Shown here: in pieces, positions 1-38,732 of the stretch | Layout: each line of letters opens with the position of its first letter | Numbering within the stretch: the first letter of the stretch is position 1 | From: Candidatus Staskawiczbacteria bacterium RIFOXYD1_FULL_32_13 | GTDB taxonomy: Bacteria; Patescibacteriota; Minisyncoccia; Minisyncoccales; Staskawiczbacteraceae | Assembly: GCA_001820485.1 (NCBI GenBank) | Contig: MHPU01000020.1 | Location: 11,589 to 50,320 of the forward strand | Reading direction: 5' to 3' | DNA length: 38,732 nucleotides | Position numbers and translations under genes: made by a program | The notes under the pieces: model-generated | Seen by the model: the letters and a program-made list of their open reading frames with translations, nothing else | What the model was told of the DNA's origin: nothing | The model's database searches: none

Positions 1-1660
1 GTAAAACAATCGCTCTAAACTTTGTGATATAAGCTTTAACATCATCTCCTGGTTTTGGACTACAACATTTAGCAATGTTTATAAGCATTCCTTTTTGACC
101 TGCAATAAAAATATGTTGTGGTTTTTCTTTTATTATTTTTTGCTTTTCTTCTTTTCTTTTTTGAAACCTCTCTGTAATTTCTAATACTTTTTTTCTAATA
201 AAACTAGGAATTGGAATTTTAAATCCAGAGTTTTTTGCAGAAATAATTTTTTTAATATGACTTTTTGCCATATTTGTTTTTACAAATTTTAACCAATCTT
301 GTGATGGTTCTTTGTTTTTATTTGTTATAATTTCCACAACATCTGCATTTTCAAGCATATAAGATAATGGAACAATTTTACCTAAAATTTTAGCTGATTC
401 GCAATGATTCCCAATATCAGAATGTACAGCATATGCAAAATCAACAGGAGTTGAATCTTTTGGCAAAGAAATAATATCCCCTTTTGGCGTAAAAACAAAA
501 ACAAAATCTTCAAAAAAATCTATTTTAAATGTTTCCCAGAATTTTGGAGTTTGAGCCACCCATTCAAATTTTTTACTATCTTTCTTTAAATCTATCTTTT
601 CTTTATAGCTCCAATGAGCACAAACTCCATATTCTGCTTCTTTATGCATATCTTGAGTTCTTATTTGAATTTCAGAAATATGATCTTTATCTAAGTAAAC
701 ACTAGTATGAAGTGATCTATATCCATTAATTTTTGGTTTAGCAATATAATCATCAATCTCTTCTGATATCGGCTTAAAATATTTATGTAATATCCCTAAG
801 GCTTTATAACAATCTGAGACTTCTTGTGTTATAATTCTAATAGCTACTAAATCATGGATTCTTTCGATATCCATATCTTTTTTTAAAAGCTTTCTATAGG
901 TTGACCAATAAGATTTTGCCCTATAATTTATCTCTATAAATTTTATTCTCTCTTTTTTTAAAATTCTATTTAATTTTGGAATAAATTTTCTAATATATTT
1001 TTCCCTTTCTTCATATTTTTCTTTTGTATTATTTTGAATCCATTTATATTTGTCTCCAAACAAATAGAAAAATGAGCCATCTTCAAGTAATCTTTTTATT
1101 TCTCCAAGCCCAAGTCTATTAGCTATAGGTACAAATATTTCTAAAGTTTCCAAAGAATATATTTTTCTCTGTTCTTCTGAAAGCGAAGCTAAATGTTCCA
1201 ATCCATCTAACCTAGAAACCAACTCAATTAATAGCACCCTTAAATCACCCGCTAAAGCTATAAATGTTTTTCTTAAATTCTCAATTTTTTCCTTTGTAAA
1301 AATCTTTTTTTCTTTTAAGTTAAGATTTAAGGAAAACCTTATTTTTCTTAAATTTGAAACTTTTTTAATTAAATCTGCAACCTCTATACTAAATTTTTTG
1401 CCAATTTCTTTTAATTCTGTTTCCTGAACTAAAGATAATTTATCATCAATAGCATCGTGCAATAAAGCTGTAATTAATGTTTTTTCATCAACTTTCATTT
1501 TATCTAAAAATAAAGCAACTCTTAATGCATGTTCTATATAATTTTCTCCAGATAGTCTTTTTTTGTCCTTATAAATTTCTTTAGCAAATTCAAAAGCTTC
1601 CAAAATTAATTTTGGATTTTCTTTGCCTTTTAGTAATTTTTCGATTGACAATTCTTTCAT
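1..1660 (-). CDS. rel: RelA/SpoT family (p)ppGpp synthetase; 3' end runs off the window
   Basis: Missing from the ORF track because it is open at the edge. Manual translation from the ATG at 1660 gives MKELSIEKLL..., ALLHDAIDD, RAKSYWSTYRK, IHDLVAIRII, EIQIRTQDMHKEAEYGVCAHWSYKE, the TGS motif FTPKGDIISLPKDSTPVDFAYAVHSDIG, and AKCCSPKPGD. Confidence 0.93.
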   Translation of the reverse strand, partial: MKELSIEKLLKGKENPKLILEAFEFAKEIYKDKKRLSGENYIEHALRVALFLDKMKVDEKTLITALLHDAIDDKLSLVQETELKEIGKKFSIEVADLIKKVSNLRKIRFSLNLNLKEKKIFTKEKIENLRKTFIALAGDLRVLLIELVSRLDGLEHLASLSEEQRKIYSLETLEIFVPIANRLGLGEIKRLLEDGSFFYLFGDKYKWIQNNTKEKYEEREKYIRKFIPKLNRILKKERIKFIEINYRAKSYWSTYRKLLKKDMDIERIHDLVAIRIITQEVSDCYKALGILHKYFKPISEEIDDYIAKPKINGYRSLHTSVYLDKDHISEIQIRTQDMHKEAEYGVCAHWSYKEKIDLKKDSKKFEWVAQTPKFWETFKIDFFEDFVFVFTPKGDIISLPKDSTPVDFAYAVHSDIGNHCESAKILGKIVPLSYMLENADVVEIITNKNKEPSQDWLKFVKTNMAKSHIKKIISAKNSGFKIPIPSFIRKKVLEITERFQKRKEEKQKIIKEKPQHIFIAGQKGMLINIAKCCSPKPGDDVKAYITKFRAIVL

Positions 1661-1679
1661 AAATTTATAATATCAAAAT

Positions 1680-2186
1680 ATGAAGAAAGAAGCTAATAAA
1701 AATAAAATTGAAAGTGTTGCAGTCTGGCTAATAATAGAAAATGGCAAAAATGCCAGCAAAGTTGCCCTGCAAAAAAGAAGTGAAAAAGATGGAAAAAAAG
1801 TTCAATCATTTCCTTTTATTTGCCAGCCAACTTTTAATGGAAAATTAGAAATAGGGGAAAGCGTAGAAAATGCTATGCAAAGGGAGGCAATGGAAGAATT
1901 AGGCAAAAATTTTAAATTGCCCAATGATTTGGGTTTGTTTGACACAGCAAAGTATGAATTTAAGGGCATTCTAGCTGTAAGCTATAATTTTTACGCCAAA
2001 ATTTCAGAAAAAGATTTACAAACCATTAAATTGCATTCTGCTGCAATGTCAGAATTAGTTTTTGTTGGCAAAGATGATTTATCAAAAATAAAAACTACTG
2101 AAGACAAAAATGCAAATCCCAAAAAAGAAATTGTAATGTTTAAGGACCAATATTTGGCAATAAAAAAATTATTTTCTATACTTTAA
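1680..2186 (+). CDS. NUDIX hydrolase
   Basis: Nudix box GKLEIGESVENAMQREAMEELG. Confidence 0.8.
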   Translation: MKKEANKNKIESVAVWLIIENGKNASKVALQKRSEKDGKKVQSFPFICQPTFNGKLEIGESVENAMQREAMEELGKNFKLPNDLGLFDTAKYEFKGILAVSYNFYAKISEKDLQTIKLHSAAMSELVFVGKDDLSKIKTTEDKNANPKKEIVMFKDQYLAIKKLFSIL

Positions 2187-2188
2187 TA

Positions 2189-4372
2189 TCATGTTTTAAA
2201 ATCACATTCTTTAGAAGAGCATTTGATAATGCCTTTTTTTGTTTCTACGAGAATTGATTTACATTTAGGACAAAAATCTGATTTACCATCTTTATTAATA
2301 AATGGCTTGTCCCAAACTGCAAAATCACATTTTGGATAAATACTACAACCATAAAATATTTTGCCACGTTTTGATTTTTTAAAAATAATTTGTCCTTCTT
2401 TACATTTTGGACAATCAATATTAAGACTTTTTACTTCTTTAGATTCTTTAGTTTCTAAAGATTCTGTATGTTTACATTCTGGGAAACCAGTACAAGCATA
2501 AAATCTACCAAATCTCCCCAATTTTTCTACCATAGGTTTTGCACACTCAGGGCAAATTTTATCTGTAGCAACATCTGTATTTTCTTTTTTAACTTCTTTA
2601 TATTTTTCTTCTAACTTTTTTGCAAAAGGTATATAAAAATCTTTTAAAGTTTTTTGCCAAGTATCTTTGCCTTCTGCAACTTCATCAAGCTCTTTTTCCA
2701 TTTTAGCTGTAAAATCAACATCTACAATTTCAGGAAAGTTTTCCATTAAAACATTATTTACCAAAACTCCCATTTCAGTTGGAAAAAATCTTTTTTGGTC
2801 ATTTTTATTTATATAGTTTCTAGTTTGTATTGTACTTAAAGTTGGGGCATAAGTTGAGGGCCTACCAATTCCAAATTTTTCAAGAGCTTTAATTAAGCTT
2901 GCTTCATTGAATCTTGGCGGTGGCTCTGTAAAATGCTGACTCGATTCAATTTTTACCAAATCAAGCTTTTCTTTTTCTTGCAAAACAGGAAGATCCGCCT
3001 CGCTAAACTTTGTAGGATAAACTTTGAGAAAACCATCAAACTTTAAAACTTGCCCCGACGCCCGAAAAGTATATTCACCGTCATTGCGAGGAGCTGGCGA
3101 CGAAGCAATCCCAGAGGTTGAGATTGCTTCGCTTCGCTCGCAATGACGAGAAGCAACAATATCCACGGTTGTAGCATCAAATATAGCAGAGCTCATTTGA
3201 CAAGCCACAAATCTTTGCCAAATTAAAGTATAAAGCTTTAATTGCTTTGCATCTATACCTCCCAATGATTCTGGAGTTATGACTGGGCGGGTAGGTCTTA
3301 TAGCTTCATGAGCTTCCTGTGCATTTTCCTTAGCTTTAAATTTTCTAAAATTATAATAATTTTCTCCAAATTTTTCTGTAATAAATTTTTTACTAGCTTC
3401 CAAAGACGTTTCTGAAAGATTTAAAGAATCTGTTCGGTGATAAGTAATATGCCCCTGTTCATAAAGTTTTTGAGCTAATTGCATTGTAAATTTTGCAGAA
3501 AAACCAAATTTATTTGAAGCTGTTTGTTGAAGCGTACTAGTTGTAAATGGAGCAAATGGATTTTTTTTAGTCTCTTTTTTTTCAACTTTTCCTATTATAT
3601 AATCTGAATTTTCTAAATCTTTTAAAATTTCATCTGCTTCTATTTGGTTTTTAATATCTAACTTTTCTATAGGTTTCCCATCTTTTTTTACCAAAGTCGC
3701 CACAAATTTCTCGTTGTCATTCCCGTGCAAACGGGAATCCAGAGTTAATTTTGCATTCTCTGGATACCCGCTTTCGCGAGTATGACACTTACAAAGTTCT
3801 GCTTGAACAGTCCAATATTCATCGGGCTTAAAAGCTTTAATTTCGTTTTCTCTATCTACAACAAGTCTAACTGCTACAGATTGAACTCTGCCTGCTGACA
3901 AACCTCTTGAAATCTTTTTCCACAAAAAAGGCGAAAGCTTATACCCAACTAATCTATCTAAAATTCTTCTTGATTGTTGAGAATTAACCAAAGCAATATC
4001 AATTTTTCTTGGATGTAAAATTGCTTCATTAATTGCATCTTCTGTAATTTCATGAAAAACAATTCTTTTTGGATCTTTTAATTTTAATGCTTCTGCTAAA
4101 TGCCAAGAAATTGCTTCTCCTTCGCGGTCTTCATCAGTAGCTAAAATAGTTTCTTCTGCTTTTGCTGATTCTTTTTTAAGCAAAGTTAAATTCTTTTTAG
4201 CTTTTGTTGGAATAATATATTTTGGCTCAAAATTATTTTCAACATCTACCCCAATCTCAGATTTTGGTAAATCTCTTACATGCCCCATAGAGGCTAAAAC
4301 TTTATAATCTTTACCCAAAAATGATTGAATATTTCTTCCTTTTGCAGGAGACTCAACTATAACTAATTTCAT
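2189..4372 (-). CDS. topA: DNA topoisomerase I with C-terminal Zn ribbons and two repeat-derived in-frame insertions
   Basis: LVIVESPAK, ATDEDREGEAI, SAGRVQS, active-site ITYHRTDS, GIGRPSTY, CxxC ribbons. Confidence 0.97.
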   Translation of the reverse strand: MKLVIVESPAKGRNIQSFLGKDYKVLASMGHVRDLPKSEIGVDVENNFEPKYIIPTKAKKNLTLLKKESAKAEETILATDEDREGEAISWHLAEALKLKDPKRIVFHEITEDAINEAILHPRKIDIALVNSQQSRRILDRLVGYKLSPFLWKKISRGLSAGRVQSVAVRLVVDRENEIKAFKPDEYWTVQAELCKCHTRESGYPENAKLTLDSRLHGNDNEKFVATLVKKDGKPIEKLDIKNQIEADEILKDLENSDYIIGKVEKKETKKNPFAPFTTSTLQQTASNKFGFSAKFTMQLAQKLYEQGHITYHRTDSLNLSETSLEASKKFITEKFGENYYNFRKFKAKENAQEAHEAIRPTRPVITPESLGGIDAKQLKLYTLIWQRFVACQMSSAIFDATTVDIVASRHCERSEAISTSGIASSPAPRNDGEYTFRASGQVLKFDGFLKVYPTKFSEADLPVLQEKEKLDLVKIESSQHFTEPPPRFNEASLIKALEKFGIGRPSTYAPTLSTIQTRNYINKNDQKRFFPTEMGVLVNNVLMENFPEIVDVDFTAKMEKELDEVAEGKDTWQKTLKDFYIPFAKKLEEKYKEVKKENTDVATDKICPECAKPMVEKLGRFGRFYACTGFPECKHTESLETKESKEVKSLNIDCPKCKEGQIIFKKSKRGKIFYGCSIYPKCDFAVWDKPFINKDGKSDFCPKCKSILVETKKGIIKCSSKECDFKT
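3080..3147. repeat. Palindromic element, family B (GTCATTGCGAG...CTCGCAATGAC), inside topA
   Basis: 11-bp terminal inverted repeat plus inner CGAAGCAATC/GATTGCTTCG; translated as RHCERSEAISTSGIASSPAPRND. Confidence 0.9.
3716..3786. repeat. Palindromic element, family A (GTCATTCCC...GGGAATCCAG...CTGGAT...ATGAC), inside topA
   Basis: Same layout as the copies at 9127, 16446 and 38305; translated as CHTRESGYPENAKLTLDSRLHGND. Confidence 0.9.
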
Positions 4373-4468
4373 AATTTTATTTTTAAATTTTAAATTTTGC
4401 CTTTTGAATTTGCTTTACTATATCATACAATTTTAAAAGCACCAAAAAAAACTCCTATCTTAAAAAAC

Positions 4469-4506
4469 AAAAATCCGCTTTAAATAAATCAAATAAGCGG
4501 ATTTTT
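4469..4506. terminator. Bidirectional intrinsic terminator-like hairpin
   Basis: AAAAATCCGCTT-loop-AAGCGGATTTTT. Confidence 0.6.
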
Positions 4507-4515
4507 ATTTTTCGC

Positions 4516-4541
4516 ATTCGCTCAGACCCGTGTGAGCGAAT
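4516..4541. repeat. 26-bp palindrome ATTCGCTCA-N8-TGAGCGAAT, copy 1
   Basis: Its reverse complement matches 6220-6245 at 25 of 26 positions. Confidence 0.8.
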
Positions 4542-4617
4542 AGCCTTATTTAGTATTTTGCATTGAAAACTCTCTAAGTGCCTGCAAATCCTGTTTTTTA
4601 TATTTTTGCTATTTATT

Positions 4618-5064
4618 TTACCAACCAAACTCACTATAAATAATGTTATTTTTAATATTTTCTAGAGCTGTTTTAATATACAGGATTATATTTTCTGGCA
4701 AATTAGACACATCAAACCATTTTAAATCATCACATTTATTTGGCTCTTTATTTTCAATATTTCCTTGCCACTTTTTACAAATAATAAAAGCATCTATCCA
4801 TTCATTATCTTTTGGTTCTTTTGTTATTCTATTCATTAAGTGAGCCATTTTTAAATCTTCTGATTTAATCGTTATTCCAATCTCTTCACTAGCTTCTCTG
4901 ATAACGCATTTACTAAATGACTCTCCCTTGTCTACTTTGCCTGCAACCATCATATATTTTCCATCTTCATAACCAGTATTAAATCTCCTTTGTAGCAAAA
5001 TTTTATTATCTTTTATCAAAACTAAATATGACGCTGGCACAATTTTATGTTTTTCATTTATCAT
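4618..5064 (-). CDS. NUDIX hydrolase (MutT-like)
   Basis: Nudix box GKVDKGESFSKCVIREASEEIG; EPNKCDDLKWF. Confidence 0.88.
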   Translation of the reverse strand: MINEKHKIVPASYLVLIKDNKILLQRRFNTGYEDGKYMMVAGKVDKGESFSKCVIREASEEIGITIKSEDLKMAHLMNRITKEPKDNEWIDAFIICKKWQGNIENKEPNKCDDLKWFDVSNLPENIILYIKTALENIKNNIIYSEFGW

Positions 5065-5079
5065 AAATTTATTTTTAAT

Positions 5080-5526
5080 TTAATTATTTTTTACTCCTTT
5101 AATATTAATATCCTCTTCATATAGATCCGCACTGTTTAAAATATCATTACGCATAGATATAACAAATTGTTTATAAATAATATTTCTTTCATTTTTTGCT
5201 TCTTCCGTTTCTGATGTAGAAGTTTTAGCCATTGCTTCCAATAATTTATTAAAATTCCTAACGACATCAACAGATCCCCAAATTTGTATTTTTCTATAAT
5301 ATTCTAGTAATTTATCTGTATATTTATTTGATTCTTCTTCATTAACAGTATCAAAAAATTTTGATAGTATTTCATGAACATTTACATATGCATCTCTTCT
5401 ATATTCCATCATTCTAATATGCCTGTCTAAATTTTTATTTGACAAATAATTAACAAGACCTCCTGCTATTGCACCAATTATTCCACTAGGAACTACAATT
5501 AAAATAATAATTTGTAAAATATCCAT
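5080..5526 (-). CDS. Hypothetical protein with N-terminal membrane anchor and helical body
   Basis: 148-aa ORF with hydrophobic N-terminus; shares its 19-nt start region with the adjacent NUDIX gene. Confidence 0.7.
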   Translation of the reverse strand: MDILQIIILIVVPSGIIGAIAGGLVNYLSNKNLDRHIRMMEYRRDAYVNVHEILSKFFDTVNEEESNKYTDKLLEYYRKIQIWGSVDVVRNFNKLLEAMAKTSTSETEEAKNERNIIYKQFVISMRNDILNSADLYEEDINIKGVKNN

Positions 5527-5542
5527 AAATTTATTTTTAATT

Positions 5543-5579
5543 ATTATTTTATCTTACACCTTGAAGTTTTTTAGTCAAC
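5543..5579 (-). promoter_or_regulatory. Sigma70-like promoter, copy 1 of a 37-bp direct repeat
   Basis: Minus strand TTGACT-16 nt-TAAGAT; 34/37 identical to 6019-6055. Confidence 0.55.
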
Positions 5580-5599
5580 AACAATACAGCAAAATAAAT

Positions 5600-5636
5600 A
5601 AAAAAATCCGTACTGGTGCGAGAGCCGCCAGTACGG
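5600..5636 (-). terminator. Intrinsic terminator of the 5663-5968 ORF
   Basis: CCGTACTGG/CCAGTACGG stem followed by a T-tract on the minus strand. Confidence 0.7.
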
Positions 5637-5662
5637 TTTGAATTTTCGCGCTAAAACGCCGA

Positions 5663-5968
5663 CTATTGGTGAGCTCGGCGATATGCACGCTGAGCGTCTT
5701 CAGCCTCAAGCTCCCTTATTTCAGCAATCTTACGACGACGCGCATTATCGTCAAGATACTGACGCAACCTTTTTTTGCCCATCGAAAGCATCGCGAAATG
5801 ATCGAGATCGAGCGATGGATGAGAAACATCTTTTCTGATCCATAGACGGTACCACCACAACTTGATACCTGCGTTCCAAATCAAGCAACGAAGCTCGTGA
5901 AGCTTTTCACGCAACCCCCAACGAAAGAACAAAACCGTGTAATTCCACCACTTTCGCCAACTTTTCAT
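5663..5968 (-). CDS. Hypothetical Trp/Arg-rich protein, GC-richer cassette
   Basis: AAGGAG upstream of the ATG, promoter upstream, terminator downstream; these favour it over the antisense 5638-5838 ORF. Confidence 0.65.
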   Translation of the reverse strand: MKSWRKWWNYTVLFFRWGLREKLHELRCLIWNAGIKLWWYRLWIRKDVSHPSLDLDHFAMLSMGKKRLRQYLDDNARRRKIAEIRELEAEDAQRAYRRAHQ

Positions 5969-6018
5969 GATGTTTTCTCCTTATCAAGCGGATTTAATCA
6001 ACACAATCATTTACACAG

Positions 6019-6055
6019 ATTATTTTATATTACACCTTGAAAGTTTTTAGTCAAC
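6019..6055 (-). promoter_or_regulatory. Sigma70-like promoter, copy 2 of the 37-bp direct repeat
   Basis: Minus strand TTGACT-16 nt-TAATAT. Confidence 0.55.
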
Positions 6056-6170
6056 TCTTTACTATTTGGGCAATATAGCATCATAAATAACAAAAATATT
6101 AGAGTTATTATGATTGTAATAAATATAAAACAACCTGTATAGTGAAGAGTCAACTACAAAAACTACAACC

Positions 6171-6209
6171 AAAAATCCGTCCTAAGCGAAGTTAAATGGA
6201 CGGATTTTT
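6171..6209. terminator. Intrinsic terminator-like hairpin downstream of hppA
   Basis: AAAAATCCGTCC-loop-GGACGGATTTTT. Confidence 0.65.
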
Positions 6210-6219
6210 GTTTTTTTGT

Positions 6220-6245
6220 ATTCGCTCACACAGGTCTGAGCGAAT
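6220..6245. repeat. 26-bp palindrome ATTCGCTCA-N8-TGAGCGAAT, copy 2 (core inverted)
   Basis: Core CACAGGTC versus GACCCGTG in copy 1. Confidence 0.8.
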
Positions 6246-6256
6246 TGATTTATAAT

Positions 6257-8287
6257 TTAAATAATAAAAGCGACAATAAGCAAGGCTACAATGTTAAGCA
6301 CTTTAATCATTGGATTTATAGCTGGACCTGCGGTGTCTTTATAAGGGTCACCAACAGTATCTCCTGTAACTGCAGCTTGATGAGCAAAACTTCCTTTGCC
6401 TCCATAATTACCTTCTTCAATATATTTTTTAGCATTGTCCCAAGCAGCTCCGCCAGTTGTCATAGAAATACCCACAAAAATTCCTGTAACAATTGAACCA
6501 ATTAAAAGCCCTCCCAAAGCTTGAGGCCCTAAAATAAATCCTACTAAAACTGGAACCACTACTGGGATTAAAGCTGGAAGTAGCATTTCTTTAATAGCAG
6601 CTTTAGTAACAATATCAACACATTTGCCATATTCTGGTTTTGCTGTACCTTCCATCAAACCTTTTATTTCTCTAAATTGTCTTCTAATCTCTTCTACAAC
6701 TTTACCTGCTGTTTTACCTACTGCTTGCATTAAAAATGATGCAAATAAATATGGCAAAAGTCCCCCAATCAACAAACCTGCAATTACCATTGGATCATCT
6801 AAAATAAATCCCGGTCCTTTATTAAGCGATAATTCAGTAACTTTTTGCGAATATGCAGAAAACAACACCAAAGCAGCAAGTCCAGCTGAAGCAATCGCAT
6901 AACCTTTTGTTACAGATTTTGTTGTATTTCCAACTGAGTCTAAAGCATCTGTAATTTTTCTTGTTTCTTGTGGCATATCAGACATTTCGGCAATTCCGCC
7001 AGCATTGTCTGTGATTGGGCCATAAGCATCAACTCCTACAATAATTCCTGCAACTGAAAGCATTGCCATAACTGCCAAAGCCACTCCATAAATACCAGCA
7101 AGCCAAAAACTTACAATTGTAGCTAAAGCAATTAAAATTACAGGATAAGCAGTTGATTGCATCCCAATAGCAATACCTTTAATTATATTTGTTGCATGTC
7201 CTGTTTCAGATGCTTTTGCTAAACTTCTTACAGGACTGTATTTTTTTGAAGTATAATATTCTGTGATTACAAACATTAAAGCAGCTACAACAAGGCCAAC
7301 TAGTGTGGATAAATATAAATTCATTACAGAAACATTTTGTCCTGCCATTGTGTTAGATATTAAAGGATAAAATCCAATTGCTGATAAAACAATTGAAACT
7401 GCTACTCCTTTATACATAGCTCCCATAATATTTTGAGTTTTGCCAAGCTTTACAAAAAAGCTTCCAATTATAGAAGTTAAAATTGAAACTGTTCCAATAA
7501 ATAATGGCAGTAAAATAAATTGTGTTTTTCCTGCAAAAAGCAAAGACCCCAAAATCATAGCAGCTACTGTTGTTACAGAATATGTTTCAAAAATATCAGC
7601 TGCCATTCCAGCACAGTCTCCAACATTATCTCCAACTTGATCAGCTATAACTCCCGGATTTCTTGGATCATCTTCTGGAATATTTTTTTCAACCTTGCCT
7701 ACTAAGTCAGCTCCTACATCTGCAGCTTTAGTATAAATACCTCCACCAATTCTAGCAAATACAGAAATTAAGCTAGCTCCAAATCCCAAAGCAATTAAAT
7801 ATTCTAAAGAGAATAAACTTTTTGATGTTACAAAATAAACGCAAGAAACAGCTAAGAGTCCAAATGATACAACCAAAAGTCCTGTTACCAAGCCACCTTT
7901 AAATGCTAAGTCTAAAGCAACCCCCATTCCTTTTCTTGCAGATTCAGCAACTCTTGTATTAGCTTGTGTTGAAATTAACATTCCTACAAAGCCAGAAAGT
8001 CCAGATAAAAATGCTCCAATTAAAAATGATAAAGCCATCCCAAATCCTACCCAAGCCCCTGATTGAAAACCAAAAAATATCCAAATTGCAAAAAACAAAA
8101 CAACAGCTACCATACCTATTGTTTTATATTGTCTTTTTAAATAAGACATTGCTCCTTCTTGAACTGCTTTTGTAATTTCAATAGCTTTGCCTTTAGCTAC
8201 TGGCATTTTATTTATTTTAGTTACCAAATAAAATACAAACGCAATTGCAAATAACGACACAATTATTGGCGAATATAGCAAAAACAT
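6257..8287 (-). CDS. hppA: Membrane-bound ion-translocating pyrophosphatase, probably K+-independent H+-PPase
   Basis: [49 protein letters not shown]; GNTTK at the K+-dependence position. Confidence 0.95.
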
Positions 8288-8294
8288 AGTTTTT

Positions 8295-8365
8295 AAAATT
8301 TCAAATTACAAGCACCAAATTACAAACAAATTATTTGTGATTTGTGATTTGTAGTTTGTGATTTT
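8295..8365. repeat. Empty heptamer inverted-repeat element upstream of hppA
   Basis: CAAATTA-type units facing TTTGTGA-type units; 31 bp (8302-8332) identical to 27308-27338. Confidence 0.85.
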
Positions 8366-8407
8366 TTATTTAATTAGTATACCCCAAAAATTATCATAGG
8401 TAAACTC

Positions 8408-8436
8408 TTGACAATCCAAAATTTTTAGAGTAAATT
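8408..8436 (+). promoter_or_regulatory. Sigma70 promoter
   Basis: TTGACA-17 nt-TAAATT upstream of the 8482 ORF. Confidence 0.65.
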
Positions 8437-8481
8437 AAATTTGGTTTCGAAATTTAAGCAGACCTATTCGGAGGAAGTAGT

Positions 8482-9024
8482 ATGTTTCGCAAAATGCTTA
8501 TCATCGTTTTGGCACTTTGTTGTTTTGGCACAGGATTTAGGCTCTTTTCACATTTTTGTTCTTATGTGAGGTCAAAAGAACCTGCAACTTGGGAATTGGA
8601 ATTACCAACATTTGCAGGCAGGATCATTCCGCCAGAAAAGGTCGAAGAAGGAACCTTTGCCATCACAGTGGATTTTAGTGAAATCGGACACTGGGGTAAA
8701 GATGGCATTCTTACATGGGAACCTTTATTGAGAAGAAGTAAGATGGAGGGTATCAAAATCATCGCTTGGAGATCAGACCCTCAAACACCAGGTGCTTTTC
8801 AAAAAGCGGAGAAGTTCTTCCCTCAACCCCAGCACTGGAACTGGATGTTTTCATCTGGGAGGGCCAGCCAATCCGAAACACTAGGGCAAATAAATATCAC
8901 CCCGCAGGTTTCTATGTCGTGTTGCTTGGCGACTCTAGTGATATTTATTGTCACATTAGTCAGCTCACTGGTTTGTTTCCTTTGGCTAAAAAAGAAAACT
9001 GCCAGATGGTATCAACCCAAGTGA
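8482..9024 (+). CDS. Hypothetical membrane protein (N- and C-terminal hydrophobic segments), GC-richer cassette
   Basis: GGAGG before the ATG; own promoter and terminator. Confidence 0.7.
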   Translation: MFRKMLIIVLALCCFGTGFRLFSHFCSYVRSKEPATWELELPTFAGRIIPPEKVEEGTFAITVDFSEIGHWGKDGILTWEPLLRRSKMEGIKIIAWRSDPQTPGAFQKAEKFFPQPQHWNWMFSSGRASQSETLGQINITPQVSMSCCLATLVIFIVTLVSSLVCFLWLKKKTARWYQPK

Positions 9025-9052
9025 GATAGATCCACGCTACACATACCATATT

Positions 9053-9082
9053 ACCGCATGGTTCGCCCTGCGGTCTTTTTTT
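9053..9082 (+). terminator. Intrinsic terminator
   Basis: ACCGCA/TGCGGT stem followed by a T-tract. Confidence 0.6.
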
Positions 9083-9126
9083 ACAAAAAAAATCCGCTGG
9101 TTTTTTACCAACGGAATTTTTGCAAT

Positions 9127-9198
9127 GTCATTCCCGCGAAAGCGGGAATCCAGAGAACGTTAATTTAACTCTGGATCCCCGATCAAGTCAGGGATGAC
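9127..9198. repeat. Palindromic element, family A, intergenic (8 nt past the nusA stop)
   Basis: GTCATTCCCGCGAAAGCGGGAATCCAGAG...CTCTGGATCCCCGATCAAGTCAGGGATGAC. Confidence 0.9.
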
Positions 9199-9206
9199 AA
9201 GTGAAA

Positions 9207-10475
9207 TTATTTTGCTTCTTCCGGCTCTTCGCCCTTCTTCTTTTTGGATTTTTTAACTTTTTTTTCTTTTACTGGCTTATCTTCTTTTACTTCTTCTATT
9301 TTTTCCTCATTTTCTTCCTCTTTTAGAGCAGGTTTAATATCTATTTTCCAACCTGTTAAATTAGCAGCTAATCTTACGTTTCTACCATCTTTACCAATTG
9401 CTAAAGATAATTGATCTTCTGGCACAAAAACTGTAGCTGTATTTTTGTCTTCCACTTTTACACTACTAACTTTAGCTGGGCTTAGGGAATTAGCAATAAA
9501 TTTTTCTGGTTTTTCAGTCCATTCTACTACATCAATTTTTTCTCCTCCTAATTCATTTATCACAGCAATAATTCTTGTTCCACGCTGACCAACACAACTT
9601 CCTATTGGATCAATACCATCTTCTGTGGAAGCTACTGCCATTTTTGTTCTAAAACCCGGTTCTCTGGCAATTGCTTTAATAACTACTGTGCCTGCTGTAA
9701 TTTCTGGAACTTCTAATTCAAAAAGCCTTGAAACCAATTTTGGATAAACACGAGAAAGTAACACAATAGAACCCTTTGAAGTATCTTCAACTTTTAAAAT
9801 ATAACATTTTACTCTTTGTCCTGGTTTGTAATATTCTCCAGGAATTTGCTCTTCTCTGTTTAAAAGACCTAAAGTTTTACCAATATCAACATAAATAGTA
9901 GAGCCTTCAATCCTTTGAACTAGTCCAGATACAATTTCCCCTTCTTTAGATTTAAATTCATTTGCAATAGTTTCTTTTTCTGCTTCTCTAATTTTCTGCA
10001 AAATAACTTGTTTTGCAGTTTGAGCTGCAATTCTACCATAATCCTCTTGAGGCTTTAAAGGAATTTCAATTTCTTCTCCAGCCTTTATACTAGGATAATC
10101 TTTTTTAGCATCTTCAATCATTATGTGTTTTTCTGGATTAAAAATAACTTTTTTTGGTTCTTCTAATGCGCCATCTTCTGTGGTTTTTTGAATTCTATCA
10201 AAATCTTCGTGAGGAATAATCTTTTTTTCTTTTAATTCTTCAATTTCTTCTTCTGTATAAAGCATTGAATCATCTACTACAAGCTTTATTTGCCAAAATT
10301 TTGAATCACCTGAGACTGGGTCGAATTTTGTTTTAATTTTTTGTCCTTTTTCTCCATAATCTTTTTTATAAGCAGTTGCCAAAGCAGCTTCTATTGTTTC
10401 AATAATTTTTTCTGGTGTAATTCCTCTTGCTTCTGCAATTTGAGCTAATGCTCTATGAAATGATTTTATATCCAC
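9207..10475 (-). CDS. nusA: Transcription termination/antitermination factor NusA
   Basis: YGRIAAQTAKQVILQKIREAE, S1 and KH domains, AREPGFRTK, SLAIGKDGRNVRLA. Start moved to the GTG at 10475 because the upstream codons are repeat-derived. Confidence 0.95.
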   Translation of the reverse strand: MDIKSFHRALAQIAEARGITPEKIIETIEAALATAYKKDYGEKGQKIKTKFDPVSGDSKFWQIKLVVDDSMLYTEEEIEELKEKKIIPHEDFDRIQKTTEDGALEEPKKVIFNPEKHIMIEDAKKDYPSIKAGEEIEIPLKPQEDYGRIAAQTAKQVILQKIREAEKETIANEFKSKEGEIVSGLVQRIEGSTIYVDIGKTLGLLNREEQIPGEYYKPGQRVKCYILKVEDTSKGSIVLLSRVYPKLVSRLFELEVPEITAGTVVIKAIAREPGFRTKMAVASTEDGIDPIGSCVGQRGTRIIAVINELGGEKIDVVEWTEKPEKFIANSLSPAKVSSVKVEDKNTATVFVPEDQLSLAIGKDGRNVRLAANLTGWKIDIKPALKEEENEEKIEEVKEDKPVKEKKVKKSKKKKGEEPEEAK

Positions 10476-10481
10476 TGTACT

Positions 10482-10551
10482 AAAATTCCAAATTCCAAAT
10501 AACAAATTCCAAACTATTCGTTTGTGATTTGGTGCTTGTGATTTGTGATTT
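10482..10551 (-). repeat. Empty heptamer inverted-repeat element in the nusA leader
   Basis: Arms are 29/32 and 28/32 identical to those flanking the four-helix-bundle gene, with only 6 nt between them. Confidence 0.85.
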
Positions 10552-10554
10552 ATT

Positions 10555-10582
10555 TAAAATAAAAGTCCGTGGTCAAACGGAC
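10555..10582 (-). terminator. Putative leader terminator (attenuator) upstream of nusA
   Basis: Minus strand GTCCGT-TTGACC-ACGGAC-TTTTATTTT, between promoter and start. Confidence 0.5.
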
Positions 10583-10606
10583 AAACTTTCTTATCTTCTA
10601 TATATA

Positions 10607-10635
10607 ATGCTATCAGAAGTGGGTTTTAATGTCAA
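10607..10635 (-). promoter_or_regulatory. Sigma70 promoter for nusA
   Basis: TTGACA-17 nt-TAGCAT. Confidence 0.6.
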
Positions 10636-10681
10636 TATCTATTGAAAATCTGTCAAATTTATGTTTAAATTAAAAAAATAA

Positions 10682-10765
10682 GCCACGGTGATGAAATTGG
10701 CAAACATTCGGCACTCAAAATGCCGCGAGCGCAAGCTCTTGTGGGTTCAAGTCCCACCCGTGGCA
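10682..10765 (+). tRNA. tRNA-Leu (anticodon CAA), CCA not encoded
   Basis: Acceptor GCCACGG/CCGTGGC+A; anticodon arm CGGCA-CTCAAAA-TGCCG; long variable arm GAGCGCAAGCTC; T-arm GTGGG-TTCAAGT-CCCAC. Confidence 0.95.
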
Positions 10766-10766
10766 C

Positions 10767-11387
10767 ATGAGAGGGTATTTTCGTAAAACAATTCTTAATA
10801 AAGACAAGGGATTACAAGCTTATGTTATTGGTCTCGCACTCGGCGATGGTAATTTATCTAATCCAAACGGCAAAGCTACAAGATTAAGAATAACCTGCGA
10901 CAAAAAATATCCTTTTTTGATTACAAAAATTTGTAAAGCATTAGAAAAACTGTTTCCAGAAAATAAAGTTTCTATCGTAGACAGAGATAAAGGGTGTGTT
11001 GATATAAGTATTTATTCAAATCATTTTGAAAAATTGCTAGGATGGAAAGCAAAAAACGGTTCAAAATTTGTCCAAAAAGTTAACGTACCAAATTGGATTA
11101 AAGAAAATAATAACTATAAAATAAATTGTTTACGAGGACTCATAGAAACTGATGGTTCAATTTATAACGATAGAGGCTATACAATGATGATTTTTACTTC
11201 AGTAATACCCGCGCTTGCAAAAGATTTTTATGATATGATTTTATCTCTTGAATTTAATCCTCATCTGTATTTAATAAAAAGAGGTAAAACTGCGGAATAT
11301 AAATATAGCCAGCAAGATGTTTATCATATTCGGCTTTCAAAAAATGTTTCTAAATTTTTAGAACTAGTAAAACCAGAAAAAATATAA
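10767..11387 (+). CDS. Free-standing double-motif LAGLIDADG endonuclease-like protein
   Basis: AYVIGLALGDGNL and CLRGLIETDGSI motifs; no intein splicing residues seen. Confidence 0.85.
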   Translation: MRGYFRKTILNKDKGLQAYVIGLALGDGNLSNPNGKATRLRITCDKKYPFLITKICKALEKLFPENKVSIVDRDKGCVDISIYSNHFEKLLGWKAKNGSKFVQKVNVPNWIKENNNYKINCLRGLIETDGSIYNDRGYTMMIFTSVIPALAKDFYDMILSLEFNPHLYLIKRGKTAEYKYSQQDVYHIRLSKNVSKFLELVKPEKI

Positions 11388-11391
11388 AATA

Positions 11392-11422
11392 AAAACGGCT
11401 TTGAGAAATTCAAGGCCGTTTT
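11392..11422. terminator. Bidirectional terminator between convergent genes
   Basis: AAAACGGCTTTGA/TCAAGGCCGTTTT. Confidence 0.7.
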
Positions 11423-11431
11423 GTTTTATAT

Positions 11432-12178
11432 TTATAAAATATATTCTTCTAGAGGCTCTGGCAAAATTATTTTTAAACCTGTGTCGGGTATTGCTTCTTT
11501 AACTTTAGCCCTAGTTTCATTATTAAATTTTCTTTTAAAGTGAGCTAACGCCAAACATTTTACATTTTGTCTTTTTGCCATTTCAAAAATATCAACTGCT
11601 GCAACATGTCCTTTTATTCTTTCGTCAAACATATAACATTCGTGCATTAAAATATCTGCATCTTTATATAATTTTTCTGGATTTTCATCAAAAGGTCCAT
11701 CCCCACTATAACAAACAATATTTCTACCATTATCAATTCTTATAGCTAAATTATAGGCAGTATGCAAGGTTTTTGCAAAACTTAATTTTAATTCATTAAA
11801 CTGAACACTTTCCCCATCTTTTGCAATCACAAAATTAACTTTGAATCCATAACTATCTATTCCAAAATATGAATGCTGACATAATCTTTCAATATCTACT
11901 TTAAGTTGCTCTGAGCAAATTATAGTTAATTCTTTTTTTCTATCTTCTTCCAACATTCTACCTAAAAGATTTGGCACTCCAAATAAATGATCTGAATGCC
12001 TATGAGTTATATACAAAACATCAATTAAAGAATGGTCTTTGGTATATTTCCATAACTGTCTTACGGCCGAATCTCCACAATCAAGCATTATGGCGGTTTT
12101 TTCTGACAAAACTAAATGCGAATGATTGGGGTATCTTTCGTCAAACGCTTCGCCTACTCCCAAAAATATTATTTTCAT
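11432..12178 (-). CDS. Metallo-beta-lactamase fold hydrolase, RNase Z-like
   Basis: MLDCG, THRHSDH, YSGD, LMHEC, LAHF. Confidence 0.85.
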   Translation of the reverse strand: MKIIFLGVGEAFDERYPNHSHLVLSEKTAIMLDCGDSAVRQLWKYTKDHSLIDVLYITHRHSDHLFGVPNLLGRMLEEDRKKELTIICSEQLKVDIERLCQHSYFGIDSYGFKVNFVIAKDGESVQFNELKLSFAKTLHTAYNLAIRIDNGRNIVCYSGDGPFDENPEKLYKDADILMHECYMFDERIKGHVAAVDIFEMAKRQNVKCLALAHFKRKFNNETRAKVKEAIPDTGLKIILPEPLEEYIL

Positions 12179-12189
12179 ATTTCTGATAC

Positions 12190-12732
12190 TTAATTATTAT
12201 AATTTTTTATTATTTTGTGCGCATGTTTCCTAAATAATATATTTAAAGTAAAGCCCATTATAACCCCGATTACAGCTCCAGCTAAAATATCACTTGGCCA
12301 ATGTATTCCTACAAAAACGCGAGAAAACACAATTAATAAACTAAAAATATAAAAAGCAATTCCTAGTTTTTTATGATAAAAATAAATTATTGTAGAAAGC
12401 GCAAAATAAAAACAAGCATGGCCCGAAGGGAATGAAGCTTCAAGAGAATTATAATTTATTAATTGATTTACTTGATGATTTACAAAAGGTCTTGGCCTAA
12501 ACCAAATTTTCCTAATAATTTCAGCTACAACAAATCTTGTAACCACAGCTGCAATTACAGCTTCTAAACCCATCTTCCAATATTTTTTAAAGTTATAAAT
12601 TAAAATCATTACTAAAAAAACAGCTAAAATATATTCAGAATTTTCTGCCACAAAAATAGCTAGCGTGTCTAGCCATGCATATTTTCCCGCCAGTCCATTT
12701 ATTAAATTAAATAAATATAAATCTAAGTTCAT
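12190..12732 (-). CDS. PAP2 family phosphatase (BcrC-like undecaprenyl-PP phosphatase)
   Basis: RPRPF, SFPSGH, SRVFVGIHWPSDILAG. Confidence 0.9.
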   Translation of the reverse strand: MNLDLYLFNLINGLAGKYAWLDTLAIFVAENSEYILAVFLVMILIYNFKKYWKMGLEAVIAAVVTRFVVAEIIRKIWFRPRPFVNHQVNQLINYNSLEASFPSGHACFYFALSTIIYFYHKKLGIAFYIFSLLIVFSRVFVGIHWPSDILAGAVIGVIMGFTLNILFRKHAHKIIKNYNN

Positions 12733-13317
12733 TTATTTTATGTAGTATTGCCATGGCACGTGTTCCATAGAAGCTCCCGCGAGCTTTCTCCTTTCTTCTA
12801 TAATATTTCTTATTTTTCTAGGATTATCTACCTGTACTATCTTGCGCAATTTAAAACTATCTTTATCTAACTCTTCTAAAATTCTCAACGATCCAACATT
12901 AAATTTTTTATAGTATACTGGCATATCCGTACTTATACCAATTATGTTTTTGTAAAAAATATCTTTATTATTATCATTCATTGATGGGCTAAAAGACCCC
13001 CTTTTAAAACTTATTCTATCTTTTTTCAAATAATATTCCGTATTAAATATTGTTTGTATTTTTATCATAGTCAAAATAGTATTTAAAATTAAAACACAAC
13101 CTATCACACGTATTACTAAATCAAAACTGAGAACTCCTGACGTTGGCAAAAAAATATCAAATGGTTTAAGCATAAAATGTGCACCAATGTATCCAAAAAC
13201 AAGAACCGCAATACTAACAAGTATTTCACTAATAAATGCCAATGGGGCATCTATCCAAAAAATAATTTTTGGTTTTAATATAATTATGTCACCCGAAATA
13301 GTTGTATGATTTTTCAT
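12733..13317 (-). CDS. Membrane protein with probable bacterial PH domain
   Basis: Two TM helices, then TEYYLKKDRISFKRG...FNVGSLRI...VDNPRKI. Confidence 0.6.
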   Translation of the reverse strand: MKNHTTISGDIIILKPKIIFWIDAPLAFISEILVSIAVLVFGYIGAHFMLKPFDIFLPTSGVLSFDLVIRVIGCVLILNTILTMIKIQTIFNTEYYLKKDRISFKRGSFSPSMNDNNKDIFYKNIIGISTDMPVYYKKFNVGSLRILEELDKDSFKLRKIVQVDNPRKIRNIIEERRKLAGASMEHVPWQYYIK

Positions 13318-13321
13318 ATTT

Positions 13322-14650
13322 TTATTTAGGAAGAGGGAATTTTTTACAAAATTTTAAAACTTCCTGACTTATTTTTTTTAATTCTTTGTTTACTTTAATC
13401 TCTTTTCTAAAATTCCTCAAATAAATAATTCTTTCTTCTTTTTCTGTTGGAAGTTGATATTTTTTTATTTCTTCTACTGTTTTTGCAATCCAAGTGGCAA
13501 TTATTTTCATTTCTTTTTCTTTCATTCCCCTTGTTGTAATAGCTGGGGTTCCAAGCCTTACTCCACTTGGATAAAAAGGGCTTGAAGGATCTTGGGGAAT
13601 CATATTTTTGTTTACCGTAATGCCTGCAATATCTAAAGCATCACTTAAAAATACCCCGCGCCCAGCACTAATATCTGTTAAATCAATTAAAAGCATATGA
13701 TTATCTGTTCCACCAGAAACAATTTTTACTTTATTTTTTACAAGCTCTTGTCCTAAAACTTTCGCATTTTTGACAATTTGCTTTCCATATTTTTTAAAAT
13801 CTGGTTTTAAAGCTTCTCCTAAAGCTACAGCAATAGCAGAAATTTGATGTTCATGCGGACCACCTTGAACTCCACCAGGGAAAATTGCTTTGTTTATTTT
13901 TTCTCCAAGCTCTGGATCTTTCTTTAAACCTTTTTCTGTTACCATTACCATGCCACCCCTTGGACCTCTTAAAGTTTTATGAGTTGTAGTAGTTACAATA
14001 TGTGCATAAGGTACTGGACTTTTATGAGCTCCTGCTATTACTAACCCTGAAATATGAGCAATATCAGCTACAAAATATGCTCCAACTTCATCTGCAATTT
14101 TTGCAAATTCCTCAAAAGGAAATTCTCTAACATACGCTGTAGCTCCGCACCACATCAATTTTGGTTTATGCTCTAAAGCTAATTTTCTAATTTCATCCAT
14201 ATCTAAATACCCATCTTTTTTCACATGATAAGGAATACTTTTATAGATTTTTGAAGTTATGTTTACTTTCCAACCATGAGAAATATGTCCTCCATCTGGT
14301 AAATTATGACCCATAATTGTATCCCCCGGCTCACAAGTAGCTAAATAAACAGCAAAATTAGCAGGACTACCAGAATATGGCTGAACATTAACAAAAGGCA
14401 CGCCAAAAGCTTTTTTAGCCCTTTCAATACATAAATTTTCAACCATATCTATAATTTGGTTTCCACCATAATATCTTTTACCAGGATAACCTTCTGCATA
14501 TTTATCTGTAAGAATTGAACCTAAAGCTTCTCTTACAGCGGGCGAGCAATGATTTTCTGAAGGAATCATTTGTAAAGAATTTTTTTGACGATCTGTTTCA
14601 AGCTCAATTAATTTTGCAATTTCTGTATCAAGTTTTTTTAATTTTGCCAT
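13322..14650 (-). CDS. glyA: Serine hydroxymethyltransferase
   Basis: IPSEN, KYAEGYPGKRYYGG, TTTTHKTLRGPRGG, SGVRLGTPAITTRG. Confidence 0.97.
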   Translation of the reverse strand: MAKLKKLDTEIAKLIELETDRQKNSLQMIPSENHCSPAVREALGSILTDKYAEGYPGKRYYGGNQIIDMVENLCIERAKKAFGVPFVNVQPYSGSPANFAVYLATCEPGDTIMGHNLPDGGHISHGWKVNITSKIYKSIPYHVKKDGYLDMDEIRKLALEHKPKLMWCGATAYVREFPFEEFAKIADEVGAYFVADIAHISGLVIAGAHKSPVPYAHIVTTTTHKTLRGPRGGMVMVTEKGLKKDPELGEKINKAIFPGGVQGGPHEHQISAIAVALGEALKPDFKKYGKQIVKNAKVLGQELVKNKVKIVSGGTDNHMLLIDLTDISAGRGVFLSDALDIAGITVNKNMIPQDPSSPFYPSGVRLGTPAITTRGMKEKEMKIIATWIAKTVEEIKKYQLPTEKEERIIYLRNFRKEIKVNKELKKISQEVLKFCKKFPLPK

Positions 14651-14732
14651 TTTTTTATAATATTAATTTTAGTTATTTTAGTATAACACTTTGCTTTTAG
14701 GAAACAATAGTTTATAATAGATAAATAAACTT

Positions 14733-15761
14733 ATGATAAATCCACAAGATGAAGCTCAAGCTAAAGAATTTCTAAAAAGAATTGAAATTATCACAATGAA
14801 AAAAGACCTCAGAAAACTGAGAGAAGCTGATGCTATAAAAGAAAAAAGTAAAATAGTTTCTGGAGGGTTCAAAAAAACCTTTGGCTTTGCTCAGGACGGG
14901 TCTACTCCAAATAAAGCAGTACCGGAAGAATTGAAGGAAATAAAAGAAAAATTTGAAAGAGAAAAAATTCTTAATGAAAATTACATACAAGAAATAGAAG
15001 CAGAAAAACAATTAAAAAACTATGCAAATGAAGAAGAAAAGCAAAGAATTTTTATTTTAGAATCTCAAAAAATTGAACTAGAAAAAAAAGTAAAGGATGA
15101 AAGATTAAGACAAGAACCAGCTCTTGTAATGAAAAAAAATGATTTAAATTTAGAAAAAAAAGAAATCGAATTAAAACTTCGTGATTTAAGATCGCAAGAG
15201 GAGAAGCTTGAAGCAGAAGAAAAAGTTATATCTGAAAGAGAAAAAGCTACCAATGTTCCTTTGGAAAAAGAAACTTTAGAAAAAACTAGGCAAGATTTAG
15301 AAGCAAAAATACAAGAAATTGAAAAAAAGAGATGGGAAGTTGAGCGCGAAATATCCAAAGAAGATTCTAGTATTGAAATTGTAAATCAAGATTACAAAAA
15401 AATAATAAATGAAGAAAATGATTTAAAACAAAGAATCACAGATATTGACAAACAACTAAGACAAATATATTCTCAAATAGTGCAAAGAATTCAAGAATTA
15501 AAGAAAAAAGAAAAGGAAGATATAAAAACAGCTCAAACAGAAATAGCTAAAATAGAAACTAAAGAAAAAGAAGAAGTACAAAGAAATCAGTGGGCAAGAT
15601 CTCCATCAACTAGATATTCAGAAAAAGAATATTTAAGAACAATACCAGATAAAGTTAAAGAAAATTTAGAGAAACAAGCAGAAGCTGAAGAAGAACATAG
15701 AAGAAAATTTTTAGAGAATATAGAAACTAAAGCAAAACAAGAAGATAAAAAATATAATTAA
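14733..15761 (+). CDS. Hypothetical long coiled-coil protein
   Basis: E/K-rich heptad pattern over most of 342 aa. Confidence 0.75.
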   Translation: MINPQDEAQAKEFLKRIEIITMKKDLRKLREADAIKEKSKIVSGGFKKTFGFAQDGSTPNKAVPEELKEIKEKFEREKILNENYIQEIEAEKQLKNYANEEEKQRIFILESQKIELEKKVKDERLRQEPALVMKKNDLNLEKKEIELKLRDLRSQEEKLEAEEKVISEREKATNVPLEKETLEKTRQDLEAKIQEIEKKRWEVEREISKEDSSIEIVNQDYKKIINEENDLKQRITDIDKQLRQIYSQIVQRIQELKKKEKEDIKTAQTEIAKIETKEKEEVQRNQWARSPSTRYSEKEYLRTIPDKVKENLEKQAEAEEEHRRKFLENIETKAKQEDKKYN

Positions 15762-15772
15762 TCAAAAAATTT

Positions 15773-16144
15773 ATGTTAACAAAAAAAGATATAGAAGCTT
15801 TAAAAGAAAAATTAGAAATTGAAAAAGAAAAACTAACAAAGGAATTAGAATCTTTTGCAATAAAAGATAAAGAACTAGAACATAATTGGAATGCTCAATT
15901 TCCAAATAAAGAAAAGGGAGATAAAGAAGAAGAGGCTGATGATGCAACAGAGTATGAAAATTTAATTTCACTTGAGCATAGCTTAGAATTAAAATTAAGA
16001 GATATCACTTTAGCTTTAGAAAAAATTATAAAAAGTGAAAATGGTAAATATGGAATATGTGAAAGCTGTAATAAAGACATTGAAGAAAAAAGATTACAAG
16101 CGTGCCCAGAAGCAAAACTTTGTATGAGTTGTAATAAAGAATAA
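15773..16144 (+). CDS. TraR/DksA C4-type zinc finger protein
   Basis: Coiled coil with EEADDA, then YGICESC...RLQACPEAKLCMSC. Confidence 0.9.
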   Translation: MLTKKDIEALKEKLEIEKEKLTKELESFAIKDKELEHNWNAQFPNKEKGDKEEEADDATEYENLISLEHSLELKLRDITLALEKIIKSENGKYGICESCNKDIEEKRLQACPEAKLCMSCNKE

Positions 16145-16181
16145 ATTTAAAGCCACATCTAAAGTGGCTTTTTGTTTAACT

Positions 16182-17171
16182 ATGAAAAAATATTTTATTT
16201 TATTAATTTTTGTTATTTTTTGTTTCTTTATAAAAGATACCTTTGCTTTAGAAAAAATAAATATTAATATTGCCACCCTTGAACAATTAGATCAAATAAC
16301 AAGCGTAGGGAAGGTAACAGCACAAAAAATAATAGACTCTCGACCATTTTTATCCCTTAATGACCTATTAAAAGTCAAGGGCATAGGAGAGGCTACTTTA
16401 CAAAAAATAAAAGACCAAGGATTAGCTTGTGTTGATTGCATACCTGTCATTCCCAGCTTGACTGGGAATCCAGTAACAAACATAGAAAACTCGCAAGACA
16501 CTCTGGATTCCCGCTTACGCGGGAATGACACTAGTGATGTGCCTGTTGTTTCCATAATATATCCAAGTGGAATTATTTTTAATGAAATTTTACCAAGCCC
16601 AGAAGGGCCAGACGAACAAAATGAATTTATTGAGCTTTATAATACAAATAATTTTGATGTTGATTTATCAGAATGGAAAATAATGGACAAAGAAGGCACA
16701 AGTACAACTTTTACAATTCTGAAAGACACAAAAATTTTAGCAAATAACTTTTTAATTTTTAAAAGGCCACAAACAAAAATAAGTTTAAACAATACTAGTG
16801 ACACATTAAATCTATTTTTACCAAATGATAAAATTATAGATTCTGTTTCTTTTCCAAAGGCCATAACAAATCAATCTTATAACAAAACAGGTTTTGGATG
16901 GGCGTGGAGCTCTACTATAACCCCTAATTCAAAAAATATAATTTCTCAGCCCACTGCAACTAAAACTAATAATAATTCTACAGATAATTTAAAACTAATA
17001 GATGAAAATTTAGCTTCATTAAATAATTCTCTTGACTCGTCACCAAGCCCCATAAAAAACAATTTTTTAAGCAACAATCCTATAATATTATTTTTAATAG
17101 TTTTAATAGTAGCTATAATTTTAGCAGTTGTTGTTTTTATAATTAAACTCAAACTTTCAAAAAAACAATAA
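16182..17171 (+). CDS. ComEA-like HhH domain + lamin-tail domain + C-terminal TM helix
   Basis: Signal peptide; KININIATLEQLDQITSVG...LLKVKGIGEATL; FNEILPSPEG...EFIELYN. Start set to the ATG at 16182. Confidence 0.85.
   Translation: MKKYFILLIFVIFCFFIKDTFALEKININIATLEQLDQITSVGKVTAQKIIDSRPFLSLNDLLKVKGIGEATLQKIKDQGLACVDCIPVIPSLTGNPVTNIENSQDTLDSRLRGNDTSDVPVVSIIYPSGIIFNEILPSPEGPDEQNEFIELYNTNNFDVDLSEWKIMDKEGTSTTFTILKDTKILANNFLIFKRPQTKISLNNTSDTLNLFLPNDKIIDSVSFPKAITNQSYNKTGFGWAWSSTITPNSKNIISQPTATKTNNNSTDNLKLIDENLASLNNSLDSSPSPIKNNFLSNNPIILFLIVLIVAIILAVVVFIIKLKLSKKQ
16446..16529. repeat. Palindromic element, family A, in the linker of the ComEA-like gene
   Basis: GTCATTCCCAGCTTGACTGGGAATCCAG...CTGGATTCCCGCTTACGCGGGAATGAC; translated as VIPSLTGNP...LDSRLRGND. 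Confidence 0.9.
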
Positions 17172-17241
17172 ATAACTTGCTAAAATAAAATTTGTTTGGT
17201 AAAGTAAAGTCAAAGAATTTAAAATTAAATAATAAAAAACT

Positions 17242-17982
17242 ATGTCAGGACATTCTCATGCAAAAACAGTTATGGGCACAAAAATGGCCAATGCTGCTAA
17301 AAAAGGAAAAATATTTTCTAAATATGGTCGCCTTATTACAATAGCTGTAAAAGATGGCGGTGGTTCTGGAGACCCATCCAAAAATTCTAAGCTCAAAGCT
17401 ATAATGGAACAAGCTAAAAAAATGGATATGCCTAAGGAAAATATTGAAAGAGCTATTAAAAAAGGTACTGGTGAATTGGCTTCAGATAATTTAGAAGAAG
17501 TTTCATTTGAAGCTTTTGGCCCGGGAGGGATTGCAATGATTATAACTGGAATTACAGATAATAAAAACCGCACTTTAGGAGAAATCAAAGTTGCTTTAAA
17601 TATGAATAATGGCAAGCTAGCTGGAGAAGGAGCTGTGGCTTGGATGTTTGAGAATAAAGGCACAATTATTATTGATTTAGTTTCGCAAACAGAAGAATTA
17701 AAAAATAAGGAAAACCTAGAAATGATAGCTATTGAAGCAGGTAGCGATGATATAAAATTAGAGAATGATATTTTAATAATTTATACAAAACCAGAAGATT
17801 TAGAATTAGTTAAAAAATCTTTAGAAGAAAAAAATATAAAAATAGATTCTGCTTCCTTAAACTTGGTGGCTAAAGAAGAAGTGACTGTTTCTGATAAAGA
17901 AAGCCAGCAATGCCAAAAACTTTTTGATGTACTGGATGATAATGATGCAGTGCAAGATGTTTATTCAAACTTAAAAAACTAA
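17242..17982 (+). CDS. yebC: YebC/PmpR family protein
   Basis: MSGHS, MPKENIERAIKK, TDNKNRT, DAVQDVYSN; upstream of ruvC as usual. Confidence 0.95.
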   Translation: MSGHSHAKTVMGTKMANAAKKGKIFSKYGRLITIAVKDGGGSGDPSKNSKLKAIMEQAKKMDMPKENIERAIKKGTGELASDNLEEVSFEAFGPGGIAMIITGITDNKNRTLGEIKVALNMNNGKLAGEGAVAWMFENKGTIIIDLVSQTEELKNKENLEMIAIEAGSDDIKLENDILIIYTKPEDLELVKKSLEEKNIKIDSASLNLVAKEEVTVSDKESQQCQKLFDVLDDNDAVQDVYSNLKN

Positions 17983-17986
17983 ACAA

Positions 17987-18508
17987 ATGATTATCTTAGG
18001 GATCGATCCCGGAACCGCCACAATTGGATATGCAATAATAAAAAAAATAAAAGATTGCAAAGCTATAGATGATAAAAGGTTTGAGGTACTTGATTTTGGA
18101 TGTATTACAACTTTAACTAATTTTACAACCGGAGAAAGATTACAGCAAATTCATGACCAAATAAATGCTTTAATAAAAAAACATAAACCAGACTTAATCT
18201 CTGTTGAAAGTTTATATTTTTTTAAAAATTTAAAAACTGTAATGCCTGTAAGCCAAGCAAAAGGAGTTATTTTATTATCTGCTGCCCAAAAGAAAATCCC
18301 TGTATTAGAATTTACTCCACTTCAAATGAAAATGACAATAGCTGGCTATGGAAGAGCAGAAAAAAAACAAGTTCAAGAAATGACAAAAAAACTATTAGAT
18401 TTAAGTAGTTTTAATATGAAAGAAAATAATAGAAATAAAGATGATGCAGCTGATGCATTAGGAGTAGCAATCTGTGCTGGCCTTCATAATAAATTTTTAA
18501 TAAATTAA
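17987..18508 (+). CDS. ruvC: Holliday junction resolvase RuvC
   Basis: ILGIDPG, GYGRAEKKQV, DDAADALGVA. Confidence 0.95.
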   Translation: MIILGIDPGTATIGYAIIKKIKDCKAIDDKRFEVLDFGCITTLTNFTTGERLQQIHDQINALIKKHKPDLISVESLYFFKNLKTVMPVSQAKGVILLSAAQKKIPVLEFTPLQMKMTIAGYGRAEKKQVQEMTKKLLDLSSFNMKENNRNKDDAADALGVAICAGLHNKFLIN

Positions 18509-18652
18509 TATACCAATAAATTGTAAGCTTATATCTGTTTCTTTATTATATTCTAAATTACCAAATGATAAATATACTACATTAAAATCACTTTCTTTAT
18601 ACGTTTTTTCCATAGTAGAGAACTAAATTTGATAATTTTTATCAACATATAT

Positions 18653-18681
18653 TTTACAAATCAATAAAATTAGTATATAAT
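18653..18681 (+). promoter_or_regulatory. Sigma70 promoter
   Basis: TTTACA-17 nt-TATAAT. Confidence 0.6.
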
Positions 18682-18731
18682 AATCTTGCAGTTCATTGAC
18701 AACCAATCAAACTTTCGAACATGGAGGACTT

Positions 18732-19097
18732 ATGACAATCAGGGTTCTGATAAAAAATTTCAAAAGCAATGGCTTTACTGATCCAAAGTGGATCAAAAGA
18801 GCTAAAGCAGATGTTGAAGCTTTTTATGAAGATCATGAAGTTGTCTTTATTTCTAGTGACGAAGAAGACAATAAGCTTGGCAGTATTTCTGCAGAAGCAG
18901 AACATCACAACTGCCAGGCAGTTTTGTGGACAGAACTGGTAAAAAAAGATTCTTTAACTTCCACAAAAACTTTTTTGGGTTTAGGCATCCATCTTTGCCC
19001 AATTTCGCTAATTGTAGCAATCCAAGAAAGAGGAAGATACAACAGACTAAAAAAACTTTTTGTCTCGTGGAGAAGCTCCGGTCAGATTCATCATTGA
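18732..19097 (+). CDS. Hypothetical protein, cassette-like
   Basis: GGAGG at 18723-18727 precedes the ATG at 18732; weak hairpin plus T-tract near 19114-19142. Confidence 0.6.
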   Translation: MTIRVLIKNFKSNGFTDPKWIKRAKADVEAFYEDHEVVFISSDEEDNKLGSISAEAEHHNCQAVLWTELVKKDSLTSTKTFLGLGIHLCPISLIVAIQERGRYNRLKKLFVSWRSSGQIHH

Positions 19098-19174
19098 AAT
19101 TACGCTTAACATTGCCCTGCTATTTTGTGGGGTTCTTTTTTTACAAAAATAAATTAAAATGATATAATATAAAT

Positions 19175-19618
19175 ATGGAAATTATAAAAGCAAAACTAAA
19201 AGACAAGCTGGGCATAAAAGAAATTGCCAACTTACTTAAAATTGATACTATGTCTGATACTGATTTTGTTTGGAATAAAGATGATTTCATAGAAAAACAA
19301 ATTAATAATGAAGAATATTTTATTGTCAAAGATAATGACAGAATTGTTGGAATTATGAGTTTTCGCCAAAGACAGGATATAATGTATATAGAAACAATGG
19401 CAATAATAAAAGAGTTCCAATCAAAAGGGATGGGCACGCAGTTTATTAATTTTGCCAAAAAATACACTTTAGAAAATAATCTAAACACTTTGAGAGCTTA
19501 TACTTTTTATAAATATAATACTAAAGAATTTTATTTAAAAAAAGGTTTTACTTTATTAAATAAAATAGGGAAATATGGCAAAGAAAAATATTATAGATTT
19601 GAAATGAAAATAAACTAA
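19175..19618 (+). CDS. GNAT family N-acetyltransferase
   Basis: FQSKGMGTQFI acetyl-CoA motif; FYLKKGF. Confidence 0.9.
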   Translation: MEIIKAKLKDKLGIKEIANLLKIDTMSDTDFVWNKDDFIEKQINNEEYFIVKDNDRIVGIMSFRQRQDIMYIETMAIIKEFQSKGMGTQFINFAKKYTLENNLNTLRAYTFYKYNTKEFYLKKGFTLLNKIGKYGKEKYYRFEMKIN

Positions 19619-19621
19619 CAA

Positions 19622-19650
19622 AAAACTGCGAAAACATATCGCAGTTTTTT
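19622..19650. terminator. Bidirectional terminator
   Basis: AAAAACTGCGA/TCGCAGTTTTT. Confidence 0.7.
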
Positions 19651-19662
19651 ATTTATAATTTA

Positions 19663-20775
19663 TTATTTAAATTTTAGTTTTGATCCCAATATATAACCTG
19701 ATAAAGGATTTTTACCTCCTCTAATATCAAAATGTAAATGACAACCAGTTGATATTCCAGCTCCTGCCATTCCTTTACCACCACCAACTAAGGCAATTCT
19801 ATCTCCTGTTTTTACAACATCTCCTGGTTTTACAAAAGCTGTCATAAAATGTCCATAATAAGAAACTACTCCGTTTGAATGCAATATTGTAATGTAATTT
19901 CCTCCACCTAAATTCCAGCCATAAGCCACTCTTTGGACTGTGCCATAAGCTGCAGCATAAAATGGGGTCCCGCATTTATTTGCAATATCAATTGCATTAT
20001 AAAAATGTAATTTTTGACTTATTGTACCCTCTACAGGAATTATAAAGAAGTTATTTGCAATTGGAGCTTGAGTAATTGAAGGGACTGGTTTTTGTGGCAT
20101 TACTCCACCAGGAACAATCAAAATATCTCCAAGAAATATATCATTTTCATTATTAAAACTATTAAAAGAAACTATATCATCAACTTTTACTTTATAAGTT
20201 TTAGCTATATCTGAAATTGTGTCCCCTGATTTTACAATATGCAAAAGCCCAGAAACTGGTAAAATAACAATTGTTTGGCCAACTTTTAATGTAGAATTTT
20301 TTGTTAAATTATTTGACCACAATATAGTATTTATTGATATATTAAAATTTTGTGCAATAGACTCAAAAGTGTCTCCAGGGAGGACTGTATATTCAACAAT
20401 TTCTTTTGAATTTTGCAAATCTTCACCAAAAATAGATCCTAAAACCTGAGTACTTAAAACTCTATAAGAAGCAATTCCATAAACACTGTTATCTTCAATT
20501 ATTTTTAAATCTGGAACTTCTAAAGCCAAAATATTTTTAGAATTTAAAAATAAGCTATCTTTTGTTACTCCCTCTGACCCTTCTAAAAAAGAATTTAAAA
20601 AAACACTCTTATTTTTTAAGGTGTCATTAAAATCTGAAAAATTTTCAAATCCAAAACAAACAAATGCAAACAAAAGAAAAGAAATCATTCCAAAATAAAA
20701 CAAAGGATTCTTTAAAACCCTTTTTGGTCTGTTTACTTTTTGTTTATTTTTTTTGGAAAAATCAAGTGTCCCCAT
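19663..20775 (-). CDS. Two-LysM M23 family peptidase
   Basis: YTVLPGDTFESIAQNF, HIVKSGDTISDIAKTY, YYGH, STGCHLHF. Start set to the ATG at 20775. Confidence 0.9.
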   Translation of the reverse strand: MGTLDFSKKNKQKVNRPKRVLKNPLFYFGMISFLLFAFVCFGFENFSDFNDTLKNKSVFLNSFLEGSEGVTKDSLFLNSKNILALEVPDLKIIEDNSVYGIASYRVLSTQVLGSIFGEDLQNSKEIVEYTVLPGDTFESIAQNFNISINTILWSNNLTKNSTLKVGQTIVILPVSGLLHIVKSGDTISDIAKTYKVKVDDIVSFNSFNNENDIFLGDILIVPGGVMPQKPVPSITQAPIANNFFIIPVEGTISQKLHFYNAIDIANKCGTPFYAAAYGTVQRVAYGWNLGGGNYITILHSNGVVSYYGHFMTAFVKPGDVVKTGDRIALVGGGKGMAGAGISTGCHLHFDIRGGKNPLSGYILGSKLKFK

Positions 20776-20848
20776 TAAAACTAGTGTATCATTTAGAGGC
20801 GAGCTAGTCAAGTTTTTTATCCACACTTTTATATGGTATAATAACATC

Positions 20849-21811
20849 ATGAATTTAACCTCGCCTATAGCAATCAAAGAAATTTTAGAAAAATACCAGA
20901 TTAAACCATCAAAAAGTTTAGGTCAAAACTTTTTAATTGATAAAAATATTTTAGATAAAATTATTCTGGCAGGTAATTTATCAAAACAAGATGTTGTTTT
21001 GGAGGTAGGGCCTGGTCTTGGAGCTCTTACGCAAGAACTAGCAAAATCAGCTGGCAAAGTAATTGCTATAGAAAAAGACCACGATATGATAAATATTCTT
21101 TCTGAAACTTTAAAAGAATTTGAAAATATAGAAATTATAGAAGGTGACGCATTGGAAATTCTTATTTCATCGTCATTGCGAGGAAGCTCGCAAGCTGACG
21201 AAGCAATCCAGAATGAGTGCACAGACTCTAGATTGCCACGCTCGTCGCCTGCAGAGCAGGCGAACTTCACTCGCAATGACAAAACTGATATTTTTCAAAA
21301 TTATAAAGTTGTTGCCAACATTCCTTATTATTTAACTTCTCACTTAATCCGAACATTTTTAGAATGTAAAAATCCACCAGAAGAAATTATTTTACTTATT
21401 CAAAAAGAAGTAGCTTTAAGAATTTGCGCTAAACCTCCAGAAATGAGTTTGCTTGCTGTATCAGTTCAATTTTATGCAAAAGTAAAAATTATTTCTTATG
21501 TTTCAAAAAATTGTTTTCTACCAGCCCCTAAAGTTGATTCAGCAATAATTAAAATAACTCCACATATAATAGAAGGGGATAAAGAATTAAATAATTTTTC
21601 AGGGGAAGAGTTTTTCAAAATTGTAAAAGCTGGATTTTCTCATCCAAGAAAACAGCTAGCGAATAATTTTATAACGTCTCTTAAATTAAATAGAAAGCAA
21701 GTTGAGGAGTGGCTTTTAAAAAATAATATTAAACCAAACCAAAGAGCAGAAACACTATCCATAAAAGATTGGAGAAACTTAGTAGAAAGTTTTCCACAGT
21801 TTGACAGCTAA
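20849..21811 (+). CDS. rsmA: 16S rRNA dimethyltransferase RsmA/KsgA with a repeat-derived insertion
   Basis: SLGQNFLID, LEVGPGLG, VANIPYY, PAPKVDS, RAETLS. Start set to the ATG at 20849. Confidence 0.95.
   Translation: MNLTSPIAIKEILEKYQIKPSKSLGQNFLIDKNILDKIILAGNLSKQDVVLEVGPGLGALTQELAKSAGKVIAIEKDHDMINILSETLKEFENIEIIEGDALEILISSSLRGSSQADEAIQNECTDSRLPRSSPAEQANFTRNDKTDIFQNYKVVANIPYYLTSHLIRTFLECKNPPEEIILLIQKEVALRICAKPPEMSLLAVSVQFYAKVKIISYVSKNCFLPAPKVDSAIIKITPHIIEGDKELNNFSGEEFFKIVKAGFSHPRKQLANNFITSLKLNRKQVEEWLLKNNIKPNQRAETLSIKDWRNLVESFPQFDS
21172..21280. repeat. Palindromic element, family B, inside rsmA, with a nested hairpin
   Basis: GTCATTGCGAG...CTCGCAATGAC; inner TCGCCTGC-AGA-GCAGGCGA. Confidence 0.9.
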
Positions 21812-21847
21812 CACTAATAACTTGTTTTATGATATACTTTAAATATG

Positions 21848-21893
21848 AATATACCGCATATTTGCCACGACCGTAGAATTTTTGCGGTATAAA
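21848..21893 (+). repeat. 46-bp direct repeat, copy 1
   Basis: AATATACCGCATATTTGCCACGACCGTAGAATTTTTGCGGTATAAA, identical to 22502-22547. Confidence 0.95.
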
Positions 21894-21928
21894 ATTTTAT
21901 TTTTTTACTTTCTAGATACTTTTAAAAT

Positions 21929-22477
21929 ATGTCTTATTCTACTAATCAAAAAATATTATTCACATTATTGGGTTTGATTGCTACTGGTTTTTGTCACACG
22001 CCAGGGCAACAAAGGAGAGCTTTCCGAGAAATTGGGAAAATTTGGGAGAAAAATACAAACAACAAAACATTAGACAATCAAATAGATAATCTTTATCGCT
22101 CCAAATTAGTAAAACGCAAAATAAACAAAGATGGCACAATCACTTTAACTCTTACAGATAAAGGTAAGATGAAGGCTTTAACCTACAAATTTGAAGAGAT
22201 GAAGCTATCTAAGAAGAAAGACTGGGACGGCAAATGGCACATAGTGTTTTTTGATATTCCAGAAAAACAAAGGGTAGCCAGAGATATATTTAGAGATAAA
22301 ATTAAAAAAATTGGGTTTTATGAATTGCAACATAGTGTATTTGCTTTTCCTTATGAATGTGAGAATGAAATAGAATATATAATCGAAACGTATAAAATCT
22401 CAAAATGGGTAAGGTTTGGTATTTTAGAGAAGATTGACAACGATATTTATTTGAGAAATTTTTTTGGAATTAAATAA
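21929..22477 (+). CDS. PaaX-like protein (winged-helix-like region plus Cas2-like domain)
   Basis: LTLTDKGK wing, then WDGKWHIVFFDIPEKQRVARDIFR...IGFYELQHSVF. Confidence 0.8.
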   Translation: MSYSTNQKILFTLLGLIATGFCHTPGQQRRAFREIGKIWEKNTNNKTLDNQIDNLYRSKLVKRKINKDGTITLTLTDKGKMKALTYKFEEMKLSKKKDWDGKWHIVFFDIPEKQRVARDIFRDKIKKIGFYELQHSVFAFPYECENEIEYIIETYKISKWVRFGILEKIDNDIYLRNFFGIK

Positions 22478-22501
22478 GCAAAAAATAATATCTATAATAT
22501 A

Positions 22502-22547
22502 AATATACCGCATATTTGCCACGACCGTAGAATTTTTGCGGTATAAA
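22502..22547 (+). repeat. 46-bp direct repeat, copy 2
   Basis: Identical to 21848-21893; begins 24 nt after the stop codon. Confidence 0.95.
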
Positions 22548-22650
22548 TAAATTATAAAAAGTGTGATATTGATATAAATAAAGACATTAAAAAAATGACC
22601 ATTTAAAAACATATAAAATAGTTATTCACATGTGAGCTTGTTCTTTTTAT

Positions 22651-22679
22651 TTGCTTGATTTTTTAATTAGATGTATAAT
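22651..22679 (+). promoter_or_regulatory. Sigma70-like promoter, preceded by TTATTCACA (22622-22630)
   Basis: TTGCTT-17 nt-TATAAT upstream of the 22713 ORF. Confidence 0.5.
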
Positions 22680-22712
22680 TATTTAATATTTTAATTCTCT
22701 AAAAATATATTT

Positions 22713-24698
22713 ATGGCTTTGCAAATCAAAAGTTTGTTTTCTCAAATCTCTAAGAACATTTTAAATATTTTTAAAGGCAAAAGATTTTTTGTAATAATTC
22801 TTTTGTTTTTTGTTACACTTGGCCTTATTATGCCTCAAACTTCCCTTGCTGTTGCATGTGGAACTGATAATAAATATCTTGAATTTTTTTGCGATTTGGC
22901 GAATCCTATTACTGGCCCATTAGCTATGTTAACAGGAGAAGATCCAATGACTGGCTTTTTGGCAAAAGGTTTTATAATCGCATTTGGAACAATTGCAATA
23001 ACAATTTCTTCTATATTATCAAATTGGGCTGCAGGAATTTTGCTGTGGGTGATGTCTACAGGAATAAATATTAGTTATACAGGATTTGATAATCCTGTTG
23101 TTGCTGCGGGCTGGCCAATAATGAGAGATTTAGCAAATATGTTTGTGGTTTTGGGTTTTGTAATTATTGGTCTTGCAACAATTTTAAGACTTAAAAACTA
23201 TGAAGCACAAAAACTTTTACCAAGATTAATTGTTGTAGCTCTTTTAATAAACTTTTCTTTAGTAATTTGTGGATTTTTTATTGATGCTTCAAATATTGCT
23301 ATCGGTACTCTTTTTAAGGGGGGTGGTTATCTTGAAAGATCAACATTATCACAAACGGGTAAAGACTTAAGTACAATTTGGAGTTCAAATTTTTTTAATA
23401 AATCTCCAGCAACTTTTTTAGCTATAGTCACGGGAATGGTTATAAAAAATTATATTTCTTTATTTATATTTATAGCTTATGCTTTTTTATTTTTATTAAG
23501 ATATATGATGCTTTGGATTTTAGTTACCTTTTCTCCACTAGCTTTTGTGTGTGCTGTTTTTCCGATGTCTCAACAATTATATAAAAAATGGCGAGATAAT
23601 TTTATACAATGGTGTATAATAGGAATGCCTGCAGGGTTCTTTCTATTTGTTGCAGATAAATTAACCTCAAGACTTTGGAATACAACAACAGTCTCTTCTG
23701 TAGCAAGTGCATCAATGGTAAGCAATGCAGCGGAAATAATTATTGCAATTATTCCTGCTCTTTTTTTGGGAGCAGGATTCTTATTTTCATTACAAACATC
23801 AGCAATGGGCGCAGGTATAATTACCTCTCAAGCTAAAAAAGCATGGGGTGCGAGCAATGCCTTCTTTAGTAAAAACGCCAAAGCCGGAGCCAAACTTGCA
23901 GGTGGCAAATTAGCAAACATCAGCGGTGCAAGCGGGCTTTATAATAGAGCAGGTGACAGCTTAACAAAACTTGGAGAAAGAACCGGCTTCTTAAAAATGG
24001 GGGCAGCGGCAAAAAGAAAAGCAAAACAAATGGAGGGATATGGCACAGAAATCGATTCTATGGAATCAGAAGATTTGGGCAAATCATACAAAAGAAATCC
24101 TCGGACAGAAGAAGATCGTAAAAATAATGCAAAAATTACAGAAATCCTATCTAGAAGAAAGAAACTCAAAGAAATTGGCAATGCAGACGAAATTGCTACA
24201 GCTCTTGAAAATACAGACCAATACTATGGCGGTGACAAGGCCAAAAATATAAGAAAGGAGGCAGAAAAAGCATCACCAATTTTGAAAACAAAAAATAAAG
24301 ATGCATTGGTAAAAGCTAAGGCAAGATTACCAGTTGGCGCAAGTCAAGCTGAAATAGAAAGAGAAGTATTAAGAGAAGCACACTCAGAAATGGGAGTTTC
24401 AGATATGAGAAATTTAGACGCATCTCAATTTAATTTAAGTTTTATACAAGATACTAATAACAAAACATTTGAGAGAGCTGCCCTAGAATTTTCAACAGAT
24501 CAAAAACAAAAAGCTAAAAGTTTGGTTAATGACATTAAAACAGAAATTGCAAGAATACTCGCGATTACAATACCTATTACAGATCCTGGCTTTATAGCTG
24601 CTGCTCGAAGCGCCTATTCATTATTGCCTACTGGTAATCCAAAAAGACAAATGGTATATGATTTAAATGAAAAATTAAAAATAGTTGATAAATTTTAA
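22713..24698 (+). CDS. VirB6/TrbL-like polytopic membrane protein
   Basis: GWPIMRDLAN, ALLINFSLVI, LLRYMMLWILVTFSPLAFV...KKW, then a Gly/Ala-rich segment and charged tail; near prgI and virB4. Confidence 0.75.
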   Translation: MALQIKSLFSQISKNILNIFKGKRFFVIILLFFVTLGLIMPQTSLAVACGTDNKYLEFFCDLANPITGPLAMLTGEDPMTGFLAKGFIIAFGTIAITISSILSNWAAGILLWVMSTGINISYTGFDNPVVAAGWPIMRDLANMFVVLGFVIIGLATILRLKNYEAQKLLPRLIVVALLINFSLVICGFFIDASNIAIGTLFKGGGYLERSTLSQTGKDLSTIWSSNFFNKSPATFLAIVTGMVIKNYISLFIFIAYAFLFLLRYMMLWILVTFSPLAFVCAVFPMSQQLYKKWRDNFIQWCIIGMPAGFFLFVADKLTSRLWNTTTVSSVASASMVSNAAEIIIAIIPALFLGAGFLFSLQTSAMGAGIITSQAKKAWGASNAFFSKNAKAGAKLAGGKLANISGASGLYNRAGDSLTKLGERTGFLKMGAAAKRKAKQMEGYGTEIDSMESEDLGKSYKRNPRTEEDRKNNAKITEILSRRKKLKEIGNADEIATALENTDQYYGGDKAKNIRKEAEKASPILKTKNKDALVKAKARLPVGASQAEIEREVLREAHSEMGVSDMRNLDASQFNLSFIQDTNNKTFERAALEFSTDQKQKAKSLVNDIKTEIARILAITIPITDPGFIAAARSAYSLLPTGNPKRQMVYDLNEKLKIVDKF

Positions 24699-24699
24699 T

Positions 24700-25275
24700 A
24701 TGATTACAAACACAAATAATCTTAATAAAAGAGAGGAAATTTATTTTTCTAATATTGATATTTCTAAAGATATCTCTGATATTTTAAAAAAAGTTGAGAT
24801 ACAAGAAGATCCCATAGATTCACTTTTTATGAATAATACAAAAGAAGAATCAAAAATATATTTTGTTTTAAACGCTACAAAAGATTTTGTAAAAAAAAAT
24901 ATGACCGAATATAATTTTATTAATTTATTAGAAAATAAACTTGTTATAAATAACCAAAAAGCAAAAATGATGTTTGACGATTTGAAAAAAAATCTGATAC
25001 CTTTTGCAGAAATAATAAAAATAAGTGATAATACTGAAGATATCAACACTACTAAGATGCCAAAGCTTAAACAACCTATAGAAATTGAAAAAATGTTACC
25101 AACTCAACAATATCCAGATAAAGTAAAAAAAGTTGATTTAGATGTTAAAACCTATAAAGATGACGATTTAAAATTGAAAAAAAATTTACAAAAGATTAAA
25201 AAAGAAAGATTGCCAAAAACAGAAATAAATAATAAATCTAATAAATCGGACACATACAGGGAATCTATAGAATAA
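24700..25275 (+). CDS. Hypothetical protein ending DTYRESIE
   Basis: ATG 1 nt after the upstream stop; host-like composition. Confidence 0.7.
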   Translation: MITNTNNLNKREEIYFSNIDISKDISDILKKVEIQEDPIDSLFMNNTKEESKIYFVLNATKDFVKKNMTEYNFINLLENKLVINNQKAKMMFDDLKKNLIPFAEIIKISDNTEDINTTKMPKLKQPIEIEKMLPTQQYPDKVKKVDLDVKTYKDDDLKLKKNLQKIKKERLPKTEINNKSNKSDTYRESIE

Positions 25276-25287
25276 TAAAAAAAAACA

Positions 25288-25314
25288 GGTGGTCGTACAA
25301 CATACGGCCACCTT
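25288..25314. terminator. Bidirectional terminator
   Basis: GGTGGTCGTA/TACGGCCACC stem with A- and T-tracts on either side. Confidence 0.65.
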
Positions 25315-25319
25315 TTAAA

Positions 25320-26462
25320 TCATGGCGATTCTAAATCGCCTAAATCACTCCCCGTCCCATTTTTTTCTCCTGTGTTCTTGCGACGACCACCGCTATTCTG
25401 ACCTCCGAGAAGAACGCCGGCACCTCCACCACCACCACCGATGACCACAGTGCCTGCGTTTTCAAGACCGTGAACCTCTTGATATTGTCCTCCAGCCTTT
25501 AGATAAGCTCTCCTTGCCAGCTCACGTTGTTTCTCATCAATCTGCTCTTGAGAAGCCTTGGGGTGGACTTTTTTCCAAGCTTCCAGTGCTTGGTTTGTAT
25601 CATCAAGCAATGTGGCACTCGCCTCTGCCTGATGCTTTGCTGCCTTGGCTTTTTGCTCCGCCTCGTACGGAGCAAGAGTGATATTTCTCCAATTATCTGG
25701 AGGATCAATACTTGCCAAGTCAATAGACGAAATATCCAATCCACAGAGCTTGAGGATCTTTTCAATAGACGAAAGACCATCGTCGCCACGCGCGTTCATT
25801 GCCTCATTCAAAAGCGTGTTGACTACATCCTTCATCCTTCGTCTTGCCGCTTCCTCTGTTTCTTCGGTTGCCTCGGTGCTTCCGACAGCTTCCGCGTAAG
25901 AAACCTCGTCTAAGGCATTTCGTAGCCTTGGCATTACTTCCATATTCATAGAAGCATACCAATCGCTTTCGCTAAAGAACGAAACGCGTGGCCTTCTCAT
26001 GCGGGCTTTAACTATCACGAGCCCGTGCATATGCAGGCCGTTTTTATCCTCCACGTCTTTGAATGGAACGGCGTAAGGATAACGCGTTGACTTGAAGCTA
26101 TTAACACCTTCGTCTTCATGAACTTTTGCTTCGACGGCTCCATCCTCCTTTACGACCGCCTTCAAAAAGCTCATCTTGCGAGAGTGCAGAGTGTGTATTC
26201 CTGGAATACCAATCACGTGGAATCCCGGCTTGATAATCCTGTGAAACTTCCCTGCTTTCAAAACAATCCTAAACCATCCTTGCTCAACGAAAGTAAAGAT
26301 AATGTTGTGATTTGCAAGATAAATCACAGTTGGGTATGCCATAGCCAATGCAACGAGACTGCCCATGCCAAACGGCCACCACGGACCAAACAACAAGGCG
26401 ATGGGCAGAACGACAAACAAAACGATTGCCAAACCGACAACAACTTGCATGCGATTACTCAT
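25320..26462 (-). CDS. SPFH/band-7 domain membrane protein, GC-richer cassette
   Basis: Two TM helices; GKFHRIIKPGFH; GLDISSIDLASIDPP; AEQKAKAAKHQAEA. AAGGAG before the ATG at 26462. Confidence 0.75.
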   Translation of the reverse strand: MSNRMQVVVGLAIVLFVVLPIALLFGPWWPFGMGSLVALAMAYPTVIYLANHNIIFTFVEQGWFRIVLKAGKFHRIIKPGFHVIGIPGIHTLHSRKMSFLKAVVKEDGAVEAKVHEDEGVNSFKSTRYPYAVPFKDVEDKNGLHMHGLVIVKARMRRPRVSFFSESDWYASMNMEVMPRLRNALDEVSYAEAVGSTEATEETEEAARRRMKDVVNTLLNEAMNARGDDGLSSIEKILKLCGLDISSIDLASIDPPDNWRNITLAPYEAEQKAKAAKHQAEASATLLDDTNQALEAWKKVHPKASQEQIDEKQRELARRAYLKAGGQYQEVHGLENAGTVVIGGGGGGAGVLLGGQNSGGRRKNTGEKNGTGSDLGDLESP

Positions 26463-26569
26463 TCTGAACTCCTTCGCGAAAGCGACTAAACGGTGATTCA
26501 ACACATATCCAATTGTCAAGGAACATCCTTAACTTTTTTGCCTGAAAAACACTTTCAAGCTACAATTTA

Positions 26570-26598
26570 ATTATAGCATAAAACAATATCCCTGTCAA
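26570..26598 (-). promoter_or_regulatory. Consensus sigma70 promoter for the SPFH gene
   Basis: TTGACA-17 nt (ending TGC)-TATAAT. Confidence 0.8.
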
Positions 26599-26656
26599 GG
26601 TATTTACATATAACTTAAAAGGAATTATAGTAAAATTAAGCTAAATAAATAATCAT

Positions 26657-26944
26657 ATGAAAAATATTTTATTAGAATTTAATCTACCAATGTCCATTTT
26701 AAAAGAGGGTAAAAAATTTATTGCCTACACACCGGTGCTAGATTTGTCTACTTCGGGGAATAATTATGAACAAGCTAAAAATCGATTTACTGAAATTGTG
26801 GAAATTTTCTTTGAAGAAATAATCAAAAAAAATACTATAGAAGAAGTCTTAACTGATTTGGGGTGGAAAAAAAATCAAACTAAATGGACCCCACCAATTG
26901 TTATCTCAAACGAATTACAAAACATTAAATTAGCTTGCCGATAA
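26657..26944 (+). CDS. hicB: HicB-like antitoxin (short)
   Basis: KEGKKFIAYTPVLDLSTSGNNYEQAKNRFTE; abuts hicA (TAAATG). Confidence 0.75.
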   Translation: MKNILLEFNLPMSILKEGKKFIAYTPVLDLSTSGNNYEQAKNRFTEIVEIFFEEIIKKNTIEEVLTDLGWKKNQTKWTPPIVISNELQNIKLACR

Positions 26945-27175
26945 ATGCCAAGAATAATCCCTATAAACTGGAAAAGATTTGAAAAATTTGTCCTTTTTGT
27001 GGGATGTGTTTTTGAGAGAGAAAAGGGCGATCACAGAATTTACAGCCGAAAAGATTTACCAAGACCCATTGTTTTCCCAAGAGATAATGAATTACCAATT
27101 TTTATTATAAGGAATAATCTTAGAGTGCTTAAAATTAGCCCAGAAGAATATATTGATATTTTAAAAAGAATATAA
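26945..27175 (+). CDS. hicA: HicA-like mRNA interferase toxin
   Basis: GCVFEREKGDHRIYSR...PIVFP...IIRNNLR. Confidence 0.85.
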   Translation: MPRIIPINWKRFEKFVLFVGCVFEREKGDHRIYSRKDLPRPIVFPRDNELPIFIIRNNLRVLKISPEEYIDILKRI

Positions 27176-27301
27176 AATTTATAAATTTTGATTTATCTAT
27201 GATGCAAGCATTATTGCTTGTTTTTTTGTTGCTATTTTTGGGTTATTCACAGAGCTATGTATATTGATTGTTTTTTAGATGTGGTATAATAACTTAATGT
27301 A

Positions 27302-27752
27302 AAATTACAAATTACAAGCACCAAATTACAAACAAATTCTAATGACTGAAAATAAAAATTCAAAACCATATGATCTTGAAGAACGAACTGCAAAATTTGC
27401 AGAAAACTGCAGAGATTTTATTAAAGGTTTGTCTAAAACAATTTCAAATATAGAATATTCTAAACAACTTATTAGATCCTCTGGCTCACAAGCAGCAAAT
27501 TATATTGAAGCCAATGAAGCACTAAGTAAAAAAGATTTTATTCATAGAATTAGAATTTGTAGAAAAGAAACAAAAGAAAGTTGTTTATGGTTAAGATTAT
27601 CTGAAACTAATAATATTGATATTTCAGAAAAACAAAAACAATATTTACAAAATGAAGCAATAGAAATTAGAAAAATCTTTACATCAATATTAAATAAAAG
27701 TGTTTTGTAATTTATTATATTTTGTGATTTGTTATTTGTAATTTGTAATTTT
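27302..27752 (+). mobile_element. Putative cassette: heptamer arm, four-helix-bundle gene, inverted heptamer arm
   Basis: Arms 27302-27333 and 27721-27752 match the empty elements at 10482-10551 and 8295-8365. Mobility is inferred only. Confidence 0.55.
27342..27710 (+). CDS. Four helix bundle protein (23S rRNA IVP / Avd-like family)
   Basis: YDLEERTAKFA, KQLIRSSGSQAANYIEANEALSKKDFIHRIRICRKETKESCLWL. Confidence 0.92.
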   Translation: MTENKNSKPYDLEERTAKFAENCRDFIKGLSKTISNIEYSKQLIRSSGSQAANYIEANEALSKKDFIHRIRICRKETKESCLWLRLSETNNIDISEKQKQYLQNEAIEIRKIFTSILNKSVL

Positions 27753-27758
27753 CGTTTT

Positions 27759-28166
27759 ATGGAGCAATATCCTATTCCACAATTTATTGAGCAAGAAGGA
27801 AAAATAGCTTTCTTTATTTCTTTTAGACAATTCTTTTACCTTTGCGGTGGAGGAGTAATTTGTTTTATTTTATATTATACAGTTCCATTTTTTATATTTG
27901 CAATTTTATCTTTACTTATTATGGGAGTTGTTGGATCTTTAGCTTTCTTAACAGTAAACGGAATGCCAATAATAAATATTGTTTTAAATTCTATTGGTTT
28001 TTTAACTCATACCAAAAATTATACTTGGCACAAAAAAGAATCAGCTTATCCATTTAAAACTGTAAAAAGAATACAAATAAGAAAAATTGATGAGGGCTCA
28101 AAATTGCAAGCACAAACAAGTAGATTAAAAAAAATACACACTCAAGTAGAAATGAGAACCAAATAA
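27759..28166 (+). CDS. PrgI family protein (VirB3-like)
   Basis: QYPIPQFIEQEGKIAFFISFRQF, two TM helices, VNGMP. Start set to the ATG at 27759. Confidence 0.85.
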   Translation: MEQYPIPQFIEQEGKIAFFISFRQFFYLCGGGVICFILYYTVPFFIFAILSLLIMGVVGSLAFLTVNGMPIINIVLNSIGFLTHTKNYTWHKKESAYPFKTVKRIQIRKIDEGSKLQAQTSRLKKIHTQVEMRTK

Positions 28167-28167
28167 A

Positions 28168-28833
28168 ATGCCAACAAACTCAACACAAGATTTTTTAGAA
28201 ATAAAAGATATAAGAGAGGGAGTTATTATTTTAAAAAATAACTCAATTAGAGGAATACTAATGGTTTCCTCGCTTAATTTTGCTTTAAAATCTGAAGAAG
28301 AACAAACAGCAATTATTTATGCTTATCAAAGTTTTTTAAATTCTTTAGATTTTTCTTGCCAAATTATTATTCAATCAAGAAAAATTAATATCACTCCATA
28401 TTTAGATGGCTTGCAAGAATTAGAGAGAAGACAAACTTCCGATTTGATGCGCCAACAAACAGCAAGTTATAGAAAGTTTATTAAAGAAATGGTGAGAGGA
28501 GATATGGTTATGACTAAAAACTTTTATGTTGTAATTCCTTATGAATTAATGGAAATTTTTGGTGCTTCGGGGATTACAAAACAATTTGATTTTTTAAAAA
28601 ATGTCAAAGGTAAAAAACAAGAGACACAAGAAGTAAAAGACCAAGATTTTGAAAGATGCAAAACTCAGCTTTGGCAAAGAATGGAGTTTTTAGCTATGGG
28701 ACTTCGCAGATGTGGTCTTGAAGCTGTTCCCTTAACAACTCCTGAATTAATTGAACTTTTTTGGTCAATACACCATCCAGAGCAAGCAGAAATTGGATAT
28801 TATCCTGAAATATTACCAGAGTTATTAAAATAA
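28168..28833 (+). CDS. TraC/VirB4 N-terminal-like accessory protein
   Basis: STQDFLEIKDIREG, NFALKSEEEQ, FLNSLDF, FYVVIPY; lies between prgI and virB4. Confidence 0.7.
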   Translation: MPTNSTQDFLEIKDIREGVIILKNNSIRGILMVSSLNFALKSEEEQTAIIYAYQSFLNSLDFSCQIIIQSRKINITPYLDGLQELERRQTSDLMRQQTASYRKFIKEMVRGDMVMTKNFYVVIPYELMEIFGASGITKQFDFLKNVKGKKQETQEVKDQDFERCKTQLWQRMEFLAMGLRRCGLEAVPLTTPELIELFWSIHHPEQAEIGYYPEILPELLK

Positions 28834-28842
28834 AATCATAAA

Positions 28843-30657
28843 ATGAATTTACCTTTTTTAGACAATTTAATGGGAAAGAAAAAGGATGACTTGATGAATA
28901 ATATCTTTGAGGAAGAGAAATTTGACGTGCGAGATATTATAGCTCCACCATATGTTGGAGTAAATCAAGATAATATAAAATTAGGAGAAAGATTCTCTAA
29001 ATCATTTTTTATTTTTTCTTATCCAAGATACTTAAATACTGGGTGGTTTTCTCCTGTGATTGATTTAAACGTTCCAATGGATATTTCATTTTTTATTCAT
29101 CCAATTTCTAGCGAATTAATTCTAAAGAAATTAAGAAAGAAAATTACCGAGGTTTCTTCGGAACTTTTAGAAAGAGAAGAAAAAGGATTAATTAGAGATC
29201 CATCACTGCAAACAGCTTATCAAGATATTGAAGCTTTAAGAGACAAATTAATGACAGCTCAGGAAAGAATGTTTAGGTTTGGTTTATATATTACAATTTA
29301 TGATACTTCAGAAAAAGGACTCAAAGAAACAGAACTTACATTTAGATCAATTTTTGAATCAAGATTAATTTATATTAAACCTGCTTTATTTCGCCAAAAA
29401 GAAGGGTTTATTTCTTGCAATCCTTATGGAATGGATTTACTAGATGTACATGTTCCAATGGACACCGAGCCCCTGTCAACTGCTTTTCCATTTATTTCTT
29501 TTGATTTAAGTTCTAATGAAGGAATTTTGTATGGAGTTAACAGACATAACAATTCTTTGGTTTTGTTTGATAGATTTTCTTTGGAAAATGCCAATATGGT
29601 TGTTTTTGCAAAATCTGGATCAGGAAAATCTTATGCTATAAAACTGGAAATTTTAAGATATTTAATGCAACAAGTTGATGTAGTTGTAATTGATCCTGAA
29701 AATGAATATGAAACTTTGGCTGATTCTGTTGGTGGTGCATTTTTAAAAATTTCTTTAACTTCGGAAAATCATGTAAATCCTTTTGATTTGCCAATTCCAG
29801 CAGAAGGAGAAAATCCTGAAGATATTTTAAGAAGTAATATTATAAACTTGGTTGGATTACTTAGAATTATGCTTGGGGGACTTTCTGCAGAAGAAGATAG
29901 TATTATTGATGAAGCATTAACACAAACATATGCAATTCGCGATATAACAGCAACTTCTGATCCAAAAAAATGGAAAGAAAATACACCTTTAATGTCTGAT
30001 TTTGAAGAAATTTTAAATAGTATGCAAGGTGCTGAATCTTTATCTAGAAGGCTTGGCAAATATACAAAAGGGACTTTTTCTGATTTTTTTAATCAAAAAT
30101 CAAATTTAACAATGGATAAAAATTTGGTTGTTTTTGGAATAAGAGATATGGAAGAATCTTTAAAACCAATGGCCTTGTATATTATAATGCGTTATGTTTG
30201 GAACATTGTAAGATCTCAAATTAAAAAAAGAATTTTAGTGGTTGATGAAGCTTGGTGGCTTATGCAAACAGAAGATGGTGCATCATTTTTATTTGGAATG
30301 GCTAAACGTGGTAGAAAATATTATTTAGGAGTAACAACTATCACTCAAGATGTGGCTGATTTTATGCAATCAGATTATGGAAAAGCTATAATTTCAAACT
30401 CATCTTTACAACTCTTATTAAAACAATCTCCAGCTACAGTTGAAGTTGTTAAAAAAACATTTAATTTAACAGAACAAGAAAAATATTTATTGCTTGAAGC
30501 TGGTGTTGGAGAAGGATTATTTTTTGCTGGAAAAAAACATGTTGCAATTTCTGTGGTTGCCAGTCAAACAGAAGACAGAATTATAACAACTAACCCAAGA
30601 GAAGCCATGGAAAGAGGAGAAGCAAAAAGAAAGATAGATGCAGCAAGAAACCAGTAA
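28843..30657 (+). CDS. virB4: VirB4/TraE family secretion ATPase
   Basis: Walker A AKSGSGKS, IDPENEY, Walker B VVDEAW, KRGRKY, ITQDVADF. Confidence 0.9.
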   Translation: MNLPFLDNLMGKKKDDLMNNIFEEEKFDVRDIIAPPYVGVNQDNIKLGERFSKSFFIFSYPRYLNTGWFSPVIDLNVPMDISFFIHPISSELILKKLRKKITEVSSELLEREEKGLIRDPSLQTAYQDIEALRDKLMTAQERMFRFGLYITIYDTSEKGLKETELTFRSIFESRLIYIKPALFRQKEGFISCNPYGMDLLDVHVPMDTEPLSTAFPFISFDLSSNEGILYGVNRHNNSLVLFDRFSLENANMVVFAKSGSGKSYAIKLEILRYLMQQVDVVVIDPENEYETLADSVGGAFLKISLTSENHVNPFDLPIPAEGENPEDILRSNIINLVGLLRIMLGGLSAEEDSIIDEALTQTYAIRDITATSDPKKWKENTPLMSDFEEILNSMQGAESLSRRLGKYTKGTFSDFFNQKSNLTMDKNLVVFGIRDMEESLKPMALYIIMRYVWNIVRSQIKKRILVVDEAWWLMQTEDGASFLFGMAKRGRKYYLGVTTITQDVADFMQSDYGKAIISNSSLQLLLKQSPATVEVVKKTFNLTEQEKYLLLEAGVGEGLFFAGKKHVAISVVASQTEDRIITTNPREAMERGEAKRKIDAARNQ

Positions 30658-30660
30658 TTA

Positions 30661-30782
30661 TTTAGTATATTGTATTTAGAAGCTAGAAGCTTGAATAGAA
30701 TTTAGAATATAGAATATTAAAGATTCTTTACTTAAAATTTATTATTCAATTCTAGCTACCAGATACTAAATTCTAAATACAA
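30661..30782. repeat. Second-type heptamer inverted-repeat element (TAGAAnn units)
   Basis: Perfect 12-bp inverted repeat TTGTATTTAGAA (30670-30681) / TTCTAAATACAA (30771-30782); 7-nt periodic arms. Confidence 0.75.
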
Positions 30783-30787
30783 AGAAT

Positions 30788-31273
30788 TTGGCAGATGATA
30801 GTGGAGAAATAACAAGCCCAGAAGGCGTTTTAATGCTAATGGTAGCTGTGATTTTAGATGGGATTGGATTAATAATTCTTTGCTTTGCTTTAGATGATTT
30901 TTGGATTTTAGACATGACAGGTCTTTTAACAATTGGTGCTTGGATTTTTTTTCGCACAGGACACGTATCTGCTACTGCCACAGCTAAAAAAACTGGCAAG
31001 AAATTATTATCTCGACTTGGCCTCGGCCTTATAGTAGAACTTATCCCATGGTTTGGCGGACTTTGCCCTTCTTGGGTTATTATAGTTTGGAGAGAGATGA
31101 ACGGTAAAAATGTTAAAGATACTAAAATACAATCTCAGGAAATACAAATGTCATCTAATAGAGAACTAAGAAAAGCTGGAATAAATGAATTAAGGCCAAA
31201 TTGGAAAAATAAACAAAAAAATGAAAACAATTCCCCAGAATTAGAATCAGAAGAACCAGATGAAGAATATTAA
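30788..31273 (+). CDS. Hypothetical membrane protein of the secretion locus
   Basis: TTG start, hydrophobic hairpins, VELIPWFGGLCPSW, acidic tail; overlaps the next gene. Confidence 0.7.
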   Translation: MADDSGEITSPEGVLMLMVAVILDGIGLIILCFALDDFWILDMTGLLTIGAWIFFRTGHVSATATAKKTGKKLLSRLGLGLIVELIPWFGGLCPSWVIIVWREMNGKNVKDTKIQSQEIQMSSNRELRKAGINELRPNWKNKQKNENNSPELESEEPDEEY

Positions 31274-34200
31274 AGCAATTTTATTATTACTAATTTTATC
31301 CATACTGGTTTTGCCTGTGGGGGTTTTGGCTTTGGAGAATGATTACCCTGATATTTTAGGTAATGTACTTCCAGCGAATCCTGATATTGCAGATTTGGTA
31401 AGCTATTTTGCAAATATTGGCATATCAATATCTTTAATTTTAGCAACACTTGTAATTATTTTTGGAGGCCTGCAATATATGGTTTATAATGCTTTAGGTA
31501 AATCAACCTCCGAAGGCAAAGATTGGGTTAAATCTGGGCTTTTGGGAATGTTTTTATTGGTTACTGCTTACATAATTTTGTCTACCATAAATCCTGCATT
31601 AGCAAACCCAACAATAGGAAAACTTTTAGATGTAATTCCTTTTATTAATAGATCTATACCTAGTTTGAACCAAGGTCCGCCAAAAATGATTTATAAAGAA
31701 ATTCCTTTGGGAACATTAGCTGAAACAGTTTTGTCTCGCAAAATAAGTTGTTATACATATAATGAAATGGGAGATCCAATTCAAAGCCCAATGAAAACTG
31801 ACCGTGGAGATATTATTGATGGCCCAGCACATTTAGATCACGATAGAGTTGATTGTATGAAAGAACTAAACCAAGCAATTGAAAAAAAATCAAAATTAAT
31901 TAAAGAATTATCTACAAAAATTGCTAGTTTAATGACAAGCTGTAAATGTAAAGATACTAATAGCTCAACCTCAAATACAACTTCAAACACAACCTCAAAT
32001 ACAACTTCAAACACAGAATGTAAAACAGATCTCTTATGTCCTGATTTTGCCCCATATGTAGATTCATCAACATGTAAAGCACATTGTGGTCCAGCTAGAC
32101 CATGTAATTGTGGTGGTTCTTGCGAAACAGTAGAATCACCGGAATTCGAATTGTGCCCTGAAGGAACAAAAAAAATGGTAAAAGAAGGCCCAATAGAAAT
32201 GGGCGGGCTTGATTGGTTTGAATTTACTGGAATTGTTTTTGATAATTTGCCTAATCCACCAGTAGGTTATACTTATTATACAAACGAACTTCATAAATGT
32301 ATGGCTACAGGATCTTTAAAACCGAAAGAATATAAAGGCTTAAAAGAATTTGATGATGATGGTCTTTCATTTCAAGATATAGCTAATCTTATTGAAACAA
32401 ATACAAAAGTAAATGGAAAAGATGTTATTTTATTAAATGAAAAAAATTGGAATAACTTAAGATTAATTCAGCAATTAATGTATTTGAGAGAAAAATTAAA
32501 TCAAATGAATATAACCTTGAATCAAGATAATAGAAACTTAAATTCAGCTAAGGCAGAATTAGGTAGATGTTATATGGCTACGCCTTATGTTGATTATCTA
32601 AAAAAAGTGGAACAAACTAAGAAAGAAGATTTGGTTTTACTAATACAAAAAAACTTTAATCAGTATGAACAAAAATATACTGATATTTCCAAATATTGTA
32701 ATGGTTTTGGTTATGTAAACTCAAGTTGCTTTTATAATTGTGAAAATGCTTGCCCTTCAACAATGTCCAATGTTCTGTTGTCTTTTGCATCTTGTAAAAC
32801 AGAAAACTGCGATAATATTTGCTCAGAAAATACCATGGCTTGTATTACTCAAAAAAATAATTGTGTAATTAATCAAAATAATTGTTTAGCAGAAAAAATA
32901 TTTAAACAAGAACCTTGCCCTAATGATAGCTCGGGTAATTTTGGCAATTTTGAAGAATGTTTAGACAATTGTAAAACAAAATGTAATGATAATTGTAAAT
33001 CAAAATTTGAAGTATGCTCAAATGTTGGTGCTTCTTGCCAAACCTGTAGCACAAATTTAGATCCAACTGCAAATTTCCCTGGGGTATGTGAAATACTTTT
33101 AAAAAATTATTGCACTGATGAATTTACAAAATGCCAAAATATTTGCAATAATAATTCAAATTGTATTATAAGCAATAAAGAAAAATGTTTATACAGTCCA
33201 CAATCATTACTCAACTGCACCATTACAAATACTGATGATGAAAATAAGAAAAATTGTGTAGAAAGTTCTGGCTTTACTTGTAAATATGGATCTTCCCAAC
33301 AAGCAGGTTATGCTGATTGTTTAGAAGATCCACAATCTTTACAAAACAAATTTTCTGCATCTGATATTTTTAAAGGTGTTGTTGATGGTCCAGACTACCA
33401 AAAATGCCCAAACCCATATTTGCCAAACCCTCAAGGTTCTTGTTATTCAGTAAATAGCCCTTACACACTATGTGGTGATTCTTGCCCTGAAGTTTCAAAA
33501 TGTCCTTCTGCCTCAAATTGCCCTGATTGCCCATGTACAACACTACCTTTAAATTTAGCTTCTTCTAGCTCAACAAGTAGCAATAGTAGTGGTAGTGGTA
33601 GTGGTAGTGGTAGTACTAGCAATAGTGGCAGTACCCCCTCTCAAATAACTGATTATCAGATGGTTGGGGGAGAATGCCAAGAATATAAATATAATGATGA
33701 TCCTTTGACTTTTTATTGTCGGCAAGATTGGTGGAATGAGCCAGCACTGCAAGCAAAAGAACCACTTGCCAATAGCTATATTTGTCCTAAAGAAAAAGAA
33801 ATTCCAGTAGGTCAAGCAATAGATGATACTGGAATATGGGCACAAAAACTTATAAATTACAATATTAATTTTATTAGAACAACGGACCAATTAATAAATA
33901 GCCTTAAAGTAATTGATACCTTAAATAAATCTGATAATTATTGCAAATGCGGGTCTACTTGTGATGATGCGGGTACAGAAACAGTTTGCAATGCTCCTTG
34001 TATTCCAAAATTACTAATATTAATAAATCCAGATGGAACAGAAAATAAAATCTGCACTTGTGTAAGTCAAGGGTGTACAGGAAATCCCTGCCAAAGAATG
34101 TTAAATTTGTTAAAAGGAAAAGGCAAAACAGCCCCTTGTCCTAAAGATAAAATAATTTATGGACCAATACAATTTTATACACAAATTAAAAAACTTTTTG

Positions 34201-34544
34201 ACACAATAGATGATTTTTCTTTAAAGAGTAGAACGGATATTGTCAAAAAGTTAATTTATTCTAGAAAAACTATGAATAGCTGTAGTTCTGAGAGTAAAGC
34301 TAATACAGTGGCAGAACAAACAAGATTAGAAAGTTGTAGAAGGGTAAGAAATAATTTTATTTCTCCAATTGCCAACGAAGAATATATTATTAATGGTCAA
34401 AAAGTAGATTATCCTTGTTATGGAATTGACCTTGGTGGTATATTTGGTTCTTCTTTCGGATCATCTGGAGCTTCTGTTTCAATTTCTCAAACCCCAATTA
34501 TACCAGCTACTGATAATTGGTTTTGTTGTCTACCAAGAGATTAA
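31260..34544 (+). CDS. Large Cys-rich surface protein with N-terminal VirB2/TrbC-like pilin domain
   Basis: Signal peptide; IIFGGLQYM...GKDWVKSGLLGMFLLVTAYIILSTINPAL; dozens of Cys including CxxxC runs. Confidence 0.75.
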   Translation: MKNIKAILLLLILSILVLPVGVLALENDYPDILGNVLPANPDIADLVSYFANIGISISLILATLVIIFGGLQYMVYNALGKSTSEGKDWVKSGLLGMFLLVTAYIILSTINPALANPTIGKLLDVIPFINRSIPSLNQGPPKMIYKEIPLGTLAETVLSRKISCYTYNEMGDPIQSPMKTDRGDIIDGPAHLDHDRVDCMKELNQAIEKKSKLIKELSTKIASLMTSCKCKDTNSSTSNTTSNTTSNTTSNTECKTDLLCPDFAPYVDSSTCKAHCGPARPCNCGGSCETVESPEFELCPEGTKKMVKEGPIEMGGLDWFEFTGIVFDNLPNPPVGYTYYTNELHKCMATGSLKPKEYKGLKEFDDDGLSFQDIANLIETNTKVNGKDVILLNEKNWNNLRLIQQLMYLREKLNQMNITLNQDNRNLNSAKAELGRCYMATPYVDYLKKVEQTKKEDLVLLIQKNFNQYEQKYTDISKYCNGFGYVNSSCFYNCENACPSTMSNVLLSFASCKTENCDNICSENTMACITQKNNCVINQNNCLAEKIFKQEPCPNDSSGNFGNFEECLDNCKTKCNDNCKSKFEVCSNVGASCQTCSTNLDPTANFPGVCEILLKNYCTDEFTKCQNICNNNSNCIISNKEKCLYSPQSLLNCTITNTDDENKKNCVESSGFTCKYGSSQQAGYADCLEDPQSLQNKFSASDIFKGVVDGPDYQKCPNPYLPNPQGSCYSVNSPYTLCGDSCPEVSKCPSASNCPDCPCTTLPLNLASSSSTSSNSSGSGSGSGSTSNSGSTPSQITDYQMVGGECQEYKYNDDPLTFYCRQDWWNEPALQAKEPLANSYICPKEKEIPVGQAIDDTGIWAQKLINYNINFIRTTDQLINSLKVIDTLNKSDNYCKCGSTCDDAGTETVCNAPCIPKLLILINPDGTENKICTCVSQGCTGNPCQRMLNLLKGKGKTAPCPKDKIIYGPIQFYTQIKKLFDTIDDFSLKSRTDIVKKLIYSRKTMNSCSSESKANTVAEQTRLESCRRVRNNFISPIANEEYIINGQKVDYPCYGIDLGGIFGSSFGSSGASVSISQTPIIPATDNWFCCLPRD
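31966..32013 (+). repeat. Coding tandem repeat (TSNT units)
   Basis: CAACCTCAAATACAACTTCAAACA twice; encodes a Ser/Thr/Asn linker. Confidence 0.8.
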
Positions 34545-34567
34545 ATTTTATAATTAAATAAAAACTT

Positions 34568-35893
34568 ATGGAACAAAAACAAAAAAAGTTTATATTTTAT
34601 TCACTAATATTTATAGCATTAACTTTGTCTAATATTACTTTTGCGTTAGAGGCAAAATATCCTGTTTTTCCGGGATTACCGCAAATAACAGATAACACTA
34701 TGAAAAACCCTGATGCTATAGGTCAGTTGGTGCAATATTTTTTTGGAATTGGAATTATTTTTTCTGGGGCTATTGCCTTAATTTCTTTAGCTGTTGCCGG
34801 AGTTCAGCTTATAATTGGGCAAGCTAATCCCGAAGGAGTATCTCAAGCTAAAGATAGAATTAGAGGATCTTTACTTGGAGTGGTTTTGTTAATGGTTTCT
34901 TTTATAATTTTAAAATCAATTAACCCTGTTTTACTTAAAACAGAAGTTACCCCCTTAACAACGGGGCCTGGAGTTTTTTATGTAAGTGCTGATAACAAAG
35001 TGGAAACAACTTGTCCTCCATCAGAAAGTGACACCAGTTCTCTTACTACCTTTGCTGGTGGCAATATAGTCTATAGGTGTGCAACTCCCACAGAGCCAAA
35101 CCTTTTAATTTGGGTATATGATAAACCAAATTTTGACCCTTCCTCTACTAATAAATTTACATATGAAAAAAAATGTGGAGAAAATTTCCCAATTCCTGCT
35201 TCCGGCTCTTTTAAAATAGGATTTAAAACTCCTGGGGTGTATTTTTATATAGATGGTAATTGTATTAATGATGGTTATAGGTCTAGTGTTGTCTTAACAA
35301 GTGGGCAACTGCCAGAAGAATTTAAAAATATAAAAGGTTCAGTTGAATTTGTTAATGATGTTACATATAAAAATTATTATGGAGTCATTTTACATGAGAG
35401 AATTAATGAATCTGGTGGAGGAAATTGTCAATATCCAATGTTCTCCTCCATACTTGCTACAGATTGTAAAGAAATTACACTTAATAGTGCTTCTGCCACC
35501 GTGTTTACTCAAAACGACCAGCCAATTAAATCTGGAGATGGAATAGATTTTTATAGTGGAGCTTATGGTTGGGACACCAAAGGATCAAGAGCTGGCATAT
35601 ATGAGTTAAAAAACATTTTTATTACCGGTCCCAAAAAATATGATCCAGCAACAATGATATTTAATTATATTGGGTCAGGTGTAGATCTAAATGAACAAAT
35701 AGCAAAACCAAATTTCAAAAAAAGCCCTGGCTCTATAAGAATAAAAGGAAATTACTTAGTTGCTTTGTACTCAAGTCTTAGTAGTGGTTATTGCCAAGTT
35801 TTTAAAACAAATGCAGTTGATTTAAAAGGAACAGAATATGTTGGCCCAGGAAATATTTCCATAGAAGCCGTTCACGTAATACCAACAAAATAA
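34568..35893 (+). CDS. Pilin-domain protein with beta-rich C-terminal region
   Basis: AGVQLIIG...AKDRIRGSLLGVVLLMVSFIILKSINPVL; PGVYFY; SIRIKGNYLV. Confidence 0.75.
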   Translation: MEQKQKKFIFYSLIFIALTLSNITFALEAKYPVFPGLPQITDNTMKNPDAIGQLVQYFFGIGIIFSGAIALISLAVAGVQLIIGQANPEGVSQAKDRIRGSLLGVVLLMVSFIILKSINPVLLKTEVTPLTTGPGVFYVSADNKVETTCPPSESDTSSLTTFAGGNIVYRCATPTEPNLLIWVYDKPNFDPSSTNKFTYEKKCGENFPIPASGSFKIGFKTPGVYFYIDGNCINDGYRSSVVLTSGQLPEEFKNIKGSVEFVNDVTYKNYYGVILHERINESGGGNCQYPMFSSILATDCKEITLNSASATVFTQNDQPIKSGDGIDFYSGAYGWDTKGSRAGIYELKNIFITGPKKYDPATMIFNYIGSGVDLNEQIAKPNFKKSPGSIRIKGNYLVALYSSLSSGYCQVFKTNAVDLKGTEYVGPGNISIEAVHVIPTK

Positions 35894-37069
35894 ATGCTAA
35901 AAATAAATAAAAAAATATTATTATGTTTCTTGTGTGGGATTTTTATATTTTCTGTTATTTTTGTTTGCCTGCCAGCAGGCAGTGTTTTAGCAGGAAAGCT
36001 TGAAGTTAGTTATCCAACTTCTCAAACAGGCATTACTCTTACAGACACCAATACACCTATACCTATATTTTTAAAATATATTTTTGATATGGGTATGTTT
36101 TTGGGCCTTGCAGCAGCTGTATATAGCTTAGGAGCTAGTGGAATTTATTATTTAATGTCTCCTGCTAAACCAGAATATAGATCTATTGCTAAAGACCGGG
36201 TTACTGGAGCTATCTCTGGAATTTTGATTTTAGCAATGACATATTTAATTCTAACTACCTTAAACCCACAATTAAAATTTTTCCAACTTGGAGATTTACA
36301 AGATATTCCACCAATTGCAGTTAATAAATCACCTGGAGTTTATTTTTATAAATCAAGCGATTGCTCAGGCGATGAAAAATATTTTACCTCAAATATAAAT
36401 GACTTTGGAACAGCATTGAGTAATCAAATAAATTCTGTTTTGGTTGTACAAGGTAAAGATGCTTCTTATATTTCAACATTATATTCAAGCCCTGGTCTTT
36501 TTGGCAGATGCCAAGATGCAAGCCCAAACAAAACAACTTGTCAAAATAGTACTCCGCCGGGCACACTTACCCCAAATTTTGCTAGCTCTGTGTCAATTCA
36601 CAGATATGATTTTAATCCTAACTCTAATCCAGACAATGATGGCGTTTATTTTTATAGAAAATCATTTTATAATCCGGAGGGCGGATGGCTTAAAATAGAT
36701 AAAACACAAATTAAAAGTAATACTCAAGGATTTTTTGGATCAAAATTGGAAGATTTAATATTTCAAGATGTTCCGATAGAAGATCAAATCTGTGATAAAT
36801 GGGATGACAAAGGTATTTGCACCAACAAAAAAAATCCGACATTAGCCGGTAAAGAAATATCCTCCATTAAAATTGCAGGTAATTATATTGTATATTTTCT
36901 TTATTTTGCTCCAACAGATAACGCTAATGGGCCATGGTCATACTGCCAAGAATTTCCAACTCCTGATGATGTAAATAGAGAGGGTCCTTTACAATTTAAA
37001 TGGGAAAAAACTCCAAATCAAAAATATTTGCCGAATTGGCTATATATATATCCTGTTAAAGAAAAATAA
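35894..37069 (+). CDS. Pilin-domain protein, paralog of the upstream gene
   Basis: SGIYYLMS...AKDRVTGAISGILILAMTYLILTTLNPQL; PGVYFY; SIKIAGNYIV. Confidence 0.75.
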   Translation: MLKINKKILLCFLCGIFIFSVIFVCLPAGSVLAGKLEVSYPTSQTGITLTDTNTPIPIFLKYIFDMGMFLGLAAAVYSLGASGIYYLMSPAKPEYRSIAKDRVTGAISGILILAMTYLILTTLNPQLKFFQLGDLQDIPPIAVNKSPGVYFYKSSDCSGDEKYFTSNINDFGTALSNQINSVLVVQGKDASYISTLYSSPGLFGRCQDASPNKTTCQNSTPPGTLTPNFASSVSIHRYDFNPNSNPDNDGVYFYRKSFYNPEGGWLKIDKTQIKSNTQGFFGSKLEDLIFQDVPIEDQICDKWDDKGICTNKKNPTLAGKEISSIKIAGNYIVYFLYFAPTDNANGPWSYCQEFPTPDDVNREGPLQFKWEKTPNQKYLPNWLYIYPVKEK

Positions 37070-37072
37070 TTT

Positions 37073-37576
37073 TTATTTAGGCAAAATAACTACATATCTG
37101 TTTACACCTTCTCCACGACTTTCAGTTTTTACATCTTGTCTTTTGGATAATTCAGAATGAACAATTCTTCTTTCATAAGAAGACATTGGAAGCATTGATT
37201 TTTCTACCTTTGAAACCATAACTTCATCTGCTAACTCTTTTGCTGTTTTTTTTAAAAAATCTATTTTTTTCTTTTTATAATCATTAATATCCAAATTTAA
37301 ATGAAATATATTTGGAAACTTTTTATTTATCATCATCCTTAAAAGTTTCTGTATTTCGAAAAGTGTTTGTCCATTTTCTCCGATTAAAATTTGTGGATCT
37401 TTTGATTTTACAACAAGGTTAAGCGAATCTTTTTCATCTTTTTTACTATCTTCTGCTAAAATATCTTCTATTTCTAGACTAGTAGGATTTATATCTAAAT
37501 TATAAATATCAAAAGTCATTTTAGAAAAAAAATCTTCAATTATTTTTTTAATCTTTCCTAAATCTTCTTTATTCAT
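37073..37576 (-). CDS. jag: Jag/KhpB-like KH-R3H RNA-binding protein (short form)
   Basis: LIGENGQTL, PMSSYERRIVH, TESRGEGVNRYVVI; downstream of yidC. Confidence 0.9.
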   Translation of the reverse strand: MNKEDLGKIKKIIEDFFSKMTFDIYNLDINPTSLEIEDILAEDSKKDEKDSLNLVVKSKDPQILIGENGQTLFEIQKLLRMMINKKFPNIFHLNLDINDYKKKKIDFLKKTAKELADEVMVSKVEKSMLPMSSYERRIVHSELSKRQDVKTESRGEGVNRYVVILPK

Positions 37577-38292
37577 ATATTTTTTTGCTTTTTTAGTATG
37601 TAATATTGTTGAACAATTGAAAAAATACTACTAATTATCCAATACAAACCAAGAGCTGAAGGTAAACTTAAAAGTATTATTATTGTTATAATTGGAAAAA
37701 CATATAACATTTGAGTTTGCATAGCCTGAGCCATATCTGGCGCACCACCTTTATCTTTCTTTTGACTAGAAGCTACCATTTTGGTTTGGAAAAATTGAAG
37801 TATCCCAGCTATTATAGCAAAATATATATTTGGTTTTGATAAATCTATTATTCCTAAAAAAACAGGATTTATTACAATAGGACGGGTGACAAAATTATAT
37901 AAATTGTTTAGCTGTTCAGGTTTTAATCCTTGCCAAAATACTTGATATAAAGCTATTAAAATTGGTAATTGTATAAAAGCTAAAAAAAGTCCAGAAAATG
38001 GATTAATTTTTTCATTTTTATAAAGCTCTAATGTTGCTTTGGCTAATTTTTCTTTATCATCTTTATATTTATTTTGTATTTCCTTAACTTTTGGTTGCAA
38101 ATCCTGCAGAACCTTTTGTGAAGCAAATGCTTTTACAGATAAAGGATATAAAATAAATTTTATAACTAAAGTTAAAAATATAATCGCTATTCCAAAATCA
38201 TGTCCCGGTATAATATTATAAAATAAAACCAAAGAATTAAACAATGGCTTATATAAAAAAATATTAAAAATATTTGCTATAAATTCAAACAT
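37573..38292 (-). CDS. yidC: YidC/Oxa1 membrane protein insertase
   Basis: DFGIAIIFLT, LQPKVKEIQNKYK, IQLPILIALY, LPSALGLYW. Confidence 0.95.
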   Translation of the reverse strand: MFEFIANIFNIFLYKPLFNSLVLFYNIIPGHDFGIAIIFLTLVIKFILYPLSVKAFASQKVLQDLQPKVKEIQNKYKDDKEKLAKATLELYKNEKINPFSGLFLAFIQLPILIALYQVFWQGLKPEQLNNLYNFVTRPIVINPVFLGIIDLSKPNIYFAIIAGILQFFQTKMVASSQKKDKGGAPDMAQAMQTQMLYVFPIITIIILLSLPSALGLYWIISSIFSIVQQYYILKKQKNI

Positions 38293-38304
38293 TATAGTAG
38301 TAGT

Positions 38305-38376
38305 GTTATTCCCAACTTGATTGGGAATCCAGGGTTAAATGTGTGAACTCTGGATCCCCGTTTTCACGGGGATGAC
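38305..38376. repeat. Palindromic element, family A, between rnpA and yidC
   Basis: GTTATTCCCAACTTGATTGGGAATCCAG...CTGGATCCCCGTTTTCACGGGGATGAC. Confidence 0.88.
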
Positions 38377-38385
38377 AACTTAATA

Positions 38386-38727
38386 TTATATTTTTACCTT
38401 CGCTTTTTGTAAAATATCCTCTACGCTTTCTTTTATTTGATCAAAACTTTTATCTTTTGCAGACAGCAAAACTATAAAAACAAAATCAAACCCAATTTTC
38501 ATCTTTTGAAAGTTTTCCTCTAAAAAACTAGACATTCTTCTTTTAATTTTGTTTCTTTCTGTGGCTTTTTTAGAAACTTTTTGGCTAATTACAAAAGCAA
38601 AACGACTTATTTTAAGATTATTATTTAAAACTTTTAAAATAAAAAAACTATTTTTAAAAGATTTACCTTTTTTAAAAATCACTTCAAAATCTTTTTTCTT
38701 TTTTATTCTATTTTCTTTTGGCAACAT
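38386..38727 (-). CDS. rnpA: Ribonuclease P protein component
   Basis: MLPKENRIKKKKDF, RFAFVISQKVSKKATERNKIKRR. Confidence 0.95.
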   Translation of the reverse strand: MLPKENRIKKKKDFEVIFKKGKSFKNSFFILKVLNNNLKISRFAFVISQKVSKKATERNKIKRRMSSFLEENFQKMKIGFDFVFIVLLSAKDKSFDQIKESVEDILQKAKVKI

Positions 38728-38732
38728 AAAGA

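Follow-up and report, generated by a model that had tools for sequence, protein, structure and literature searches.

The sequence analyzed here, referred to as the window, is a 38,732-nucleotide stretch from the genome of Candidatus Staskawiczbacteria bacterium RIFOXYD1_FULL_32_13, an ultra-small groundwater bacterium. In this stretch, a single gene, here called mini-PaaX, lies between two identical palindromic repeats and forms with them a compact cassette (Table 1). Upstream, outside the cassette, lies rsmA/ksgA, which carries an in-frame GC-rich repeat insert; a gene for a multi-pass membrane protein follows downstream. A repeat search of the window returned 52-nt copies (21842-21893 and 22496-22547) whose starts lie 654 nt apart and which differ only at the sixth base, so the identical stretch is 46 nt, with both copies in the same orientation. 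Each 46-mer is a 9-24-9 palindrome (42-bp dyad) in which the arms TATACCGCA and TGCGGTATA flank 24 nt. Repeat search and ORF list thus bear out the first-pass annotation, which had described two identical 46-mers 654 bp apart around one gene, each with 9-nt arms around a GC-rich core. Copy 1 begins 36 nt beyond the stop codon of rsmA, leaving 35 nt between its end and the mini-PaaX ATG; copy 2 starts 24 nt past the mini-PaaX stop codon and ends 165 nt ahead of the ATG at 22713.

Table 1. Coordinates of genes, repeats and candidate promoter elements at the mini-PaaX locus (positions in the window).
Feature	Position	Strand	Remarks
rsmA/ksgA, upstream neighbor outside the cassette	20753..21811	+	RrnaAD 1.1e-55
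Extended -10-like TGaTATACT, candidate promoter	21831..21838	+	11 nt upstream of copy 1 left arm
Copy 1 of the 46-mer	21848..21893	.	dyad 21850-21891: TATACCGCA, 24-nt spacer centered on ACGACCGT, TGCGGTATA
Right arm edge GGTATAAAAT with -10-like TATAAA/TAAAAT, alternative promoter candidate overlapping the site	21886..21897	+	inference
mini-PaaX gene, 182 aa	21929..22477	+	sole + strand ORF of at least 60 aa between the copies
TATAAT hexamer	22493..22498	+	5 nt upstream of copy 2
Copy 2 of the 46-mer	22502..22547	.	dyad 22504-22545
TrbL_3/VirB6-like ORF, 661-aa multi-pass membrane protein, downstream neighbor outside the cassette	22713..24698	+	Atlas look-alikes only

At up to three mismatches, the 42-mer occurs at two places in the window, compared with none in 100 shuffles, and these two places are the only ones in the whole 1,028,434-base assembly (1.03-Mb genome). 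Sixty further genomes from the same family contain no instance of the arms around any 24-nt spacer (at most one mismatch). All four junctions between repeat and flank are covered by Logan contigs of two other runs, and one contig (run X12) spans 21848-22531 with no differences. The shuffles, the genome-wide match and the independent assemblies rule out chance or an assembly artefact, the latter a concern of the first-pass annotation, as the source of the repeat. Rfam and tRNA scans of the locus gave no match, and with just two repeat copies 654 bp apart, the locus holds no CRISPR array.

We analyzed the mini-PaaX protein by profile and structure comparison. It matches the Pfam profile PaaX_M over residues 97-165 (E-value 3.9e-21; 75.4 bits against a cut-off of 24) and CRISPR_Cas2 below its cut-off (1.8e-4; 22.1 against 23.8). 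Its AF2 model (pLDDT 83) places a winged helix-turn-helix at residues 1-96 and a Cas2-fold (PaaX_M) domain at residues 100-182. Foldseek ranked PaaX (8a39; E-value 4.8e-4, 190 columns) first, making it the best structural match over both domains, followed by Rv0674 (3kfw) and then Cas2 proteins; profile and fold matches thus confirm the earlier assignment to the Cas2-like central domain of PaaX. VIA-align superimposed residues 1-180 on PaaX residues 15-187 (Z 9.5), residues 1-96 on DNA binders of the winged-helix type (Z 8-9.5, DNA complexes included), and residues 100-182 on Cas2 chains (Z 8-9; rmsd 2.5 Å over 79-80 residues). Alignment partners of the modeled winged helix include the N-terminal portion of 8a39 as well as MarR, PadR and HxlR proteins. 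Like Cas2 and VapD, the C-terminal half is predicted to have a beta-alpha-beta-beta-alpha-beta fold. Where the first strand ends, the metal-binding position of Cas2 is occupied by Asp109, which is the same in all 36 sequences compared; in Cas2, the residue is catalytic. A PDB search with the single sequence of the Cas2-like half returned only noise.

According to the model, mini-PaaX is thus a winged helix followed by a Cas2-fold domain, an order shared with PaaX, the phenylacetyl-CoA-responsive repressor of E. coli and Pseudomonas (TIGR02277-type; PF07848, PF20803, PF08223), but without the ligand domain of PaaX. The chain ends with the Cas2 fold, at 182 residues, compared with 305 in the solved PaaX chain 8a39, and PaaX_C (PF08223) is found neither here nor elsewhere in the genome; with no effector domain, no ligand switch is evident. 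Unlike in PaaX, the N-terminal half gave no match to PaaX_N (PF07848) at E ≤ 0.01, and no paa genes are nearby: none occur among 99 ORFs in the neighborhoods of the paralogs and of the orphan sites described below. The 23 ORFs scanned in the window include neither paa nor cas genes, as first annotated. Unlike Cas2, the protein is fused to a winged helix and lacks a CRISPR context, with no Cas1 in the 93%-complete genome. The database labels "Cas2" and "PaaX" are therefore misleading for mini-PaaX genes, whichever of the readings below holds.

The cassette belongs to a family. All ten mini-PaaX paralogs in the genome have their own palindrome on both sides, which again sets them apart from PaaX: ten paralogs in a 1-Mb genome, each with private sites flanking its own gene. 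Among 79 loci from other Patescibacteria, a palindrome (scoring above the 95th percentile of 316 random windows) is present upstream in 66, downstream in 64 and on both sides in 55. The first-pass annotation had asked whether homologs carry their own flanking direct repeats; they carry their own repeats, in mixed orientation. The two copies at a locus are related, with 46 of 54 cognate pairs being more alike than 95% of unrelated pairs, and their relative orientation is direct in 25 pairs and inverted in 15, with the remaining 14 tied. The palindromes share the center RCGRYCGY, in which the halves of ACG-RY-CGT are only 2 nt apart, so that the center itself cannot form a hairpin. The mixed orientation and the unpairable center indicate that what counts is dyad symmetry, not strand. 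The present pair is exceptional in that none of the 54 other cognate pairs is identical over 42 nt, which backs the earlier statement that perfect identity implies recent duplication or selection; the present cassette is either young or recently homogenized.

Protein and site diverge in a manner that points to the N-terminal residues. Three homologs that are about 80% identical have three different palindromes, and their invariant columns number 20 of 54 in residues 1-54 compared with 108 of 128 in residues 55-182. A co-variation of repeat and protein, proposed in the first-pass annotation, is thus seen in these homologs but not at the level of single residues: the best residue-to-base mutual information over 82 loci (0.66) is not significant, lying within the permutation null (maximum 0.62 on average, up to 0.68). 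Distances between proteins and between sites are weakly correlated, with Spearman coefficients of 0.22-0.31 for inner and about 0.04 for outer site positions.

We propose that the 46-mers are probably the cognate DNA-binding sites of the enclosed protein, and that site, gene and site form a self-contained cassette in which the protein represses its own gene. A two-fold symmetric mini-PaaX dimer may occupy the 42-bp dyad; in PaaX, the Cas2-fold domain is the dimerization module. Within the winged helix, the segment that evolves fast (residues about 38-54) would read the private 9-bp outer arms, with the conserved part of the protein lying over the center RCGRYCGY. Binding to the upstream copy, which would abut or overlap the promoter, would then shut off transcription of the gene, as PaaX does at Px. 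According to a review (PMC9493321), E. coli PaaX binds TGATTC(N27)GAATCA and represses its own promoter through steric hindrance. Its operator, like the 46-mer, has short inverted arms far apart, and the distance between arm centers is 33 bp in both (9+24 in the 46-mer).

The position of the palindrome relative to promoter-like elements is consistent with autorepression. Across the family, -10-like hexamers peak 30-35 nt past the center of the upstream copy (27 hexamer matches, 65 copies), and in two paralogs of this genome the right arm contains TTGACA, with TAAAAT 17 nt after it and the ATG a further 6 nt on. Against this, the palindrome center of the present gene is 58 nt from the ATG rather than about 40 nt. 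Two candidate promoters occur at copy 1. The first is TATACT (21833-21838) with TGa directly before it, to which a TATAAT of the closest paralog aligns. The second overlaps the edge of the right arm, and its TATAAA recurs in copy 2 (22542-22547). The hexamers noted in the first-pass annotation beside each copy are indeed at the positions given, but sigma-70-like sites in 21500-22900 are no commoner than in shuffles (8 versus 9.2 ± 2.8), so the hexamers alone carry little weight.

The first-pass annotation had offered autoregulation through twin operators that also control the secretion locus. Of this option, the predicted autoregulator is the best supported of the explanations considered, by virtue of fold, site geometry, the palindromes of the paralogs and the family-wide promoter position; the control of the secretion locus is not supported. 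In this extended form, copy 1 would control the regulator, and copy 2 would act on the TrbL/VirB6-like gene together with the type IV secretion-like genes following it. Copy 2 does lie upstream of a co-oriented gene and has the same TATAAA edge as copy 1, and a downstream palindrome is more frequent where the next gene is co-oriented (41 of 43 loci) than where it is convergent (18 of 28). However, the TrbL-like orthologs in three of three congeners have neither a mini-PaaX gene nor an upstream palindrome, and no -10 peak is seen at downstream copies across the family. At the present locus, copy 2 ends well ahead of the TrbL-like ATG, with a TATAAT (22674-22679; weak TTGCTT 17 nt upstream) closer to the start, and neither the secretion locus nor the rest of the genome holds a third copy. 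We therefore regard control of the downstream genes through copy 2 as the least probable of the readings. The distance of about 165 bp to a VirB6-like gene was annotated correctly, and the identity of that gene is a lead rather than a proof: Pfam gave no match to the 661-aa protein even at E ≤ 5, and in the ESM Atlas, TrbL_3 occurs in 28 of the 30 nearest named clusters, at 25-33% of members in the three best.

Under the autorepressor proposal, the downstream copy would mark the 3' boundary of the cassette. It may be transcribed as a hairpin at the mRNA 3' end and/or be bound as well, insulating the cassette against its neighbors by a roadblock or loop. A bias in the palindromes bears on the first of these roles. 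On the sense strand of downstream copies, G:T mismatches outnumber A:C mismatches 71 to 29 (binomial 3e-5), as against 48 to 53 in upstream copies (Fisher 9e-4 for up versus down); counted by locus, the figures are 30 against 12 (p 0.008) and 16 against 21. The bias could also be read as a sign that the palindromes act as transcribed hairpins which the protein binds or cleaves, with the Cas2-like domain as an RNase, controlling 3' ends or the stability of its own and other mRNAs. On either strand, stretches of 59-61 nt that include the 46-mer show better folding than shuffled versions (z -2.5 to -3.6), the fold matches include Cas2 and VapD RNases, and orphan sites from sister families are found mainly at the 3' ends of genes. 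Against an action at the RNA level stand the lack of the bias in upstream copies and in tandem orphans (11 to 10), the variable orientation relative to the gene, and the center, which cannot pair with itself. Furthermore, downstream copies are not followed by a U-tract, a terminator scan of the locus gave no sites, and no Rfam family matches. The G.U bias itself could stem from transcription-linked mutation, and it fits a passive 3' hairpin beside DNA binding. For the RNase on cognate hairpin RNAs that the first-pass annotation had offered as an option, the hints are the bias in downstream copies and the invariant Asp109. Taken together, we consider RNA-level action of the protein very unlikely.

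The cassette is an accessory unit, apparently gained in the present lineage, in a variable slot: in three congeners, the slot between rsmA and the TrbL-like gene holds other genes or nothing. Such a slot, the existence of solo sites, and copies that are identical here and diverged elsewhere, as expected for a single event followed by divergence, would also suit a recombination module. Here, the palindromes would be crossover sites, and the gene would leave with one site as a 654-bp circle and enter at a solo site by means of a host recombinase or homologous recombination, with the protein as an accessory or specificity factor. In their symmetry, the sites can be likened to those of Xer/dif type and to pdif modules from Acinetobacter plasmids, and a symmetric crossover region would give the observed mix of orientations. 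In run X14, a contig of 277 nt (depth about 3) joins 21847 to 22502 and consists of 61 unique upstream letters, one repeat and the downstream flank, which corresponds to an excised, single-repeat form. This joining contig occurs in one of four runs, and missing junction words in a k-mer assembly can create exactly this join. The contigs, which by their nature could not display a circle junction, gave none. The empty slot has no solo site in three of three congeners, the arms are private to each paralog and could therefore hardly be read by one host recombinase, and recombination cannot account for the in-frame palindrome in tsaE described below. We thus find it quite unlikely that the sites are crossover points. 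From the first-pass proposal of a one-gene module that recombines or circularizes, what remains is the accessory unit, the variable slot and one low-depth single-repeat contig; the single-repeat empty site sought downstream of rsmA in relatives is absent from all three congeners examined.

Solo palindromes occur for the sister families. The genome contains 24 such orphans, of which 11 lie between tandem genes, 7 between convergent and none between divergent genes, 4 are intragenic and 2 lie at contig ends. Convergent gaps, which make up 11% of intergenic bases, hold 7 of the 18 intergenic orphans, and divergent gaps (18%) hold none. Each sister family has 0-5 orphans and 2-9 copies in total. 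At four places, sites belonging to two unrelated families are separated by 49-66 bp. In tsaE, an 18-aa in-frame insert, absent from nine orthologs, consists of a family-G palindrome, and in one congener (G003) a palindrome of another family, I, is inserted into tsaE elsewhere, again in frame. For families G, H, I and J, the assembly contains sites without any cognate gene. A plain repressor-operator model leaves unexplained the convergent-gap orphans with none in divergent gaps, the in-frame palindrome in tsaE, and the downstream copy in 18 of 28 convergent loci. We also considered the intragenic palindromes in the RNase HII and MiaB-like genes as clean lineage-specific insertions and rejected this: the linker varies, and an SDR/DDR motif occurs at the same place in congeners.

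The distribution of orphans resembles that of REP sequences and raises the question whether the palindromes are small mobile DNA that mini-PaaX cuts, copies or maintains. As described in PMC2817692, the REPtrons of proteobacteria consist of a single RAYT gene "always flanked by two REPs", with congruent protein and repeat trees; protein and palindrome diverge together there as they do here, and extra extragenic copies lie mostly at gene 3' ends and are sometimes clustered. A mini-PaaX gene between its two sites corresponds to a RAYT between REPs, the predicted Cas2-fold nuclease with its invariant Asp109 and the site-specific winged helix would supply the activities, and closely spaced sites of unrelated families are reminiscent of BIMEs. 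DNA binding and even autorepression would still hold, and the reason for the layout would be propagation. Such a REP/RAYT-like origin seems unlikely to us. Mini-PaaX is not a Y1/HUH transposase (Pfam finds PaaX_M and Cas2 only), and Cas2 folds are not known to catalyze strand transfer. The copies number 2-9 per family, not the tens to hundreds typical of REPs; the present family has its two sites and no orphan; and each site, unlike a REP, is a full dyad with a conserved center. One orphan occupies orthologous positions in three genomes, with conserved arms and a variable spacer, which makes it old rather than hopping; the conserved arms also count in favor of the proposed cognate binding sites. 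The closest pair of cassettes in the genome is 81% identical in protein, and there are no near-identical ones. The RNase HII and MiaB-like cases are not clean insertions, and two Y1 transposase (Y1_Tnp) genes elsewhere in the genome (contigs C14 and C34) could move the palindromes instead. It is correspondingly doubtful that mini-PaaX and its palindromes form a CPR replicator system in which a Cas2-fold nuclease replaces the Y1 transposase and disperses palindromes singly, both to the 3' ends of genes and, in frame, into the interior of genes like tsaE, and we hold just as small an expectation that the flanked gene persists in such a system as a vertically inherited, self-repressing single copy. 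If the protein does move palindromes, it would represent a new kind of mobile DNA in which the Cas2 fold takes on a site-specific, DNA-mobilizing role outside CRISPR, with a bearing on the origin of CRISPR adaptation proteins.

Cassettes of the autorepressor type proposed here would be of wider interest. Patescibacteria have tiny genomes and few recognizable regulators, and yet ten genes of one family are found in 1 Mb. Orthogonal repressor-operator pairs, if this is what they are, would constitute a major undescribed layer of gene control across a large part of the bacterial tree, and a naturally occurring collection of small DNA-binding parts that are ligand-free, insulated from one another and equipped with private sites of roughly 40 bp. 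In the openly accessible literature searched, we found the site-gene-site layout described neither in general nor for PaaX. A metagenome scan with the strict arms-plus-center pattern gave no matches; of the matches to the loose arms (at least 120), none of the 80 loci examined has a mini-PaaX gene, and they were dismissed as chance matches, including two on high-GC contigs with CGRYCG in the spacer by chance. Species-representative genomes contain at least 596 mini-PaaX loci, and the number of matches per genome ranges from 0 to 13 among 41 relatives, a variation that a REP/RAYT-like system would also show. The site-gene-site units thus form a large, apparently undescribed family whose members come and go between related genomes. 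In line with the proposed cognate pairing, sites follow the gene: four congeners contain 8, 5, 2 and 0 sites of family A, and the one without any site also lacks the family-A gene.

The repeat search returned two 52-nt copies, 654 nt apart, with a single mismatch at their sixth base, so the remaining 46 nt are identical, as the first-pass annotation had it. The window is AT-rich (25–41% GC in 1-kb windows). With up to three mismatches, the 42-mer, arms included, is found at two places in the window and in none of 100 shuffles; it occurs at two places in the whole genome (assembly of 1,028,434 bases in 44 contigs, 93% complete), and none of 60 further genomes from the same family has its arms at this spacing. 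All four repeat/flank junctions are covered by contigs independently assembled from other public sequencing runs, one of which (run X12) spans 21848–22531 with no differences. The duplication is therefore real, and chance and assembly artefact are ruled out as its source. In run X14 one contig, with a depth of about 3, runs from 21847 directly into 22502 and so has the single-site form expected of a recombination module, although at that depth a k-mer assembler can produce such a join accidentally; we consider a module of this kind quite unlikely. In run X10, depth over copy 1 (21840–22023) is 31 against about 7 nearby, and two contigs share the repeat and about 20 nt before diverging (21912 and 21914); that community seems to contain the palindrome and its right flank in a further setting.

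Coordinates and sequence elements of the cassette and of related features (window positions unless a contig, C, or fetched locus stretch, L, is named; G000, genome under study; G003, a congener)
Feature	Position	Strand	Remarks
Repeat copies, 52 nt	21842-21893; 22496-22547		
mini-PaaX gene	21929-22477	+	only ORF between the copies, 182 aa
Arms of each 46-mer copy			9 nt, TATACCGCA/TGCGGTATA, flanking 24 nt with middle ACGACCGT
Promoter candidate of window gene	11 nt before left arm		TGaTATACT; TATAAT in closest paralog
Promoter candidate of window gene	right arm edge		TATAAA/TAAAAT
Unrelated-family palindrome doublets	C18:33306/33362; C26:1002/1051; C29:29046/29104; C42:28488/28554		G000
rsmA ORF	20753-21811		in-frame GC-rich insert (...SRLPRSSPAEQANFTRNDK...) at 21150-21300
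tsaE	C27:6603-7274; L047:2104-2772; L062		G000
167-aa gene	C42:27882-28385; L054:2383-2883		G000
Y1_Tnp genes	C14:2990-3274; C34:33611-33868		G000; L171, L172
23S-rRNA-intervening-sequence-type gene	27342-27710		four-helix protein
23S-rRNA-intervening-sequence-type gene	L059:3124-3489		G003
SPFH/Band-7 gene	25320-26519	-	

The mini-PaaX protein matches PaaX_M in Pfam (3.9e-21), and its Cas2 match falls just below that family's cut-off. In the AlphaFold2 model (36 homologs, pLDDT 83), residues 1–96 form three helices and a beta wing, and residues 100–182 a beta-alpha-beta-beta-alpha-beta unit. The top Foldseek match, spanning 190 columns, is E. coli PaaX (8a39), with Rv0674 (3kfw), Cas2 proteins and VapD next. 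With VIA-align, residues 1–96 superpose on the winged-helix DNA binders F93, PadR, MarR, HxlR/QsrR and AspA (Z 7.8–9.5), residues 100–182 on Cas2 (Z 8–9, rmsd 2.5 Å), and the whole model on PaaX residues 15–187 (Z 9.5). The chain ends where the effector-binding C-terminal domain of PaaX would start, and as judged by the model mini-PaaX would act as PaaX does through its DNA-binding two thirds. What sets it apart from the PaaX family is the lack of two defining features, an effector domain and a paa context, and from CRISPR Cas2 the lack of a context of cas1 and a CRISPR array; neither PaaX_C nor Cas1 was found in the 93%-complete genome.

The genome holds ten mini-PaaX paralogs, all with PaaX_M, and each has its own palindrome both up- and downstream, so the flanking repeats anticipated for homologs are present here and at most loci of the wider sample described below. 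From outside to inside, the paralog sites consist of paralog-specific outer arms, an A/T-rich stretch and a common centre, which is of CGRYCG type (ACG-RY-CGT or GCG-RY-CGC) in seven of the ten and of another type (GCTATAGC/GCCATAGC, GCGTACGC) or not palindromic in the other three. The two copies at paralog C8:47052 are exact reverse complements, and at one other paralog only the centre is flipped. Homologs at E ≤1e-20 occur in 22 of 41 related genomes (0 to 13 matches per genome), with the same flanking palindromes, some perfect over 54 bp. Among species-representative genomes at least 602 stretches matched, at least 596 of them confirmed mini-PaaX loci; the closest named loci among the matches listed are from Staskawiczbacteria and other Parcubacteria MAGs. 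In 79 loci kept from among the matches listed, a palindrome above the 95th percentile of 316 random windows lies upstream in 66, downstream in 64 and on both sides in 55, with a median centre-to-centre distance of 647 nt. One locus was left out because it contains a run of N; of the 54 remaining cognate pairs, 46 exceed 95% of unrelated pairs in similarity (mean identity 71% versus 40%). Identity over 42 nt is seen in none of these 54 other pairs (at least 40 nt in two), which argues that the window cassette is young or recently homogenised. The half-site consensus, outward from the dyad, is T-C-G-Y-R-n-R-W-W-T-W-T-K and becomes locus-private past about position 12. No paper on this family was found in a search of the openly readable literature.

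The best-supported mechanism, which we consider probable, is that a PaaX-like dimer of mini-PaaX binds both private sites, where it would repress its own gene through the upstream one, while the downstream one would close the cassette. A review (PMC9493321) describes PaaX as having a winged helix, a dimerisation motif and a C-terminal domain; in E. coli it binds TGATTC(N27)GAATCA and, through steric hindrance, represses Px, the promoter of its own gene. The arm centres of that site are 33 bp apart, as they are in the mini-PaaX 46-mers. The shared centre ACG-RY-CGT is a palindrome with two bases between its halves and cannot fold back, and only a two-fold protein reading duplex DNA would therefore account for its symmetry. 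The copies keep no constant orientation to each other: within the 54 pairs they are direct in 25, inverted in 15 and tied in 14. Three homologs about 80% identical (the window gene, C8:51475 and one in the congener G001) have three different palindromes, and only 20 of 54 columns are invariant in residues 1–54 versus 108 of 128 in residues 55–182, the differences being densest where the third helix begins (residues 38–54). Repeat and protein diverge together in these homologs. Counting against the dimer reading, residue-by-base mutual information is not significant (best 0.66 versus a permutation maximum averaging 0.62), and site distance follows protein distance only weakly. Family-A sites (ACCTTGT...ACAAGGT) number 8, 5, 2 and 0 in four congeners, the last of which also has no family-A gene (best match 40% identity); the sites follow the gene. 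One orphan family-A site, lying away from its cognate gene after the rpsO–NYN genes, occupies orthologous positions in three genomes, with arms kept and spacer variable.

The -10-like hexamers noted beside the copies (TATACT, 21833–21838; TATAAT, 22493–22498) are present, and consensus matches at the locus are not commoner than in shuffled sequence (8 versus 9.2 ± 2.8). Across the 79 loci, such hexamers peak 30–35 nt past the centre of upstream palindromes (27 matches in 65 copies), with no peak at downstream copies; the median distance from upstream centre to start codon is 47 nt, and in 17 of 57 loci the nearest hexamer ends 6–7 nt before the start codon. In two paralogs TTGACA lies within the right arm, followed by 17 nt, TAAAAT, 6 nt and ATG, making this arm a predicted operator on the -35 element of a leaderless promoter. 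The window gene starts 58 nt from the palindrome centre, and a bound dimer would cover or abut either candidate promoter. Only downstream copies have an excess of sense-strand G:T over A:C mismatches, both pooled (71 versus 29; upstream 48 versus 53; Fisher 9e-4) and per locus (30 versus 12, p 0.008; upstream 16 versus 21), which fits a transcribed 3' hairpin tolerant of G.U and could also come from transcription-linked mutation; no U-tract was found after downstream copies in the sampled loci. A role of the protein on RNA, such as the RNase acting on hairpins offered by the first-pass annotation, is in our judgement very unlikely. By crude ORF calls, a downstream palindrome is present at 41 of 43 loci with a co-oriented next gene and 18 of 28 with a convergent one.

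Orthologs of the 661-aa neighbour occur in all three congeners, where the slot between rsmA and this gene holds a 23S-rRNA-IVP-like gene (G003), two small ORFs (G001) or only about 120 nt (G002). Neither a mini-PaaX nor a palindrome is found in the slot in any of the three; hence the single-repeat empty site sought in relatives did not turn up, and the proposal of a regulator also controlling the secretion locus is not supported. We regard control of the secretion genes as highly improbable; by these comparisons the cassette is accessory, and its gene is no conserved regulator of the secretion-like genes. The type IV secretion-like locus encodes a protein that is TrbL_3-like by Atlas look-alikes only and, by Pfam, PrgI, a TraG/VirB4-like ATPase and a pilin-like protein. 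A 23S-rRNA-intervening-sequence-type gene lies inside it, similar to that in the G003 slot. Over the SPFH/Band-7 gene, which breaks the otherwise plus-strand secretion-like gene row, GC rises to 37–42% (25001–27000).

A blastn-short search with the 20 flanking sites, combined with similarly built palindromes from earlier scans, gave 24 orphan sites of sister families in the genome and none of the window cassette's own family. Eleven are tandem, seven convergent, none divergent, four intragenic and two at contig ends; the intergenic base shares are 71%, 11% and 18% for tandem, convergent and divergent. Four places with two palindromes of unrelated families 49–66 bp apart recall BIMEs (REP clusters). 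In tsaE of the genome a family-G palindrome forms an 18-aa in-frame insert missing from nine orthologs, and in tsaE of G003 a family-I palindrome lies in frame at another position. A plain operator model leaves the orphans at 3' ends and in frame unexplained, and the Cas2-fold protein is therefore kept as a candidate, albeit an unlikely one, for a role like that in REP/RAYT systems (comparison with PMC2817692). Palindromes in the RNase HII and MiaB-like genes were not borne out as clean insertions on checking. Against the nine orthologs, TsaE has three separate in-frame inserts: the mini-PaaX-type palindrome, a GC-rich element and a third of 20 aa. TsaE and RNase HII of the genome contain peptides near-identical to the rsmA GC-rich insert, and contigs of other runs pile up over the rsmA insert (depth 32–73 versus about 7, many variants); it seems to be a REP-like, GC-rich dispersed element that is translated in frame. 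The 167-aa gene on C42 has no Pfam match and is not a mini-PaaX, yet has a different site on each side, a family-B palindrome on one and a family-C palindrome on the other. Two Y1_Tnp genes (IS200/IS605 or RAYT-type) in the genome could be what moves one or both classes of palindrome.

Follow-up and report, generated by a model that had tools for sequence, protein, structure and literature searches.

Among the closest described systems is the intervening sequence (IVS) of the 23S rRNA gene of Coxiella burnetii. The available part of PMC4990558 places this IVS in helix 45, with a 28-bp terminal stem that RNase III cuts in mid-stem in vitro and with tandem heptamers whose number varies; Leptospira, Brucella and Xanthomonas are also named there for ORF-bearing 23S IVSs. 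In the 5'-UTR of hmw of Haemophilus influenzae, a heptamer repeat forms a long hairpin whose processing by RNase III raises expression (available part of PMC12721329). Direct repeats of the heptamer TAACTGA are found just 5' of starts lacking a Shine-Dalgarno (SD) motif in Beggiatoaceae, Cyanobacteria and Bacteroidetes (available part of PMC4679880).

A cassette with heptamer arms was analyzed in a window of 38,732 nt (the whole stretch of DNA under study) from a 1.03-Mb groundwater genome of the CPR type, with a G+C content of 31.7%, designated as G000 in the comparisons. As in an IVS, its terminal inverted repeats form a long stem around an ORF. Instead of a 23S rRNA helix, it occupies the interval from a promoter-like -10 box to the start of a prgI-like gene.

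The cassette in the prgI leader

The features of the cassette and of two related hairpins are listed in Table 1. It had been claimed from the sequence that a four-helix-bundle (4HB) gene lies between complementary heptamer arms, and this was confirmed. An inverted-repeat search showed two arms of 32 nt each (27301-27332 and 27721-27752), 88% complementary and separated by 388 nt, and the ORF between them matched PF05635 (E=1.9e-11, 44.5 bits; cut-off 33.8) and TIGR02436 (E=9.8e-18, 64.4 bits; cut-off 24). The downstream gene is the first gene of a conserved PrgI / 221-aa / VirB4-like operon, and its ATG at 27759 starts 6 nt past the right arm. A 16-nt arm motif had 13 matches in the window at two or fewer mismatches (0.71 expected by chance; 13 reached by 0/100 shuffles).

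Table 1. Coordinates of the cassette, its surroundings and two cargo-less hairpins in the window
Feature	Position	Strand	Basis
Left arm, heptamer array, plan unit-unit-AAGCACC-unit-AAAC	27301-27333	+	sequence reading, repeat search
Right arm, complementary heptamer array, 6 nt 5' of the prgI-like start	27721-27752	+	repeat search, fold
4HB protein gene (122 aa), cargo	27342-27710	+	ORF and profile matches
PrgI-family gene, no SD motif	27759-28166	+	profile match, operon comparison
Terminator-like hairpin and T-run, closing the upstream hicB/hicA pair	27204-27231	+	7-pair stem, then TTTTTTGTTG
Candidate extended -10 promoter (TGnTATAAT), about 10 nt 5' of the left arm	27282-27290	+	read by eye
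Empty hairpin, nusA leader, AAGCACC arm sense	10481-10554	-	repeat search, sequence reading
Conserved terminator-like hairpin, nusA leader (context, outside the element)	10565-10582	-	relatives' leaders, terminator scan
Empty hairpin, hppA leader, AAGCACC arm antisense	8294-8367	-	repeat search

The HicA family assignment upstream of the cassette came from a profile match. The candidate -10 box is omitted by a promoter scan with 16-18 nt spacing, the nearest -35-like hexamer being 15 nt away; relatives without an insert have a similar -10 box 6-25 nt 5' of the prgI start.

The alternative first proposed was an RNA stem that loops the gene out and would be bound by its product. When the whole cassette (473 nt) was folded in silico, the left arm paired with the right arm, in the centroid structure as well as in the minimum-energy structure, with a 3-nt internal loop at AAGCACC. 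The arm duplex was favored on the sense strand (-29.0 kcal/mol, vs -24.6 kcal/mol on the other strand).

To our knowledge, no function has been assigned to the 4HB "IVS protein" family since the 1990s, and we know of no catalytic motif in it. At least 588 relatives were confirmed from 600 candidate stretches, and among the matches listed, relatives 50-69% identical to the cargo protein came from many phyla. In an alignment of 14 sequences, 39-69% identical to the window protein, 20 columns were invariant. The nearest solved structure by sequence similarity was 2RLD (E=1.1e-10), an entry with five chains; a pentameric ring is reported for the Xanthomonas protein in the available part of PMC4990558. 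The family helix motif published as GxxRxxxSxxxNxxE (available part of PMC3936711) is present from its arginine onward (R45, S49, N53, and E56), the leading G being replaced by Q; S49, N53, and E56 were invariant in the alignment and R45 was found in 12/14 rows.

Cargo-less hairpins and other inserts of the same genome

Hairpins with such arms and without cargo precede nusA, pnp, rpsT, hppA, rpmF, and an unknown gene on contig C43. The cassette and five of these empty hairpins (hppA, nusA, the unknown gene, rpsT, and pnp) share the plan unit-unit-AAGCACC-unit-AAAC, while the sixth, at rpmF, is without AAGCACC. Genome-wide, all seven hairpin pairs of the AAATYAC type had their end 5-9 nt ahead of an SD-less start codon, a closeness that is partly forced by intergenic spacers of just 4-40 nt; the suggested placement of the arms in leaders next to start codons was supported. 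A further candidate at C4:21571 was dropped because inspection showed two different direct arrays. In the five leaders read (prgI, hppA, pnp, rpsT, and rpmF), the stem began about 8-11 nt past the -10 box. Three hairpins were sense and three antisense relative to the gene, which speaks against a factor that recognizes a single sequence in single-stranded RNA.

The nusA hairpin was as originally described. Its left and right arms were identical to those of the cassette at 29/32 and 28/32 positions, in the same order relative to transcription, with a loop of 6 nt, and like the cassette it ended 6 nt before the next start. This start is a GTG (10477-10475) that aligns with the ATG-GAT-ATA start of the nusA genes of relatives, and the hairpin is placed between it and the terminator-like hairpin of the leader. 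With two mismatches per unit, the nusA hairpin folded at only -17.4 kcal/mol (z=-3.3), and its wobble-pair asymmetry showed no difference between strands. The hppA copy is 97% identical to the left arm of the cassette on the plus strand and is therefore inverted relative to the minus-strand hppA; it begins about 8 nt past a -10 box on the minus strand, and 6 nt separate its end from the start codon. It folded better on the non-transcribed strand (-24.1 vs -14.8 kcal/mol on the transcribed strand), so that selection for an RNA stem is not visible in the empty hairpins. The strand asymmetry of the folds looks like a pattern inherited from the source copy.

In groundwater DNA contigs from four runs, depth rose at both arms (up to 140, vs about 7). 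A search for reads or PCR products joining the arms had been proposed as a check. Contigs with such joins (e.g., 27335 to 27721) were present but were rejected as evidence of excision at this locus, since at 88% likeness they fit empty hairpins that are paralogous copies in this organism or in related ones.

A second arm family surrounds the single GxxExxY cassette of the genome. By profile match, GxxExxY corresponds to PF13366, in a nuclease-fold superfamily of the PD-(D/E)XK type. Arms of this second type form an empty hairpin in the leader of the RNase III gene (rnc), which is present in the genome, and this hairpin ends 6 nt before the ATG. The leaders bearing hairpins thus include those of nusA, pnp, and rnc, the genes whose leaders in E. 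coli are classical RNase III-controlled leaders.

The 23S rRNA gene on C43 is 4071 nt long, compared with a model of 2925 positions. Complementary heptamer arrays enclose an insert in it (C43:21055-21572, about 520 nt), and the flanks match model positions 833-1224 and 1198-1679. The cargo of this insert is a 67-aa ORF that had no family match and differs from the 4HB cargo of the window. Side by side in this small genome are a leader cassette and its empty copies, a second cargo family whose own arms recur as an empty hairpin at rnc, and a true 23S insert of the same design.

Leaders of relatives and the possible readings of the element

We consider it about 50% probable that the locus is a horizontally mobile IVS-type hairpin cassette in an mRNA leader, with a stem that is a putative RNase III substrate and with cargo-less derivatives. 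The promoter would fire about 10 nt 5' of the left arm, the arms of the transcript would form a stem of about 30 bp, interrupted at its center by a small internal loop, and RNase III would cut this stem. Cutting would free the cargo mRNA and leave the downstream operon with a short A/U-rich leader without SD motif, resembling the near-leaderless state of relatives without the insert and thereby affecting translation. At the DNA level, arms and cargo would move together between genomes and even phyla. A resident cassette may give rise to cargo-less hairpin copies of the same arm plan, and these would come to rest, sense or antisense, within the short non-coding stretches that precede start codons. 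Some means of spread, and perhaps a role of the 4HB protein, would have to be assumed in addition.

The junctions of the operon were surveyed in 21 genomes of the family (21 of 30 operon loci, the other nine belonging to other families of the order). The position 5' of prgI was filled in five, occupied by an empty hairpin in five, bare in seven, probably filled by GxxExxY in one (G010, assigned without an HMM scan), and not assessable in three. Of the filled leaders, those of G000, G013, G005, and G015 carried 4HB and that of G001 carried GxxExxY. The prgI/221-aa junction was filled in six genomes and empty in two; the 221-aa/VirB4 junction was filled by GxxExxY in two and empty in five. The nusA and hppA leaders of relatives were also filled, empty or bare, with repeat units differing by genome, so the comparison of sister genomes showed the variation that had been anticipated for all three leaders.

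The original prediction of filled and empty alleles spreading into 5' leaders held in part. The copies form one sequence family and lie in leaders a few nucleotides before starts. They are not alleles of one insertion, since at a given junction the repeat unit, and even the family of the cargo, differs between genomes. Where G000 has 4HB with AAATTAC arms, its sister species G001 has GxxExxY with ACAGAT arms.

Orphan arrays followed the resident cassette in three unit families. Three-unit arrays of AAATYAC gave 22 hits in G000 and 20 in G033, both with 4HB in such arms, and none in 50/61 genomes; those of AATAYAC gave 23 hits, which were confined to G016, with its 4HB in such arms, and none in 60/61 genomes. 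ACAGAT arrays gave 26 hits in G001, where the GxxExxY cassette is bracketed by this unit, and none in 55/61 genomes. Orphans without a detected cognate 4HB were found in G015 (8 hits), G047 (6), G001 (5), and G003 (4).

Such a match would also be expected if the 4HB protein were an autoregulated regulator and not part of a selfish insert, binding its own stem and the orphan stems and setting the translation or stability of nusA, pnp, rpsT, rpmF, hppA, and the secretion operon. The strong conservation of the protein, the placement of hairpins 5-9 nt before SD-less starts of housekeeping genes, and the retention of hairpin position at nusA and hppA while the unit changes would all suit a regulator of this kind. 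We nevertheless regard it as unlikely. The 4HB gene was found in 0/3 same-genus genomes, although these keep leader hairpins of other units; the unrelated GxxExxY cargo occupies the same type of bracket at the same junctions; and the hairpins are evenly divided between the two orientations.

In a further possible, though doubtful, proposal, heptamer arrays are written or converted genome-wide by a system not yet described, to which the 4HB and GxxExxY proteins would lend specificity. The unit of an incoming cassette would overwrite existing hairpins at the nusA, hppA, prgI, pnp, and rnc leaders as well as arrays in coding loops. Orthologous sites that retain an array while its unit differs from one sister species to another would then be explained, as would the agreement of orphan units with the resident cassette. 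About 12 single arrays, plus those in TatD, TrmD-like, and radical-SAM activase genes, lie inside coding regions where no hairpin is possible; they indicate that the arrays also behave independently, in a way for which the IVS model gives no explanation. If such writing occurred, it would provide a first function for rRNA intervening sequences as well as for a protein family that is very large and without known role.

The generality of the bracket at 4HB homologues favors the mobile IVS-type cassette. Inverted repeats above every shuffle flanked 19/19 homologue loci in relatives (from 21 loci, L001 duplicating L002 and L020 having no tblastn hit). In the wider sample they flanked 70/77 testable loci from more than 12 phyla (from 80 loci, three with short flanks); the period was 7 in 54/70 bracketed loci, and the AAGCAC unit and AAACAA arm end recurred across phyla. 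On the protein tree, arm-unit classes required 27 changes vs a shuffled mean of 35.2 (0/200 shuffles as low), the classes being crude ("mixed" in 39/78 classified loci and 36/74 tree rows) and the tree a quick one (48/71 inner branches unresolved; 74/78 sequences, four with a stop codon having been dropped). Class G was not clustered on this tree (157/500 shuffles as low). The clustering fits co-inheritance of arms and gene and is silent on recognition.

This co-inheritance across phyla with a conserved arm plan would be unexpected if small genes had lodged at random in the loop of a leader hairpin that is itself the functional unit, a 5'-terminal stabilizer or standby structure for which RNase III is unneeded. 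We judge that account to be quite unlikely. A stem placed about 8-11 nt past the -10 box in five leaders, where the mRNA would just have begun, would suit it. So would the persistence of hairpins through sequence turnover: within the genus, the hppA leader had some hairpin in 4/4 genomes with every sequence different, and in the nusA leader the position was likewise conserved while the sequence turned over. Initiation geometry suggests, on the other side, that entry of the 30S subunit at an SD-less start should be blocked by a stable stem of 30 bp only 6 nt away, unless the stem is cut or melted, and the same design is present in 23S rRNA.

It is very unlikely that the arms are merely terminal inverted repeats of a DNA-level mobile element, with MITE-like empties, a recombinase supplied by the cargo or the host, and no RNA role. 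The 4HB gene was the sole ORF between the arms, and no transposase was found within or beside the cassette by ORF list and profile search; the cargo family, moreover, has no catalytic motif known to us. No target-site duplication was seen by eye at the prgI, nusA, and hppA copies, where short ones in AT-rich DNA could escape. The hairpins avoid coding sequence, yet single in-frame arrays stand inside genes, which is not transposon-like. Such an element would account for genome-specific arm families of differing copy number, for both orientations, for sister species that differ at the same site, for close 4HB relatives in many phyla among the matches listed, and for a second cargo from a nuclease-fold superfamily.

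That slippage-prone AT-rich microsatellites flank an ordinary gene by chance is scarcely credible: the genome is AT-rich and rich in short tandem repeats, but it has 65 raw (46 merged) arm matches vs 0-1 in five shuffled genomes, 72 arrays of period 7 where periods 6 and 8 gave 16 each (arrays with 3.5 or more copies and a length of 25 nt or more), and the brackets recur at the homologue loci given above.

Comparison with known systems

A literature search outside subscription journals and supplements revealed no 4HB or GxxExxY genes in inverted heptamer brackets other than in rRNA; the reports found cover just the rRNA case and isolated heptamer repeats. With the mobile hairpin cassette proposed here, rRNA IVSs, orphan heptamer hairpins before SD-less starts, and two small-protein families without known function would all belong to a single type of element.

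Avd of diversity-generating retroelements (DGRs) belongs to a related 4HB family, and the cargo of G005 matched the Avd model weakly (E=2.8e-4, below the cut-off). The avd gene of a DGR stands beside a reverse transcriptase (RT) gene and a template/variable repeat pair, whereas the 4HB gene of the window has no RT beside it. The three RVT_1 loci of the genome are on contigs C34, C10, and C41, not on C20, and a pair of repeats of about 120 nt accompanies each of them. A DGR link was rejected, the Avd-like ORFs at the RT loci being unlike the cassette protein (best BLAST E=0.37).

MITEs and REP-type elements are short dispersed palindromic families. The hairpins of the window resemble them as dispersed palindromes in both orientations that are related to a longer coding element. 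Unlike them, they have arms of tandem units and a fixed position beside start codons, with no transposase and no target duplication seen by eye.

The TAACTGA repeats, as presented in the available part of PMC4679880, share with the window genome-specific heptamers a few nucleotides from starts without a ribosome-binding site, as well as a patchy phyletic distribution. Unlike the arms of the cassette, they are described as direct (169 direct sets and one indirect), and the terms "four helix", "S23", and "intervening sequence" do not occur in that part of the article, supplementary tables aside. The hmw leader of H. influenzae, according to the available part of its report, resembles the window in having a heptamer array in a 5'-UTR that forms a long hairpin. 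It differs in that only one arm is a repeat array, the other being a G-rich stretch, and in that it is a phase-variation device of a single adhesin locus with no cargo gene and no dispersed family.

The rnc, pnp, and nusA-operon leaders of E. coli contain RNase III sites, and the same three genes have long leader hairpins in the genome of the window. Unlike the E. coli leaders, the stems here are interchangeable heptamer arrays common to gene cassettes, and their cleavage is predicted from their design. If they are RNase III sites, genes of core expression (nusA, pnp, rnc, rpsT, and rpmF) would be wired through interchangeable, horizontally supplied repeat modules.

The 23S rRNA IVS of C. burnetii, as described in the available literature, resembles the cassette in its stem of about 28-32 bp enclosing a gene of about 120 aa from the same protein family and in the tandem heptamers within the arm. 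Excision by RNase III was observed in vitro for the Coxiella IVS and is predicted by analogy for the cassette. The host genome of the window carries such an insert in its own 23S gene as well. In contrast to the rRNA IVS, the copy in the window is located in the 5' leader of a protein operon and is accompanied by at least six cargo-less copies before other genes.

Structure of the cassette and its empty copies in the window

The predicted gene between complementary arms was confirmed as a four-helix-bundle (4HB) gene: its strongly conserved product matched PF05635 over the cut-off in a profile search (E=1.9e-11) and TIGR02436 'four helix bundle protein' (E=9.8e-18), and the nearest solved structure was 2RLD (E=1.1e-10). 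Both arms were made up of tandem heptamers (AAATTAC and relatives), and the left arm included one irregular unit, AAGCACC; arm motifs occurred 13 times in the window (0.71 expected). When the 473-nt cassette was folded whole, the arms paired mutually in the minimum-energy and centroid structures, the predicted stem having a 3-nt internal loop at AAGCACC. Upstream, a terminator-like hairpin closed a hicB/hicA pair and was followed by a TGnTATAAT box (read by eye only) about 10 nt 5' of the left arm. From this order, the 4HB gene and the PrgI/221-aa/VirB4-like operon appear to share one transcript that starts almost at the stem.

Coordinates of the cassette and other features in the window and on contigs (C) of Candidatus Staskawiczbacteria bacterium RIFOXYD1_FULL_32_13 (G000)
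Feature	Location	Strand	Description
4HB ORF	window 27342-27710	+	122-aa product
Cassette arms	window 27301-27332 and 27721-27752	+	32 nt each, 88% complementary, separated by 388 nt
Two-gene pair	window 26657-27175		directly upstream of cassette; first gene 95 aa, HicB position, no Pfam match; second gene HicA-family (E=2.4e-7)
Empty hairpin, hppA leader	window 8294-8367	minus-strand gene	same arms as cassette, without the gene
Empty hairpin, nusA leader	window 10481-10554	minus-strand gene	same arms as cassette, without the gene
Terminator-like hairpin, nusA leader	window 10565-10582		GTCCGT..ACGGAC plus T-run
GC-rich palindrome	window 3713-3746, 9126-9155, 16501-16530, 38346-38379	both orientations	about 30-68 nt; core TCCCGC-GAAA-GCGGGA
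52-nt direct repeat	window 21842-21893 and 22496-22547		98% identical, 654 nt apart
GxxExxY gene	C16, ~3290-3745		directly before SpoU methylase gene
Empty GxxExxY-type hairpin	C5:5160-5250		RNase III (rnc) leader; ends 6 nt before ATG
23S rRNA gene	C43:19063-23133	minus	4071 nt (model, 2925 positions)
23S insert	C43:21055-21572		~520 nt; complementary AATTTCT/AGAAATT arrays on both sides
In-frame coding arrays	C29:1036-1066, C41:2721-2751, C39:34782-34829, C11:3256-3286, others		encode KSQITNH-like loops
Reverse-transcriptase genes	C34:44453-45052, C10:14547-15170, C41:3303-3902

The empty hairpin of the nusA leader agreed with the original figures (29/32 and 28/32 identical to the cassette arms, 6-nt loop, 6 nt to the start codon). 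That of hppA (H+-pyrophosphatase, E=2.8e-262) also lay 6 nt from the start, and was inverted relative to its gene. In the nusA leader the hairpin came after a conserved terminator-like stem, which was kept in most of the 30 relatives' nusA leaders compared (L022-L051) and is a candidate NusA autoregulatory attenuator.

Two other repeats were observed in the window. The copies of a dispersed GC-rich palindrome were 80-97% alike, one lying immediately beyond the nusA stop; the 52-nt direct repeat flanked an ORF (21929-22477) upstream of a gene for a 661-aa membrane protein.

Hairpins in the genome, in relatives and in other phyla

When the G000 genome (1.03 Mb, 44 contigs, 31.7% G+C, with the window at C20:11589-50320) was scanned with a fuzzy arm pattern, 65 raw matches were obtained, or 46 after merging; five shuffled genomes had 0-1. 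As proposed from the window, arm pairs accompanied start codons: all seven inverted pairs (one filled with the cargo gene, six empty) ended 5-9 nt before an SD-less start. The genes behind them were the prgI-like operon (filled), nusA, hppA, pnp, rpsT, rpmF and one on C43 encoding an unknown 109-aa protein, and a -10 box lay about 8-11 nt before the stem in the five leaders inspected (prgI, hppA, pnp, rpsT, rpmF). The left-arm plan unit-unit-AAGCACC-unit-AAAC was common to the cassette and five empties; the AAGCACC arm was in sense at the cassette, nusA and rpsT and antisense at hppA, pnp and the C43 hairpin. The genome had a single PF05635 gene. Among the arrays, period 7 was specifically overrepresented, with 72 compared with 16 each for periods 6 and 8.

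A second arm family, with ACRAATAT-type units and a GGAGTA...TACTCC clamp, enclosed the only GxxExxY gene of G000 (PF13366 and TIGR04256, E=8e-30). Since the arms of the rnc leader hairpin match those of GxxExxY, RNase III may regulate its own synthesis by way of a stem derived from the cassette.

Eighteen of 60 relatives had the 4HB protein; the three same-genus genomes lacked it. All 19 loci examined had a flanking inverted repeat scoring over each of 30 shuffles, and the arm units varied by genome (AAATTAC, AATATAC, AAATCCT, AAATCCG, AATTTTA, CTAATTT and one 9-mer). The PrgI/221-aa/VirB4-like operon was conserved, and its three junctions were compared in 21 family genomes, with cargo identity confirmed by tblastn or HMM. 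The expectation that orthologous leaders vary between filled and empty states was borne out: upstream of prgI, leaders were filled with 4HB (G000, G005, G013, G015) or GxxExxY (G001), empty (5) or bare, with no insert (7); one probably held GxxExxY (G010, without HMM scan) and three were not assessable. The prgI/221-aa junction was 4HB-filled in six, with an empty hairpin in two and short single arrays in two; the 221-aa/VirB4 junction was GxxExxY-filled in two and had an empty hairpin in five. Insert-free prgI had a TATAAT box 6-25 nt before the ATG and was near-leaderless and SD-less. GC-richer hairpins that were not heptamer arrays were also seen at the 221-aa/VirB4 junction (L057 in G019, L055 in G012), so palindromic inserts of several types can occupy these junctions.

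The nusA and hppA leaders also varied, in line with the original prediction. Of the 30 genomes compared, at least 10 had a hairpin between the conserved terminator-like stem and the nusA start codon. Its unit was each genome's own: AAATCAC in G000, ACAGAT/CACAAAT in the closest relatives G001 and G003, and that of the resident 4HB cassette arms in G008, G017, G018 and G048; the G002 nusA leader had no hairpin. The hppA leader carried a heptamer hairpin or array, its unit different in each, in G000, G001, G003 and G033, a GC-rich hairpin in G002 and none in G016.

With one genome scanned per species, at least 588 4HB relatives were confirmed among 600 candidate stretches. The best 80 were 50-69% identical and came from Patescibacteria, Planctomycetota, Bacteroidota, Chloroflexota, Verrucomicrobiota, Thermodesulfobacteriota, Pseudomonadota, Omnitrophota, Chlamydiota and others. 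Among these 80, 77 loci had enough flank for the inverted-repeat test; in 70 the repeat exceeded all 40 shuffles, and period 7 was the best period in 54 of those 70. The irregular unit AAGCAC and the arm end AAACAA were found again in many bracketed loci. This recurrence of bracket and motifs indicates that arms and gene are inherited jointly and cross phyla as one unit. In a quick, poorly resolved protein tree, phyla were intermixed and arm-unit classes weakly clustered.

Orphan arrays, coding arrays and the 23S rRNA insert

Arrays away from the cassette (orphans) were counted in 61 genomes. AAATYAC x3, with up to one mismatch, matched 22 times in G000 and 20 times in G033, genomes of different genera and the two whose 4HB gene has AAATYAC-type arms; there were 8 matches in G015, 6 in G047, 5 in G001, 4 each in G003 and G037, 1-2 in four others and none in 50 of the 61. 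All 23 AATAYAC x3 matches fell in G016, whose 4HB gene has such arms (none in the other 60). ACAGAT arrays numbered 26 in G001, whose GxxExxY cassette has such arms, and 1-5 in five genomes (none in 55 of 61). Reversed-pattern controls for AAATYAC and ACAGAT gave 0 throughout the 61 genomes; that for AATAYAC was not zero (12 in G005, 5 in G033, 4 in G017). Orphan units strongly tended to follow the resident cassette; the rule is not absolute, because orphans also occurred in some genomes where no cognate gene was detected.

About 12 single arrays lay within long ORFs of G000, with the A-rich strand mostly in sense; at orthologous positions sister species had other units or none. A 28-nt loop segment of TatD was AAATCAC x4 in G000, G001 and G033, AAGCTAC-like in G003, AAACTAC-like in G002 and missing in G016. 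The radical-SAM activase loop was AAATCAC x4 in G000, AAAGTCA x3.5 in G003, AATTTTC x4 in G001 and absent in G002, and a TrmD-like protein had an expansion of about 13 aa in G000 only. Comparison of these proteins indicates that an array stays at its site while its unit changes.

The heptamer-armed insert in the 23S rRNA gene of G000 sits at about model position 1200-1224, presumably the helix-45 region, site of the Coxiella intervening sequence (IVS). Its cargo, a GC-rich ORF of 67 aa, runs antisense to the rRNA and has promoter-like and SD-like signals of its own; a family search with this ORF gave no match. Another 630 nt or so of inserted sequence would lie elsewhere within the gene.

Each of the three reverse-transcriptase loci of G000 had a direct repeat pair of 118-122 nt (84-85% identity), template/variable-repeat-like; a small Avd-like ORF was seen at C10 and C41 and none at C34. 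From this arrangement, the 1-Mb genome probably has three diversity-generating retroelements.

Possible mechanism and comparison with known systems

The chance that the window element is an IVS-type cassette with an RNase III-cut stem is put at about even (roughly 0.5). The arms would form a stem in the transcript and RNase III would cut it, releasing the cargo mRNA and giving the host operon back a short A/U-rich leader; the empties would be cargo-less derivatives, acting or tolerated as leader processing sites. The IVS-type reading is supported because the same design lies within the genome's own 23S rRNA, because the genome encodes RNase III, whose gene itself has a leader hairpin, and because nusA, pnp and rnc carry leader hairpins. 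In E. coli these three are classical RNase III-controlled leaders. Two published precedents (PMC4990558 and PMC12721329) also support it.

The single arrays inside genes count against the IVS-type reading, as do the weak predicted pairing of some empties and the inconsistent strand asymmetry. It also fails to explain unit change at persisting array sites. This last observation is the basis of a second, rather unlikely explanation, that cargo proteins write or convert heptamer arrays genome-wide to the newcomer's unit. The 4HB protein travels with its arms and orphans track it, and an unrelated cargo shares the same bracket.

Heptamers in the Coxiella IVS arm (PMC4990558) and, in other phyla, heptamer repeats upstream of SD-less start codons (PMC4679880) have each been reported in isolation. 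A literature search found no description of such cassettes in mRNA leaders, of empty copies or of a second cargo family. Among known systems, the ORF-bearing IVS of 23S rRNA comes closest to the window element, which shares its structural features but lies outside 23S rRNA, the location that defines that system.
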